DNA from: an uncultured Planctomycetaceae bacterium | Lineage (GTDB): Bacteria > Planctomycetota > Planctomycetia > Planctomycetales > Planctomycetaceae | Length of the DNA stretch: 64,000 bases | Assembly (NCBI GenBank): GCA_963815195.1 | Contig: CAWFGE010000008.1 | Span: 597,290-661,289 of the forward strand | Direction of reading: 5' to 3' | Shown here: positions 1 to 64,000 of the stretch, in pieces | Layout: each line of letters begins with the position of its first letter | How positions within the stretch are numbered: position 1 is the first letter of the stretch | Translations under genes and position numbers: made by a program | Notes under the pieces: model-generated | The model's database searches: none | Seen by the model: only the letters and a program-made list of their open reading frames with translations | What the model was told of the DNA's origin: nothing

Positions 1-8
1 ACGCCGGG

Positions 9-380
9 GTGAGCGCGGCGTTCTTTATTATTGCGATTCGATTGAGCATCCTCGTTCCCATCGGGCTTTTGAGCTGTTTCGTGGGCGCGAGGATTCTGAA
101 AACCTCGTTCGGCACGCTCGGCTCGGCCGCGCTCAAATTGGCCACTCTGTTTGTTGTCTCGGATGCGGTCGCTTCGTTCGCCGGTTTGTTTTCCGAGGAC
201 ACTGTTTTCACCGTTTTGATTTATGTGCTCACGCTCCTCGTCTCTCTGTGGCTGCTCGCCTGGCTGTTTCACCTGGAACCGCTCGAAGTCTTCTACTTCG
301 CCCTGATTCTCCTGGTTGTCCGCTGGGGAACGTTGTCGCTAGCAAACCAGGTATTCGATTGGTTGAAACTCGTGGGATAG
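9..380 (+). CDS. Hypothetical membrane protein (possibly 5'-truncated by window edge)
   Basis: 123-aa ORF with about four hydrophobic segments; no recognisable motif. Confidence 0.55.
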   Translation: MSAAFFIIAIRLSILVPIGLLSCFVGARILKTSFGTLGSAALKLATLFVVSDAVASFAGLFSEDTVFTVLIYVLTLLVSLWLLAWLFHLEPLEVFYFALILLVVRWGTLSLANQVFDWLKLVG

Positions 381-756
381 ACGAGTCGCGACGCGCAGGT
401 GATTGCCGGAGGTTCGGCGAAGTCCAACTTGGCGGGAGGTGTCCGGTGCCCTGCGACATAATCGCCGATGGGCGGGCCGCGGAATTCGCGCTGCAATTGT
501 TCTGCCCGGAAAAGTCGCTCCGTTCCGTCACGACCGCCATAATCCGCCGGCTCTTTGCCAAGTTCCCTGCTTGCCCGGCTTGCGTTCCAGCTTGTTTCCG
601 CCGTTAGCCGATAACACTTTCAGGTCGTGCCCTCCGTGTCGAACGCTTCCGTCGCCCGCGTGGTTCCGCCGCCCGGCGACCCGACCGCAACATCCTTCCC
701 ACGCTGCTTGATTCGGTCCCCTCATGTGACCCCAGACCCCAAGGCCTCGTGATTCT

Positions 757-1596
757 ATGCAAAAAACGTCGCGACGACGCTCTTCGTCCGCCGTCCAATC
801 TCCGCTCGAAACCTACCTGCGGGAGATCAACGAGACGGCACTGCTCACTGCCAGGGAAGAGAAGGAACTCTCCAATCGGATTGCCCAAGGAGACAACGCC
901 GCCCGCGACCAGATGGTCCGCGCCAACTTGCGATTGGTCGTGAATATCGCCCGGGCCTACACCGGCAAAGGCCTGCCGCTGCCGGACTTGATCGAAGAAG
1001 GGAACCTGGGGCTGTTGCGGGCGGTCGAGGGCTTCGATCCCACGATGAATACCCGCTTTAGCACGTATGCCAGTTATTGGATCAAGCAGTCCATCAAGCG
1101 GGCCTTGGTGAACTCGGCGAAGACGATTCGCATCCCCGCCTACATGGTGGAACTGCTCTCCAAATGGCGGCGGGCGACGGCGAAGCTGCAGGATGCGCTC
1201 AACCGCACGCCTACGCCGGAAGAAGTCGCCGCCGAATTGGGCCTGCCCAAGAAAAAGCTCAAGATCGTCAAAAAGGCGATCCAGCTTTATAACTCGACCC
1301 CGCAGTCCGACCAGTCGGACAGCGGCTGGTCGCTGGGGGAAATGATCGCCGACGACCGGGCCAAGGGACCGGAAGCGGAGATGATCGAGATCGACAACAT
1401 CAAGCACGTTTACGACATGCTGGAGGAGATGGAGCCGCGGGAAGCGACCATCCTCCGCATGCGGTTCGGCCTGGACGATTCGGAACCGCGCACGCTCAAG
1501 GAAATCGGCGAGACGCTGGGCCTGACCCGCGAACGCGTCCGCCAGATTGAAAACGAAGCCCTCAACCGCCTCGCCCGCGGCCTGACGGGCGACTAA
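757..1596 (+). CDS. Sigma-70 family RNA polymerase sigma factor, group 2 / RpoS-like (no region 1.1)
   Basis: Region 1.2 (YLREINETALLT), region 2 (NLRLVVNIA, DLIEEGNLGL, RFSTYASYWI), region 4 (RTLKEIG...RERVRQIE). Confidence 0.93.
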   Translation: MQKTSRRRSSSAVQSPLETYLREINETALLTAREEKELSNRIAQGDNAARDQMVRANLRLVVNIARAYTGKGLPLPDLIEEGNLGLLRAVEGFDPTMNTRFSTYASYWIKQSIKRALVNSAKTIRIPAYMVELLSKWRRATAKLQDALNRTPTPEEVAAELGLPKKKLKIVKKAIQLYNSTPQSDQSDSGWSLGEMIADDRAKGPEAEMIEIDNIKHVYDMLEEMEPREATILRMRFGLDDSEPRTLKEIGETLGLTRERVRQIENEALNRLARGLTGD

Positions 1597-1675
1597 AGTG
1601 AGCGGCCGGCGCTCGCCGCGGCCGGTCTTGATTTCGGTGGTCTGCGTTCATCAAAACCCGAGGCGAGCCTTCGGC

Positions 1676-3232
1676 TTACTGTGTTGGCTTGTCCTTGGGC
1701 GCGGGCTGCTCGCGGAACACGAACATCAGCCGGATTGGACTTGCGTTCGGCTTCCGCTCGGCTTCCGCTTTGCCGATTTCCGCCAGGGGGGCCGTTTCGG
1801 TTCGCTTCCGTCCGCCGGCGTTCGAATCGGGCTTCGGGGAAGCGGGGGCATTGGGCTTCGCCTGCTTCCGGGCCAACCAATCATCGGCCGGCGTCTGCAC
1901 CATCAACTGAAAGGATTCCGTTCCCGCGTTGTTTCCCGCCGCCTGATCCTGGTTCTCGGGAACGTGAAGTTTTGAGAGATCGAGCGCGGCGATGGAGGGC
2001 TGCGGCTGGGCGCGATCGGGCTCCGGTTTGTCCCGCGGCGCGGATTTTTCGCCTGGAGCCTTGGGCGGTGCCATTTTCTTGGGAAGCGACTCGGCGGCGT
2101 CTTTTCGAGATTCGTAACTCTGCACCGACTGGGCCAGCGTTTGCGGGGATTTGCCGGCAAACCGCACAGCCCGGCGGTTCCCCAGGCTCGGAATCAGCAC
2201 CGGAATCTCGTTCATCGCCAGCGTGGTCTTGGCTTCCAGCCCGGAAATTGCATGTTCCCGCCGGAGCATCGCCAGCGTGGAACTCAACTGGTCGCTGGTG
2301 GATTGCACGTAGAGTCCGTAATTCGAACCGGCTTTGACGATCGCTCCATCACCCAAGGCCAAGGGCGGGGCCGCGTTCAATTGGAAGTTTCCCGGCGGGA
2401 CGGCGTGTTGAGCAAACAGGACTTGCAGTTGACCCAGCGTTTTTTGCACATCGACAACCGTGACTTCCACAATCACCACCCGCCCATCCTGCCGCTGGGC
2501 CAATTCCAGAATCTGCCCGACTTGGGGATCGGCCCGCATGGGTGGGCCGACAAACCCGCCGGAGCCTCCAAATCCCCCGCCGGCGGCTCCAAAACTTGCA
2601 CCGGCCATGCTGGGAGTGAATTCGGGCGCGATCCCCTTTCCGGGTGTTTCGGCCGGTTTGGGGAGCGGTGGCGGCGAAGCGAGCTTGTTCGCGGCCGCGG
2701 ATTGCCGCCCCGCCAGCAAGTCGCCTTCGGAGCCCAGGTGCACCGGCTGTTTGGTCCGCGGTTCGGTTTGCTGTTTTAAGACCGGAAACGTTTCGGCGTC
2801 CCTTGGCGGGAACTCCGCGGGAGATTGGGACTTCGCCGCCAGGCTCGGATTGGAGTCCCCCGGTTGCGGTCGATTCCACCACGAAGGAACCCACACAGTC
2901 AACAGCACCACAGCCACCGCGGCCGTCGTCAGCATTTGCAGCACAACCCCCGTCCTCACAGATATTCCCCAAGAGCGTTTCGAGGCTGGCTCCGCCAACG
3001 GCGCGGCCGGTTGCTCGGCGGCCAATCGGTTTTGCACGGCGGCCTTTAAGCCGGCGGGGGCGGGCTCGGCGGGGAGTTGGCGGAGGATGTCCGACAACCG
3101 CCGAATCTCCGCCAATTCGCGGCGGGCTGCGGGCGATTCCGAGATCCGGTGGGCGGTCTCTTCGCGCTCCGATGGGGAAACCTCCTCATCGAAATACGCG
3201 GAGAGGGCCTCGGTGGGCTGGGGCTGGTTCAT
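1676..3232 (-). CDS. Anti-sigma factor (N-terminal zf-HC2-like anti-sigma domain, one TM helix, long C-terminal region)
   Basis: N-terminal LSAYFDEEVS...EREE motif, TM segment, directly downstream of an ECF sigma gene. Confidence 0.75.
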   Translation of the reverse strand: MNQPQPTEALSAYFDEEVSPSEREETAHRISESPAARRELAEIRRLSDILRQLPAEPAPAGLKAAVQNRLAAEQPAAPLAEPASKRSWGISVRTGVVLQMLTTAAVAVVLLTVWVPSWWNRPQPGDSNPSLAAKSQSPAEFPPRDAETFPVLKQQTEPRTKQPVHLGSEGDLLAGRQSAAANKLASPPPLPKPAETPGKGIAPEFTPSMAGASFGAAGGGFGGSGGFVGPPMRADPQVGQILELAQRQDGRVVIVEVTVVDVQKTLGQLQVLFAQHAVPPGNFQLNAAPPLALGDGAIVKAGSNYGLYVQSTSDQLSSTLAMLRREHAISGLEAKTTLAMNEIPVLIPSLGNRRAVRFAGKSPQTLAQSVQSYESRKDAAESLPKKMAPPKAPGEKSAPRDKPEPDRAQPQPSIAALDLSKLHVPENQDQAAGNNAGTESFQLMVQTPADDWLARKQAKPNAPASPKPDSNAGGRKRTETAPLAEIGKAEAERKPNASPIRLMFVFREQPAPKDKPTQ

Positions 3233-3279
3233 GGCAAGGGAAGGACTTTTCTGGCATCAACGTTCTTGGCGGCCGGGGT

Positions 3280-3975
3280 TCAAGGCAAATCGTCCTTGAA
3301 CAGCACGGCCAGTCTTTCGCGGAGTTCGCTCCGCGCGCGGTGGATTCGGCTGCGGACCGTCCCGATGGGGCAGCCCACGATTTCTGCAATCTCCTCGTAT
3401 CTCAAATCTTCCATTTCCTTAAGCACGAGCACGGTGCGGTATTCTTCCGACAATTCCGCGAGGGCCGCGCGGACCAACGCCTGCCGTTCCGACACCTCCA
3501 TCGAATGCGAAGGCTGAGAGAACGGATGACCGTCGACGGGTTCGTGCCCGGAGTTTTCGCGGGCGGCATCGAGGGAAGCAGACATCCGGCGGTCGCGTCG
3601 TTTGCGGCTGACGGCGGCATTCATCGCGATGCGAAACAACCACGAATAAAACGCCGATTCGCCGCGAAAAGTGGACAATTTCGCAAACGCATGAACAAAA
3701 GCGTCCTGGGCGACGTCCTGGGCCTGGTCCGCCGCCCCCGTGACGTACAACAACGTGTGAAACAACCGATCTTGATAACGCACCACCAACTCGCCGAAGG
3801 CTTCGCTCCGGCCAGACAGACACTCCTCGATGAGTTGTAGGTCGTCATTATTCACGGCATTTGAGGCTAAGACGCTCGAATCGGAGGCGGAGTTCCCGGT
3901 TTTCGGGGGATTTTCACGGATCGACCCCGCGGTCGGCTCGATTTCCTGATTGGTGGCGGCGGAGTGGTTGACCAT
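3280..3975 (-). CDS. ECF sigma-70 factor (SigE/SigW-like)
   Basis: AFGELVVRYQDRLF, DVAQDAF, FYSWLFRIAMN, YEEIAEIVGCPIGTVRSRIHRAR; start uncertain (ATG 3975 chosen). Confidence 0.92.
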   Translation of the reverse strand: MVNHSAATNQEIEPTAGSIRENPPKTGNSASDSSVLASNAVNNDDLQLIEECLSGRSEAFGELVVRYQDRLFHTLLYVTGAADQAQDVAQDAFVHAFAKLSTFRGESAFYSWLFRIAMNAAVSRKRRDRRMSASLDAARENSGHEPVDGHPFSQPSHSMEVSERQALVRAALAELSEEYRTVLVLKEMEDLRYEEIAEIVGCPIGTVRSRIHRARSELRERLAVLFKDDLP

Positions 3976-4214
3976 GATCGCGGATCGGCAGCGAAAAGGA
4001 AGGGATTCGGTCTGTTGTCGATCAAGACGCCCGACCCCGGCCGATCCCAACGGAAAATCGCGGGAAAAACCGGTTTGGAAAGAAACGCGGCGCTCGATCG
4101 GCCTCCTACCCCTCCATCTTAAGCAATGCGGGACAGAGAGTCACCGGTGCAGTTGAAGAATTCATGTTCTCTTCCCGTAACGGCGGCTTCCAGCCGACGA
4201 CGCTACGGGCGGCA

Positions 4215-5804
4215 TCAACCCGCGGCCGCGCTCAAAGGTTGTTTGGCGGCGGGTTTTTGCGGGGCGGGCGGCGTCTGGGCAAGGGTGACGGTTTGCGGCC
4301 GGCGGCTGAGCCAGAACGTGTAAACCAACCCGGCAAGAAACAATCCCACGCTGACCCATTGCGAAATGGTAAAACGTGTGCCGAACTGCCCCATCTCGTC
4401 TCCGCGGAGATATTCGAGCGAAAACCGCGTGATGGGATACGTCAGCATGCCCATCGCCAACACCGCTCCGTCGCGGTTGCGGTAGCGGAAATAGGTCGCG
4501 GTCAAAAACGCCAAGACCAGGGCGTTCAGGGAACTGTAAATCTGCGTCGGCTGGAGCGGCATGCTCCACGGGCTGTCCGGCGAAACGAAGCCCCGCAGCA
4601 CAAGGGCCGTGTCCGGCACGCTGCCCAAGGGGAAATGAATCGCCCAGGGCAATTCGCAGCGGTCGCCGTAACAGCAACCATTCATCAGACAGCCCACACG
4701 TCCAAACGCCAGCGCCAGAAAGAAACCGGGGACGGCAATGTCGGCGATCAGCAGCGGCTTGAGTTTGCGGTAATAGCAATAGCCGATCACAAAGGCGGAC
4801 GCACACAACACGCCGCCCAGCAACACCAGTCCGCCCTCTTGCAACTCGAAAGGGGCTTTGATGAGATCGAATCCGGATTTCCCGCGGAAGACTTCGTCGC
4901 GGTACTGCACGAGATAAAACAGCCTCGCTCCCGCGATCCCCACGAACAACGCCCAGATCCCCATATCCCAAATCATCTCGCCCGGAATCCCCACCCGCCG
5001 GGCGAGCCGCGCCGCGGTCAGTCCCGCCGCGAGAAACCCCAAAAACATCATAAATCCATACCCGCGGATGGGCAGCGATTGCGGGAAGGCCTGCACAAAA
5101 CGCGGTGCGACGTAGGCGTGGTGATCGCGATAGTCTTCGAGCCTCTCGCGAATCTCCGGCAGCCGGCCGCGAATCAGCCGATCCGGCGAAACGTCCGCGG
5201 AGCGGGCGGCGATTTGGCAAACCTGTTCGGCTTTGGAGAAATCTCCGCTCTGCGCATACGCCGCGGCCAGAGTGTCCCAGTGCAGAGCGTTTTTGGGATC
5301 GGCTTTCTCCAAGGCGGTTTCGGCCAGGCGGACGGCTTTCGCCCCGTCGCGGAAACTCTCATCGGGACACGTCGCCCGCAACCAGGCCAACGGCAAATAC
5401 CCCGCATCGCGATCGGGTGCCGCGTCGATGGCCGCCTGAAAATCCTTCGCGGCCTCGGCATATTCGTAAACCTGGGCGTGCGCGAGGCCCCGCGTCACAT
5501 AATGGTCGGCCAGTTGCGGGCTTTGGACCTGCTGCTCAATAATGCTCGTCTGCATTTCGATCATATTCCGCGGTCCGGATTCGACCCAAGCGGGAACGTT
5601 TACGATCACAAACGCCCCCGCGGCCCAGATCAATGCGGGCAAGAGCACTTCGCCCAACCGCAGTTGCCGGCGATTCCGGAACAGCCAATATCCGCCGGCC
5701 AGGACCCACAGCACCAGGACCAGCCCGTAACCAAACCCCGGCACGCTGAACAGGCCGAACGACCAGTCGGCATCCAGGGGAATCCGGAAGAGAGTTTGTC
5801 GCAT
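4215..5804 (-). CDS. lgt: Prolipoprotein diacylglyceryl transferase with internal TPR insertion
   Basis: PIRGYG, GARLFY, GRVGCLMNGCCYG, QPTQIY, RFSLEYLRGD; TPR-like block (YVTRGLAH...LAWLRATCPD...DTLAAAYAQSGDF) in the N-terminal half. Confidence 0.88.
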   Translation of the reverse strand: MRQTLFRIPLDADWSFGLFSVPGFGYGLVLVLWVLAGGYWLFRNRRQLRLGEVLLPALIWAAGAFVIVNVPAWVESGPRNMIEMQTSIIEQQVQSPQLADHYVTRGLAHAQVYEYAEAAKDFQAAIDAAPDRDAGYLPLAWLRATCPDESFRDGAKAVRLAETALEKADPKNALHWDTLAAAYAQSGDFSKAEQVCQIAARSADVSPDRLIRGRLPEIRERLEDYRDHHAYVAPRFVQAFPQSLPIRGYGFMMFLGFLAAGLTAARLARRVGIPGEMIWDMGIWALFVGIAGARLFYLVQYRDEVFRGKSGFDLIKAPFELQEGGLVLLGGVLCASAFVIGYCYYRKLKPLLIADIAVPGFFLALAFGRVGCLMNGCCYGDRCELPWAIHFPLGSVPDTALVLRGFVSPDSPWSMPLQPTQIYSSLNALVLAFLTATYFRYRNRDGAVLAMGMLTYPITRFSLEYLRGDEMGQFGTRFTISQWVSVGLFLAGLVYTFWLSRRPQTVTLAQTPPAPQKPAAKQPLSAAAG

Positions 5805-5926
5805 GAATTCAGAATTCCATTTCGGGAGTCAAATGGGGCAGGCGGCGAGGGGCGATGACAAAAACGCTGCCGGGGTGATAACGATTCGAGGGAGAGGATG
5901 TCAACGCGGAAAGAACGCCGGGTCGG

Positions 5927-6850
5927 CTAACTCGCGGCGTCCGAACGTTCGAGGAGTTGGTTGTCGATCAAGCGCGTCTGGCCCACCTGGGCGGCGACCA
6001 AAGCGATCATTCGAGCCTGGGGAGCCGAGAGTTCTTCCAAGGTGCCGGGGTCGACGATTGTTGCATAATCGGGTTCGACGCGGGGCGTGGACTCCAACAG
6101 TTCCCGCATGTCCTGGCGGATGGATTCGAGGTTGGTTTCTCCCGCGCGGATTTTTTCTTGGGCCAGGTTCAAACTCTTGGGCAACGCCAAAGCGGCTTCG
6201 CGTTCCTCGGCGGAGAGGTATTGATTCCGGCTGCTGAGCGCCAAGCCGTCGGCATCGCGAACGGTGGGACATGCCTTGATCTCGGTGGGGACGTGCAAAT
6301 CGTCGCACATCCGGCGGATGATGGTGAGTTGCTGATAATCCTTCTGTCCGAAATACGCGACATCCGCCTGGGCGATGTTGAACAGCTTGAGCACCACGGT
6401 CGTCACGCCGCGAAAATGGCCGGGCCGCTGCCGGCCTTCCCAAGCCGTCGAGAGCCCCCCGACTTCCACCGCCGTGTCGAATCCCGGGGGATAAAGCGCC
6501 TCTCGCGCGGGATGGAAAACCAAATCCACGCCCAGCGTTTGGCAGGCCTCGACATCCTGCTCGAAGGGACGGGGATAGCGCTCGAAATCCTCGCGGGGTC
6601 CGAATTGCAGAGGGTTCACAAAGATCGTGACCACGACGACATCGCATTCGGCGCGAGCCATTCGCATCAAGCTCAAGTGACCAGCGTGCAGGGCCCCCAT
6701 CGTGGGCACAAGGCCGATCCGCTGGCCGTCCTGCCGGGCAGGGGCCAAGTGCAGCCGCAGCGCGTCCGGCTTATCCACAACCCTCAACTGGGGTTGCGTG
6801 GATTCTTCCGGCAGGGCCTCTTCGGGAGCCGGCGACGGTTCGGTGCTCAT
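5927..6850 (-). CDS. panC: Pantoate--beta-alanine ligase
   Basis: VPTMGALHAGH, FVNPLQF, RPGHFRGV, FGQKDYQQ, GLALSSRN, RLIDN. Confidence 0.97.
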   Translation of the reverse strand: MSTEPSPAPEEALPEESTQPQLRVVDKPDALRLHLAPARQDGQRIGLVPTMGALHAGHLSLMRMARAECDVVVVTIFVNPLQFGPREDFERYPRPFEQDVEACQTLGVDLVFHPAREALYPPGFDTAVEVGGLSTAWEGRQRPGHFRGVTTVVLKLFNIAQADVAYFGQKDYQQLTIIRRMCDDLHVPTEIKACPTVRDADGLALSSRNQYLSAEEREAALALPKSLNLAQEKIRAGETNLESIRQDMRELLESTPRVEPDYATIVDPGTLEELSAPQARMIALVAAQVGQTRLIDNQLLERSDAAS

Positions 6851-7023
6851 GGGGGGGCGTCCTTCGGCGTGGAACTCTTTGGAGTCACACGCCTTGCGGG
6901 GATTCATCGGGAACGAAGGCGTCCCCGAATTTTATCCCGTCGGCTCCCCCGGGTGAATGGCGATTTTTTCCCGCCAAGAATCTCCGCGCCCCGCATTGAG
7001 GCGTTTTCCCTCGCTCAAACCCG

Positions 7024-8052
7024 CTAGGATTCCTGGGAGAGCGTCTTTTTGTCGAGCGATTGAAACCGCTCGCGAATCTGGATGAACTGCTCCTCGCAGC
7101 CGAGAAACACATCCACCAGAAACGGATCGAACTGCGTGCCCCGGCCTTCCCCGATAATCTCTTTCGAGGTGTCGTGGCTGTATTCGGGCTTGTACACCCG
7201 CTTGCTGGTGAGGGCGTCGTACACGTCGGCGATGGCGGTGATGCGTCCGCACAGCGGAATCTGGCTCCCGGCCAGTCCGTAGGGATAACCCGCGCCGTTG
7301 AAGCGTTCGTGATGCGTGAACGCGATGTCGCGGGCCATCGACAGGAATTTCGCTTCCGGATGGGCCTGGGCCGCCGCCAACAGCGTGTTGCCGCCGATGA
7401 TGGTATGCTGCTTCATGATCTCGAACTCGGCTTCCGTGAGTGCTCCGGGCTTGAGGAGCACATCGTCGGGAATGCCGACTTTGCCGATGTCGTGAAGCGG
7501 ACTGGTCAGATACAACAGTTGAACATAGTCCCCGTCGACGTCGTTGGCATACCGCTTGGTGTGCGTGAGTTCGCGGGCGAGGATCCGGCAGTATTCGCGC
7601 ATCCGCTCCAGGTGGGCCCCGGTTTCCGTGTCCCGCGATTCGGCGAGTTTCGCCAAGGCAAAAATCGTCAAATCCCGGCTTTCCAGCGTGAGGATTCGCT
7701 CGGCCGTTTTGAGGCGAACCCGCACGTCTTCGGGATGAAACGGCTTGGTCAGAAAGTCGTCCGCTCCCGCTTCCAATCCGCGCACGGCGTTTTCGACGCC
7801 GCTGTACGACGTCAGCAGAATGAAATAAATGTACGAACTCCAAGACCGCTGCCGAACCTGCCGGCAGAGTTCCAGCCCGCTCATTCCGGGCATCTCCCAA
7901 TCGGAGATGACGAGATGGTAGTTCCCGGACCGGATGAGGGCGAACGCCTCCGCGCCGTCGTGCGCCAAGGTCACGTCGTACCCGAAGTTCTCCAACGAGT
8001 TCTTGAGCATTTCCGCGGAGATGACATCGTCATCGGTGACCAATACCCGCAT
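7024..8052 (-). CDS. Response regulator with HD-GYP phosphodiesterase output (RpfG-like)
   Basis: REC domain (VTDDD, ISDWEMP, KPF) plus LHDIGK, HHERFNGAGYPYGL, ADVYDALTSKRVYK. Confidence 0.93.
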   Translation of the reverse strand: MRVLVTDDDVISAEMLKNSLENFGYDVTLAHDGAEAFALIRSGNYHLVISDWEMPGMSGLELCRQVRQRSWSSYIYFILLTSYSGVENAVRGLEAGADDFLTKPFHPEDVRVRLKTAERILTLESRDLTIFALAKLAESRDTETGAHLERMREYCRILARELTHTKRYANDVDGDYVQLLYLTSPLHDIGKVGIPDDVLLKPGALTEAEFEIMKQHTIIGGNTLLAAAQAHPEAKFLSMARDIAFTHHERFNGAGYPYGLAGSQIPLCGRITAIADVYDALTSKRVYKPEYSHDTSKEIIGEGRGTQFDPFLVDVFLGCEEQFIQIRERFQSLDKKTLSQES

Positions 8053-8055
8053 GAG

Positions 8056-8460
8056 TTAACCCCTGGGAGGAGTGGAGTTCTCGAAGGAAGACGCGAAGCC
8101 GGCTTCAAAAAGCTGGGACGCCTCCAAAAACCGCTGCTGCTCGCGGCGGATCGCCAGCCCGAACGAACCGAGCAGCTGGACGTCGCCGCCTTTCGCCAAT
8201 TCGGCGATTTCCGCGGCCAGGCGGTGGATGCCGCGCGCGGAAACGTTCGAAGAGGTCCCTTTGACCCGGTGCGCGATGACGGCGATCTGATCCACGTCGC
8301 CGCAATCGATCGCCGACTCGAGCGCATCGAGATCCGCGGCGAACTGGCGCGCGAAGGATTGCAAAATGCGTTTCGCGAAATGGCGGTTGCCCATGCAGCG
8401 CGTGAGCAAATCGTCCTGGTCGATCACACATTCGGTTGGCATCAGGTGGCTGGCGGACAT
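8056..8460 (-). CDS. Hpt (histidine phosphotransfer) protein
   Basis: AHRVKGTSSNVSA Hpt motif; immediately upstream of the HD-GYP regulator. Confidence 0.85.
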   Translation of the reverse strand: MSASHLMPTECVIDQDDLLTRCMGNRHFAKRILQSFARQFAADLDALESAIDCGDVDQIAVIAHRVKGTSSNVSARGIHRLAAEIAELAKGGDVQLLGSFGLAIRREQQRFLEASQLFEAGFASSFENSTPPRG

Positions 8461-8952
8461 CTTCTGGCCCTCGACGATAAATGATCCCACACGGAGAAGC
8501 GGGCATCCCTGTTTCCCCGTCATCGCGCATCGCGAGTACGAATAAACTTACGTCAGACATTGGCGAGATGCGTGTTTCAGTGTCGCCGGTGGGCAACAAC
8601 TCGCAAACTCGCGCAGCCCTCACGCGGGAAATTTCGGATAGTTCTTTGGAATGGGAAATGCCGTTTTTTGAAAACACGACATCCCAAATGGTGACTTCTT
8701 AAAACATAGGTGACATCCCCAGGTTGTCAAAAAATAAACGCACATTTGCGGGGAAGTCTTGAGAGAATCACCCAAAACCCCGCAAACCCCAACCGAAATC
8801 CCTCCCCGGCCGCACGTCTTCGGGAGCGGCGGTTTCCAGCCGGCGTCAGGGTTCGAGCGGCGCGAGGAGCCCGGAAGCATCGGCCAGCGGATCGAATGTG
8901 CCGACGGCAACGCTTTTGCGGCCCAAAGCCGTTGTTCGCCGCCCCCGCCGCA

Positions 8953-9405
8953 TCAATCGCGATCGCTGTAGGCGTCCTTGGACGCGTGGCCGTTGCCGTC
9001 GCGGCTGCGAAGTTCGGCGACCTGGCGTTCGAGGTCCTGTTGCTTCTGACGGACTCGGGAGAGGGCGGCCTGCGAATGGGTCTTGGTGGAAAGCATATCC
9101 CCCAAGGCCATCACGATGACCCACATCGTCAATAGCAGCACCACGATCCAAACGATCGTGGCCGGCAGGGGGTTCTTGTTGCGGTCGATCAGCCAATCGC
9201 CTAAGGGGATCAAGATTCCCAACAGCACCAAAATCCCGGAGGTCTGCATTCGCCGGCGGTAGCGGGCGTAGAAATGCTTGCGGTCGTTGGGGTCGAGGCC
9301 GGGATCGTTTTTCTCCTGCCTCCATTCCTGGATATGCCAGCGGAGGAACAATACGCCTGTCACGAACAGGCCCCCGCCGACTCCCACCGCGATCCAAGAT
9401 TTCAT
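8953..9405 (-). CDS. Hypothetical membrane protein (3 TM, C-terminal coiled coil)
   Basis: 150-aa ORF with a clear hydrophobic pattern. Confidence 0.7.
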   Translation of the reverse strand: MKSWIAVGVGGGLFVTGVLFLRWHIQEWRQEKNDPGLDPNDRKHFYARYRRRMQTSGILVLLGILIPLGDWLIDRNKNPLPATIVWIVVLLLTMWVIVMALGDMLSTKTHSQAALSRVRQKQQDLERQVAELRSRDGNGHASKDAYSDRD

Positions 9406-9566
9406 TCCGAAGACTCGTCTCGAATAAGATCAAAACCGAACGCCCGCACTGCCATCATAGACAAGCTGCGGACGGATTGCACGGTCAGCCTCGGGTCTCG
9501 ATGAATGGGTGTGTGTTTCATAAAAATAGGTGGCTCGTCTTTCGCCCTATTTTCCAGGGGATTGGG

Positions 9567-9640
9567 TGGCACGTTCCTGAGCGGAGCGAAGGGCGTGGCC
9601 AGGCGCAAAGACCACGCCCTTCGTTCCTCAGGGCGTGCCA
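9567..9640. repeat. REP-like inverted pair (TGGCACGTTCCTGAGCGGAGCGAAGGGCGTGG / CCACGCCCTTCGTTCCTCAGGGCGTGCCA)
   Basis: Imperfect inverted repeat in intergenic DNA. Confidence 0.7.
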
Positions 9641-9693
9641 TCCAAGTCCGTACCGACTTCTGTGAAACACACACAACGAATTCGCCAAAAACC

Positions 9694-9722
9694 AAGGCCG
9701 GCGGCTAGCGCCGTACCGCTCA
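9694..9722. repeat. Single REP-like unit of the GCCGGCGGCTAGCGCCGT(A/T)CCGCTCA family
   Basis: Near-identical to the right arm of the 96-bp tandem unit at 25564-25941. Confidence 0.75.
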
Positions 9723-9754
9723 CGTTGGCGGAATAGGGGATTTCAAACGGGTTC

Positions 9755-11839
9755 TTAACTCATGCCGCCGGTTTCGCGGTGTTCGATGTCATTGTCCACG
9801 GGGCGGATTTCGAGCTGGTCGGTGCCGTGCTTGCTGTGGGTGCCGGGGCTGATCTGCGGGCTGGTCTTGTGTTCGTCGAGGATGCGTTTGAGATGATCCG
9901 CATCCATCGTTTCACATTCCAACAGCTCGCGGGCCATGTGCTCCAAAACCTCCCGGCGGGCTTTCAGGATCTCCACGGCGGTTTGGGAACTTTCTTCGAT
10001 GATCTTTTTGACCTCGAGATCGATTTCGCGGATGGTTTGCTCGCTGTGCACGACGTCGCCCGGACCCGCCTGGCTGCCGAGGAAGATGCTCCGCGAGGTT
10101 TCGCTGTAGTGCATGCGGCCGAGTTTTTCGCTCATGCCGAACTCGGTGACCATCCGCCGGGCGATGGTGGTCGCTCGTTGCAGATCGTTCTGGGCCCCGG
10201 TGGACGTTTCCTGAAAGACGATTTCCTCCGCCGCGATCCCGCCGAGCAAACAACAAATCTTGTTTTGCAGTTCGGTCTTGGTGGCGAGTTGGCGCTCGTC
10301 TTCGGGGAAGTGGAGCGTATAGCCCAAACCCATGCCGCGGGGAATGATCGAAATTTTGTGCACCGGGTCGGTGTGCGGCAGGCTGCACGCGACCAGCGCG
10401 TGCCCGCATTCGTGGTAGGACACGCGAAGCTTTTCGTCCTCGTGGATGACCCGGCCCTGTTTTTCGAGACCCGCCACCACGCGCTCGATGCCTTCTTCAA
10501 ACTCAATCATGGTGACTTTGTTTTTGTTGGCCCGCGCGGCGAGGAGGGCGGCTTCGTTGACGAGGTTCGCCAAGTCGGCCCCCACGAATCCCGGCGAGAT
10601 CCGCGCGATCCGCTGCAGATTCACCGAATCGTCCATTTTGACCTTGGCGGAGTGGACTTTCAGAATCTGCTCGCGGCCTTTGACGTCGGGACGGTCCACA
10701 ACAACGTGCCGATCGAACCGGCCCGGCCGCAAGAGCGCGGGGTCCAAGGTTTCCGGCCGGTTCGTGGCGCCCATCACGATCACGCTTTGATCGGAGGAAA
10801 ACCCGTCCATTTCAACAAGTAGGGCGTTTAAGGTTTGCTCGCGCTCGTCGTGGCCGCCGGGCATGCCGCTGCCGCGGGTCTTGCCGAGGGCGTCGAGTTC
10901 ATCGATGAAAATAATCGAAGGCGACCTCGCCCCCGCCTGCTGGAACATGTCCCGCACGCGCGCGGCTCCCACGCCCACGAACATTTCCACAAAATCCGAA
11001 CCCGACAGGCTGTAAAACGGCACGCCCGCTTCCCCGGCGACGGCTTTCGCCAAGAGCGTCTTCCCAGTCCCCGGAGGGCCGACCAACAGCACGCCCCGCG
11101 GAATCCGCCCGCCCAAGGCCTGGTATTTGCCCGGCGTGCGGAGAAACTCCACGACTTCGCGAAGCTCATCGACGGCTTCATCGATGCCCGCCACGTCGTC
11201 GAATGTGACTTCCAGATCTTCCTGGGCATACATCCGGCCCCGGCTGCGTCCGAAAGACATCGCGGAACCGGCCCCGCCCATCCGCCGGAACAAAATGATA
11301 AAGAACAGCACGAACATCATCGGAATGAACAACAGATAGGCGATCTGGTACCACTCCGATGGACCTTCCTTGACGTCGTAGTTAATGCCCTTGGCGAGGA
11401 GCTTGTCCGTGAGTTCCTTCTTCTTGGCGTCGCCGATTTCGAAGATGGGGACGTAATACCGCGTGATCGGCCGGGCGGTCTTGCCGCCGGTTTCGCCCTG
11501 GCGGGTTTTGGCCTCATCGGCCGCTTCGTCGGGGCGGTCCTGAAAGGTGATTTCCTTTGTCCCGATCTCCAGCTTATACACGTTGTTTTTGTTGAAGATC
11601 GGCGTCGCCTCGGGGGAGCTGGGTTCCAGGCCCGCTTCGAACTCGCCCAAAGTGAGTTTGGTGCCGCGCTTGTTGTTGCTCACCCAGACCATCGTCGCCG
11701 CGACGACCACGCCGCCGATGATGAGATACCACAAGATATTATTATTCGCCGGCGGCCGTTCCGACTTGCGGTCGCCCCGCTTGGGTTTCGAGGGACGGGT
11801 TTCGTTCGCGGGTTCGGGGGGCTGTTTTTCTGAAGACAT
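9755..11839 (-). CDS. ftsH: ATP-dependent zinc metalloprotease FtsH
   Basis: Two TM helices, Walker A GPPGTGKT, Walker [23 protein letters not shown] zinc motif. Confidence 0.97.
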
Positions 11840-12244
11840 GGCGCTTTGCGATTTATGGATAAGTGAATAAAGATATGTCTGGCGACACCGCTCACTTCGT
11901 GCGCGGCTCTTTGTCATTTTCATCGGCGATACCGCTGACTTCGTGCGCGGCACTTTTTTTCTTTCGCCTCCGGTGGCCTAGGTATTCTACGCCATCGACG
12001 TCCCAGGAATTGTACGCGATTCACCGGCGATTGACACCTACGAAATGGTCTTGCGGCAAGTCGAAGATCGGGATATTCTCCCGCCCTCTCACCCATTTCC
12101 AAATTTTCCTCAAGATTTCTCCTGAATCTGCCGACACACCTCGCCGCACTTTGCAGGCGGAATTTGCAGCGGTTTTTCGAGAAACTTGAGAATCCCGTCT
12201 CTCAACGAACCTGTCACTCATCGCCCCGTCACGGAGTTGGTGTC

Positions 12245-13264
12245 ATGTTGCACCGTCAGGGAAGTGCTTTCGCCCAAATTTCCCAGTTTGTTTTGCTCGC
12301 CAGTTTGTTTTTGGCAGGTTCCGGCTGTCAAATGATGAACGGACATGCTTCAAACACTTTGGGTTCCGGATATTACCGCGAAGGCAATTACACGGCGGCC
12401 CGGCAGGCCTTCCAGCAGGCCGTGGTCGAAATGCCGGAGAATCCCGACTTCCGCTACAACCTTGCGGCGACGGTCCAGAAGCAAGGCGACCTCGGCGGAG
12501 CCGAGCAAATTTTTCGGCAGACGCTGTCTATCGATCCCTCCCATCAGCCCAGCTATCACGCCTTGGCCAAGTTATTGAACGCCCAGGGCCGGCAAGCCGA
12601 GGCTTTGGGCATGCTCAATTCCTGGGTGGCGACGCAACCGTATTCGACCGCTCCGCACGTGGAAATGGCCTGGCTGCAGCGGACCCAAGGCAACCCGACC
12701 GCAGCCGCCCAATCGCTGGAGACGGCCCTCAAAATGAATCCCCAAGATCCCGCCGCCCTTGCCCAAATGGGGCAGATTTACCAAGAACAGGGCCAAGTGG
12801 ACCTGGCGGCGGCGTATTACCAGCGGTCGTTGGAAGGAAACTGGCGACAGCCGGAAGTTCAACAGAAATTCGCCGCCCTTCAACCGCAGGGGACATTGCC
12901 AAACCGCGGGCAAATTGCCTTCGGAATGCCGCAGTCCATGGCCCTCGCAGGACAACCCGTCCCGCAAACCGCCTGGCAAGCCCCGCTGTCCCCAACCGCC
13001 ACCGCCGGTTTGCCTCCGCAAGTTCAAACCGCGTTCCTGCCTCCGGGCGTCGCGAGTTCGCCCATGATGCCGAACCCGGCCATGCCCATGATGCCCACCC
13101 CAGCTATGCCCGGCCCCACGGTGATGGCTCAACAACAACCCACGCCTGTGGACGCCGTTCCTGCGGCTCAACCCACGCCGACCTTCGCCGCCGCTCCGCC
13201 CAATGCCGACCCGGCCCACGTGCCGCAAGTCGCGGGCGAACTGCCGGTCGTCCGGCCGTATTAA
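12245..13264 (+). CDS. TPR-repeat protein, probable lipoprotein, Pro/Ala-rich tail
   Basis: Signal peptide ending LAGSGC, several TPR motifs, low-complexity C-terminus. Confidence 0.85.
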   Translation: MLHRQGSAFAQISQFVLLASLFLAGSGCQMMNGHASNTLGSGYYREGNYTAARQAFQQAVVEMPENPDFRYNLAATVQKQGDLGGAEQIFRQTLSIDPSHQPSYHALAKLLNAQGRQAEALGMLNSWVATQPYSTAPHVEMAWLQRTQGNPTAAAQSLETALKMNPQDPAALAQMGQIYQEQGQVDLAAAYYQRSLEGNWRQPEVQQKFAALQPQGTLPNRGQIAFGMPQSMALAGQPVPQTAWQAPLSPTATAGLPPQVQTAFLPPGVASSPMMPNPAMPMMPTPAMPGPTVMAQQQPTPVDAVPAAQPTPTFAAAPPNADPAHVPQVAGELPVVRPY

Positions 13265-13327
13265 GGTTTCCCCGAAGAGCCGCGCAGTCCGACATGGCGG
13301 ATGGAGTCCTGGTTCTACGCGGTCGGA

Positions 13328-13948
13328 TTAAGTCGAATGGGTCTCGCCTTCGAGATGACTTCCGACAGGCTTGGCTCGGTAGGCGATCTTCGCTCCCTGG
13401 ATTTCGTAGGCCTGCTCGATCAATTCGGGGACAGAGTGAAACAGGTCGTTTGGCGACAAGCCGGCCAGCTTCAACAGCCGCATCTCCGTCTGGGAATGTT
13501 CTTCAGTCTCCTGATGATCCAGAATGTGCTCGATTCGCTCATCGGACTTGAGATGCCGGCAGACGAGGATTCCCCGGTGGCAGGTGAGCGGATCGCGTTC
13601 CGCGCACATCATCGCAATGCGGTGGGATTCGAGCCCCTTCCGAATGCGATCGAGTCCCGCCTGAAATCGCGGCGCTTTGGCGATCAAGTCATAGCTCGCG
13701 ACCGCCCCGTCGTAACATTCTCGCTCCGTTCTGCGCGCCCCGAGTTCCTCGCCGAGATAGACGTAGTCGATACTCGCTTCTCTTAATGCCGCTTTGAGAA
13801 TCTCTTTATTGAATTGCGGATTGCGGCCGCTATACGGCGTGGACCGCACGTCCGCCACGGCGGTGATGTCATATTCCTTCAAGAGCGAGATAAAATCTTC
13901 GCCGGTTCTATTGGAATGCCCGATTGTGAACAGCCGATTTCCAACCAT
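13328..13948 (-). CDS. DUF488 family protein
   Basis: LFTIGHSNR, VADVRSTPYS, ELGAR, MMCAERDPLTCHR. Confidence 0.9.
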   Translation of the reverse strand: MVGNRLFTIGHSNRTGEDFISLLKEYDITAVADVRSTPYSGRNPQFNKEILKAALREASIDYVYLGEELGARRTERECYDGAVASYDLIAKAPRFQAGLDRIRKGLESHRIAMMCAERDPLTCHRGILVCRHLKSDERIEHILDHQETEEHSQTEMRLLKLAGLSPNDLFHSVPELIEQAYEIQGAKIAYRAKPVGSHLEGETHST

Positions 13949-14391
13949 CGTGGTGCCTAGGATGTGACATCCCTAAAAAACAAGGGCCGGGATTCAGTCG
14001 CTCAGGTACGGGGAATTCCAGCGTCTCCAAGCTTCTGGATTTACATAAAATTCGGTTGTTGTGCCGATTTCCGGAGAATTCCTCATGTGCCCGCCGGTAC
14101 CCGAAATAATGCCGCTGCGATTTCCTCTGGCGCTCCTTTTGCGAGACGGCGGATGGGTCCTGGATTTGTAAGATTGGGTTCAGCGGAAGCTCCGGTACTC
14201 AGTTTCTTTGGATTTCTGGCCGTTCTCGAAGTAATCTGTCCAAACGCCGCGACAGTTCGAAGGTGAAGTGTTGTGTTTTTGGGAGAACGGCCAGATTGCT
14301 CAACGTGGTTTCTCCCAAGCCGGGCGACTGCCGATGATTCCTTTGTTTCGGTTTCACCTATTCGTCGAGTCGGAGCCTGTGGTATCGCGTC

Positions 14392-15822
14392 CTACTCCCG
14401 TCCCAGGACCGCGTTGATGGCTTCTCTGAGCGAGCGGATTTTGATGGGTTGGACGAGGATTCGCGAGTTGGGACTGGGTTTGAACACCGATTCGAGATCT
14501 TTTTGGGATTCGGAGAGCACCGCGATCACGCCGGGCTTGCCGGACGGGCGGGAGCGGGCTTTTTCGTAGGCGCTCGCGATGTCTTTGCCGATGGAATCGC
14601 CGAACAGAATCAGGCAATCGGGCGGCGAGGTGGCGAGGCGGTTGAGGCCGCGCTGCACGTCGCTGAGCATCAAGACGCGGAAGCCGTGCTTGGTCAGATA
14701 GGTCCTTAAGACGTCCTGGTGCTTCGTCCGGCCTTCGATGCACATCACGGTGATCGCCGAGTTGTCGGCCGCGGCCGAGGCGTTGTTGGAGCCGGCGATG
14801 GCGGGTTGGCCGTCGTCGGGCGGGGTCTCGCCGAGATCGATCAAAACCGCGCGAAGATCCGCGGCGACGTCCTGGGGCGTCTGGTACCGCTGGTTCGGTT
14901 CGAGCATTAGAAGCCGCTCCACGATGTCTTCGATGTTCCGCGGGATGTTGGGCTCGAGTCGGCGGATGGGGCGGATGTTCGCGTACCGCGAAAGCCGGGA
15001 CCGCTCCTCCCGGCTGCGCGTGGACGGATAAGGCGGCGTGCCGGTGAGCAGTTCGTAATAAATCACTCCCAGGAAAAACAAGTCGCTGCGGGGATCGTTG
15101 GGCGGCGCGGAGGCGGCGTCTTCGATCGTCGCATATTCCAAAGCCCGCACGCCGCCGCCCTGTTCATCGCCCGCGAGGCCGAAATCGACCAGCTTGGCGA
15201 CGCCGGTCGCGCTCATCAGCACGTTGGTCGTTTTGAGGTCGCGATGCGTCACGCCTTGGCCGAGGGCATACGCGAGTCCTTGGGCTAATTCATACACGCA
15301 GCGGGTGGCTTCGACGAGCGACAGCTTCTTGCGGATGTTCAGAAAGTCCTTGAGGTTCCCCCCCTCGACGAACTCCATCGTAAAAAAATGGTATTCGCCG
15401 TCGCTGCCCACATCGTAAATCGGGACGATGTTCGGATGCCGGAGTTTTTGGCAGAGCTCGGCTTCGCGGTGGAACTGCTGGACGCTTTTGGGGTCGCTCG
15501 CCCAGCGCTGGCGGAGGACTTTGAGGCCCACCATCGTCCCGTCGGCGAGCGAGCAGGCCCGGAACACGCGGGCGAAGCTGCCGGAGGCGTTGCGGTACAT
15601 CAGCTTATAATCGCCGAGCACCAGGCCGTCCACGGAGCCTTTCTTGAGCTTGGAGGTCTGGTAGGCCGTGAGGTGCAGATGGTGCTCCATCACGCGGAGC
15701 AAGGCGTCCGGGGACTGTTCGAGCGCGCCCAGTTCGGCCCGGCATTCTTCGACTTGCTCGGGCGTGGCGAGGCGGGCGCGGACCAAAACCTTCCCCAATT
15801 GATCGATGGTTGCAAACGACAT
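14392..15822 (-). CDS. Ser/Thr protein kinase with C-terminal receiver-like domain
   Basis: VGLKVL, HPNIV, HRDLKTTN, DFG, SDLFFLG; C-terminal flavodoxin/REC-like segment. Confidence 0.88.
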   Translation of the reverse strand: MSFATIDQLGKVLVRARLATPEQVEECRAELGALEQSPDALLRVMEHHLHLTAYQTSKLKKGSVDGLVLGDYKLMYRNASGSFARVFRACSLADGTMVGLKVLRQRWASDPKSVQQFHREAELCQKLRHPNIVPIYDVGSDGEYHFFTMEFVEGGNLKDFLNIRKKLSLVEATRCVYELAQGLAYALGQGVTHRDLKTTNVLMSATGVAKLVDFGLAGDEQGGGVRALEYATIEDAASAPPNDPRSDLFFLGVIYYELLTGTPPYPSTRSREERSRLSRYANIRPIRRLEPNIPRNIEDIVERLLMLEPNQRYQTPQDVAADLRAVLIDLGETPPDDGQPAIAGSNNASAAADNSAITVMCIEGRTKHQDVLRTYLTKHGFRVLMLSDVQRGLNRLATSPPDCLILFGDSIGKDIASAYEKARSRPSGKPGVIAVLSESQKDLESVFKPSPNSRILVQPIKIRSLREAINAVLGRE

Positions 15823-15901
15823 CGGGTATCCAAATGCCAAAAACTCAAGCAGCGGCCGGCGATTGCGGCCTCTGCGTGGAGGAAAACGTCAAACCAGGCA
15901 G

Positions 15902-16076
15902 GAAATCCGAAGCACGAAATCCGAAATTCGAAACAAATTCAAAATCCCAAATCCAAAGGCTCCAAACCCCGCCGGGTCTCTGCCTTCTGAAAAAATGCGC
16001 GACTCATCAGTTTGGAATTTGAGAAATTTGGTCCTTCGAATTTGTTTCGGATTTCGAGATTCGGATTTCGGATTTC
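15902..16076. repeat. Heptamer-based (CGAAATC/GATTTCG) inverted-arm intergenic element, copy 1
   Basis: Left arm GAAATCCGAAGCACGAAATCCGAAATTCGAAACAAATTC, right arm GAATTTGTTTCGGATTTCGAGATTCGGATTTCGGATTTC. Confidence 0.85.
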
Positions 16077-16268
16077 GCGGTATGGGATCGCGCAACACGG
16101 TGCCGGCGATCACGGATGGCCCAAAGAAATGATCCTACCAGACATTTTTTCACGATCAAGACTCGCCGGCCTTCACCGGTCCTCCCCGCGGACCCCGCGA
16201 AGAAAAACCGGCCCGCGGACGGGCATCCACGGACCGGCTGGAATGACGAATCACCACATCCCCTGCCT

Positions 16269-16934
16269 TTAGTCCGGCAGGCGTTTGGCGCGGATGTTCC
16301 GGTAATAGACGACGCTCTTCGGGTCGTGGGCTTGGAGGGCGAAGCTGCCTTGGCTCACTTTGCGGCCGCCTTTGACGTCTTCGGGTTCGGTGTAGTTGAC
16401 GACGACTTCATCGTTGACCTTGATGATGATGTGCCGGCCTTTGACGATAACCGTCTGCGTCCACCATTCGTTGTCCTTGGCGGGGGTCTTGAAGCGTTTG
16501 ACGACGTTGTACAAGCTGCCGGTCTTGACCGGGTCTTTGTGGGTCACGTTGACCTGGGCTTCGTGGCCTTGTTCGGGCCAGCCGGTTTCCTGGAACTTCG
16601 TGTGGAAGTAAATCCCCGAGTTGCTGCCCGGCGTGGTTTTGACCTCGGCTTTGAAGACGAAGTTCTTGAATTCCTGGTCCGTAAACAGATGCGAGCGCGG
16701 GCCGTTGGCGACGATCTCGCCGTCTTCGACCTTCCACTTGCCGTCCTCGCTGATCCGCCAGCCGGCGAGGTCCTTGCCGTTGAACAGCTTGATCCAGCCG
16801 TCTTTCGACTCCTCGGCTTTTTTGATGTCCCGGTCGTACTCCTGAGAGACCGCGTCTTTCTCGTCTTCCGCCAACAGCGACAACGGCGCAACAGCCAACA
16901 CGCCGGCCAACAATACCCAATGCGAGCGTTTCAT
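16269..16934 (-). CDS. DUF1080 (3-keto-disaccharide hydrolase-like) secreted protein
   Basis: Signal peptide, WIKLFNGKDLAGW, NSGIYF, TGSLY, LQAHD, YRNI. Confidence 0.92.
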   Translation of the reverse strand: MKRSHWVLLAGVLAVAPLSLLAEDEKDAVSQEYDRDIKKAEESKDGWIKLFNGKDLAGWRISEDGKWKVEDGEIVANGPRSHLFTDQEFKNFVFKAEVKTTPGSNSGIYFHTKFQETGWPEQGHEAQVNVTHKDPVKTGSLYNVVKRFKTPAKDNEWWTQTVIVKGRHIIIKVNDEVVVNYTEPEDVKGGRKVSQGSFALQAHDPKSVVYYRNIRAKRLPD

Positions 16935-17081
16935 AGGCGTCAATCTCCTCAAAAAAAGGCGGGGTCATTCCAATAGAACGTGTGAGAAACAGAACCAGCA
17001 TACAGAATCCCCAGCACGGTTGCGAACCAAAACGGACCCGCATTAAATCGGCGTGCGCGATATTTCGCGATCCCGCACCGG

Positions 17082-17251
17082 AACATCCGAAATCCGAATC
17101 TCGAAATCCGAAACAAATTCAAAATCCCAAATCCGAATGTCCCAAACAAATCCCCCCCTCTATAAAACACAGTCGATGCCCAGGGTTTGGATATTGAGAT
17201 TTCGGTCATTGGAGTTTGTTTCGGATTTCGGATTTCGTGCTTCGGATTTTC
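17082..17251. repeat. Heptamer-based inverted-arm intergenic element, copy 2 (opposite orientation)
   Basis: Arms are reverse complements of the copy-1 arms. Confidence 0.85.
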
Positions 17252-17268
17252 AGCAGAAAAACGCTCAT

Positions 17269-17592
17269 TTAAGAGGAAAAAATCTTCAGCCCGATGATTC
17301 CCGTGATAATCAAGCCCACGCACAAGAATCGGGCCAGTTGCGCGGGTTCCTTGAGAACGAGAATGCCCAAGACGAAGGTGCCTGCGGCTCCGATGCCGGT
17401 CCACACGGCGTAAGCGGTTCCCACGGGAATCGTGCGCTGGGCGAGCAGCAGAAAACTCCCGCTCGCGACCATCGAAAAGATCGCCCCGGCGAGCGGCCAG
17501 AACTGCACGCCCTCTTTGGTCCACGCGAACTTGAGGCCGATGGGCCAGCCCCATTCGAAACAGCCCGCGATAATCAAGAAAATCCACGCCAT
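17269..17592 (-). CDS. SMR/DMT family small multidrug exporter (SugE/Gdx-like)
   Basis: MAWIFLIIAGCFE (membrane Glu), PVGTAYAVWTGIG, GIIGLK; RBS GAGGAG. Confidence 0.9.
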   Translation of the reverse strand: MAWIFLIIAGCFEWGWPIGLKFAWTKEGVQFWPLAGAIFSMVASGSFLLLAQRTIPVGTAYAVWTGIGAAGTFVLGILVLKEPAQLARFLCVGLIITGIIGLKIFSS

Positions 17593-17802
17593 CCGCGATT
17601 GCTCCTCTAAATCAGCGCGTGGTTTCCGGTCTTCGGAAACCTTGCGCGCGCATTCTATCGCGATCGTTCTTCGGGAACAGGCCCAGGCTCCCATGCGGGA
17701 AAGTTTCCAAAGGGCGGGTTGGCATGATCTCCCGCCCGCCCGCTATAATGCCCGCCGATTGGAAGTCTCCTCATGTCCCCTGGCCGTTCAACAGCAGTCC
17801 CC

Positions 17803-19089
17803 ATGAAGCAACAACTCGCGGAACTCGAGCGAATCCATTTCCTGCGGGCGTTTCCTTGGATGCATTTGTTTCGGGCGTTCCGCATCGCGCTCGACATTCG
17901 CAAGATGCTTCTGGGAGCGGCCGCGTTGTTGGTCTTGTTCGGCGGGTTTTACGGGGTGTCCTATTTCCCGCTGGACCTTTCGGAATCGGAGATCGCCGAA
18001 CTCCGAAAACCGCCTTGGGAACTGGAGACGCTCAGCACGCCGCGGCCCGATTCCCTCGGCGACTTCGATTGGGGGCGGATGGGGCGGATGCTGTCGAAGC
18101 CGGTTATGGCGATCGTGGACCCCGTCGTCGAGCTTTTCCAACGGAAGCAGACTTGGAGCGGGGCGGCGATTCGCTGGACCCGGATTCTGTGGCTGTTGGG
18201 CGTCTGGTCGTTTTTCGGAACGGCCATCAGCCGGATGTCCGCCGTGCAGTTCGCGCTCGATGAGCGGGTCAGTCTGAAACAAGCCGGAGCGTTCGCCGGC
18301 TCGAAATGGCTATGGGTCTTCTCGGCCCCGTTGATGCCGATGGCCGGCGTGCTGCTGTTGTGGTTTCTCTGCGTGGTCGGCGGATGGATCGGACGGATTC
18401 CCGGCGCGGGGCCGGTGATCGTGGGCGTATTGTGGATCGTTCCGCTCCTGTTGGCGCTGGCGATGGTGCTGTTGTTGATCGGGCTTGTGTTCGGATGGCC
18501 GTTGATGATCGGCACGATCAGCGCACAAGGCAGCGACGCGTTCGACGGCTTCAGCCGTTCGTTCGATTACGTTTACAGCCGGTTTTGGCATCTCGTCTGG
18601 TTTGTAATCGTGGCGGCGGCCTATGGGATGGCGACGCTGTTAATCGTCTGGGGCGTCGCGATGTGGCTGGCGGACCTGGCGGCTGCCTCGGTGTGGGCGG
18701 GCATGGGCGCGGGGTTTCAAAACCTCTCCGGCGAGGTGCCGAACTTGTTTGGTCCCCTGGGACAAATGGAAAAGACGCCGTCCCACCTGGCCGGCCGCTG
18801 CGTTTCGGCGTGGTTGTCCGCCTTGGCTCTGCTGGTCGCCGGGTATGGGGTGAGCTATTTCTGGTCGGCGTCCACGATCATCTATTTCCTGCTTCGGCAA
18901 AGCGAAGACGCCAACCATTTGAGCGAAGTCTATCTCCCCAACAGGGAGCAATCGGACGACCTGGTCCAACTCGCGGGCGTGGCGGCGTCCGATCAACCCA
19001 TCGTCGAACGCCCCGCCAAACACGAATCGAAAAGCTCGGAACCGTCCCCCGACCAGACCGGAGAGAAACCCCGAAACGATCAAACCTGA
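17803..19089 (+). CDS. Hypothetical polytopic membrane protein
   Basis: Long ORF with multiple TM segments; host-like codon usage. Confidence 0.8.
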   Translation: MKQQLAELERIHFLRAFPWMHLFRAFRIALDIRKMLLGAAALLVLFGGFYGVSYFPLDLSESEIAELRKPPWELETLSTPRPDSLGDFDWGRMGRMLSKPVMAIVDPVVELFQRKQTWSGAAIRWTRILWLLGVWSFFGTAISRMSAVQFALDERVSLKQAGAFAGSKWLWVFSAPLMPMAGVLLLWFLCVVGGWIGRIPGAGPVIVGVLWIVPLLLALAMVLLLIGLVFGWPLMIGTISAQGSDAFDGFSRSFDYVYSRFWHLVWFVIVAAAYGMATLLIVWGVAMWLADLAAASVWAGMGAGFQNLSGEVPNLFGPLGQMEKTPSHLAGRCVSAWLSALALLVAGYGVSYFWSASTIIYFLLRQSEDANHLSEVYLPNREQSDDLVQLAGVAASDQPIVERPAKHESKSSEPSPDQTGEKPRNDQT

Positions 19090-19176
19090 ACCAATTTGCG
19101 AGCATCTTATGGAGCGCGAAAAGCCGCCTTCCGTTTTTTGTGGTGACCACATCCGAGACCGCAGGAGCCGTGGCAA

Positions 19177-20610
19177 ATGTCCTTTCCGAGAATCTCCAGC
19201 TTGAAGACGCTGGAGCCGTTTCGCGACCGGCTGGAAGAATTGGGCATCGATCTGCCCGTCGCGGAACGCGTGGAACCGGGGCCGGATTCGCCGCTCGGCC
19301 GGCCGCTTCCAAGCCGCTTTCGCGTCGGCAACCGGTTTTGCATTCTGCCGATGGAAGGCTGGGACGGTGAAACCGACGGCCGGCCTTCCGACCTGACGCA
19401 GAGGCGCTGGGAGAACTTCGGGCGGAGCGGAGCGAAGTGGATCTGGGGCGGCGAAGCGGTGGCCGTCCGCCACGACGGGCGGGCCAACCCCAACCAGCTT
19501 CTCATCAACGATCACACGCTCTCGTCCATCGAAGCCCTGCGGGAAATCCTGGAACAGACCCACCACCGGGAATTCGGGACAACCGCCGACCTCTTGGTGG
19601 GATTGCAACTCACGCATTCGGGCCGGTTCGCCCGGCCCAATGAAAAGACCCGCCTCGAGCCGAGGATCGCCTATCGGCATCCCGTGCTCGATCCCCGCGC
19701 GGGCATCACCAGCGATGCACTGATCCTTTCCGATGCGGAACTCGCCCGCCTCACCGAGGACTTTATTCAGGCCGCGGTGCGCGCGCACAAGGCGGGCTTC
19801 CGCTTCGTGGACATCAAGCACTGCCACGGCTATCTCGGGCACGAACTGCTCTCCGGCTTCGACCGCCCGGGCAACTATGGCGGGAGTTTTGAAAACCGGA
19901 CCCGGCTGCTCCGGGATGTCGTCGCGGGCATCCGCGCGAATGCACCGGGACTCGAAATCGGCGTCCGCGTGAGCATCTTTGACTTCGTCCCGTTCCAGGC
20001 CGGTCCCGGCGGCGTCGGCGTTCCCGCGATGACGGGGGACTATCCGTTTGCCTTCGGCGGCGACGGGACGGGGCTGGGCATCGATCTTTCCGAACCGTCG
20101 CGGTTTATGGAACTCTTGAAACAAATCGGCATCGAACTCGTGTGCTCGACCGTGGGCAGCCCGTATTACAATCCGCACATTCAGCGGCCCGCGGCGTTTC
20201 CGCCGTCCGACGGCTACCTCCCGCCCGAAGACCCGCTCGTGGGCGTGGCCCGGCAGATTCACGCCACCGCCGAGATCAAACGCCGGCATCCCGATCTGTT
20301 TGTGGTGGGGTCGGGATACAGTTACCTCCAGGAGTGGCTGCCTCACGTCGGCCAGGCCGTGGTGCGCGACGGGCTCGCCGATGCCGTCGGTCTAGGGCGG
20401 ATGGTGCTGTCCTATCCGCAGCTTCCCGCCGACGTGCTCGCGGGCCGGCCGCTCGCGCGAAAGCTCATCTGCCGGACGTTCAGCGAATGCACGACCGCTC
20501 CGCGGAACGGCATGGTCTCCGGGTGCTATCCGCTCGATCCCTTCTACAAAGCCCGCCCGGAACGCGAGACGATTCAAGAGATTAAAGCCCGCGCCAAGCC
20601 CCAGCCGTAG
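19177..20610 (+). CDS. NADH:flavin oxidoreductase (Old Yellow Enzyme family)
   Basis: [42 protein letters not shown]. Confidence 0.9.
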
Positions 20611-20613
20611 GGA

Positions 20614-22641
20614 TCAGGGATTTTGTTTCTGAAACCGGGACCGCTCGTCGCTTGAAAGCTGTTGGAGACGAGGAACATCTTCCTGTAACACATAGCCGGC
20701 CTCAACCAGTCGAGCGATCTGCTCGGCAAATCGGCGTTGATAGGTTTCAAAATCGCCGTAGCGTTCCTGGAGGGACAAACGCGGATCGCCGGTTTGTCCC
20801 CGGGCTTCTTTGGTGAGGGGCAAAGGAAGATAGCCGCCGGTGAGGCTCAAGAGTTCCGTTTCGGCCCCAATCTCCCGTTTGCGGAGGTTCCAACTGGTAA
20901 AGGTCGCCAAGGGCACGGCCACGGTCGGCAAAAGCAAGCCACCCCGTTCGTTGTCGTCCTCCCCGTAGGCGGGGATTTTGACCACATACTGTCCTTGGAC
21001 CTGGGGCGGTTGAATGGTGATTTGACGCTTCGTCAGAAACCAGGGTCCCCGATCCACGAAATCCGGTTGATGGATCACCTCGGGATACCGCACGCCGGGC
21101 AGCGGCTTCCAGCCGCTCTCGGCACCCGGCCAAGGCACCAAGGTTCCCTCGGCGATTTGGGGATACACGCTCGCGGGGGGCGTTAAATCCTCACGGACCC
21201 AGCGATCGAGCGCCGCGAGCAAGGCCCGCAGCACGGGGCGATAGTCCGTCGGGTTCGACGGCAACTGACCGGAACCGCCTTCCGCAGGCCGGCCGCTGCC
21301 CGGCCCATGCTGCGCGCCGCCGATGGCATAGATGCGGACTTCGGGAGGAATCTTCGCATCCCGCCGGCCCAACGGATCGGTATGCACCAGCGACCCGGCC
21401 CGGTGCCAATATTCCGACGAGGTTTGAATGTGCATGATCTTCGGCACGACCCCGGCGGCTCTCGACCGGGTGAGAATCGCCTCGCGGCGTTTGGTAAACG
21501 GGTCGAGCTCCTCGCCGTAGGCAAAGGGAAACACATCGGCCGGGTAATCGTGGTTATCGTGCTGGGCGTTGTGCCGGGTCGGCGAGGCGAAGCGGTGATT
21601 GAAGAACCCCAATCCCCCGCCGGCGACGTGGGGCATCAATCCATCAAAGACCTTTCGGCCCCGTTCATCGGCATTGAACCCATCATAAAGAAACTGCCGC
21701 AGACAGCGCCCGCTCTGCGACACGCCAAACCCATACGCCCGCGGTGCGACGGAGCGGCCTTTGTGAGACAGCGGATTTCGTTCGCTGGTTTCCGCCTTCA
21801 GAAAACTGACCAGGTCGCGAATCCCCGCCAACCCCACGCCTTGGACAATCGGACCTTCGGCCTCGTAGATCAATTCATAGATGTAGCCGGAGCGAATCCC
21901 GCCGGAGAGTTCCAACTCGATCTTGGGCAGTGCCGAGCGGCGGCCCGCGGCCAGGGTAAATTCTTGATGAAGTTTCCACTGGGCGCGCGGAATCAAGACC
22001 CGCGGATCGCGTTCCCGCAAGCGCCAGGTCAATGTCGCCTGTTCGAGGCCGCGCGGAGTGGGCGGGTAGCTGCCCTGATTCGCAAAGTGGGCGATGTTCT
22101 GCCGCGTGACATTGGTATTGGACACAAATTCCGCGCGGACCAATCCGGTAATGGGCTTTCCGTGATCTGTCGCGATGGGGGCTTCGAGAAGCAATCGCTC
22201 GCCGCCCGGCAGCACTTCGGCGATCCAGCCGCTCCACACGATGACATAGCCCTGCCGCATTAAAAACCCGTCCGCTCCGCCGCCGTTGAACATCCCCAGA
22301 CAAACGCGGTTCCCCCGGTTGTTGACGTCATAGAGCAAAGCCCCGTTGGCTCGAGAGCGGTCCTTGGGGACGAGGACCTCCAGGTCGGCGGAGAATTCCA
22401 CAAGACCTTCCGCGTTTCGCGGGGCGAGTTCCAAATCCACGATCGTCCGATTGGCCTCGGCCAACGGATCGACCGCAAAATGCACGTTCCCGCGAACCCG
22501 CTCGTAGGCCCCGACATCCCCATACGCTTTCCCGCCTGCATACGGTTCGCGGCTGGTGATTTCGACACGGGTGACTTCCGCCAAAACCGCGGAGGGCCAC
22601 AGAATCAAGAGACCCAACGCCAAAATGCAAAAACAGCGCAT
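20614..22641 (-). CDS. Secreted alpha/beta-hydrolase-domain protein
   Basis: Signal peptide, YDVNNRG, GVSQSGR nucleophile-elbow motif, SSEYW. Confidence 0.8.
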   Translation of the reverse strand: MRCFCILALGLLILWPSAVLAEVTRVEITSREPYAGGKAYGDVGAYERVRGNVHFAVDPLAEANRTIVDLELAPRNAEGLVEFSADLEVLVPKDRSRANGALLYDVNNRGNRVCLGMFNGGGADGFLMRQGYVIVWSGWIAEVLPGGERLLLEAPIATDHGKPITGLVRAEFVSNTNVTRQNIAHFANQGSYPPTPRGLEQATLTWRLRERDPRVLIPRAQWKLHQEFTLAAGRRSALPKIELELSGGIRSGYIYELIYEAEGPIVQGVGLAGIRDLVSFLKAETSERNPLSHKGRSVAPRAYGFGVSQSGRCLRQFLYDGFNADERGRKVFDGLMPHVAGGGLGFFNHRFASPTRHNAQHDNHDYPADVFPFAYGEELDPFTKRREAILTRSRAAGVVPKIMHIQTSSEYWHRAGSLVHTDPLGRRDAKIPPEVRIYAIGGAQHGPGSGRPAEGGSGQLPSNPTDYRPVLRALLAALDRWVREDLTPPASVYPQIAEGTLVPWPGAESGWKPLPGVRYPEVIHQPDFVDRGPWFLTKRQITIQPPQVQGQYVVKIPAYGEDDNERGGLLLPTVAVPLATFTSWNLRKREIGAETELLSLTGGYLPLPLTKEARGQTGDPRLSLQERYGDFETYQRRFAEQIARLVEAGYVLQEDVPRLQQLSSDERSRFQKQNP

Positions 22642-22980
22642 GCGATCGACTCACTTCCCTAGGTTCGTCCGGTTCAATCAACGAACCCATTGTGCCCCTG
22701 CGCCTGCAAAAAGGAAACACCGCCGGCCCGCACATCTTGATCCCCTCCTGGTTTCCATCGGTGAGGACAAACTCTTCGCCCGCTCATGGTTCCGCGCAAA
22801 TTCGCAAGGTTGATCGCGGTTCGTGTGAGGAGCCGCCCGCGATGAGTGACGAACAGGCAACGGCCGACGCTTTGATTATCGGGTCAAAGTGCTCGCGGAA
22901 TACGGCTGGAACACAACACACGCGGACTGAGTTTTCTCATGATGGCATCTCAGTTTTTAAGCCGTGCAAAATGATTCGCC

Positions 22981-23604
22981 CTAAGACTCCAGCGCTTCCG
23001 ACATCAAGTCCGCAATTTGATGCTGGTTCTCGCCGCCCGACGTTTTCAGGGCCTGAATGACACGATCTCGCCGGGCGGGCTCGTGATTCTGATTCAGTTT
23101 CCATTTGCCCTCGATCCGGTCAATTTCCATTTCGAAGCCGACGATGCCGTCGATCAAGCCGCGGAGCATCGAAGGCTCGACTTGATCCAATGACCACGGA
23201 TGTTCTTGATGGGCTTCGTAGAATTCGACGTAACGGTGAAGGATTTGCAGCAGGCGGTGATGGTCGGTTTCCAGCCGCAATGTTCCATAAGCATGGACGG
23301 CGACATAATTCCACGTGGGCACGGTATTGGCGGCCGCGTACCACGTGGGCGAAATGTAGGCGTGTGGCCCGTGGAAGATTGCCAGCACGTTTTGACCCTC
23401 GGCATGCCGCCACTGCGGATTGGCTTTTGCCATGTGCCCCACGAGAGTGCCGTGCGAACCCTGCTCGCGGTTCAGCAGCAGCGGCAAATGGCTCGCCGCC
23501 GGCACCGATCCATCGAGAGAAACGAGCGTCGCGAAGCTGTGCTTCTCGATGACGTCGTGCATTCTCGCTTGGTCTGTTTCCGCAAAACTCGATGGAATAT
23601 ACAT
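22981..23604 (-). CDS. FMN-binding negative transcriptional regulator (PaiB family)
   Basis: ASHLP, GHMAKANPQW, GPHAYISPTWY, VPTWNY, KWKLNQN. Confidence 0.92.
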   Translation of the reverse strand: MYIPSSFAETDQARMHDVIEKHSFATLVSLDGSVPAASHLPLLLNREQGSHGTLVGHMAKANPQWRHAEGQNVLAIFHGPHAYISPTWYAAANTVPTWNYVAVHAYGTLRLETDHHRLLQILHRYVEFYEAHQEHPWSLDQVEPSMLRGLIDGIVGFEMEIDRIEGKWKLNQNHEPARRDRVIQALKTSGGENQHQIADLMSEALES

Positions 23605-23649
23605 GGAAACTCGGCACTCGGTGATTCTCAAAGATGGTAACCACTTTTC

Positions 23650-25368
23650 TCAAGTGGCCGCATAGGTTTCCGCGTAGGCTTTGAGGGTTTCATCGCCTTG
23701 CCGATGGCAGAAGTCGCCGAAGGATTCGCCCGGTTCCCGTTCGGTCCGATAAAACGCGAACAGCGGGTCCAGCGTCTCGCCAAGTTCTTCGAGCGGGACC
23801 ATGTCTTCATACAGAAACGCGAGCCGGGTGCCTTCCGCGTTGCCGCCCAGGTACAGCGTATACTTTCCGCGGGCTTTGCCGACGAGACCGATGTCCGGCG
23901 TGTAAGGCCGGGCGCAGCCGTTGGGGCAGCCGGTCATGTGGATCGCCAAGCGTTCGCCCGCGAGTCCGTGCTGCTCCATCGCGGCTTCGATTTGATCGAC
24001 CGCCTGAGGCATCACGCGTTCCGATTCGGTCACCGCCAGCCCGCAGGTGGGAAGCGCGGGGCAGGCCATCGAATACCGGCGGGCCAACGTGAGTTCCTCC
24101 GCGGACTTCACGCCGTGCTTCCGCAGAATGTCATCGATGTCCTGGCGGTCTGCGGGAGCGATATTGCAGAGGATCACCGCTTGCCGGGCGGTCAGGCGGG
24201 TTTCCATGCGGTATTTTTCGAGAATGGTCCGCAGCGCGGTTTTCAACCTGAGGTCGCCTTCATCTTTGATGCGGCCGTTCTCCACGTTGATCCCCAAGAA
24301 CCATTGGCCGTCACCCTGCTCGTGCCAGCCGATGTGGTCGTCGGTGTCGGTGACATCCGTGGGATGCGGATCTTGAAGCGTTTGGCCGTAGTATTCCTCG
24401 ACCTTGGCTTTGAACTTTTCGATGCCCCAGTTGGCGATGAGGTATTTGAGCCGGGCGACTTTGCGGTCGTCCCGGTTGCCGAAGTCCCGCTGCACTTTGA
24501 CGATGGCCTCGGCCACGTCCACCACCTGATCCGGCCGGACGAACGCCATCCGCTTCGCCACGGCGGGGAAGGTTTTCTTGAGCGCGGGCGTCATGCCCAT
24601 CCCGCCGCCCACGAGGACATTGTAGCCGATGATCTCGTCGTTCTCGACAATCGCCAGAAAGCCCAGGTCGTTGGAATACAACTCGACGCAGTTGTCGTGC
24701 GGGAAGGCGAAGGCGGTTTTGAATTTTCGCGGCAGATACCGCTCGCCGTAGATCGGCTCCTCGACCGGCTTGAACTCGGTCACGTCGGTTTTTTCGCCGG
24801 CCTCGTCTTCCAGCCAGATTTCGTAATAGCCCGTCGTCTTGGGCTTGAGAAGTTCCGCCACGCGGTCGGCCATCGCTTGCAGCACATCGTGGACTTTGCT
24901 GTTTTTGTACGGAGCCGGGCAGCACATCACGTTTCGCGTCACATCGCCGCACGCCGCCAGGGTGGTCAGCTTACTGTGATTGATGGCCTGGATGGTTTCC
25001 TTCAGATTGTTGCGCAGGACGCCGTGGAGTTGAAACCCCTGCCGGGTGGTGATCCGCACGGTGCCGTTGCCGAACTGATCGCCGAGATCCAACTCGGCCA
25101 GAAATTGCTCGGCCGACACTTTGCCGCCGGGAATTCGCGTGCGGACCATAAACATATACGATTTGCCGAGCGGGTTGCCGTCCTCATCTTTGAGGTTCCG
25201 CAGCTCGCGGTCGTCCTGCTGATAGGAGCCGTGATGCTTGAGGACTTTGGCGGCCTCGCCGGAAAAATGGTCGGCGTCGTTGCCCAACTCCTCGGCGATG
25301 GTGCCCCGCAACTGGCGGCTGTTGGCTTTCAGCAATTCGTTTTTGGTGAGTTTTGGCTCATCGGCCAT
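23650..25368 (-). CDS. cysI: Assimilatory sulfite reductase hemoprotein subunit (siroheme)
   Basis: HGSYQQDDR, RITTRQ, YLPRKFK, CPALPTC, TGCPNGCAR. Confidence 0.92.
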   Translation of the reverse strand: MADEPKLTKNELLKANSRQLRGTIAEELGNDADHFSGEAAKVLKHHGSYQQDDRELRNLKDEDGNPLGKSYMFMVRTRIPGGKVSAEQFLAELDLGDQFGNGTVRITTRQGFQLHGVLRNNLKETIQAINHSKLTTLAACGDVTRNVMCCPAPYKNSKVHDVLQAMADRVAELLKPKTTGYYEIWLEDEAGEKTDVTEFKPVEEPIYGERYLPRKFKTAFAFPHDNCVELYSNDLGFLAIVENDEIIGYNVLVGGGMGMTPALKKTFPAVAKRMAFVRPDQVVDVAEAIVKVQRDFGNRDDRKVARLKYLIANWGIEKFKAKVEEYYGQTLQDPHPTDVTDTDDHIGWHEQGDGQWFLGINVENGRIKDEGDLRLKTALRTILEKYRMETRLTARQAVILCNIAPADRQDIDDILRKHGVKSAEELTLARRYSMACPALPTCGLAVTESERVMPQAVDQIEAAMEQHGLAGERLAIHMTGCPNGCARPYTPDIGLVGKARGKYTLYLGGNAEGTRLAFLYEDMVPLEELGETLDPLFAFYRTEREPGESFGDFCHRQGDETLKAYAETYAAT

Positions 25369-25563
25369 GCGTAAAACTCCGTTGCCGGGAAACATGCGTT
25401 TCCCATTCTGAAATGATCGGTTGTCGAGAATCTTCCCCGGTTCGGCCGGGTGTGGTCGAACCCTCCTTAAGGATTGGAGTATAATCGGCCATCCCGGTTC
25501 AGGGCCAGAGCAGACAAATCCAGGATTTTATTCGAACAAATATGAGTGGAAGGGCGCAGGATT

Positions 25564-25941
25564 TGTAAGCGGAAGGGCGCTAGCCCCCGGCCGATTGAGT
25601 GAAAACTTCGCGATTACAAGGCCGGCGGCTAGCGCCGTTCCGCTCATGAATCCCTAAAATGTAAGCGGAAGGGCGCTAGCCCCCGGCCGATTGAGTGAAA
25701 ACTTCGCGATTACAAGGCCGGCGGCCAGCGCCGTTCCGCTCATGAATCCCTAAAATGTGAGCGGAAGGGCGCTAGCCCCCGGCCGATTGAGTGAAAACTT
25801 CGCGATTACAAGGCCGGCGGCTAGCGCCGTTCCGCTCATGAATCCCTAAAATGTGAGCGGAAGGGCGCTAGCCCCCGGCCCATTGAGTGAAAACTTCGCG
25901 ATTACAAGGCCGGCGGCCAGCGCCGTTCCGCTCATGAATCC
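25564..25941. repeat. Tandem array of about four 96-bp units, each an inverted REP doublet
   Basis: Units start at 25564, 25660, 25756, 25852; arms GCGGAAGGGCGCTAGCCCCCGGCC / GGCCGGCGGCTAGCGCCGTTCCGC; only 1-3 SNPs between units. Confidence 0.95.
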
Positions 25942-25979
25942 TTCAAGTTCAATGGACAAAAGTCAAGAGCGGAGGCGTT

Positions 25980-27132
25980 GTGGCGGCGACAATTATCGAC
26001 GGCAAACAGGTGGCGGCACGCGTTCGGGGCGAGATCCGTCAGGAAGCCGAGGCATTCACGCGCGATACCGGCGTGGTGCCACACTTGGCGGCGATTCTGG
26101 TGGGCGACGACCCGGCGAGCGCGATCTATGTCCGCAACAAACAAAAAGCCTGCGAGCAATCGGGCCTCAAAAGCAGCCTGCACAAATTGCCCGTCAAGAC
26201 CAGCCAGACCGAGCTTTTGGACCGGATCGCCCAATGCAACACCGACCCGTCGATCCATGGGATTTTAGTGCAACTGCCGCTGCCGGAGCACATCCACGAA
26301 TTGGCGATTTTGGATGCGGTCTCGCCTGTTAAAGACGTGGACGCGTTTCATCCGCAGAACGTCGGCTTGATCGTGCAAGGCCGGCCGCGGTTTCTGCCCT
26401 GCACGCCGCGCGGCATTCAGGAACTCTTGAAGTCCGCGGGAGTGGAAACCGCCGGGGCCCACGCCGTGATCTTGGGCCGCAGCGAAATCGTCGGCAAACC
26501 GATGGCGCTGCTCCTCATGCAGCGCGGCGAGACCGCCAATGCGACCGTGACCGTCTGCCACAGCCGCACCCGCGACCTGGCGGAGATCACCCGCACGGCG
26601 GACATTCTCATCGCCGCCATCGGTCGGGCCAGGTTCATCACCGCCGACATGGTCAAGCCCGGCGCCGTCGTGATTGACGTGGGCACGAACCGCGTGGACG
26701 GCAAACTCGTAGGCGACGTGGATTTTGAACCGGTGTCCCAAATCGCCTCGGCCATCACGCCCGTCCCCGGCGGCGTCGGCCCGATGACGATCGCCATGCT
26801 GCTGAAAAACACCCTGACCGCCGCGAGGCTTTCGGCAAAGCGCGTCGCCCAACCGGAATCGGCGGAACTCTTTTTTCTCAACGACGACGAAGGTTATGCG
26901 GATTGGACGCGCCCATCCGTTGGGGTTCGTGATCAACTCGTTTCCCGTGCCGTCCCCGGACTATCTCGTGTTGCACAAAGCGGATTGCAGGACCATTAAC
27001 GAGGGCATCGACGAGACGAGCCGGCGAACGTCCTATCGGAAAACATGCTTTGAAGATCGGAAAGACGCGGTGGCCTGGGCCGAGCAAAATTGGCCGGGCA
27101 ATTTAATTATCTGCAGCCGATGCAAACCTTAG
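25980..27132 (+). CDS. folD: Bifunctional methylene-THF dehydrogenase/cyclohydrolase with C-terminal extension (frameshift about 26910)
   Basis: YVRNKQKAC, GILVQLPLP, KDVDAFHP, GRSEIVGKP, DVGTNR, TPVPGGVGPMTIAML; FolD core ends about 26845 with no stop. Confidence 0.92.
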
Positions 27133-27161
27133 TGCCCCGAAGTCAAATTCCGGAGACGAAA

Positions 27162-28220
27162 ATGATGCGCCCGCTCATCCATTCCCTGCGCTATTTCCTG
27201 CCCGTCCTCATCTTGGCGTCGGCAACCGCAACTCGCGCGGAGCAAGAAACGTTCGTCCCAGTCCCCGAAAGCGGGCGGGCTGAGTTTGTGCCCACGAAAG
27301 CGGAATCAACGGTGCCCCAGCGCTATCGGCAGGCGAAACAGGAGTTCCCCTTCGAGACGGAATACGAACGCAGCAGCGGCCCCGTGCGGATCTATAAGGT
27401 GCGGTTTCCTTCGCCGATCAAAACCGAGATCGAAATCAACAACACCGTGCACGCCCAGTATTTTCAACCCGAGGGCCAAGGGCCGTTCCCGGGCGTTGTC
27501 GTGCTGCATATTCTGGGCGGGGATTTTCCGCTGTCGCAGATGATCGCCAACGGCCTCGCGCGGCGGGGCGTGGCGGCTTTGTTCGTCAAGATGCCCTACT
27601 ACGGCGAACGCCGGCCGAAAACGCCCCGGCGGCGAATGCTCTCGCCCAATCTCGACGAGACCGTCGCCGGCATGACGCAGGCGGTTTTGGACATCCGCCG
27701 GGCCGCGACCTGGCTGGAAGATCGCCCGGAAGTCAACGGGGAGGACATGGGCGTGATGGGCATCAGCCTGGGCGGGATCATGTCGGGCCTGTCCGCCGCC
27801 GCCGAGCCTCGCTTCAAGAAGGTGGCGATGTACTTGGCGGGCGGGAACCTGCACGCCGCGATCTGGGACAGCGGGCTTTCCGAATTGAAAGATCATCGGG
27901 CTCAGTGGAAAGCCGCCGGCGAGACCCGCGAAACGTTCATCAAGAAGATGGCCGAGGTCGATCCAATCACCTTTGCCGACTGCCTGAAGAACCGCGATGT
28001 ATTGATGGTCAATGCGAAAAACGACGAGGTGATCCCCCGCGAATGCACCGTCGCGTTGTGGAAAAAAATCGGCACCGCCCGCGAGATTGTCTGGCTCGAC
28101 GCGGGGCATTATTCGGCGGCGTGGTACATCGTCGGCGAAATGGAACGCCTGGGGCGGTTCTTTCAACCGAACGCGCGAAAAGATCGGGAGAAGGGGAGAA
28201 CGGGAGACGGAGAGAACTGA
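27162..28220 (+). CDS. Secreted alpha/beta hydrolase
   Basis: Signal peptide, GISLGG nucleophile, DEVIP, AGHY. Confidence 0.88.
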   Translation: MMRPLIHSLRYFLPVLILASATATRAEQETFVPVPESGRAEFVPTKAESTVPQRYRQAKQEFPFETEYERSSGPVRIYKVRFPSPIKTEIEINNTVHAQYFQPEGQGPFPGVVVLHILGGDFPLSQMIANGLARRGVAALFVKMPYYGERRPKTPRRRMLSPNLDETVAGMTQAVLDIRRAATWLEDRPEVNGEDMGVMGISLGGIMSGLSAAAEPRFKKVAMYLAGGNLHAAIWDSGLSELKDHRAQWKAAGETRETFIKKMAEVDPITFADCLKNRDVLMVNAKNDEVIPRECTVALWKKIGTAREIVWLDAGHYSAAWYIVGEMERLGRFFQPNARKDREKGRTGDGEN

Positions 28221-28293
28221 TTTCCCGTCAACGGACATCGGGGATGCGATCACTCGAAGGGCACGGAAATCCGCGTGACGGTGGAAATTCCTC

Positions 28294-28520
28294 AGCCGCG
28301 TCGCGGCGACAGCATATCGCTGCGGGCGTAAGCCCGCAGAATGTCTCAAAATAGATATGAAGCCGCGAAGCGGCGATAGCAACGGATTGATAGGGACTTG
28401 CGATCTGCTTCAATGCAACTCGTGACAAAATCGCTGTCGCCGCTTCGCGGCTCTCGACACTTTTTTTGCTCAGTTCCTTGGGCTTACGCCCAAGGCTATA
28501 TGCTGCCGCCGCTACGCGGC
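28294..28520. repeat. Composite palindromic REP-like element
   Basis: AGCCGCG(T/A)(C/A)GCGGCGA and GGGCGTAAGCCC units on the left, mirrored by TCGCCGCTTCGCGGCT and GGGCTTACGCCC on the right. Confidence 0.8.
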
Positions 28521-28732
28521 GAAGACAAGAGCCGAATTCCACCGATCCATTTATCCGAAGCCAATCTAAGCTTAGAATCCTGACTCTTGGCTTTGGAATC
28601 CGCTCGCAAATACCTGCCAGGCCGTGTATAAGGTAGTGTTCCCTTCATGCGAGGAGATCGAACGATCCGAGCGCAAATTGCATCGATCACACAGAGAAAA
28701 CGGTTGGCGGGAAGGCGTTTGAGGTCGGACAT

Positions 28733-31954
<3,222 letters not shown>

Positions 31955-32155
31955 CCGGGTTTTGCTATGAAGACGGCAGCCCCGTTTGAGTAATCCGCTC
32001 CCACCCGATAAGGTTGAGGTTACGCCCAAGACGAACCCGCTGCCCGGGATCGTTGTCCAATTTGGAGGTTTTTCGGGCTGAGTCAGACGGACCACCATCC
32101 TTTCATGGCATTTCAGTTCAGCCGAATATCGAAACCAAGACAGAAGTGATAAGAC

Positions 32156-35844
<3,689 letters not shown>

Positions 35845-35853
35845 GATTCCGAA

Positions 35854-35922
35854 GTAGGGTCCCCCTGTGTGGACCATTTAGCGATGGGTTAAACGTCGTT
35901 TCGGTCCGCACAGGGAGACTAC
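35854..35922. repeat. GTAG-type REP-like inverted pair
   Basis: GTAGGGTCCCCCTGTGTGGACC ... GGTCCGCACAGGGAGACTAC. Confidence 0.65.
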
Positions 35923-35953
35923 CAACTGCTGAATGGGGCGTGGTTGAAGTGGA

Positions 35954-36193
35954 TTACGGTGATTCTGGATTTTTTCCGAGAGATGGTTGGCTAGTCTCCA
36001 TCGCCATGCGCCGTTCTTTGCGTTCCTTGCTTTGACGAATCGAACCGTAAACAAATACACCCGCCAATGCGACGACTGTTGCCGCAGCAAAGAGGCCGGC
36101 GGTCCGGAAACCCACTTCAAAAGTGGAGTCCCCAAGTTTGATCCCTCTATAATAAGGGGGTTCTTTGCACCACAAGCCGAGAATCCGAGCCAA
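35954..36193 (-). CDS. Small single-TM hypothetical protein (start uncertain)
   Basis: Hydrophobic helix followed by a basic stretch (RQSKERKERR). Confidence 0.4.
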   Translation of the reverse strand: MARILGLWCKEPPYYRGIKLGDSTFEVGFRTAGLFAAATVVALAGVFVYGSIRQSKERKERRMAMETSQPSLGKNPESP

Positions 36194-36437
36194 GTCCCCG
36201 TGACAAAAGCGGTTAGGACCGTTCGAGAAAAACCTGTCCGATCATCAGCCGGAACGCGCTCGCGTCCGGTTCTCCGTGAACCGGGGCTCGCAAGCGCCCT
36301 GCGGCTAATAACTGCGACAATTATTTATCGAGCGATCCTTACGGGTGGCAGAGACTTCGTAAGGGATCGCTTTGCGGCGGCCACGGTCGTCATAGCCGCC
36401 GAAATCTGCTTCGAAGGCGGATTGGTCTCTTGGTCCG

Positions 36438-36611
36438 CTAAGTGAGGGCGTCGCGGACGAGTTCGAACTTTGTGTTGGCGTTGGTTCCGAGCCCTTGAAT
36501 GGCGACCAGGCAGACGGTCACGATGAATGCCAGCATCACGGCGTATTCCACGGCCGTCGGACCCTCTTCGGAGGCCAGGAAGCGTTTCATGCTCTCGAGA
36601 CAATTTCTCAT
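36438..36611 (-). CDS. Flp family type IVb pilin
   Basis: FLASEEG|PTAVEYAVML prepilin cleavage and Flp motif; 57 aa. Confidence 0.93.
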   Translation of the reverse strand: MRNCLESMKRFLASEEGPTAVEYAVMLAFIVTVCLVAIQGLGTNANTKFELVRDALT

Positions 36612-36775
36612 CGTTTCACCCTCTCGTAATCTTAAAGTGGAGAAGTGGTGAATCCGCTGGCCCTCCGGATTCCCCATCAGTTTTTTAGAGCGTCTCGAAT
36701 CGAGCCTAGATCACATTGGCGAGGGTTCACGAAAGCGAGTCCGGGCTGTTCGGCAACAATCGTTTCGGGCGTCTT

Positions 36776-36991
36776 TTACGGTTCGCAGTGCGGACAAGTC
36801 CATCGCCCGGTCGACGAGATTCGTTGAATCCAGACCATGGCCATCAGGGAGGCGGTCATGGGCGTGGCCGCGCCAGCAGCAATCAGGCTGATCGTGAGGG
36901 CGGAATACAGAGCGTGGGAGGGTTCCCGCCAATGCCGCACGACCTTGCAATGACAGTTGGGACAAAAATCGATTTGACGTTCGATGGGCAT
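36776..36991 (-). CDS. Small CxxC-hydrophobic-CxxC protein (LITAF-like zinc ribbon)
   Basis: FCPNC ... hydrophobic hairpin ... WTCPHC; AAGG upstream. Confidence 0.6.
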   Translation of the reverse strand: MPIERQIDFCPNCHCKVVRHWREPSHALYSALTISLIAAGAATPMTASLMAMVWIQRISSTGRWTCPHCEP

Positions 36992-37264
36992 TTTGACCTT
37001 CTTACTTGAACGAGCTCACGAAAGCTGAGGACGCATCCAAGACCGTTTCGATGCGCTTCCAGCTTTAAAACTACGTCAGGAACTCGTTTCCGGGCTTCTT
37101 TTCGCCATGATTTGCACGGCGAATGCCATTTACGCCCCGGCGGACGACCGATTGTGCGCGGGTTCAGGAATCTCCCCAGCAGCGATCCGAGCGTTTTGGC
37201 TTTCGAAAAATGCGGGAATGCCTTGGGTGCAGCCCAGTGCAGCCGACGGGCGAAATCGATGGAA

Positions 37265-37480
37265 TCAGGCGTTTCGCCGCGCCACCATCTCGACGTGCGC
37301 GGACCCGCTGGCCGGCGGATCGGTCACCAGATCGCTCGCGGCCACGTGCCGCTCCGGTGATTTGAGCAAGAGCCGGGCCACGGCCCCGAGCACGCTGCCG
37401 GATTCCGCCTTCTCCCCCGGGGCATCCGCCCACCACGCCGACCAATTCGATGAGGAATCTTTCTCGACGATAATCCGCAT
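37265..37480 (-). CDS. Small hypothetical protein
   Basis: MRIIVEKDSSSNWSAWWAD... plausible 71-aa globular ORF. Confidence 0.45.
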   Translation of the reverse strand: MRIIVEKDSSSNWSAWWADAPGEKAESGSVLGAVARLLLKSPERHVAASDLVTDPPASGSAHVEMVARRNA

Positions 37481-37846
37481 GGGGAGGGCCTCGCTCAACG
37501 GTAGAGAGGAACGCATTTTCCGGATCAAAGCAGGTTGTCCAGCGAGGTTCAAACCCGCACCCGGGAGTCCCCGCAATCTTATGGTCGGAAAAGCCGCGGG
37601 CAACCGGGCAGGAATTCCCGGGGTTCCATAAAAAAGCCGACGGTTCCGAAAAACCGCCGGCGAAACAATCAAAAGGTCGATTCGGTCCCGTGCCGGCACC
37701 CCGTCTTTTCGAGAAAGTTTGGTACTCAACGGGTGAATTATTTCGTACACTCATTGAGAAGTCTCGATGTTGCCTCAACGCTGGAAGATTCCCTAGTGTT
37801 CTTCGCGCGGATCCTGCAAATGCCCTCAATAAACTGGCGCGAAATA

Positions 37847-39064
37847 ATGAATGACTCTAGATCAACTTTGGGCTTGGCTCTTCGCCGTTTTGCACTTTTC
37901 GCCGTGTTGCCGGCGATCGTCTGGGGATGTGCGTTCCAAGCGGAAGCCGAGAAAGGCCAATGGGCCAACGAGGAAGCGAACTCCCGCAGTGCCAAAAACT
38001 CCGGAGCATCTGAGGCCGTGACGCCGGTCACTTGGGTCGCGGAACAGTGGTGGACGCTGCATCATGGGGGCGGTGTCTATGCCGTCTGTTTTTCTCCGGA
38101 CGGAAAACGCGTCTTAACATCCGGTCGATCCGACGGTCAACTGACGGTTCGGCTCTGGGATCTCTCGACAGGTCGTGAACTTAAGAGTTCCGGCGGGAAT
38201 AAGGCTTGGGATTTTGTTCGGGACATTGCCTGGTCGCCGGACAGTCGGTACGCGTTGTTCGCCGCGGGGCAATACAAAGGAACTCAGCGGCTGACACTGT
38301 GGGATGTCGAAAACTGGAAAGAAGTCCGGCGGTTTGAAGGCCACCAGAATTCCGTAACCCGTGCCGCGTTCTCTCCGGATGGTCGCCTCGCTATCTCTGG
38401 CACCTTCGACGGCGATGTGTTTGTGTGGGATATTCAAACCGGGAAGGAAATCAGCCATTACAAGCCGAAGCTCGGCCGGTTCAATGGCGAACCCGACGGG
38501 GATACGCATCGCCTCGACGTTACGCCCGACGGCAAAACCGGTCTCTGGGCGGGCGGGACCGACAACTACCAACTGACGGTGTTTGATCTCGGCACGGGTC
38601 GCGAACTCACGCGTTTCCAGCCGAAGGAACCCTCCCGCCAGTATATCGTCGATGCGGTTTTCACAGCCGATGGTTCCCGAATCCTCGCCGCCCACTCCTA
38701 CGGCTATCTGCGGGTTTGGGATGTCGGGCAGGTCAGTTCATCGCCGGCTCTGAAAATCTCTCCCGAGGTGATTACGAGCGTGGCCTTCTCGCAGTATGAC
38801 CGGCTGGCGCTGGTCGGGAGTTTTCGAGGCGAGTTGACTCTGTGGAATATCGAGAATGTGCAAGAGGAAGTTCCCAAGTTGAAGCGGCTCCTTCGACTTC
38901 AGTATCCTCATGCCCAGGAAAAACTGGCAAATGACCGAGGCCAGGCGGCCGCTGGAATCATGCGAGTCGCTTTGTCCCCGGATAACCGCTATGCGGCGGC
39001 CGCCGACCATGACGGCACCGTGCGTATTTGGAAGATTTACAAGAAAATAACGCCGGACAAGTAG
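37847..39064 (+). CDS. Secreted WD40-repeat protein
   Basis: Signal peptide and repeated FSPDG...WD motifs. Confidence 0.9.
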   Translation: MNDSRSTLGLALRRFALFAVLPAIVWGCAFQAEAEKGQWANEEANSRSAKNSGASEAVTPVTWVAEQWWTLHHGGGVYAVCFSPDGKRVLTSGRSDGQLTVRLWDLSTGRELKSSGGNKAWDFVRDIAWSPDSRYALFAAGQYKGTQRLTLWDVENWKEVRRFEGHQNSVTRAAFSPDGRLAISGTFDGDVFVWDIQTGKEISHYKPKLGRFNGEPDGDTHRLDVTPDGKTGLWAGGTDNYQLTVFDLGTGRELTRFQPKEPSRQYIVDAVFTADGSRILAAHSYGYLRVWDVGQVSSSPALKISPEVITSVAFSQYDRLALVGSFRGELTLWNIENVQEEVPKLKRLLRLQYPHAQEKLANDRGQAAAGIMRVALSPDNRYAAAADHDGTVRIWKIYKKITPDK

Positions 39065-39387
39065 CGGGTCACATAAATCCGCATGTCCAAATACCTGCGG
39101 TTCATCGCGTGCCGCATGACCGACAGCGATGGTCTCGACCTCATCAAGAGCACAGCCGCCCAGGTTTTAGGCCCGCGGACGGTTTCTCGCCAAGCCGAAA
39201 GACTCGGGAGAATTCCCATAACCGGCTCGGTCAACGTCCGGCGAAAATTCCGGACGAAGTCGGTTGTGGAGAGGACGCAAACGCCTAGAATACGGCTAGT
39301 GCCGGGCCGCCGTGGGCCGGCCGTCGCCGGCTGGGAGTCGGCAGCGTTTCGAATCGCCTCACTGAATCCCTCAAAAGGAGCCGCACT

Positions 39388-39993
39388 GTGGCATACTCCC
39401 TCCCCGAACTGCCCTATGCCTATGACGCCCTGGAACCGCACATCGACGCCCGGACGATGGAAATCCATCACACCAAGCACCATCAGGCTTACATCAACAA
39501 AGTGAACGACGCCATCGCCGGCACGGACTTGGAATCGAAGTCCATCGAAGATTTGATGCGCGGGCTCTCGAGCGTGCCCGAAAAAATTCGTGGAACCGTC
39601 CGCAACAACGGCGGCGGCCACGCGAACCACTCGCTGTTCTGGACGATCATGTCTCCCAAAGGCGGCGGCACGCCCTCCGGCGAATTGGGCGATGCGATCA
39701 ACAGCAAGTTCGGCGGCTTCGACAACTTCAAGACGGAATTCGGCAACGCCGGGGCCACGCGGTTCGGCAGCGGCTGGGCCTGGCTGTCCGTGGACAACGG
39801 CTACCTGGTCGTCGAAAGCACGCCCAACCAGGACACGCCGCTCTCCGAAGGCCGGACTCCCATCCTCGGCATGGACGTGTGGGAGCACGCCTATTATCTG
39901 AAGTACCAAAACCGCCGGCCCGATTACATCGCGGCGTTTTTTAACGTAATCAACTGGGACGAAGTCAGCAAACGCTTCGCCGCCGCGAAGTGA
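39388..39993 (+). CDS. sodA: Superoxide dismutase, Fe/Mn family (Mn-type signature)
   Basis: [40 protein letters not shown]. Confidence 0.95.
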
Positions 39994-40014
39994 TTCAATC
40001 AAACGCGACAAACC

Positions 40015-40046
40015 AAGCCGGGGGCATTTGCGGCCCCCGGTTTTTT
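40015..40046 (+). terminator. Rho-independent terminator of sodA
   Basis: GCCGGGGGC-loop-GCCCCCGGT followed by a T-run. Confidence 0.8.
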
Positions 40047-40073
40047 ATGCGTGCAGAGAATCAACCCGTCTCG

Positions 40074-40135
40074 ATTCGCCCGATGCGCAAGCGAGCGATT
40101 TCAAACGATTTCCCTCGCTTGCGCATCGGGCGAAT
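40074..40135. repeat. REP-like inverted pair (ATTCGCCCGATGCGCAAGCGAG family)
   Basis: Perfect inverted arms; related arms at 58297-58546. Confidence 0.8.
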
Positions 40136-40147
40136 GAATGATTCGGT

Positions 40148-41539
<1,392 letters not shown>

Positions 41540-41676
41540 GGTCGCTCCTTCCTCAGAATGGGTTGATTCAACCGGTATGATAATCAAACCGGGAAGACCG
41601 AAACCACGCCGAAGACCGCAAACGCGGATTTTTCGACCGCGGCCCCGAGACTCGGAGCCACGAAACGACAGTCCGC

Positions 41677-41768
41677 AAACCTGAGCGGTCAGGCGCTAGC
41701 CTCCGGCTCTTGATTTTGGGAATAGCGCTTCATCGAAGCCGGAGGCTAGCGCCTGACCGCTCAGGTTT
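41677..41768. repeat. Perfect 32-bp inverted repeat (REP doublet, same family as the 25564 array)
   Basis: AAACCTGAGCGGTCAGGCGCTAGCCTCCGGCT and its exact reverse complement. Confidence 0.9.
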
Positions 41769-41790
41769 TTCAAGCTCCGCGGTGACCCTT

Positions 41791-42210
41791 TCAGTCTTTC
41801 GCTTTGAAGGGCTGCGGCGAGTAGTCCGTGGGGCTCAGGAACACGGATTCCACCTTCATCACGATCTTCCCGTCCATCTCGGATTCCTTTTGGGCTTTTT
41901 TCCATTCGGGATCCTGCCGAAACGCGGCCCAGGATTTCTTGGCGGCGTCCTGGCTGTTGTGCTTGAGCAGATACACGAGCGTATTCTCTTTATCCACGGG
42001 CGTGAAATACATCACGTTCGTCATGCCGTGCTTTTTGAAAATCCGCATTGTGTGGTCGCGGAACCGCTTGTGGAGTGCGGGCAGCCTCCCTGGAAACGTC
42101 GTGTAAGTCCGCAACTCAAAAACCGCCGCGTCCTCGGCAAGCACAAGCCGCGGGGACACGGTCAAACCACACATCAAAACCAACGAGAAGGCCAACCATC
42201 GATTACGCAT
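41791..42210 (-). CDS. NIPSNAP family protein with signal peptide
   Basis: FELRTY, RFRDHT, FRQDPEW, PTDYSP. Confidence 0.9.
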   Translation of the reverse strand: MRNRWLAFSLVLMCGLTVSPRLVLAEDAAVFELRTYTTFPGRLPALHKRFRDHTMRIFKKHGMTNVMYFTPVDKENTLVYLLKHNSQDAAKKSWAAFRQDPEWKKAQKESEMDGKIVMKVESVFLSPTDYSPQPFKAKD

Positions 42211-42701
42211 GAGAGTCACTCCAGGCTGAAAAGCACAAACGGAAACAGACTGCCTAGTCCGCATCAAACCGTTTCCGTTCCGCACGGTCAAGTCCGTCAA
42301 AAAGAATTGGGCCTCCATGACTATTTTGACTCCACCACCACGCGGAAACCGAAGTAAGCCAACCGCAAGTTGGGAGCGCTGCCGGTTCGGAATGCCGACC
42401 GGCACATTCGGGCGTCGCCGAGCCGCAACCAATCGCAAAAGCGGGCCGCGTCATTCTTCAACAATCGTCGGGTGCCGGGATCGCGATTGCAATATCAGCG
42501 CAAAGACACAGGCGTTCATTGCAAAAAACAGAATAGAATTCGACGGATGCCGCCGGGACGATTGCACCATAATCCCACAATACTTAATTTGAACGCGGAT
42601 TTTTCGTCGTTTGACCTGCGAGGGATTCACTGAAGCGAATATCTCTTTTCCTCCTTGGAAAACACGCACACCGTGACCGCGTTCTTACTCCGGAGACTTC
42701 C

Positions 42702-43646
42702 ATGAACCGTTTCGTGCGATTTTCGTGCGGCGTTTTGCTGCTGATGAGTTTTGCCGGAAGTGCTTGGGGAGCAGAGCCTCCGGGTCGGAGTTTTTATGCG
42801 GCCGATTCCTCGAAAAATCTTTTGGCCCGCGTGGAAAAGACCGGAGAGATTTCCTACCGGTACAAGATCGGCCCGCTGCACGATTTGCATTGGCTCCCCA
42901 ACGGGCATCTGCTGTTTCAAACGTCTTGGACGCGGATCGTCGAAGTCGATCCCGCGACCAATCAGGTCGTCTGGGAATACGATGCCAAGACCAACGGCAA
43001 TCAGAATCGCAAGGTCGAAGTCCATGCGTTCCAAAGATTGCCGGGCGGCCGCACGGTGATCGCCGAGTCGGGACCGGGGCGGATTCTGGAAGTCGATGAC
43101 GACGGAACGATTCAGCATCAAATCAAACTCCAAGTGGACAAGCCGCACCCGCACCACGACACGCGACTCGTCCGCAAATTGGACAACGGCCACTATCTCG
43201 TCTGCCACGAAAACGACGGCGCCGTCCGCGAGTACGATGCCCAAGGGCGAATCGTCTGGGAGTATGAAGTCCCCTTGTTCGGCAAGCCGCCCCGAGCCGG
43301 CCACGGCCCCGAAGCCTTCGGCAACCAGTGCTTCGCCGCCGTGCGGCTCAAGACCGGCAATACACTGATCTCCACCGGCAACGGGCACGGGGTGATCGAA
43401 GTCACGCCGGACAAAAAAATCGCGTGGAGCGTCCAGCAAGACGACCTGCCCGGCATCCGGCTCGCGTGGGTCACGACGCTCCAGGTCTTAAAGAACGGCA
43501 ACATCGTCCTCGGCAACTGCCACGCCGGCCCCGAGCAACCCCAACTGATCGAAATCACCAAGGGTAAGAAAGTCGTCTGGACCTACAAAAACTTCCAAGA
43601 CTTCGGGAACTCGCTGACCAACTCGGTGATCGCCGAAGGCAATTAA
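42702..43646 (+). CDS. Secreted PQQ-like beta-propeller repeat protein
   Basis: Signal peptide; repeated LxNGxxL...E(V/Y)D..G...WEY units. Confidence 0.85.
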   Translation: MNRFVRFSCGVLLLMSFAGSAWGAEPPGRSFYAADSSKNLLARVEKTGEISYRYKIGPLHDLHWLPNGHLLFQTSWTRIVEVDPATNQVVWEYDAKTNGNQNRKVEVHAFQRLPGGRTVIAESGPGRILEVDDDGTIQHQIKLQVDKPHPHHDTRLVRKLDNGHYLVCHENDGAVREYDAQGRIVWEYEVPLFGKPPRAGHGPEAFGNQCFAAVRLKTGNTLISTGNGHGVIEVTPDKKIAWSVQQDDLPGIRLAWVTTLQVLKNGNIVLGNCHAGPEQPQLIEITKGKKVVWTYKNFQDFGNSLTNSVIAEGN

Positions 43647-43840
43647 AGCACGGCGCCATTTGTGGCCCCATTCCTCCGCATGAGCCTTCCGCGCGGTCTC
43701 ATCCCCCGACGGAAATCCACGTCATTCCCAAGTAATTAAAAAAAAACCGCCACAAAAGATTGGCGGTTTTTAGAAACTTTACTCAATTAACCGGAATCTT
43801 TAGCAAATTCCATGCCAAATACTCAAAACCCGGTTTCCAG

Positions 43841-44224
43841 CTATATTTGAAATGGGGTAGATTTCCCATTCTGCTGCACAGTTGCAAATGTCCCTTTGTT
43901 TACGTTACTCGCAAATCCGTGAATCATTGGCCATCGTTGAACCATCCAGGTCGCTTGTCTCCAAAAACCCAATTTACCCCAAAATCGTCCGATAAACAGG
44001 GCGGTAATCCCAGATTCTTTAAGCAATTCGGCCTCAATGACTCTGTGTTTCATGTGTTTTTCAGCCGTGACCAACACATAATTTGAATGCTTGAGTTCTC
44101 TAAGCAAATCTGGATCTTTGATGTGCTGATCGAAAACTTCCCGCAATGCTCGAACATCAACATCAAGAGCACGCAGCATCTCTGCGAAATTGTAGCTGAT
44201 ATTGTTGTCGAAAAGATAAGTCAT
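43841..44224 (-). CDS. PIN-domain toxin (DUF5615/VapC45-like)
   Basis: YLFDNN, KDPDLL, LVTAEK; 4-bp overlap with the upstream DUF433 gene. Confidence 0.8.
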   Translation of the reverse strand: MTYLFDNNISYNFAEMLRALDVDVRALREVFDQHIKDPDLLRELKHSNYVLVTAEKHMKHRVIEAELLKESGITALFIGRFWGKLGFWRQATWMVQRWPMIHGFASNVNKGTFATVQQNGKSTPFQI

Positions 44225-44895
44225 GCACTCAGCGATTTATTGAATTGAATCGCTGCCTGAACGGCCTCCAATGGAATCCCAAGCCACTTGGCGACGACAT
44301 GCACTTCCTGTCCGTCACCTGCTTCAAGTGCATCAATTATTGTTTCAACAGGAATGCCGCTGTCAAAGTCGATGGGCTGACCATGCTTTCGCAATGGGTC
44401 AAGAACAATTCGCCCTCTCGTGCCAAGCGGCCAAAACTGTTCCAGCGTCATCCCATCATATTTGAGCTTACGAAAAAACGGTCGTATGATCGTTTTGAAT
44501 ACGAGTTGGCCGTGTTTTAATTCTTCGACCACTTCGTTGTCGGACTCTTTCCCGATCAGAGTGGCGAAAATCGACCTTCCGTCGGTGTCAAATCGTTTTA
44601 CCGTGAAAGGGTATGCTGATCGAAACTTCTCAGAAGCGACGTTTGCGGCTTTGCGTATCGTTTGAAGCGAGACGTTCTCGTCTCGAAACATTTTGACGAA
44701 ATGGAGTTCCATTAACTCGGCAAACGTCAAAATCTCCATCGCTGGAAACTTTCGAGCCACGATTGCCTCACAGCCTCGTGGTTCGCTTAGCCAATACCGA
44801 AGCGTTCTGTATTGGATGCCGAGAATCCTTGCGGCCTGCGGGATGTCGTAGACACCTTGGCCTAATAATTCAATGGTTGATGGGTTCTTCGCCAT
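44221..44895 (-). CDS. HTH + DUF433 antitoxin (VapB45-like)
   Basis: GVYDIPQAARILG HTH, LTFAELMEL, IVLDPLRKHGQP, VQAAIQF. Confidence 0.85.
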   Translation of the reverse strand: MAKNPSTIELLGQGVYDIPQAARILGIQYRTLRYWLSEPRGCEAIVARKFPAMEILTFAELMELHFVKMFRDENVSLQTIRKAANVASEKFRSAYPFTVKRFDTDGRSIFATLIGKESDNEVVEELKHGQLVFKTIIRPFFRKLKYDGMTLEQFWPLGTRGRIVLDPLRKHGQPIDFDSGIPVETIIDALEAGDGQEVHVVAKWLGIPLEAVQAAIQFNKSLSA

Positions 44896-45198
44896 TTGAT
44901 TTTGTGGGAATGAGAAACTGGAATTGCAATTTAATCGCAGAAAGGTGGCTGGTCAACAAAATGCGGTGAGGATTGCCAAAGAATCATATCATGCGCATGT
45001 TCACTGGTCAACATCCAGCGCCGACCAAACTGGTACAGTTTGAATTTGAAATAGACACCACCCAAGAAGCGGTGGTGTCCGCGTTTGATTTCGGGTTTTG
45101 AGCGTTCGGCGCGGAATTTGCTAGCCGCAATTGCCTTTCAAATAATAGAGAAAGCCGGGTTTGTTGCATCAGCAGGCCAGGCTTCTTTTTTATTCAGC

Positions 45199-45227
45199 CG
45201 GCCTCAGCAATTGCTGAGGCCGTTTTT
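45199..45227. promoter_or_regulatory. Perfect 24-bp palindrome (operator or terminator)
   Basis: CGGCCTCAGCAATTGCTGAGGCCG followed by TTTTT, between divergent genes. Confidence 0.5.
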
Positions 45228-45334
45228 AATGGCTGATTTTTTTTGATTTTTTTATGAAAATCAGACGGTTGATTCAGATTAGTTCGCTGGCTACAATTCA
45301 ATTCCCTGGATAGTCAGGGGAAGGGGGAACTTAT

Positions 45335-45799
45335 ATGTCGAAAACTGAACAAGCGGTTCGCGCTCGAATCTCGAATCTTCAAGAGAAAATCGAAAAATCA
45401 CAAAAGACCGAAGATGAATTGAGAAGTGAAATTGGGGCACTTCAATGCGAACTTCAGAACGAATTGGAAGAACGGCAATTCATATCGGCTTTGCTACGCG
45501 AGTTGCTGCAAATCGGGGCAGAAGCAGGTATTTTGACGGAAGGCAACGGTGTCAAAATACCCCCTAAAAAGAAAGCATCTGCGGCCGTCCTCGATTACTT
45601 ACGGATGCATCCGAGTGGCGCGACGAGCAGTAGAATTGCAGATGATTTGAAGGATTTAGTCGATACTCAATCTGATAATAAGCGATCAATTATCTTTTCT
45701 GCGGTATTCAATTTAAAGAAGAACGCAAAAATTGTGTTCGATGAGGATACAGAAAAATACTCATTGCCTAAAAAAACCGACGATTCTCAAGCGGAGTGA
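45335..45799 (+). CDS. Hypothetical protein, N-terminal coiled coil and C-terminal winged-helix-like domain
   Basis: Heptad-rich N-terminus; AVLDYLRMHPSGATSSRIADDL...IFSAVFNLKK...YSL; AT-rich codons. Confidence 0.7.
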   Translation: MSKTEQAVRARISNLQEKIEKSQKTEDELRSEIGALQCELQNELEERQFISALLRELLQIGAEAGILTEGNGVKIPPKKKASAAVLDYLRMHPSGATSSRIADDLKDLVDTQSDNKRSIIFSAVFNLKKNAKIVFDEDTEKYSLPKKTDDSQAE

Positions 45800-46077
45800 G
45801 AATCGTCGGTTTGGTAGTTAACTCCGCAGTCCGCCGGTTTCCAGGTGGGAAGATTTGGCGATCAGATCACCTGGGAATCGGCCCTTTTTCACGGAGGTTC
45901 GACGATGGAGAATACTCCGCCGCCGCCACTACTACCTTTTTGGTGTCACCTGATACGATGGCAATTCACGGCCATGATCGGTTCAACCAGGGAGAATAGC
46001 AGCATATCCGCTAATCTCCATTTTGTCTAATTATCGACATTTCTTGGAATGCACTCGTGCATACGGTGCATTCCTTT

Positions 46078-46179
46078 GGAGGGATGGCAGAATGGCATTG
46101 CACGGGTCTTATAATCCCAGGTCCGCGATAAACCGTTGCAAGTGAGATCGCGGTGCAGGTTCGATTCCTGTTCCCTCCG
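46078..46179 (+). tRNA. Atypical tRNA: UAU anticodon, long variable arm, Ser-like acceptor, no encoded CCA
   Basis: Acceptor GGAGGGA/TCCCTCC+G; D arm GCAG/TTGC with GG; loop CT-TAT-AA (46108-46114); variable stem CCGCGAT/ATCGCGG; T arm GCAGG-TTCGATT-CCTGT. Confidence 0.85.
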
Positions 46180-46209
46180 TCTAATCTTATGCACGAAGAA
46201 GCATTTAAG

Positions 46210-46314
46210 TCAATCGGCTTTCTTTCTCGCTTCGTTTAAAAGAATGGTGCGCGCCCATGTTGATGTTCTTCCACTGGCGGCAGCATCAAGTTGGGTGCTG
46301 CGGTGGCCCTGCAC
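46210..46314 (-). pseudogene. 3' fragment of a small ribbon-helix-helix-like gene truncated at the IS3 end
   Basis: Own translation ...QLDAAASGRTSTWARTILLNEARKKAD*; abuts the IS left end. Confidence 0.4.
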
Positions 46315-46393
46315 TGTGGTGGACCCCGAAAACTGGACAGCCCAATAAGGTAGAATTTGCGATGTTCATTTGTCGCATTGGGAGGTTCCGATT

Positions 46394-46684
46394 ATGACCA
46401 GGAAGCGTCGAGTTTTGGGGTCCGCGTTCAAAGCCAAGGTGGCGTTGGCGGCGGTCAAAGGGGATAGGACGACGGCTCAGTTGGCGTCGGAATTTGGCGT
46501 CCACACGAGCCAAGTCACGGCTTGGAAAAAGCAGTTGTTGTCGGGAGCCACTGAGTTGTTCACGGATGGCCGACGTAAGCGATCCGACGATCAATCGGCC
46601 AATGAGCAAGAACTCTATGAACAAATCGGCCGGCTGAAAATGGAAGTCGAGTGGCTCAAAAAAAAGTCGCTGACGCTGGATTAA
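46394..46684 (+). CDS. IS3 transposase OrfA (HTH)
   Basis: FKAKVALAA, LASEFGVH, WKKQLL, LYEQIGRLKME; A8G slippery site at 46658-46666. Confidence 0.93.
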   Translation: MTRKRRVLGSAFKAKVALAAVKGDRTTAQLASEFGVHTSQVTAWKKQLLSGATELFTDGRRKRSDDQSANEQELYEQIGRLKMEVEWLKKKSLTLD

Positions 46685-47499
46685 GCCACGAGGTTTTGCG
46701 GGCATGGATCGAACCGAAGCATTCCACGTTGAGCGTGTCGCGTCAGTGCGATCTGTTGGGATTGGCGCGGAGCAGTTGGTACTACGAACCTGGCGGCGAG
46801 ACCGCGGAAAATTTGGAACTGATGCGGCGAATCGACGAGGAATACACGCGGCATCCGTTTTATGGTTCTCGCAAGATGGCCGAGTTGTTCGGCGTGAATC
46901 GCAAGCGAGTGCAGCGGCTGATGCGGCAGATGGGAATCGAAGCGGTTGGACCGAAACGCCGCACGACCAAACCGGGGCGCGGACACAAGATTTACCCTTA
47001 TTTACTGCGGAATGTGGAGGTTCTCCGGCCCAACCAGGTGTGGTCGAGCGACATCACTTACATCCCGCTTCGCCACGGGTTTTTGTATCTCGTGGCAGTG
47101 ATGGACTGGTTCAGTCGCTACGTGTTGAGTTGGCGATTGTCGAACACGTTGGAGGGGAGTTTTTGCTTGGAGGCGTTGGACGAAGCCTTGTCGATCTCGC
47201 GGCCGGAGGTCTTCAACAGCGACCAGGGCAGCCAATTCACGGCGATCAAGTTCACCGAGCGATTGGAACGATTGAATGTCGCGATCAGTATGGATGGAAA
47301 AGGACGGTGCTTGGACAACGTATTCATCGAGCGGCTGTGGCGGAGCGTGAAATACGAAGAGGTTTACTTGAAGGATTACACGGATGGTTGGGAGGCCGAG
47401 AGAAGCCTGCAGAGTTACTTTGAGTTCTATTGTGAGGAACGGATTCATCAGTCGCTGGGTTATCAAACGCCGGCGATGATCTACGAAGGAAAAGATTGA
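46651..47499 (+). CDS. IS3 transposase OrfB (DDE), reached by -1 frameshift
   Basis: WSSDITYI, NSDQGSQF, DNVFIERLWRSVKYE; -1 frame relative to OrfA. Confidence 0.93.
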   Translation: MAQKKVADAGLSHEVLRAWIEPKHSTLSVSRQCDLLGLARSSWYYEPGGETAENLELMRRIDEEYTRHPFYGSRKMAELFGVNRKRVQRLMRQMGIEAVGPKRRTTKPGRGHKIYPYLLRNVEVLRPNQVWSSDITYIPLRHGFLYLVAVMDWFSRYVLSWRLSNTLEGSFCLEALDEALSISRPEVFNSDQGSQFTAIKFTERLERLNVAISMDGKGRCLDNVFIERLWRSVKYEEVYLKDYTDGWEAERSLQSYFEFYCEERIHQSLGYQTPAMIYEGKD

Positions 47500-47717
47500 A
47501 GCCTGCACAAAGTGATGGACGAAAAATGAAAACAAGTTTCGCGCAAAACCGGGAGGGAACTGGTGAGGTCTCGTCCCGGGCCCCTTGTCATCGGCGGCAG
47601 ACGACGAGGCCTATGAGGGGCCTCGTCTGCCGCTGACTCACACCACTAAACAACCCCGTTTGCTGTCCAAAGAATGGGGTCCACCTCATGGAACAAAATT
47701 CCAGAATGGACATGAAA

Positions 47718-47770
47718 GATCGCAAAAGAAAAGCCCCGTCTCGGATCGACGGGGCTTTTCTTTTGCGATC
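47718..47770. terminator. Bidirectional terminator-like hairpin (perfect 23-bp IR)
   Basis: GATCGCAAAAGAAAAGCCCCGTC / GACGGGGCTTTTCTTTTGCGATC. Confidence 0.75.
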
Positions 47771-48378
47771 TCCCGGCCAATCATTCAGCCAGAAGGCAAA
47801 TTTTTTTGGGAAAAATCAAATTAGGACACTACCCAAGAAGCGATGCGTCAGAGTTTCCTAAAAACCAACTGTCCCATCAGCCCCATTCCTCGCCATTCCC
47901 CCATCGGAAATCCGCGGGAGGTCGGGTTGGGTATTTTGCGGGGGACGCTAGGGGTTGGCGGGGAGTTGGCCGGTGGCGGGGTTCTTTAAGGCTTTTCTGA
48001 GTATAGGGTTGCGCTTCTGATTTGGCTCCGAATTCCGGGGCCGTTTTTTTGACCGGGGGCTGGAATGGGGTAGAGTTTCGGTGTGACAGGCTCGAATCAA
48101 CCCGGCGTTTTAATCTGTCAGGACTTGCCTGACATGAACGTTTATCGCCTTGTCCGGGCCGAGCATTTGTTAGGATTGAAACATTAGGAACAGATGGTTT
48201 TTCGATGGGAAAACAGATCACCCCCGCGCGATTCTTTCCGGCCCGTTCCGAGGAAGCGGCCCGGCGAAGCTCACCAGCACAACCGCGGGAACCGTGATCT
48301 TGCCTTTGGCCCCGTTGAATGCCGGTTCCGGAAAATCGTCGACACCAATCACGCCGTTTGTATCGAAAACCTTGGGAG

Positions 48379-50328
48379 ATGCTGGTGGCCTCGGGCTTTG
48401 GAAATTCCTCCTCGACTTTTCCCGCCGACTTCAAAGAGCAGGTCCGTTCGCGGACGGACCTGGTGGCTCTGGTCGGCGAAGCGGTGTCCTTGACGCCCAG
48501 AGGCCCGCACGACTACGTCGGCCTCTGCCCGTTCCACGAAGACCACAACCCCTCCTTCCACGTGTACCCGGACCGGCAGGCTTACCGCTGCTGGGTCTGC
48601 GACGAAGGCGGGGATTGTTTTTCGTTCGTGATGAAAATCGACAAGCTCGGCTTTCGCGACGCCCTCGAACAACTCGCCGACCGCGCGAACCTGCCCATGC
48701 CCAAAGGCTACGGGGCGAAAAAGCCGGAAGAAAAAAACCGCCAGGCCCGGCTTCTGGAAATCCTGGCCTGGGCCGAGCAGCGAATGCACCAATGCCTCCT
48801 CGCCGAGCCGGTGGGCGAGCGGGCGAGAAAATACCTGGAAAGCCGGGGCATCACGCGGGAATCAATCAAGAGTTTTCGGTTGGGGTTTCATCCCGACCAT
48901 TGGACCTGGCTGTTGGATCAGGCCCGGCATCTCAGGTATTCCGAGCAGGAACTCTTTCAGGCCCGGCTGGTGCGGGAACGGCAGACCGGCGGGTATTACG
49001 ACGACTTCGTGGGCCGATTGATGTTTCCGATTCGCGACCTTCGCGGCCGGCCGGTGGCGTTTGGGGCACGGGTGCTGCCGGATTCGGAACGCCAGGATCC
49101 CAAGTACCTCAACAGCCCCGAAAGTGAGTTCTTCACAAAAAGCCGGTTGGTTTACGGATTTGAACAAGCCCGCGACACGCTCAAGGAGACCGAGACCGTC
49201 GTGGTGATGGAAGGCAACACCGATGTGATTTTGGCTCATCAGCACGGTTTGACGAATGCGGTCGCCACGTTGGGGACTTCGCTCACGGAACTGCATGTGG
49301 GTTTTTTGAAACGTTTTGCCCGCAAGGTGGTGCTGGTTTTCGACGGCGACGAGGCCGGCCAGAAAGCCGCGGCCCGGGCGGTTGACAAGTTTTTGGCTCA
49401 GGAAGTTGATCTCCGCCTGCTCACATTGCCGGCGGGCTTGGACCCGGCGGATTATTTGAACGAGTTCGGCCTGGAGAAGTTTCAAGGCATTGTGGACGGC
49501 GCGGTCGAGGCCTGGGAGCACAAATTTCAGTTGGCGGTGCAGGACTTCGGCGTCGATTCCGTCGATGCCCGGCAGCGGGTCTTGGATGCGATGCTGACGT
49601 TGATTGCCAGCGTCCCGAATTTTGTGGGGACGCCGCGGGAGACGGTGCTCGTTAGCCGGTTGTCCGGCAGGTTATTGATCGATGAGCGGGGCGTCCGCCA
49701 GCAACTAAAAGAAATGCGAAAACGCGGCGCAAATGCTGCGGGCAAAATGGTTTCCGCTTCGCAGCCCGAACCGGCGGCGCGGACGTTCGACATCAAAAAC
49801 CCCGCCGATGCTGTGGAAGCGGAGGTGCTGGAGATTTTGGTGACGGATCCGGGATTGGTGGAGACGCTTCAGGTCCGGGTGAGTCCGGGGCAGCTGCGAA
49901 ACCCGGTGCTGAGAAGTTTGCTCCAATTGGCTTATGACCTGTGGGAGCGCGGGGAGACGCCGGCGTTCGACAAGCTGATGGCGGATCTGGAAGAGCCGGC
50001 GTTCAAGCAGACCTTGATGCGAATCGATGATTTCGCCAAAGAGAAAAAAATCGGCCCAAAGCTCATTGCCGACAGAACCGCGGCGGGGGCGGAGGGTTCG
50101 ATGGGATATTTGGAGGAAGTGGTTCGGCGTTTGCATCTCCTGGGGGAGCGGCAGAGGTTTGAATCGCTGAAGGGCACCTTGGTGCAAAGCTCAACGCCTC
50201 ACCAGGGGGATTTAAATTTAAAGCCTTCTGCCACGGACGGCCCGCCGTCAGCGGGGGAGCTCAAAAAAGAGCACCTCCACTACTTGTTAGAAGCGCAGAA
50301 GTTTCACGCCAAGCGGGCGAATTCCTGA
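48379..50328 (+). CDS. dnaG: DNA primase
   Basis: CPFHEDHNPSF...CWVC zinc finger, RLMFPI, KYLNSPE, EGNTDV, FDGDEAG, DPAD. Confidence 0.96.
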   Translation: MLVASGFGNSSSTFPADFKEQVRSRTDLVALVGEAVSLTPRGPHDYVGLCPFHEDHNPSFHVYPDRQAYRCWVCDEGGDCFSFVMKIDKLGFRDALEQLADRANLPMPKGYGAKKPEEKNRQARLLEILAWAEQRMHQCLLAEPVGERARKYLESRGITRESIKSFRLGFHPDHWTWLLDQARHLRYSEQELFQARLVRERQTGGYYDDFVGRLMFPIRDLRGRPVAFGARVLPDSERQDPKYLNSPESEFFTKSRLVYGFEQARDTLKETETVVVMEGNTDVILAHQHGLTNAVATLGTSLTELHVGFLKRFARKVVLVFDGDEAGQKAAARAVDKFLAQEVDLRLLTLPAGLDPADYLNEFGLEKFQGIVDGAVEAWEHKFQLAVQDFGVDSVDARQRVLDAMLTLIASVPNFVGTPRETVLVSRLSGRLLIDERGVRQQLKEMRKRGANAAGKMVSASQPEPAARTFDIKNPADAVEAEVLEILVTDPGLVETLQVRVSPGQLRNPVLRSLLQLAYDLWERGETPAFDKLMADLEEPAFKQTLMRIDDFAKEKKIGPKLIADRTAAGAEGSMGYLEEVVRRLHLLGERQRFESLKGTLVQSSTPHQGDLNLKPSATDGPPSAGELKKEHLHYLLEAQKFHAKRANS

Positions 50329-50493
50329 TTTCTCTCCATGCAGTCCGGCGAGGGATACCGGATGCGGGCCGTTCGGTTTTTTTGAGGAAGAATTGGCATT
50401 TTTTTCAAACCCGGGTGAAACGCCCAGGTGAGAACGGTCAATTTTTACCAGGGCCCCATGCGAGAATCCTACCGACCTTTGGGAGGTTTAAGA

Positions 50494-52141
<1,648 letters not shown>

Positions 52142-52156
52142 CCCAAACAACTCTTC

Positions 52157-52190
52157 AAAAAGCGCCCCGGTCTTCGGGCCGGCGTTTTTT
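52157..52190. terminator. Probable terminator between convergent rpoD and enolase-family gene
   Basis: AAAAAGCGCC...GGCGTTTTTT imperfect hairpin. Confidence 0.6.
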
Positions 52191-52205
52191 GTTTTGCGCG
52201 TGGTT

Positions 52206-53558
52206 TTAAAAACCTAAACCGATGCCGGTTAACAGGCCGGTTTCTACCGTGCCGTCGGTGATGTTGAACATGCCGGGGAACCGCTTGGCCCATTCTTTGT
52301 TGGGGGCGGGGCAGTATTGGCGGGCGTTGCCTTCGATGGCGGCGACGCCGGGAATGCGGGCGGCCAGGCTCGCCGATTGCAGGAAGGAAAACCCGGGGCA
52401 GGTCAAATCCTGCACGCAGAGGAACATCCCGAACTTCTGAGCGGCCGCCGCCATCAACAGCGAATCGGTTTGGCCTTTGCAGGCTTTGAGGGCCACGCCG
52501 GAGTAACCCATCTCCCGGCTGAGGAGCAGGGCGTCGTAATCGACGAGCGACTCATCGATCACGACCGGCTTGAGCTTCGCGGCTTCGTGCATGCGGTTGT
52601 CGGGATGGGCTTTGAGATCGCGGTGCGTGGGCTGTTCGATGTATTGGATCCGGTCGTAAGCCGCGGGGGACAGCTCTTTGATCCGCTTCAAAAACTCGAG
52701 CACGTAACCGACGTTCTCGCATTTCTCGTTGAAGTCGCAGGAATAAAACCATTCCCGGCAGCCGCGGGCGGCCTGGGCCTCGGCGGCGACTTTCTCGACC
52801 GCGAGCACGCGGTCCACGTCCCAATCGATGTTATCGCCCGCGAGCTTGATTTTGAGGTGCGTGAGGCCGTCGGCGTGGATCCATTCGCCCAACGTTTCCG
52901 GGAGGCCGTCGCCGATCCGCTTTTCGATGTCGCCTGCGGTCAAGGGATCGAGCGCCCCGATCAAATGGTACAAAGGCAGCCGGGGCTTGGGTTCGCGGAG
53001 GGTGTATTTGTCGAGATATTCCCCCGCGAACTGGTCGTCGAGATATTCCGAGAGGTCGTATGTCATGAACTCTTCCGAGAGCATGTTGAAGCAGTTCATC
53101 TCGTGCGCACGGCCGTAGGCATCGTGCAGGGCGGCGTCGAAGGGGCTGGCGGCGACGAGCACGGCGAGTTCCGGAACCTGCTCCTCGACGCCGAGCCGCT
53201 GGGGCAGCGTGCGGGCCAGATGGAAATACTCGCCGGAGAGATGGTAGGTCAGGTCGATCGGATGGCCGAACTCCGGGTAGTCGTTGGCGAGTTCCACGAC
53301 TTCCTGGGCGAAGGTGGTCATCACCTTTTCGGTGAGGTCGGCGGAGGTTTTGCCGCCGGGCCAGGCCCAGATGTTGCCCACGGGCATGCTGCCGAGCCCG
53401 TGGGCCATGTGGCCGTCCCGCGTTTCCACGGTCACCTGAATGTCGATCAGAAATGTCTTATCGACAATTCTCCCCCCAAATTTCAGCGGAGCACGAAAGG
53501 CGACCGGTTTGAGCTGGCAAACGGCCTCCACAATCCGAACGTCGTTGGGGTGAGTCAT
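52206..53558 (-). CDS. Mandelate racemase/muconate lactonising (enolase superfamily) protein
   Basis: HLKIKL, DFNE, IEQP, IDESL, ALKACKG. Confidence 0.85.
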   Translation of the reverse strand: MTHPNDVRIVEAVCQLKPVAFRAPLKFGGRIVDKTFLIDIQVTVETRDGHMAHGLGSMPVGNIWAWPGGKTSADLTEKVMTTFAQEVVELANDYPEFGHPIDLTYHLSGEYFHLARTLPQRLGVEEQVPELAVLVAASPFDAALHDAYGRAHEMNCFNMLSEEFMTYDLSEYLDDQFAGEYLDKYTLREPKPRLPLYHLIGALDPLTAGDIEKRIGDGLPETLGEWIHADGLTHLKIKLAGDNIDWDVDRVLAVEKVAAEAQAARGCREWFYSCDFNEKCENVGYVLEFLKRIKELSPAAYDRIQYIEQPTHRDLKAHPDNRMHEAAKLKPVVIDESLVDYDALLLSREMGYSGVALKACKGQTDSLLMAAAAQKFGMFLCVQDLTCPGFSFLQSASLAARIPGVAAIEGNARQYCPAPNKEWAKRFPGMFNITDGTVETGLLTGIGLGF

Positions 53559-53688
53559 GACCTTAAGTTTTAGGAGGAAGATGAGTTAGGAGAAACGAAG
53601 TCCAATTTCCATCGCAATCTTAAACTGACCCGCCGAATTGTTCAAGAAAATTTCGCAAAAACAATTGTTGATGGGTTCCCCCGAAACG

Positions 53689-54901
53689 TCAAACGGCATC
53701 AATTCTCGGAAACGAAACCCGTTGTCCCGCGCGTTCGAAATGGATTTGGAGTTCTTCGAGGCGTTCGTGGAGTTTCGATCGCGCGCCGGTTTCGGTCGCT
53801 CCCGCCGTCAGCAATGTGCACACCGGATGCCCCTCCCGGATGAAACTTCCCGCCGCCGGCCGATCTGCGAGCACGGAAAGTTCGGGAAGCCGCGGATCGC
53901 AAAGGTCGATCCATTCCCCCCAACCCGGCACCGTCAAATCGCGCTCTGCATAGACGACCGCTTTGCCGAGGATGTTTGACGAGTCAGGGGGAAGCGATCG
54001 CAAAACTTCAATCGCGATCCCGCCTTCAAAAATCGACCGATGCGAACCCAACAGCGAAATGCCGAGCGCCTGCTCGTAAATCTCGACGGTCGCGGTGTAG
54101 CGGGGATTGATTTCGGTCACCCACGCCGTGGATTGATCCAACACAAAATCGAGGCCCCACAGCCCCAAAAGCCCGAACCGCTCCGCGAGAACGCGGCCGA
54201 TGGTCTCGATCCGGTTTTCGCAGTCGGCGGGCAAAGACACCGGGCCGACCGCGCCGCCAAAGCCAAACGGGTTTGCGGGATTCGTGCCGGTCCACAATCG
54301 GCAGCAGCCCGCGAGAGAACTCTGATTTTCGGCAGACACGAACAAGGCCGACATCGATTCGCCTTCCGCGCACTGTTGAAAGCGATGGGGCTTCCGCAGG
54401 GCCGCTTGCACTTCGGGCCGACGGACCGAGTTTTCATCCCACACAAAAACGCCCTGCCCTCCCGCGCTCCGGATTGGTTTGAGCATCCACCCTCCGTCGG
54501 CGGCGGGCGGGTTCTTGCCGTCCCAAATTGTCAACGCGCGGAGTTCCGCTTCTTTCAACACCTGCTGGAGCCGGCGCGGATTGCGGACTTGCCGAACCAC
54601 GTCTGCGGAGTTTCCCCAATGGGGGCGGGTGTTTGAGAGGCGTTTGATGAGCCGGGGATGATTCTCCACCGCACCGGTTTCCAACCAGGGCATGTGGGGC
54701 CAGTCGGCGATCGCGGCGGGGAGTTCGCGGTAGTGGGAAATCTTCCGATAGGCCGCGGCGGATCGGGCGGTGTCCTCATCGCCGAACAAATCGACCGCCC
54801 AAGGCCTGAGCCCCGCCCGCACCGCCGACTGCACCGCCGCCCGCGCTCGCCCCCACAATCAGCACATCCGCCGCATTCGATGTTGTCGGTTTGTGAAACA
54901 T
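53689..54901 (-). CDS. ATP-grasp carboligase (COG2232-like), frameshift about 54845
   Basis: VLIVGAS|RAAVQSA, VDLFGDED, LKPIRSAGGQG, GLDFV, EINPRYTA, GHPVCT. Confidence 0.8.
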
Positions 54902-54975
54902 GGTCTGATGTCCGATGGTCCGAACCTGCAGAAACCTTTAGACTGGATGGAATCGGCCCCGTTCTTGCACGGGCC

Positions 54976-55014
54976 ATTATAAAATCATGATTCTGTGCAC
55001 CATGATTTTGTAAT
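54976..55014. promoter_or_regulatory. AT-rich inverted repeat between divergent genes
   Basis: ATTATAAAATCATG-N11-CATGATTTTGTAAT (13/14 match). Confidence 0.45.
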
Positions 55015-55068
55015 AATTTGTAATAAATTGTCACTTGTCCCGCCTTCCACCTTCGCCCCCTGATCTTC

Positions 55069-55797
55069 ATGTCGCGACTTCGGTTTCTGCTTCTCCAAAC
55101 CCGCAATGCGGATGATCCCATGCGGCAGCATGAGGTGTCGAGCTTTGCACGGGCGCTCGAGGCGGACGAAGATCAGATCCGCGTCTTCGACTTGTTGAGC
55201 CATGCCCTCAAGCGGGTGCATCTTGCCGATGTGGACATGGTGCTGCTTGGTGGCAGCGGACATTATTCGGCGACCGCCGAGGAAGAAGCGTGGCTCGAGC
55301 GGGCTCTCGATTCACTGCGGCTGGTGTATGATCTCGCCGTGCCCACGTTTGCTTCGTGTTGGGGGTTTCAGGCGATGGCGCGGGCGATGGGCGGACGTGT
55401 CGTCAAGGATCTCAGCCGGGCGGAAATCGGCACGCACAAGTTATGGCTCACCGCCGACGGCCGGAGCGATCCCGTGTTCGGGCCGTTGGGGGATGTGTTT
55501 TTCGGCCAGATGGGTCACGAGGACGTGGTCACCCGATTGCCGGGGGGAGCGGTGCGGCTGGCCCATTCCGATCGCGTCGAGAACCAGGCCTATTGTTTTC
55601 CCGACCGGCCGATTTATTGCACGCAGTTTCATCCCGAACTGAACTGCGGCGACCTGTTGAAGCGGGTGGTGCACTATCCCGATTACATCCGCAAAATCGC
55701 CGGCATGGAACCGGACCGGTTCACCGAGCTCATCCACGAAACCCCGGAAACGGAAACCCTCTTAAAACGCTTCGTCGAGACGTTCGTGTCTCCATGA
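55069..55797 (+). CDS. Type 1 glutamine amidotransferase (stand-alone)
   Basis: GGSG, SCWGFQ, QFHPE catalytic-triad motifs. Confidence 0.9.
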   Translation: MSRLRFLLLQTRNADDPMRQHEVSSFARALEADEDQIRVFDLLSHALKRVHLADVDMVLLGGSGHYSATAEEEAWLERALDSLRLVYDLAVPTFASCWGFQAMARAMGGRVVKDLSRAEIGTHKLWLTADGRSDPVFGPLGDVFFGQMGHEDVVTRLPGGAVRLAHSDRVENQAYCFPDRPIYCTQFHPELNCGDLLKRVVHYPDYIRKIAGMEPDRFTELIHETPETETLLKRFVETFVSP

Positions 55798-55809
55798 TCA
55801 GTGGGATAT

Positions 55810-56670
55810 TCAATCCCCCGGGGCCAAGAGCAGGCCCACGAGCAGGTCGTAGGCGGCGTGGGTGCCGACGGTGACGCCGAACCCGCGCATCACGAACAGC
55901 CCGGCGAAAAACAGCCCGGCCAGCGTGCGAAACGTGAAGGGAAACAGGCGGAGGGTTTCGCCCGTGGGGCCGACGTGATGGGCCACGGCGAACAAGAGGC
56001 TCGTGGAGATCACCGCGAGCGCCGCGGCCCAGAGTTTGGTGAGGTTCAATAGGCGGAAGATTCCAAAGCAGGCCGGCAACAGGCACAGGCGAAACAGGAC
56101 TTCCTCGTAAATGCCCGCCCCCACAAACGTCACGGCTTGGGCGGCCGTTTCGCTGCGGATCGAAGCGGGCTTCGCGGCCGAGCTTTGCACCGCCAGGGCC
56201 ACTTCCGGGTTTCCGAGCCTCTCAAACGCGAGGTCCTGCAGCTGCCCGGCGACGATCAACGCGAACGCAAACAGCAGGCTTTCGGCGAACATGCCCATTA
56301 ACGTCTCCGCGGAGACTTTCCAGGGGTGCTTCACCGACAAATGCCAACCCAAGAGCACCGCCACCACCAAGGCCGGCAGGACGAAGCCGAACGGCACGCC
56401 CAAGGATTCGAGCCAGCCGCGCATCCAGGCGTCGGCCCCGTTGCGGACCGCGGCGGAAAGATCGCCGCCGAACCAGATCACGCCCGCTTCGTAAATCGCC
56501 AACAAGGGCAGCAAAAATACCAACGACGCGAGCGGTCGGCGGGCCTGCATCCAATAATCCTCTTCGAGGGGCGGTTCTTTCTCGCTGTCTTCGCGGGCCT
56601 TCCGTTCCGCCTCGCAAGCGGGACAATGGCAGCAATGGCAGGTGCGGCGGATCGGAGGAACCTGGCTCAC
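55810..56670 (-). CDS. CPBP (CAAX/Abi) intramembrane glutamic protease
   Basis: YEEVLFR, FAVAHH, HAAYD; GTG start chosen downstream of a REP pair. Confidence 0.85.
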   Translation of the reverse strand: MSQVPPIRRTCHCCHCPACEAERKAREDSEKEPPLEEDYWMQARRPLASLVFLLPLLAIYEAGVIWFGGDLSAAVRNGADAWMRGWLESLGVPFGFVLPALVVAVLLGWHLSVKHPWKVSAETLMGMFAESLLFAFALIVAGQLQDLAFERLGNPEVALAVQSSAAKPASIRSETAAQAVTFVGAGIYEEVLFRLCLLPACFGIFRLLNLTKLWAAALAVISTSLLFAVAHHVGPTGETLRLFPFTFRTLAGLFFAGLFVMRGFGVTVGTHAAYDLLVGLLLAPGD

Positions 56671-56696
56671 GGCAAAAGGCAATTCCGGCTGAAAAT

Positions 56697-56801
56697 GTCG
56701 CCCTTCGCTCCGCGAAGAGAGCGGATTGGTTGTTCGACGAGGTATGGAATCCAAACTTCGATTGAAAATCTTCGCGCGCCCTTCGCGGAGCGAAGGGCGA
56801 C
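56697..56801. repeat. REP-like inverted pair (GTCGCCCTTCGCTCCGCGAAG)
   Basis: Arm and exact reverse complement CTTCGCGGAGCGAAGGGCGAC. Confidence 0.8.
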
Positions 56802-56825
56802 TTTCCCCGCTTATGGGACAGACTC

Positions 56826-58097
56826 TTAACCCTTGGGATCGCGGTGGACGGCGCGGTTAAGGCGGCTCGCCAGCGTTTGTTGGGCCGACCGCGAAAACGC
56901 TTTGTAGCGCGAAAACATAAAGTGCGGCGGGGCCAATTCCTCTTCGCCCGCATGCAGCATCCAACGCTGTTGCAACCAGGCCTCCGCCGAGAACGGCTGA
57001 CCGGTCGCGATCGCACGGTCGCAGGCATTGGGCAGTTCGCGATCGAGCGCTTCGAGCAGACTCACCGTGGCGGCCGTGCTCCACGCGCCCTGGGCCGATT
57101 CCAAAAACAGCTGAAAGCCCGCTTCGAGACAAGCCGCCTCCACGCCCGCGGCATCGGCCGGCTGGCGGGACGCGAGCTCCTGAAACCGCACCAGGCTCGC
57201 CAAGAGTTGGACCTCTTTGGATTCTTTATGCCTCGAGAGGCCGTGCGGATAGCCCGTGCCGTCGAGCCGTTCGTGATGCTGGGCGATCAAAAACGAAAGC
57301 TCGATCGCATAACCCCCGACGCCCGCCGCGAGTCCCGCTCCCACCGAGGGATGCCGGCGATAGGTGCCCTGATGGCGGGTTTCCAACTCGGAAGGTCGTT
57401 TCTGGGTCGTGCGTTCCAGCCGCAAAAAGCCGATGTCCTGGAGCAATGCCGCGACGATCAACAGCTCCAGCCGATCCCGCCAGTCGGCGTGATGGGCGCC
57501 CAGCCAGCCGACCAGCCGGGCCGTTTGCAGGCCGGCGGCGTACACCTCCGGTTCCGATTTCCAAATCCGCGGCGCGAGGCAATCGCTGAGTTTCAAACCC
57601 GGCACGGGCATCCACAGGGCGAGTTCCGGACGGGGCCGCATTTCCAACTGAATCCGCCGGGCCAGGCTCACCAGCCACACGGGAGAGATCGTCTCGCCGG
57701 TCACCAGCTTGACGACGGCGTCGTGCAGTTCCTCGGCATAGGTGACGGTCGAATCCACCAACTCCAACTGGGCGGTCGCGCGGTCGAGCAGCAGCGAGTT
57801 CAGGTCCAACAGCACCGAGAGCGCGCTCTGTGGGGCCAACTGCGATTGGCCCTGGCGTTCGTTTTCGAGTTCGCCATAGATGAGTTTGGAGACTTCCAAA
57901 GCCCGCACCGCCTGCCGATGGATGGCCGCCAGATGCGGCGCTCGCAGGCGACCGTTCGTGAGGATGGGGTGCCAACGGTGGCTAAGCTGGCCGAACCGCT
58001 GCCGAAGCCCGGCGTAGTCCTCGGCGTGATCAAAGGCGTCCCCGGTCCGCACGCGCTGGTTGTTGATCCAGTTCGCCACGTCGTCGTGCGAACTCAT
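56826..58097 (-). CDS. Degenerate HD-GYP domain protein
   Basis: LLQDIG (HD replaced by QD), HP, HHERLDGTGYPHGL. Confidence 0.8.
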   Translation of the reverse strand: MSSHDDVANWINNQRVRTGDAFDHAEDYAGLRQRFGQLSHRWHPILTNGRLRAPHLAAIHRQAVRALEVSKLIYGELENERQGQSQLAPQSALSVLLDLNSLLLDRATAQLELVDSTVTYAEELHDAVVKLVTGETISPVWLVSLARRIQLEMRPRPELALWMPVPGLKLSDCLAPRIWKSEPEVYAAGLQTARLVGWLGAHHADWRDRLELLIVAALLQDIGFLRLERTTQKRPSELETRHQGTYRRHPSVGAGLAAGVGGYAIELSFLIAQHHERLDGTGYPHGLSRHKESKEVQLLASLVRFQELASRQPADAAGVEAACLEAGFQLFLESAQGAWSTAATVSLLEALDRELPNACDRAIATGQPFSAEAWLQQRWMLHAGEEELAPPHFMFSRYKAFSRSAQQTLASRLNRAVHRDPKG

Positions 58098-58296
58098 CAA
58101 GAAACACCGGGGTGACAAGCTTTCGAGAGCTGGGGGCACAGCAGCATCCTGCGAAAAGGTCCGAAGAAATCGCACAGCCCCCTAATCCTCAAGATCGGCC
58201 GGATCCCGCTGAGGAATTGAGTCAAATTCCTTCTTTTTCTCAAGATTTTCGCCCCGCGGACCGCATCAGCGGGTTTGTCCCCTCTCCTTTGTTTCA

Positions 58297-58546
58297 ATTA
58301 GCCCGAAGCGCAAGCGAGGAATTATCGATGAACGCTCTCTGTCCCTTTTGGGGATTCTTGTGATCTGGGTCGCATGCTCACGGCTTTGCGTGAGCATGCG
58401 AGAGGCTCTCAAATCCCAGGACATGCTCATGCAAAGCCATGAGCATGGCACCCTCGACTTACCACAACATCTTGTGCCTGAATTTTCACTTCAGCCAAAG
58501 TGGCGAAGAAATTAAATAATTTCCCTCGCTGGCGCTTCGGGCGAAT
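58297..58546. repeat. Nested REP cluster: outer GCCCGAAGCGCAAGCGAGG pair enclosing an inner CATGCTCA...TGAGCATG pair
   Basis: Outer arms 58297-58319 and 58524-58546; inner arms 58367-58398 and 58422-58453. Confidence 0.8.
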
Positions 58547-58558
58547 GAATAATGCAGG

Positions 58559-59839
58559 TTAGCTTCGAAACAAATACCACGACATCGCCGCCAGCGTGAC
58601 CGCCAAGGCCAAAAGCATCGCGGCCGCGAAGCCCAGCGGCGTATCCAAGAAGTTCAAGAAGCCCGCCCGCTTCTCCGGAGCCCGCGCGGGTTCGGCCATT
58701 GGGGCCGGGGCTGGAGCCGCGTTTTTTGATTGCGCTAATGGGGCGGGAGCGGCGGTTTCCGCCGCGGGAGTTGGTTTTGCCGCTTTGCGGGGCTTCGGCT
58801 GCGGTTTGTCGAGGGATTCCAAATCCGCGATCACATCGTCCATCGATTGGTAGCGGTCTTCCGGATCCTTGGCGACCATGAACTGGAAAATCTCGTCCAA
58901 CAGCGCCGGAACTTCCGGCCGGGCGTCGCGAAGAGACGGGATCGGACTTTCGCGGTGCGCGATGATTTTCCCGACGATCGAATCCGACTCGTAAATCGGC
59001 CGGCCCGTCAGCAGGTGATACAGCGTCGCCCCCAGGCTGTAAATGTCCGCCCGGTGGTCGGCGGCTTTGGAATCCATCGTCTGTTCCGGAGGCATGTAAT
59101 CCACCGTGCCCATGATGCTCCCGGTCTGCGTGAGGTTGGCTTCCCCGGACGAATCCTCGAGCCGGGCGAGGCCCATGTCCAGAATCTTGATGACGCCCTC
59201 TTTGTTGAGCAACAGATTCGCCGGTTTGATGTCGCGGTGCACAATCCGCATCGCATGGGCGTGGGCCAGACCGCGGGCGGCTTGCAGCACATAATCCACC
59301 GCCTGTTTCACCGGCAGCGGCTTGCCGCGCTGGATCGGCACCGACAGATCGTATCCGTCGACGTATTCCAGAATCAGAAAGCAAGCCCCCTTGTCTTCGC
59401 CGGCATCGAACGCCGTGACGATATTCGGATGCGACACCCGCGACATGGCTTCGACTTCGCGGTGGAACCTTTTGGCCGCGGTCTCGTTTTGGAGCATGGC
59501 GGGCGGCATCATTTTGAGGGCGACCGGGCGGGTCATCCGCCGATGCCGGGCCCGAAACACCATCCCGTTCGCCCCCTGGCCGATTTCCTCGAGCACGAGG
59601 TAATTCCCCAGAACCAGCCCCTTGACGTGTCCCTGGCGGACCCGCCCGTCCTGGAAATCCGTCAGCCGACCCGCGTGTTTGAGAGCCGCCGCCAGCCCGT
59701 CCACGGCATCGGGCGCCTGCCGGTCGGGCAGTTGCCGCACGAACTCTTTCACCTCCTCGACGCTCAGCAAGGTGCTGTCAACGAGCCGCTGCGCATATTC
59801 CTGAAGCGAAAGAGTCACGGAACGATCCTGAGTGAGCAT
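58559..59839 (-). CDS. Ser/Thr protein kinase with C-terminal TM anchor
   Basis: [41 protein letters not shown]. Confidence 0.93.
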
Positions 59840-59961
59840 GGGTGAGGGCTGCTTTCGAGAAGTGAGAATAAGCGGAAGAAGCGGTTTTTGGCAAGCGGTC
59901 GCAACGGCGGCTGGAACCCGCCGCCACGGAAAAAATTGCAGCCGCGGAGCGATGGGCCATA

Positions 59962-61471
59962 TCATTCCGGACGCCACACCGGATCGATCATCTGCTGGTT
60001 GAGGTTCTGCCAGATAATCATAAGTTCCTGCAATTTTTCGGGATGCGTGGCGGCCAGGTTTTTGGACTCGGCCAAGTCCTCGCGTAAATTATAAAGTTCA
60101 AAATCGGGGGACGCCTGAGCCCGATCGGGATTTCCGACAATCTTCCAATCTCCCTGTCGAAGCGCCGTTTTATTTCGCATCCGCCAGTACAGCGTCTCAT
60201 GCGGCTTGCCCGGCGATTCGTTTTTCAGAAAAGGCAGCAAATTCACGCCGTCCAGCGGCCGATCCTGGGGCGGTTCCGCTCCCGCAAGTGCCGTGGCGGT
60301 CGCAAACACGTCCGTGGAAATCACCGGATGCGGATATTCCACGCCCGCCGGGAGCCGGCCTTTCCATTGGATGAGAAACGGCACGCGGATGCCGCCTTCA
60401 TAGAGATTCCCTTTTCCGCCCCGCAGCGGGCGATTGCTCGAGGTCAATTCTTTCGTCGGGCCGCCGTTGTCGCTGATCAAAAAAATCAGCGTGTTCTCTT
60501 CCAGATGGCGCTGTTGGAGGGTTTTGAGGATTCTTCCGATATTGCGGTCGAGATTGCTCAAGATCCCCGCGAACACCCGCCGGTGCGCGTCGAGACCGTC
60601 AAAAGGCTTCATATCCTCGAAGCGGGCCTGGAGCGGACTGTGCACCGCATTATAAGCCAGGTACAAAAACAACGGCTCTTCCCGAGGCTGCTCCAAAAAC
60701 CGCACCGCCTCCCGCGTGAACGCGTCGGTGAGATACGCGGGCTCCACAAGCGGCTCCCGGCCGCGGAGAACGGGGTTCTGCTCGTCGTAGGGCGGTTCGT
60801 TCGTGCCCATGTGGGACGTGTAAAGGATGTTCCCGTCCCGCCAGCGGGTTTTCATGTTCGCCGCCGCGGGCAGGTTTTTTTTTCGCAAGAACGAGAGAAC
60901 CCCCTCGTATGGCGGCGGGACGTAAAAGTGTCCTTCGTGCAGAAATCCGTAAAACTCGTCGAACCCCCGGCTCTGCGGGTGAAACGCCTCCGTCCCGCCC
61001 AGATGCCATTTGCCGATGAGGGCCGTCCTGTAACCTGCCGATTTCAGATGCTCGGCCAGCGTGCGCCTGCGCTCTCGGCAAGCCGGCTTTGGGATCGAGA
61101 TTGTGCCGGCCCACGGGATTGAGTTCATGCCCGAACCGCGTTTGATACCGCCCCGTCATCAACCCCGCCCGCGAAGGGCTGCAATACGACGCCGTCACAT
61201 ACCCGTTCGTGCAGCGAATCCCGTTCTTGGCGAGGGAATCGATCTGGGGCGTGGGAATCTGCGGATTCCCCTGGCAACCGAGTTCGCCGTATCCCAGATC
61301 GTCGACAAGTATTAGTACAATATTAGGTACACGCTTATTCTCCGCTGAAACCCCTTTTTTGCAAGTGCCTATTGACAGAATGGCTGGTCCGAGGATAAGA
61401 ATGAATGTAGCAAATTTGTGTAGTAAATGGGCAGGGAATCCATTCAAGGGAAAACGTCGCGAGAAGAACAT
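59962..61471 (-). CDS. Formylglycine-dependent sulfatase (single-base frameshift about 61066)
   Basis: [55 protein letters not shown] 7 nt before ATG 61471. Confidence 0.92.
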
Positions 61472-61560
61472 GAGCTGGCCTCCCAAAGGGGCTGATGCTG
61501 GCATATCGAAAACTCCGCTTTAGTATCAATCGCGCCGGGCGGCGGGTCAATGGCGGCGAT

Positions 61561-62892
61561 ATGGCGCAGAGCACGGAAAGGACGGAAAGGACGATGGGAA
61601 GAAAATCCAAAAAACGCAGGCAGTCGCACGGGTCCGCGTGGCATTGGAAACAAACTGACTGTTGGTATTACACCCGACCCGGCACGAAACAACGCGTGCC
61701 GCTGTTCGATGAGCAAGGGGAACGAATCCGGGGCAAGGAAAATCGGCAAGCCGCGGAGATCGCACTGGCTCGGGAAAAATTGACCTGGGAACGGGAACCC
61801 GCAGGCGGAGATGCCGGGGGCCAATGGATCGTGGCCCGCGTTTGTTCCGAGTATCTGGAGTATTGCGAGCGGGGATTGGCGAAAGGCACGATCAGCCTGG
61901 GGCATCGAAATAACTCCGCCGCCTGGCTGAACGATTTGTGCGGATACTGCGGAGCCCTTCCGGTGGCTCAGCTCAAGAAGGGGCACGTTCAAAAGTGGTT
62001 GGATAACCATCCGACCTGGCGGAGCCCTGCCACGCGCTCCGGGGTGATTGCCATTGTCTTGGCAGCGTTCAATCGGGCTGCCGAGATGTTTGGGATTCCG
62101 AATCCGATCAAAGGATTGAAGAAACCCAAGGCGGAACCGCGATTGGCATCGCTGACGCCGGAAGAGGAACAGGCGATCTATGAAGCCACCGAACCCCGTT
62201 TTAAGGAGTTCCTGTTCGCCAGCATCCATACCGGCCTGCGACCGTTTTGCGAGTTGGCGAAAATGACAGCGGATGACGTGGAAGAGACGCCGCGGGGGAT
62301 GATGTGGCGGGTCTATTCGTCCAAGACCAAAAAGACACGGAAGATCCCCGTGCGGCCGGAGGTGGCCGAGTTGACGCGAACTTTGATGGAAACGGCCCCC
62401 AAGGGCTCGGGATTGCCCCTCCTTCGGAACACCCAAGGCAATCCTTGGAAGCGGACCACCGGCGTGGTGCGGTTTATCGCGATCAAAAAGAAGTTGGGCT
62501 GGGACCAGGATCCCATTAAGGGGAAGTATTCCTGTTACACCTGCCGCCATACCTTTGCTCATCGGATGCTTTCCGGGTATTGGACGGACGGAGTGGGTTG
62601 CTCCATCGAAACCCTGGCGGAACTCATCGGCGATACGCCGAAGGTGGCTTTTGAGCATTACGGCAGGGAGTGGGGCCAGCATTATCAGGATCCGCTCTGG
62701 AACGCCATCGGGGAAGCCCGCGACGGAGACGCCAAAGCCGAGTCCAATGCAGCCGACGAAAAAACCTCGGCGAAAAGCCGCTCGAAATCCGGCCGACCGC
62801 ACGATAAAAAATCCCGCTCGGCCTCGAAGTCGGCGACTCAGAAAAAGCAAAAGCGAGCCGCCTCACCCCCAAGGAGAAAGTCGAAGGCATGA
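61561..62892 (+). CDS. Tyrosine recombinase/integrase 1 (start 61561 or 61594)
   Basis: TGLRPFCE, SKTKK, YTCRHTFA, LAELIGD...EHY; Lys/Ser-rich tail. Confidence 0.88.
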   Translation: MAQSTERTERTMGRKSKKRRQSHGSAWHWKQTDCWYYTRPGTKQRVPLFDEQGERIRGKENRQAAEIALAREKLTWEREPAGGDAGGQWIVARVCSEYLEYCERGLAKGTISLGHRNNSAAWLNDLCGYCGALPVAQLKKGHVQKWLDNHPTWRSPATRSGVIAIVLAAFNRAAEMFGIPNPIKGLKKPKAEPRLASLTPEEEQAIYEATEPRFKEFLFASIHTGLRPFCELAKMTADDVEETPRGMMWRVYSSKTKKTRKIPVRPEVAELTRTLMETAPKGSGLPLLRNTQGNPWKRTTGVVRFIAIKKKLGWDQDPIKGKYSCYTCRHTFAHRMLSGYWTDGVGCSIETLAELIGDTPKVAFEHYGREWGQHYQDPLWNAIGEARDGDAKAESNAADEKTSAKSRSKSGRPHDKKSRSASKSATQKKQKRAASPPRRKSKA

Positions 62893-64000
62893 CAAACAAC
62901 AACACGGGCCGTCAACGGCGATCTCGCGGGAAAGCCTGGTATTGGAAACAGACCGACAGCTGGTATTTCACTCCACCGGGAACCAAAGGCCGCGTGCGGC
63001 TGTATGATGAAGCGGGGGATCCGATCCGGGGCAAGGAAAATCGGCCCGCCGCGGAACTGGCTCTGGCTCGCGTGAAAGCCGCGGGCAACTGGTGCCCCTC
63101 CGCGGAACAGGCCAGCGAAGACCAGTGGGTCGTGGCGAAAGTGTGTTCACATTTCATCGATTATTGTGAACAGCGAGCGACCAAGGAAATGATTCGAATG
63201 GAATACCATGAAGAGGTCGTGCGTTATCTAAACGATTTCTGTGGCTACTGTGGGGCGCTGCCGGTGAATGACTTACGAAAAGGGCACGTGCAGCATTGGG
63301 TCGAAAGCCGCTCCACTTGGAAATCCCCGGTCACGAAGCGAAATGCAATGACGATCGTGTTGGGCGCCTTCAATCATGCTCAGGATATGTACGACGTGCC
63401 GAACCCGCTGACGGGGCTCAAAAAGCCGCCGCAAAAACCGCGGTTGCAATCCATTGATCCTGAGGAAGAGGCCCTCCTCTATTCCGCGACGGATGAGGCA
63501 TTCGCCAATTTTCTCTTTGCCGCAATTCAGACGGGCCTGCGGCCGTTTTGCGAATTGGCACGTTTGACGGTCGCAGATGTGGAGGAAACCGAGCGCGGGA
63601 TGATGTGGCGGGTTTACTTTTCGAAGACCAAGAAGACGCGAAAAATTCCGGTGCGATCGGAGGTCGCGGAATTGACTCGGGATTTGATTTCCCCGACCGC
63701 GGGAGAGTCCGGGGCCGTTGTCTTTCGCAATCCGCAGGGCCGCCCCTGGAAGAAAGTCACCGGCGGTGCCCGTTTTCGGAAGATCAAACGCGAACTCGGC
63801 TGGGATCAAGAACCCGCGCGGAAAAATTACTCCTGCTACACCTGCCGGCACACGTTTGCTCACCGCATGCTGGCTGGTTTTTGGAACGAGGGAGTGGGAT
63901 GCTCCATCGAAACGCTCGCCGAGTTGATGGGCGACACCCCGAAAGTGGCCTTCGATCATTACGGCCGCGAATGGGGCCAGCATTACCAGGAACCGCTTTG
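62889..64000 (+). CDS. Tyrosine recombinase/integrase 2, paralogue of 1 (runs off the window; not in the ORF track)
   Basis: Own translation MTNNNTGRQRRSRGKAWYWKQTDSWYF...TGLRPFCE...YTCRHTFA...LMGDTPKVAFDHY; ATGA overlap with integrase 1. Confidence 0.88.
   Translation, partial: MTNNNTGRQRRSRGKAWYWKQTDSWYFTPPGTKGRVRLYDEAGDPIRGKENRPAAELALARVKAAGNWCPSAEQASEDQWVVAKVCSHFIDYCEQRATKEMIRMEYHEEVVRYLNDFCGYCGALPVNDLRKGHVQHWVESRSTWKSPVTKRNAMTIVLGAFNHAQDMYDVPNPLTGLKKPPQKPRLQSIDPEEEALLYSATDEAFANFLFAAIQTGLRPFCELARLTVADVEETERGMMWRVYFSKTKKTRKIPVRSEVAELTRDLISPTAGESGAVVFRNPQGRPWKKVTGGARFRKIKRELGWDQEPARKNYSCYTCRHTFAHRMLAGFWNEGVGCSIETLAELMGDTPKVAFDHYGREWGQHYQEPL

Follow-up and report, generated by a model that had tools for sequence, protein, structure and literature searches.

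The closest described relatives of the gene reported here are the allo-tRNAs, bacterial tRNAs with a long variable arm, G73 or U73, a non-Ser anticodon and stem-weakening changes, which lie near transposon and toxin-antitoxin genes and fold as 8/4 or 9/3 cloverleaves with a tRNA-Sec-like long D stem and a tetraloop. UAU is their commonest anticodon according to the accessible parts of the original report (Mukai et al. 2017, PMC5389517) and of a review (PMC7609411); the same parts of the report record that six allo-tRNAs(UAU) showed no activity in E. coli after conversion to amber suppressors, that two were toxic and that induced allo-tRNAs killed E. coli, and they mention neither a placement inside insertion sequence (IS) ends nor a link to transposase AUA codons or to CRISPR. 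Ser-tRNAs with foreign anticodons are described there, and in the available text of PMC6125640, as miscoding and killing. A UAU anticodon for AUA is also found in the Mycoplasma mobile tRNA-Ile(UAU), which an adapted IleRS charges with Ile in a cell without TilS; the accessible sections of that study add that E. coli IleRS charges UAU poorly and that, on ribosomes of the E. coli type, UAU without modification may decode AUG as well (PMC3575796). In CreTA modules, a small RNA gene between cas genes is accompanied by a degenerate repeat-spacer that matches its promoter, and the known CreT classes in the parts of these sources available (PMC8501985; bioRxiv 2024.01.05.574328; 2026.06.02.729485) are tRNA-sequestering mini-ORF RNAs, a KilAC protein and proline-codon RNAs, none of them a tRNA, with one known CreT also acting at AUA. 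In the literature searched, of which the accessible portion included few subscription papers, we found no 7/5 Ser-bodied UAU family, no tRNA-transposase codon coupling and no tRNA acting as a CreT.

The gene lies in a stretch of 64,000 nucleotides (the window) from an uncultured Planctomycetaceae bacterium (Table 1). An initial annotation had read it as a serine-type tRNA with an Ile anticodon, and every structural feature listed there (cloverleaf, pairs, G73, UAU, mismatches and a 35-nt variable region with a 7-bp stem) was confirmed on the sequence and by a match to Rfam RF00005 over its whole length (49.1 bits, E = 1.8e-7, gathering score 29). The 102-nt gene has a fully paired acceptor stem (7/7, including G1-C72, G2-C71, A3-U70 and G4-C69), a D arm of the tRNA-Ser type with a 3-4 bp stem and C11-G24, and a T stem of five pairs, the first of them G.U, and does not encode CCA. 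The anticodon stands at 46110-46112 on a stem that contains G30-C40 and G29-C41 and is mismatched at C27.A43 and U31.U39, and the variable region covers 46120-46154. Because an eighth acceptor pair would be U.U, the fold is 7/5, and 8/4 is ruled out. The bacterial Ser identity set, tabulated in the accessible part of PMC9976931, which also gives Ser identity as independent of the anticodon, is complete (G73, C72, G2-C71, R4-Y69, C11-G24, G30-C40 and the large variable region), whereas G73, G4-C69, G29-C41 and the 35-nt arm are all non-Ile and rule out Ile identity, so that the proposed Ser-type body holds.

Set beside bacterial (class II) tRNA-Ser, the gene has all identity elements and differs in its Ile anticodon, a D loop 2-3 nt shorter, the length of its variable region and its mobile location; its 5' half resembles the tRNA-Ser(UGA) of relatives. 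Unlike an Ile body of the M. mobile type, it lacks A73, the short variable loop, C4-G69 and C29-G41, and its host has a TilS-family gene. With the allo-tRNAs(UAU) it shares the long arm, G73, a non-Ser anticodon, a weakened stem and the proximity of transposon and toxin-antitoxin genes, but it has the 7/5 fold and an ordinary tRNA-Ser D arm. The contrast that had been drawn with allo-tRNAs therefore stands for the fold only and fails otherwise (UAU is their commonest anticodon, the neighbours are of the same kind, and both forms occur in the same IS1595 slot, as described below).

Gene finders handle this form poorly. ARAGORN gave no call at default settings, and with introns allowed (-i) it reported tRNA-Asn with a 30-nt intron, a reading ruled out because the variable arm covaries as a stem; the tRNA was thus confirmed by Rfam and not by ARAGORN, which had been among the proposed checks. 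For annotation at large, ARAGORN overlooks long-armed forms, and the remaining forms are labelled tRNA-Ile. Folded alone, the RNA is mildly more stable than shuffled versions (z = -1.9, 8/200) and its minimum-energy structure differs from the cloverleaf, whose energy ranks 58th among the 105 members of the UAU family described below. No clear sigma-70 promoter was seen directly 5' of the gene.

Table 1. Features at and around the UAU tRNA gene (window coordinates)
Feature	Position	Strand	Remark
MerR-HTH/DUF433 and PIN toxin-antitoxin-type pair	43841..44895	-	
Right terminal repeat of an adjacent IS1-type element	45042..45062	-	Abuts left duplication
Left 8-bp target-site duplication, CAAGAAGC	45063..45070		Same CAAGAAGC on right side
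Left terminal inverted repeat	45071..45091	+	17/21 identical to right repeat
Cargo ORF, 154 aa, coiled coil and probable winged helix	45335..45799	+	Without Pfam family
Perfect 16-bp hairpin, terminator-like	45774..45812		At end of cargo ORF
10-bp leader hairpin, ends 3 nt 5' of tRNA	46046..46074	+	Recurrent in UAU family
tRNA gene, Ser identity elements, anticodon UAU	46078..46179	+	Direct reading and Rfam
Ribbon-helix-helix-like small gene, C-terminal half	46210..46314	-	Cut at IS3 end
IS3-family element, multi-copy in genome	46315..47688	+	Occupies place of IS1-type transposase
24-bp terminator-like hairpin	47717..47771		Inside right end
Right terminal inverted repeat	47813..47833	-	20/21 identical to that of intact element L375
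Right 8-bp target-site duplication, CAAGAAGC	47834..47841		Same as left

The initial annotation, which on the whole we find partly supported, had overlooked that the gene is enclosed by an IS1-type element (45071-47833) with an 8-bp target duplication, and that its family goes together with AUA codons in the transposase of such elements. Cargo-carrying members of the IS1 and IS1595 families, to which the term 'mobile insertion cassette' is applied, have terminal repeats starting with GG, an 8-bp duplication and passenger genes, all of which are present here, whereas a transposase is absent. A repeat pair with an 8-bp duplication arose in 0/500 shuffles. The cargo ORF has a weak match (E = 0.009) to an ORF upstream of family member L202, and the regulator remnant 3' of the tRNA was the only match among 1657 window frames (E = 1.9e-5) to a profile built from 16 relatives, the small regulator gene having been extracted for 16/24. 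In L375, which is intact and comes from the host's family, the tRNA is followed by a small convergent regulator gene and then by the transposase. No IS1-like transposase was found in the element or the host genome with one profile and two protein queries, and no target duplication flanks the IS3 element, whose insertion, we infer, went together with deletion of the transposase. The element is thus non-autonomous, having no DDE transposase of its own, and the window tRNA, with no partner transposase found in the genome, is an orphan copy in a broken element.

The left end of the neighbouring element was not found. A homologue of the MerR-HTH/DUF433 and PIN pair lies inside the IS1-like element L388, and the pair in the window is probably cargo of this neighbour. 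All three genus mates (G070:C40, G130:C29, G154:C5) carry the same IS1-type right repeat once each; in G070 and G130 it stands upstream of dnaG, 21 bp from a conserved motif, as in the window (45042-47841), with a Panacea-domain gene and a transposase fragment as cargo in the former, two tandem repeats in the latter, and no tRNA upstream of dnaG in either. This site is possibly an insertion hotspot at which elements are stacked end to end.

Searches of GTDB, metagenome and phage sequences yielded 104 other distinct Ser-bodied UAU genes, or 105 with the window copy. The GTDB pattern (Ser-type D arm, UAU loop, long arm) gave 90 matches, of which 54 passed a fold filter; left out of all counts were the other 36, duplicates, 7/106 distinct metagenome matches (among those listed) that failed the same filter, and three long-armed UAU genes from phages whose last acceptor pairs are broken (L036, L039, L045). 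GTDB members span Planctomycetota, Acidobacteriota, Chloroflexota, Proteobacteria, Bacteroidota and others. The acceptor stem, G73 and the T arm are kept almost perfectly across the family, an invariance in part imposed by the search pattern and the fold filter, although G73 also occurs in 51/57 members found without fixing base 73. As had been proposed, homologues were examined for covariation, and the stems do covary: among 32 long-armed members the score is 0.56 vs. 0.16 in shuffles (0/500) and 13/20 free pairs change on both sides, and in the 12-member short-D-loop subgroup pairing in the variable-arm stem is 100%, and 3/5 of its pairs are compensated. Variable arms reach 38 nt, and a perfect leader stem of at least 8 bp precedes 36/105 members vs. 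3/104 control stretches and 5/97 host tRNAs. The anticodon stem is broken at pair 27-43 in 36/105 members and at pair 31-39 in 11/105, a recurrence which makes the weak stem, correctly seen in the window copy, a family trait rather than a mark of decay.

We also assessed whether the anticodon of such homologues is random, using a metagenome scan for Ser-identity bodies in which 24 non-Ser anticodons were allowed (at least 120 rows). Among the matches listed, UAU accounts for 61/120 rows (52/106 distinct), followed by GAU (17), GUU (9) and UAC (5), with the six one-step neighbours of Ser anticodons at 2-4 each, while UAU itself lies two steps from any Ser anticodon. These counts support a selected rather than random UAU in the sequences scanned. 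Since the window copy matches this family, sequencing error is an unlikely source of its anticodon. Searched with any anticodon, the short-D-loop pattern matched only the host genome among 398 genomes of the order and 401 of the phylum; a DNA similarity search of 150 genomes of the host family returned only generic tRNA fragments, and the exact 5' pattern had no match in viral contigs.

Several related forms were seen alongside the family. Eleven Ser bodies carry GAU, GUU, UAC, CAU or GUC (L159, L161, L168, L197, L149, L178, L193, L150, L199, L183, L169); seven of these loci adjoin the same transposase families, with L169 and L178 inside terminal repeats. Four Ser-type bodies have a much enlarged anticodon loop (L177, L184, L206, L259), and at six loci (L095, L110, L071, L113, L092, L064) the UAU gene has a second tRNA gene, for Cys, Ala, Ser(ACU) or Thr, as its immediate neighbour.

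Among the neighbours of the 104 other loci we found an IS1595 or IS1-like transposase (matching DDE_Tnp_IS1595 or DDE_Tnp_IS1) at 37, cas genes at 10 and neither at 57; restricted to the 49 loci with 1.5 kb on both sides, the counts are 24, 8 and 17. Terminal repeats with an 8-bp duplication surround the UAU gene at 12/37 IS-linked loci, many of which are too short to contain them, and likewise surround it in 18/19 elements chosen by their transposase. Judged by these arrangements, the UAU gene is one of the conserved parts of IS1-like and IS1595 elements that carry cargo.

The transposases themselves bear on the role of the tRNA. In those from carriers of the 7/5 tRNA, we found 8 ATA-fixed columns where 0.41 were expected in one family and 8 where 0.47 were expected in the other (0/1000 permutations each, a significance overstated, as is that of the prospective set below, because the elements are kin), while the control codons GTA, ACA and GCA gave 0-2 fixed columns. 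Within the IS1595 clade analyzed (median identity 48%), GC3-matched counts put ATA at 60/255 Ile codons in carriers vs. 5/136 in controls; L279, which carries an allo-type UAU gene, was moved out of the tRNA-free controls for both counts, and L292, which carries one as well, stayed among the controls in these counts and in the residue fits below. For a prospective set, 52 IS1-like transposases were chosen by protein similarity and a UAU gene was sought within 1.5 kb by profiles: ATA is present in 25/25 transposases with a UAU gene vs. 13/27 without a detected one, with GC3 equal between the groups and GTA not raised. An earlier association test (ATA in 23/153 vs. 52/453 Ile codons) was weak because its detector missed many UAU genes. 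The transposases of such elements, as far as their codons tell, keep AUA, often as AUA-AUA, at fixed places.

Residue fits gave a more nuanced picture. At the conserved IS1595 ATA columns, which are polar and where homologues have Ser, Thr, Ala, Gly or Lys, Ser fits better than Ile (-1.6 vs. -6.0), as do Ala, Lys and Thr, and an ATT control shows the opposite (Ser -10.5 vs. Ile -1.2); the conserved IS1-like columns are ambiguous (Ile -3.0 vs. Ser -2.2), and across all ATA columns Ile is slightly ahead of Ser (-10.2 vs. -12.4; -5.3 vs. -7.0). With each column counted once, the polar shift is not significant (odds ratio 1.7, p = 0.25 and 0.42). The fits leave a full AUA-to-Ser reassignment unsupported; by this codon evidence, AUA is specially kept in these transposases, partly at non-Ile sites, without clean reassignment.

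The UAU genes of the prospective set are mostly allo-like with a long D arm, together with two of Ala type and one of the 7/5 Ser type. The 22 allo-like loci (L365-L402 and L292) have their UAU genes upstream of IS1-like transposases, several with an altered T loop; ARAGORN misses most of them, and L292 also falls below the Rfam gathering score. The two short tRNA-like UAU genes beside IS1-like transposases (L374, L383) have A73, G3.U70 and a reduced D arm, and appear to be Ala-type AUA readers. Further, an 8/4 allo-tRNA(UAU) lies in an IS1595 element found by its transposase alone, and that transposase shares 70% identity with the transposase of an element that has the 7/5 form. Going by these marks, what stays constant across bodies is a UAU loop on a body of a kind charged regardless of anticodon, and the 7/5 form, although not an allo-tRNA by fold, would work in the same element slot.

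In the host, AUA is rare, as had been stated: at 1.87 per 1000 codons it is the second rarest codon, present in 39% of 3395 long ORFs (a crude ORF set). The normal route for reading it, also anticipated, is in place, with a TilS-family gene (PF01171, E = 2.4e-53) and an A73 CAU tRNA, beside four housekeeping tRNA-Ser genes, one GAU and, in an array, a short-armed A73 UAU gene; because of these, the host does not need the long-armed UAU tRNA. The host's tRNA arrays (G000 C5:30370-31947, C8:349717-352883, C12:573209-575422) contain short-armed Leu, long-armed Ala(UGC) and normal Ile(UAU) genes, and elsewhere three tRNA genes have anticodon loops of 6 or 8 nt (G000 C21:28857, C16:6206, C20:220635).

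Starting from the observed location, family, conservation and AUA coupling, we propose that the tRNA, charged with Ser, is a portable reader of AUA which frees the element's own transposase from a brake set by AUA codons, and that an excess of it is toxic; we give this reading a probability of roughly one half. The tRNA would be processed, CCA-tailed and charged with serine by host SerRS, and could serve as an AUA decoder in any host because SerRS ignores the anticodon; with E. coli IleRS poor on UAU and Ser identity independent of the anticodon, a Ser body would solve the charging problem. AUA codons would slow transposase translation, as we propose, because the host's lysidine tRNA is scarce, and the element's own tRNA would read them and insert Ser at tolerant sites, so that transposase output would hinge on tRNA expression. 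The same tRNA would miscode host AUA codons and be toxic at high level, a proposed reason why some type I CRISPR loci may have captured it behind a CRISPR-repressed promoter; the orphan copy in the window would cause at most weak AUA miscoding. The Ser- or Ala-type marks of the other bodies in the same slot favor the decoder reading, and against it stand the six inactive allo-tRNAs(UAU), the slight overall lead of Ile, the 13/27 transposases with ATA without a detected UAU gene, the 17/49 loci with neither IS nor cas genes, and viral contigs, where UAU makes up only 1/6 of Ser bodies with a non-Ser anticodon.

More broadly, and tentatively, at a little short of an even chance, two IS families may run a private code layer in which an AUA-reading tRNA on anticodon-blind bodies and transposase AUA codons together switch transposition by decoding, with type I CRISPR-Cas having repeatedly captured the tRNA as a CRISPR-repressed mistranslation toxin, a CreT class undescribed in the literature searched. 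The proposal would give the most abundant mismatched bacterial tRNAs (UAU) a testable purpose, a question open since 2017. If true, it would mean a new control of transposition through codon-tRNA coupling inside an element, a natural case of deliberate mistranslation that mobile DNA spreads, and a toxin that guards CRISPR and is itself a tRNA; attempts at AUA reassignment would likewise have natural Ser-charged readers of that codon to take into account.

The sign of the effect could also be the reverse, with the tRNA inserting Ser or stalling at transposase AUA codons and spoiling the protein, such that transposition falls as copy number rises and orphan copies could still damp incoming relatives. 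Consistent with this, 26/57 ATA cells stand in hydrophobic columns, one column of the AUA cluster that follows the YSP motif in IS1-like transposases is otherwise Cys, Val or Met, and a well-folded gene has been retained in an element that has no transposase. Such a brake is nonetheless unlikely given that the conserved IS1595 ATA columns are the polar ones described above, and that the IS1-like cluster, often ATA-ATA, slides along a tolerant stretch and marks no single critical residue.

Rather improbable, in our view, is a non-elongator role, in which an uncharged or poorly used RNA binds or stalls at AUA or draws off anticodon nucleases or modifying enzymes as a decoy. The inactivity of allo-tRNAs(UAU) in E. 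coli, the recurrent 27.43 mismatch, the longest variable arms, the altered T loop of several allo-like members and the PIN-domain gene next door would all fit such a role. Yet the near-perfect acceptor stem, G73 and T arm would be needless for a mere decoy, and the residues at transposase AUA sites are shifted toward small polar ones, as would be the case were a different amino acid inserted there.

The cas-linked relatives raise a further alternative, namely that the tRNA is a toxin or anti-phage cargo which miscodes the AUA-rich mRNA of invaders or kills when derepressed, with transposase AUA a side effect. Ten members either stand first in a cas operon or separate two cas genes, namely cas6 from cas3/cas8 or cas3 from cas8, and at 7/10 a spacer adjacent to a repeat matches the upstream promoter as in a mini-CRISPR, a layout like that of CreTA. 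The best promoter-region match starts right behind the repeat-like end at L074, L125, L132, L127, L119 and L116, and by eye at L124, with the score reached in 3, 1, 0, 0, 4, 10 and 5 of 300 shuffles, respectively; because 4/70 non-cas loci reach 0/300 in one of four orientations, the score alone is indecisive and the position behind the repeat is what counts. No repeat-adjacent promoter match was found at L108, L129 or L133. CRISPR arrays with the same repeat end occur in the genomes of L127, L124 and L132, that of L125 has two single matches, and none were found for L074, L119, L116 or L133. In having a degenerate repeat-spacer unit that matches the promoter, these seven relatives also resemble the cas mini-arrays of bioRxiv 2023.03.03.530964; the window copy is without CRISPR link.

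Besides these loci, the cargo alternative draws on family neighbours such as HicA, YafQ, Panacea and HI1420 genes, on the lack of visible ATA enrichment in the cas genes, and on the killing of E. coli by induced allo-tRNAs in the available part of that report. We nevertheless judge it distinctly improbable, as transposases subject to such a side effect should lose AUA, which is instead enriched and fixed in them; in addition, the targeted promoter also drives cas genes, which the accessible literature describes as known autoregulation, and the window locus has no cas gene, mini-array or mini-CRISPR match. The defence role raised by the initial annotation is plausible only for the minority in cas operons and has no sign at the window locus.

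A decaying pseudo-tRNA-Ser with a chance anticodon, or an assembly error, is scarcely credible and for the family largely refuted: two anticodon-stem mismatches (only 5/105 members have as few as 3/5 pairs), a broken element, the absence of sequencing reads over 46078-46179 and the absence of the short-D-loop form from 397 other genomes of the order and 400 of the phylum in a pattern search speak for it, but UAU, two changes from any Ser anticodon, dominates among the matches listed, the short D loop, the long arm and UAU recur in 11 close relatives that show compensatory changes, and the leader hairpin and regulator remnant stand in the family arrangement.

Two features elsewhere in the window were also recorded. 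The rpoD gene (50428-52141) is split over two frames, with region 1.1 in ORF 50428-51531 and the rest in 50765-52141, through either a frameshift or an assembly error, and an Acido-Lenti-1 RNA (Rfam RF01687, 49.7 bits) is located at 28476-28521.

What the first reader, a model, noticed from the sequence alone, without database searches (positions are those of the whole stretch)
61270..64000. Candidate sulfatase-targeting integrative element that rebuilds the 5' end of its target gene
Seen: the sulfatase uses GC-rich codons from GTC GAC GAT CTG GGA TAC GGC (VDDLGYG) onward. The motif residues just upstream (PNIVLIL = CCT AAT ATT GTA CTA ATA CTT) and the leader are AT-rich and unlike the host. 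That foreign-looking segment still provides GGAGG, an ATG at 61471, a hydrophobic signal peptide and an in-frame PNIVLIL, and it runs directly into two integrase genes. Established: many integrative elements restore a disrupted target with a replacement fragment, and planctomycetes often carry very large sulfatase families sharing this motif. Inference: the element recombines at the conserved DDLGYG-coding sequence, which gives it many possible sites, and keeps the enzyme expressed and exported with an element-encoded N-terminus.
Basis: partly seen in the sequence, partly recalled or inferred. Interest (0 to 1): 0.88.

Follow-up and report, generated by a model that had tools for sequence, protein, structure and literature searches.

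The report
Genomic island that targets sulfatase genes
A family of mobile genomic islands in planctomycete bacteria inserts into sulfatase genes at one conserved motif and brings its own start region, so the interrupted enzyme gene stays readable.

Summary
The observation and the reading both hold. Window 61307-64000 is the integrase-side end of a mobile element. Three copies, 99.3-99.6% alike, sit in this genome. Each is fused in frame to a different sulfatase at the x-Asp-Asp codons of the PNIVLILxDD motif.

Three far junctions are also present in this genome. Each is a native sulfatase 5' fragment that ends at xDD and is joined to a shared element end. A 9-12 bp direct repeat flanks the element. 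A congener without integrases keeps the window's sulfatase with an unrelated native leader.

Blastopirellula marina DSM 3645 shows the whole structure on one scaffold. A 66.9-kb island separates an orphan 5' fragment from the gene body, and an intact orthologue matches both halves.

The integrase-leader-sulfatase arrangement recurs widely. It is in 53 of 57 genome loci found with the leader motif. It is also in 33 of 36 assessable metagenome loci found with the integrase motif.

Replacing a target's promoter and N-terminus is already known for dusA and prfC elements. Targeting a large paralogous family and supplying a signal-peptide-like leader is new. The window's frameshift is probably an assembly error.

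The parts
59962..61297 (-). Host-derived body of the sulfatase, from just after the core down to the stop codon. The assembly splits it over two frames near 61066.
   Evidence: Pfam PF00884 matches both halves. Orthologues at 72-84% nt identity occur in three congeners, and the similarity stops at the junction.
61066..61066 (.). An extra base that frameshifts the sulfatase in the assembly. It is probably an assembly error or a strain variant.
   Evidence: The Logan contig of run X1 leaves out 1 base here and reads C at 61073, at depth 4.07. The G001 and G002 orthologues lack the base. By my reading, the frame then runs ..[18 protein letters not shown]..
61298..61306 (-). The 9-bp core, GTCGACGAT in gene sense (codons V-D-D). 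It is the segment repeated at both junctions of an insertion and the presumed crossover region.
   Evidence: Left junctions are aligned and right junctions. The other copies carry GCGGACGAT. The B. marina repeat is CCGATGATAT.
61307..61471 (-). Element-encoded replacement 5' end of 55 codons: [55 protein letters not shown]. It supplies the start codon, a hydrophobic signal-peptide-like stretch and the PNIVLIL part of the sulfatase motif.
   Evidence: It is near-identical in three copies, each fused to a different sulfatase. The element terminus reads AAGTAT.. on the plus strand from 61307.
61404..61429 (-). A conserved DNA motif inside the leader, CATTTACTACAC-N6-GCTACATT, which encodes HLLH... 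It is a candidate arm-type recombinase or accessory-protein binding site.
   Evidence: It is conserved at the nucleotide level between subfamilies whose integrases are only about 44% identical. It retrieved 57 loci, almost all planctomycete. A TGTAGTAAA word and paired CTACAY words also occur near the other end of the element.
61472..61593 (.). Divergent intergenic region between the leader and int1. It holds the GGGAGG ribosome-binding site (61479-61484) and presumably both promoters.
   Evidence: Sequence read. The region is retained in the decayed copies in G001 and at C13:661 kb. The promoters are inferred, not shown.
61594..62892 (+). int1, a tyrosine recombinase of 432 aa counted from the ATG at 61594. 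An upstream ATG at 61495 is also open.
   Evidence: PF00589, E 1.2e-7. R216, K244/K247, R318 and Y356 are invariant in 5 family members.
62889..64000 (+). int2, a paralogous tyrosine recombinase. Its first 370 aa are present, and it is cut by the contig end.
   Evidence: PF00589, E 8.5e-12. It is 62% identical to int1. The contig ends here, and the two other copies break within 11 nt of the same place.

Best explanation
The window ends inside the integrase-side end of a site-specific integrative genomic island. The island's attachment site lies in the coding sequence of the conserved sulfatase N-terminal motif, at the x-Asp-Asp codons that follow PNI(V/I)xI(L/M).

The adjacent tyrosine recombinases most likely recombine a site on the element with the same short sequence in a sulfatase gene. 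There are two paralogues in this subfamily and one in the other. On the element the site would read ATACTT-GCGGACGAT-AAGTAT once the two ends are joined.

Insertion splits the gene. The native promoter, signal peptide and PNIxxIxxDD end up as an orphan fragment at the far end of the island. At the integrase end the island supplies a ribosome-binding site, a start codon, a hydrophobic leader and its own PNIVLIL, in frame with the body. The sulfatase reading frame is therefore rebuilt.

The motif is shared by dozens of paralogues per genome, so one genome offers many sites. This genome holds at least three young copies and at least one older decayed copy.

Shown in silico: the junctions, the direct repeats, the empty sites, the in-frame fusions and the family-wide linkage. 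Inferred: which recombinase acts, the exact cut positions, excision, and transcription and export of the fusion proteins.
For: **Own genome**
- Three left ends at 99.3-99.6% identity abut three different sulfatases (C8, C25, C2). The C25 and C2 bodies are 30% identical. The break falls at the same codon in all three.
- The C25 and C2 fusions are open and full length.
- Three right junctions carry different native 5' ends, each with its own ATG and signal peptide. Each is fused after DD to a shared end, AAGTATC(G/A)GAA...
- The 9-bp repeat GCGGACGAT lies at both kinds of junction (12 bp with CTT in C13R, C25 and C2). The termini are inverted, AAGTAT/ATACTT.
- The long element ends all sit at contig ends: C8_R, C25_L and C2_R on one side, C13_L and C7_L on the other.
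- The old left relic is 82.6% like the young left ends, and the old right relic is 84% like the young right ends. The match in divergence suggests two lineages of a single element.

**Empty sites**
- The G001 orthologue of the window sulfatase has an unrelated leader, and identity begins at VDDLG.
- Orthologues of the C2 body (76-81% aa) begin ..EKKTPPNIVFILADD or ..AQKSPPNIVFILADD. They resemble the orphan fragment at C13..ETKTPPNIVFILADD.

**Complete case: B. marina DSM 3645**
- One scaffold carries the fused body and the integrase, and 66,865 bp away the orphan fragment MRTLSFVATVSLLLAPLSLIAADKQPNVILIMADD|M*.
- A 10-bp repeat, CCGATGATAT, lies at both junctions.
- The intact G158 orthologue (90% aa) aligns to the orphan up to the repeat and to the body after it.

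**Family-wide linkage**
- 53 of 57 loci found with the leader motif have the sulfatase motif in frame. It lies 34 codons after HLLH in all but two, where it lies at 30 and 42.
- 46 of those 53 are open for at least 449 aa, 4 are cut by the end of the locus, and 3 are truncated.
- 38 of the 57 have a divergent Int homologue directly upstream.
- 33 of 36 assessable metagenome Int loci have the motif 150-480 nt upstream on the opposite strand.
Against: - The middle of the element is not in this assembly. The link between the integrase end and the far ends in this genome therefore rests on matching junction anatomy, not on contiguity.
- The orphan 5' fragment of the window's own sulfatase was not found in the genome.
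- Only two young far ends were found for three young integrase ends.
- In genome G061, three tandem-integrase copies on Mb-size contigs show no orphan fragment and no second copy of the 12-mer within 60 kb.
- In the long-contig MAG that holds L067, L080 and L099 (genome G065), the three copies share only the integrase plus leader, about 1.56 kb.
- Only four of the 8 further motif hits in the stretches fetched beyond the integrase of B. marina, G152 and G154 (the rows L212, L219, L225, L228 and L230) were translated. Three of the four are intact sulfatases and the fourth is the B. marina orphan fragment. In G153 the script scan to the contig end found none.
- No circular or empty-site molecules were seen. 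The only runs available are kept as contigs, which cannot show them.
- Every larger relative examined also carries a large serine recombinase. It has not been excluded as the integrase.
Confidence: 0.88

Rival explanations
1. Movement is not simple insertion and excision alone. The recombinases also exchange the integrase-leader module between sulfatase paralogues already in the chromosome, by recombining the occupied junction with another sulfatase xDD site. One element-borne expression leader is thereby passed among family members through inversions or translocations, in the manner of a shufflon.
For: - The orphan fragment of the window's sulfatase is absent from the genome. The upstream flank seen in G001 lies elsewhere here, at C2:19769-19825.
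- G061 has three copies with no orphan fragment within 60 kb.
- In genome G065 the three copies (loci L067, L080 and L099) share only the integrase plus leader.
- In L067 the leader is joined after ADD to non-sulfatase DNA.
Against: - B. marina and the three far junctions in this genome show plain insertions with truncated orphan fragments.
- Three near-identical integrase ends mean the module was copied, not only moved.
- No hybrid sulfatase, with a native leader of one gene on the body of another, has been identified.
- The congeners are 16-28% diverged in DNA, so ordinary rearrangement can explain the lost synteny.
Confidence: 0.1
2. The large serine recombinase carried by these islands is the enzyme that integrates them at the sulfatase site. 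The tyrosine recombinase(s) next to the junction would serve another role, such as resolution or inversion.
For: A Resolvase + Recombinase-domain protein of 683-803 aa is present in B. marina and G061. Homologues occur in other tandem-type relatives and on C15 of this genome.
Against: - The serine recombinase gene lies 2-16 kb from the junction. A tyrosine recombinase gene sits directly beside the leader in 38 of 57 genome loci, and the rest are mostly at contig edges or decayed.
- The junctions share a 9-12 bp identity flanked by short inverted repeats. From general knowledge of the two enzyme classes, this is the usual layout of a tyrosine-recombinase core site. Serine integrases use a 2-bp crossover.
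- The motif conserved inside the leader travels with the tyrosine recombinase gene.
Confidence: 0.06
3. The leader is an ordinary native N-terminus of a sulfatase subfamily, and the integrase genes merely sit beside it. The copies arose by segmental duplication, and no site-specific targeting is involved.
For: - The G001 orthologue of the C25 sulfatase has the leader without integrases.
- Several native sulfatases have equally AT-rich 5' ends.
Against: - The leaders are 99-100% identical while the attached bodies are only 30-43% identical, and the switch falls at one codon.
- Orthologues have unrelated leaders.
- Orphan native 5' fragments are fused to a common element end.
- The G001 copy also retains the first ~30 nt of int1.
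Confidence: 0.01

Closest known systems
dusA-specific integrative elements (for example IMEVchUSA3) and ICE SXT at prfC
   Same: These are tyrosine-integrase elements that insert in the 5' coding end of a gene and supply a new promoter and an altered N-terminus, so the reading frame is restored. I read passages of PMC8409611. The SXT/prfC statement is that paper's own citation.
   Different: - Those elements have one single-copy housekeeping target per genome. Here the target is a motif shared by a paralogous family: 60 sulfatase 5' ends in this genome, of which 23 carry GCNGAYGAY and 7 carry the exact 9-mer. Several copies therefore coexist.
- The replaced part here includes a signal-peptide-like leader and half of the family's N-terminal motif.
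- The hosts are Planctomycetota.
- One subfamily has two tandem paralogous integrases.
- Homology of these integrases to the dusA-associated integrases was not tested.
GInts (ginABCD genomic islands)
   Same: These are islands with several tyrosine recombinase genes at one end. They can sit at the 5' end of a gene and drive it from an outward promoter. They are flanked by 10-11 nt imperfect repeats, and heteroduplex resolution occurs at the core. I read passages of PMC5385486.
   Different: GInts are defined by a four-gene gin operon, all four genes of which are required. Here there are one or two recombinase genes. No rebuilt coding N-terminus is described in the passages I read.
Phages and islands that duplicate the 3' end of their target (tRNA genes; icd with e14 or phage 21)
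   Same: The element carries a copy of the part of the target that it displaces, so the gene stays intact. This comparison is recalled from general knowledge and rests on no call.
   Different: Those elements replace a 3' end and need no promoter or start codon. Here the 5' end is replaced, including the translation start and the leader.
Expression-site switching by site-specific recombination (Mycoplasma pulmonis vsa locus, shufflons)
   Same: A single promoter plus 5' coding end with a signal peptide is joined by a recombinase to alternative gene bodies at a conserved sequence. This comparison is recalled and rests on no call.
   Different: Those are fixed chromosomal loci that invert. Here a 25-67 kb mobile island carries the leader. 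Switching between bodies is not shown.

Membership tests
Integrative elements that target a gene's 5' end and replace its promoter and N-terminus (dusA-IE / SXT-prfC kind) | A tyrosine recombinase gene lies next to one junction. | tested here: met
   PF00589 matches both ORFs. R, K, R and Y positions are invariant in 5 members. The gene is adjacent to the leader in 38 of 57 loci.
Integrative elements that target a gene's 5' end and replace its promoter and N-terminus (dusA-IE / SXT-prfC kind) | Insertion lies inside the 5' coding region, short direct repeats sit at both junctions, and an empty site exists in relatives. | tested here: met
   for this genome. for B. marina against G158.
Integrative elements that target a gene's 5' end and replace its promoter and N-terminus (dusA-IE / SXT-prfC kind) | The element encodes an in-frame replacement N-terminus. 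| tested here: met
   The C25 and C2 fusions are open. 46 of 53 leader-sulfatase fusions are open for at least 449 aa, 4 are cut by the locus end and 3 are truncated.
Integrative elements that target a gene's 5' end and replace its promoter and N-terminus (dusA-IE / SXT-prfC kind) | The target stays expressed from an element promoter. | not testable with these tools
   No RNA run holds the stretch. Only a GGGAGG site and a 122-nt divergent spacer can be seen.
Integrative elements that target a gene's 5' end and replace its promoter and N-terminus (dusA-IE / SXT-prfC kind) | The element excises to a circle and restores attB. | not testable with these tools
   The runs are kept as contigs only. 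No joints and no loose ends appear at the junction.
GInt | A four-gene ginABCD operon at the island's end. | tested here: not met
   There are two recombinase genes here. Relatives have one or two.
Recombinase-in-trio (RIT) elements | Three tandem tyrosine recombinase genes. This definition is recalled. | tested here: not met
   Two tandem genes occur in 31 of 59 metagenome loci and one in the rest. None has three.
Prophage | Phage structural or packaging genes. | tested here: inconclusive
   None was found among 35 ORFs of the B. marina island, 14 of which had no Pfam match. None was found among 7 ORFs of C7. The IMG/VR scan gave 0 matches to the leader motif. Only long ORFs were scanned.
Integrative conjugative element | Relaxase and type IV secretion genes. 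| tested here: inconclusive
   None was found among the ORFs scanned. Short ORFs and this genome's missing middle were not examined.
Sulfatase (Pfam PF00884) as the target | The gene matches the family profile, including the N-terminal metal-binding DD region. | tested here: met
   PF00884, E 8e-18 for the N-terminal part (profile positions 1-66) and 1.2e-37 for the C-terminal part.

The most novel reading that the evidence does not exclude
These islands may do more than occupy sulfatase genes. They may be a standing force in sulfatase evolution and regulation in Planctomycetota.

The integrase(s) could move one element-borne promoter and export leader from one paralogue to another by recombining an occupied junction with a free xDD site. 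When an island decays, its leader stays fixed on the host enzyme. This is already seen in the G001 orthologue, at C13:661 kb, and in L075 and L086, where only a stub of the integrase gene remains beside an open sulfatase.

Part of the diversity of sulfatase N-termini, and of their expression control, would then be of mobile-element origin. The HLLH peptide in those leaders would be a by-product of a recombinase-binding DNA site.
Probability: 0.2. Interest if true: 0.85.

Novelty: new variant of a known kind. Interest (0 to 1): 0.74.

Why it matters
- **A new targeting strategy.** It shows a mobile island that uses the coding sequence of a conserved catalytic-site motif in a very large enzyme family as its landing pad. 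This gives it many sites per genome and lets several copies coexist. The cost stays low because the island rebuilds the gene's start and leader.
- **Annotation.** Many planctomycete sulfatases share an odd N-terminus (..FPRHLLHR.TTLA..) that is not native. This matters for annotating sulfatases and for predicting where they are exported.
- **Finding cargo.** The leader motif marks island boundaries in a phylum whose mobile elements are little described. The cargo includes defence systems, such as a full Wadjet set in B. marina.
- **Tools.** It points to recombinases with a defined short target that could serve as genetic tools for Planctomycetota.
- **Cultured carriers.** B. marina DSM 3645, Thalassoglobus neptunius KOR42 and Allorhodopirellula solitaria CA85 carry the element (named), so the idea can be tested directly.

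Tried and rejected
- **Reading past 64000.** This is impossible, because the window ends at the contig end. No other contig overlaps the last 300-1500 nt except the two sister copies.
- **A triple of contig ends (C14_R, C19_R, C21_L).** I looked at it as a possible continuation. It is a different repeat with its own serine recombinase and an internal copy on C18. I dropped it.
- **Synteny.** I tried to pair orphan fragments with bodies through the three congeners. The flank genes match, but no sulfatase lies beside them and similarity stops at the flank gene.
- **Native 5' end of the window's sulfatase.** I took it from G001 and searched this genome with it. It was not found.
- **Far ends within 10 kb.** None was found in the 57 genome loci or among the metagenome loci.
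- **Far-end word GAYAAGTATCRGAA.** It occurs only in this genome's three junctions.
- **G061.** There is no orphan fragment, no ATACTT+core and no second 12-mer within 60 kb of three copies.
- **Cargo ORFs of C7.** They have no homologues in the 57 loci.
- **IMG/VR scan.** It gave 0 matches.
- **Metagenome scan.** It gave no near-identical copy to bridge the gap. The best match was 76% identical.
- **Laying public runs.** Only contigs were available. There were no joints and no loose ends at the junction. One record runs 87 nt past 64000, but its letters are not shown. This says nothing for or against excision.
- **Composition as proof of foreign origin.** Rejected.


Full report
**1. What is in the window**

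The window is G000:C8:597290-661289, and position 64000 is the last base of contig C8.

On the minus strand a sulfatase reads ..[23 protein letters not shown].. Its ATG is at 61471, and GGGAGG lies 7 nt upstream. Pfam PF00884 matches both parts of the gene. The assembly splits the gene between two frames near 61066.

Two ORFs run divergently on the plus strand, at 61594-62892 and from 62889 onward. Both are tyrosine recombinases (PF00589) and are 62% identical to each other. NCBIfam gives only weak Xer-like matches, far below the family cut-offs. In an alignment of five family members the positions R216, K244/K247, R318 and Y356 never vary. Assigning them catalytic roles is my reading against recalled motifs.

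**2. The boundary is a repeat boundary**

Blastn of 61200-64000 against the genome finds two further copies at 99.3-99.6% identity: C25:2722..6 and C2:44637..47333. A leader-only copy at 82.6% lies at C13:661414..661088. All of them start at window 61284-61293.

The aligned flanks are four different sulfatase genes. The switch falls between ..CTAATACTT and G(C/T)(G/C)GACGA(T/C). The C25 and C2 fusions are open and full length behind a near-identical 55-codon leader. Their bodies are 30% identical to each other.

Composition alone would not have proved this. The leader's GC of 0.46-0.47 is low against a mean of 0.55 (sd 0.048) for 60 sulfatase 5' ends. Three native genes are equally low.

**3. 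Far ends in the same genome**

A six-frame scan for the sulfatase motif followed by an early stop found orphan fragments. Blastn and alignment then gave three right junctions: C13 near 4894, C7 near 6788 and C14 near 138001. Each has its own ATG, signal peptide and PNIxxIxxDD. Each is fused after DD to a shared sequence, AAGTATC(G/A)GAA(C/T)ACCACCACCGAGTAAGC...

In gene sense an insertion therefore reads:

host 5' fragment ..CTT GCG GAC GAT | AAGTATCGG.. island ..CTAATACTT | GCG GAC GAT CTG GGC.. host body

- The direct repeat is 9 bp, or 12 bp with CTT in C13R, C25 and C2.
- The termini are inverted, AAGTAT/ATACTT.
- The joined ends would read ATACTT-GCGGACGAT-AAGTAT. That is the layout of a tyrosine-recombinase core site, by general knowledge.

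The C7 and C13 ends run to contig starts and are 96.9% alike over 4.9 kb. The three integrase ends also lie at contig ends. The middle of the element is therefore missing from the assembly.

The C14 end shares only 548 nt, at 84% identity. That matches the 82.6% of the leader-only relic on C13. I read these two as the ends of an older lineage.

Both arms carry a TGTAGTAAA word and paired CTACAY words.

**4. Empty sites near this genome**

Three congeners have no integrase match.

In G001 the orthologue of the window's sulfatase (84% nt) has a leader unrelated to the window's. It joins the same ..[18 protein letters not shown]... That native 5' end is not found in G000.

The G001 orthologue of the C25 sulfatase carries the leader, the spacer and about 30 nt of int1, followed by host DNA. 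Its identity to C25 is 84%, the same as that of the gene body. I infer an insertion older than the split of the two species. It decayed in G001, and in G000 it was the source of the young copies at C8 and C2.

Orthologues of the C2 body (76-81% aa) begin ..EKKTPPNIVFILADD or ..AQKSPPNIVFILADD. They resemble the C13 orphan..ETKTPPNIVFILADD. C13_L is therefore probably the partner of C2_R.

**5. The family**

Int homologues occur in 8 of 60 relatives searched. In each of the five whose upstream side is held, a sulfatase lies divergently adjacent with a homologous leader.

The leader DNA holds a motif, CATTTRCTACAC-N6-RCTACAYT. It is conserved even where the integrases are about 44% identical.

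Scanning one genome per species with this motif gave 57 loci, almost all Planctomycetota. I estimate about 9 hits by chance at equal base frequencies. That estimate is my own arithmetic.

- 53 of the 57 have the sulfatase motif in frame. It lies 34 codons after HLLH in all but two, where it lies at 30 and 42.
- Of those 53, 46 are open for at least 449 aa, 4 are cut by the locus end and 3 are truncated.
- 38 of the 57 have an Int homologue directly upstream.

A metagenome scan with the integrase C-terminal motif gave 71 loci. Of these, 59 are distinct and have an Int hit, and 31 of the 59 are tandem. Of the 36 with enough upstream DNA, 33 have the motif. The residue before DD is A in 25, T in 3, S in 3 and V in 2.

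**6. A complete case**

In B. marina DSM 3645 (named; genome G064) the single integrase lies at C2:764158-765303. The leader-fused body lies at 762512-763723.

A motif hit 65 kb beyond the integrase translates to MRTLSFVATVSLLLAPLSLIAADKQPNVILIMADD|M*. Both junctions carry CCGATGATAT, 66,865 bp apart.

The intact orthologue in G158 (90% aa) reads ..MRTPLLVAMLSLLLPPSFLCATEKQPNIILVMADDIGYECFGCYGSQ... It aligns to the orphan up to the repeat and to the body after it. The G157 orthologue is also intact.

The island carries:

- a large serine recombinase and an AAA ATPase;
- several transposases;
- an RHS-repeat protein and a Tle1-like protein;
- a full Wadjet set (DUF3375, DUF4194, an SMC-like ATPase and JetD) at its far end.

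No phage or conjugation family appeared among the 35 long ORFs scanned.

G061, the closest long-contig relative of this window's element (Int2 74% identical), carries a STAND/HEAT protein, a serine recombinase and a ThiF protein.

**7. What does not fit**

- G061's three copies show no orphan fragment within 60 kb.
- In one MAG the three copies share only the integrase plus leader.
- In L067 the leader continues after ADD into unrelated DNA.
- Four single-integrase islands share homologous genes over more than 55 kb. Far ends can therefore lie beyond what I fetched.

**8. The frameshift**

A read-derived contig lacks one base at 61066 and has C at 61073, at depth about 4. Both orthologues lack that base. 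The corrected frame is open. I take the frameshift to be an assembly error or a variant, not decay.

**9. Literature**

Four searches found nothing on sulfatase-targeting elements. Passages read in PMC4807772 do not mention them.

[quoted passage not shown] That paper cites the same for SXT at prfC. Passages of PMC5385486 describe GInts at the 5' end of a gene with an outward promoter.

I did not read supplements. Subscription journals are not covered by the library.

**Verdict**

The principle is known. The target, a motif of a large paralogous family together with its export leader, and the spread of the element across a phylum appear to be new.

Noticed in passing
G000 contig C15:262000-296000 (outside the window): A low-GC island (0.51-0.58). 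It holds a 765-aa serine-recombinase-like ORF, a 498-aa ORF and others, some homologous (30-54% aa) to cargo ORFs of tandem-integrase relatives. No tyrosine integrase and no sulfatase junction were seen.
   Followed up: partly
G000 C13:661088-661414; G001 locus L036:3479-3822; loci L074, L075, L086: Decayed copies in which the leader remains on a sulfatase but only a stub of the integrase gene is left. The two copies in G000 and G001 break at the same spot, about 30 nt into int1 (..AAACGC(A/G)G). That suggests a recurrent deletion point.
   Followed up: partly
Locus L067:9775-10095 (minus strand): The leader ORF continues after ..ILADD into unrelated sequence (106-aa ORF). A 748-aa and a 567-aa Hsp70-like ORF follow. 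This may be an unrecombined element site or an off-target event.
   Followed up: no
B. marina island, L209:18394-19875 and L219:45-5106: A complete Wadjet-type set (DUF3375, DUF4194, an SMC-like ATPase and JetD) sits at the far end of the 66.9-kb island, right beside the orphan sulfatase fragment.
   Followed up: partly
G000 C7:6972-7060, with dozens of copies including window 41682-41769 (C8:638971-639058): A dispersed repeat of about 90 nt, 77-86% alike, found on most contigs and lying next to the C7 orphan fragment.
   Followed up: no
G000 contig ends C14_R, C19_R, C21_L and C18:29475-30640: Another multi-copy element of at least 2.3-3.4 kb with its own large serine recombinase. It breaks three contigs.
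   Followed up: partly
G000 C13:197440 (minus strand): A sulfatase 5' end that stops about 30 residues after the motif (..TDDQGYGDLSITGNPYLKTPHKT*). The truncation is of a different kind from the element junctions.
   Followed up: no
G000 contig starts C1:1-1571, C3:1-2140, C18:1-5500: Long arrays of mutually similar units, 72-83% alike and offset by about 70 nt, lie at three contig starts.
   Followed up: no
G000, one of the 60 sulfatase 5' ends counted: Three of the 60 genes carry the full 12-mer CTTGCGGACGAT. By my reading, two of them are the C25 and C2 fusions, so the third would be an unoccupied perfect site. The call printed only the count, so the gene was not identified.
   Followed up: no
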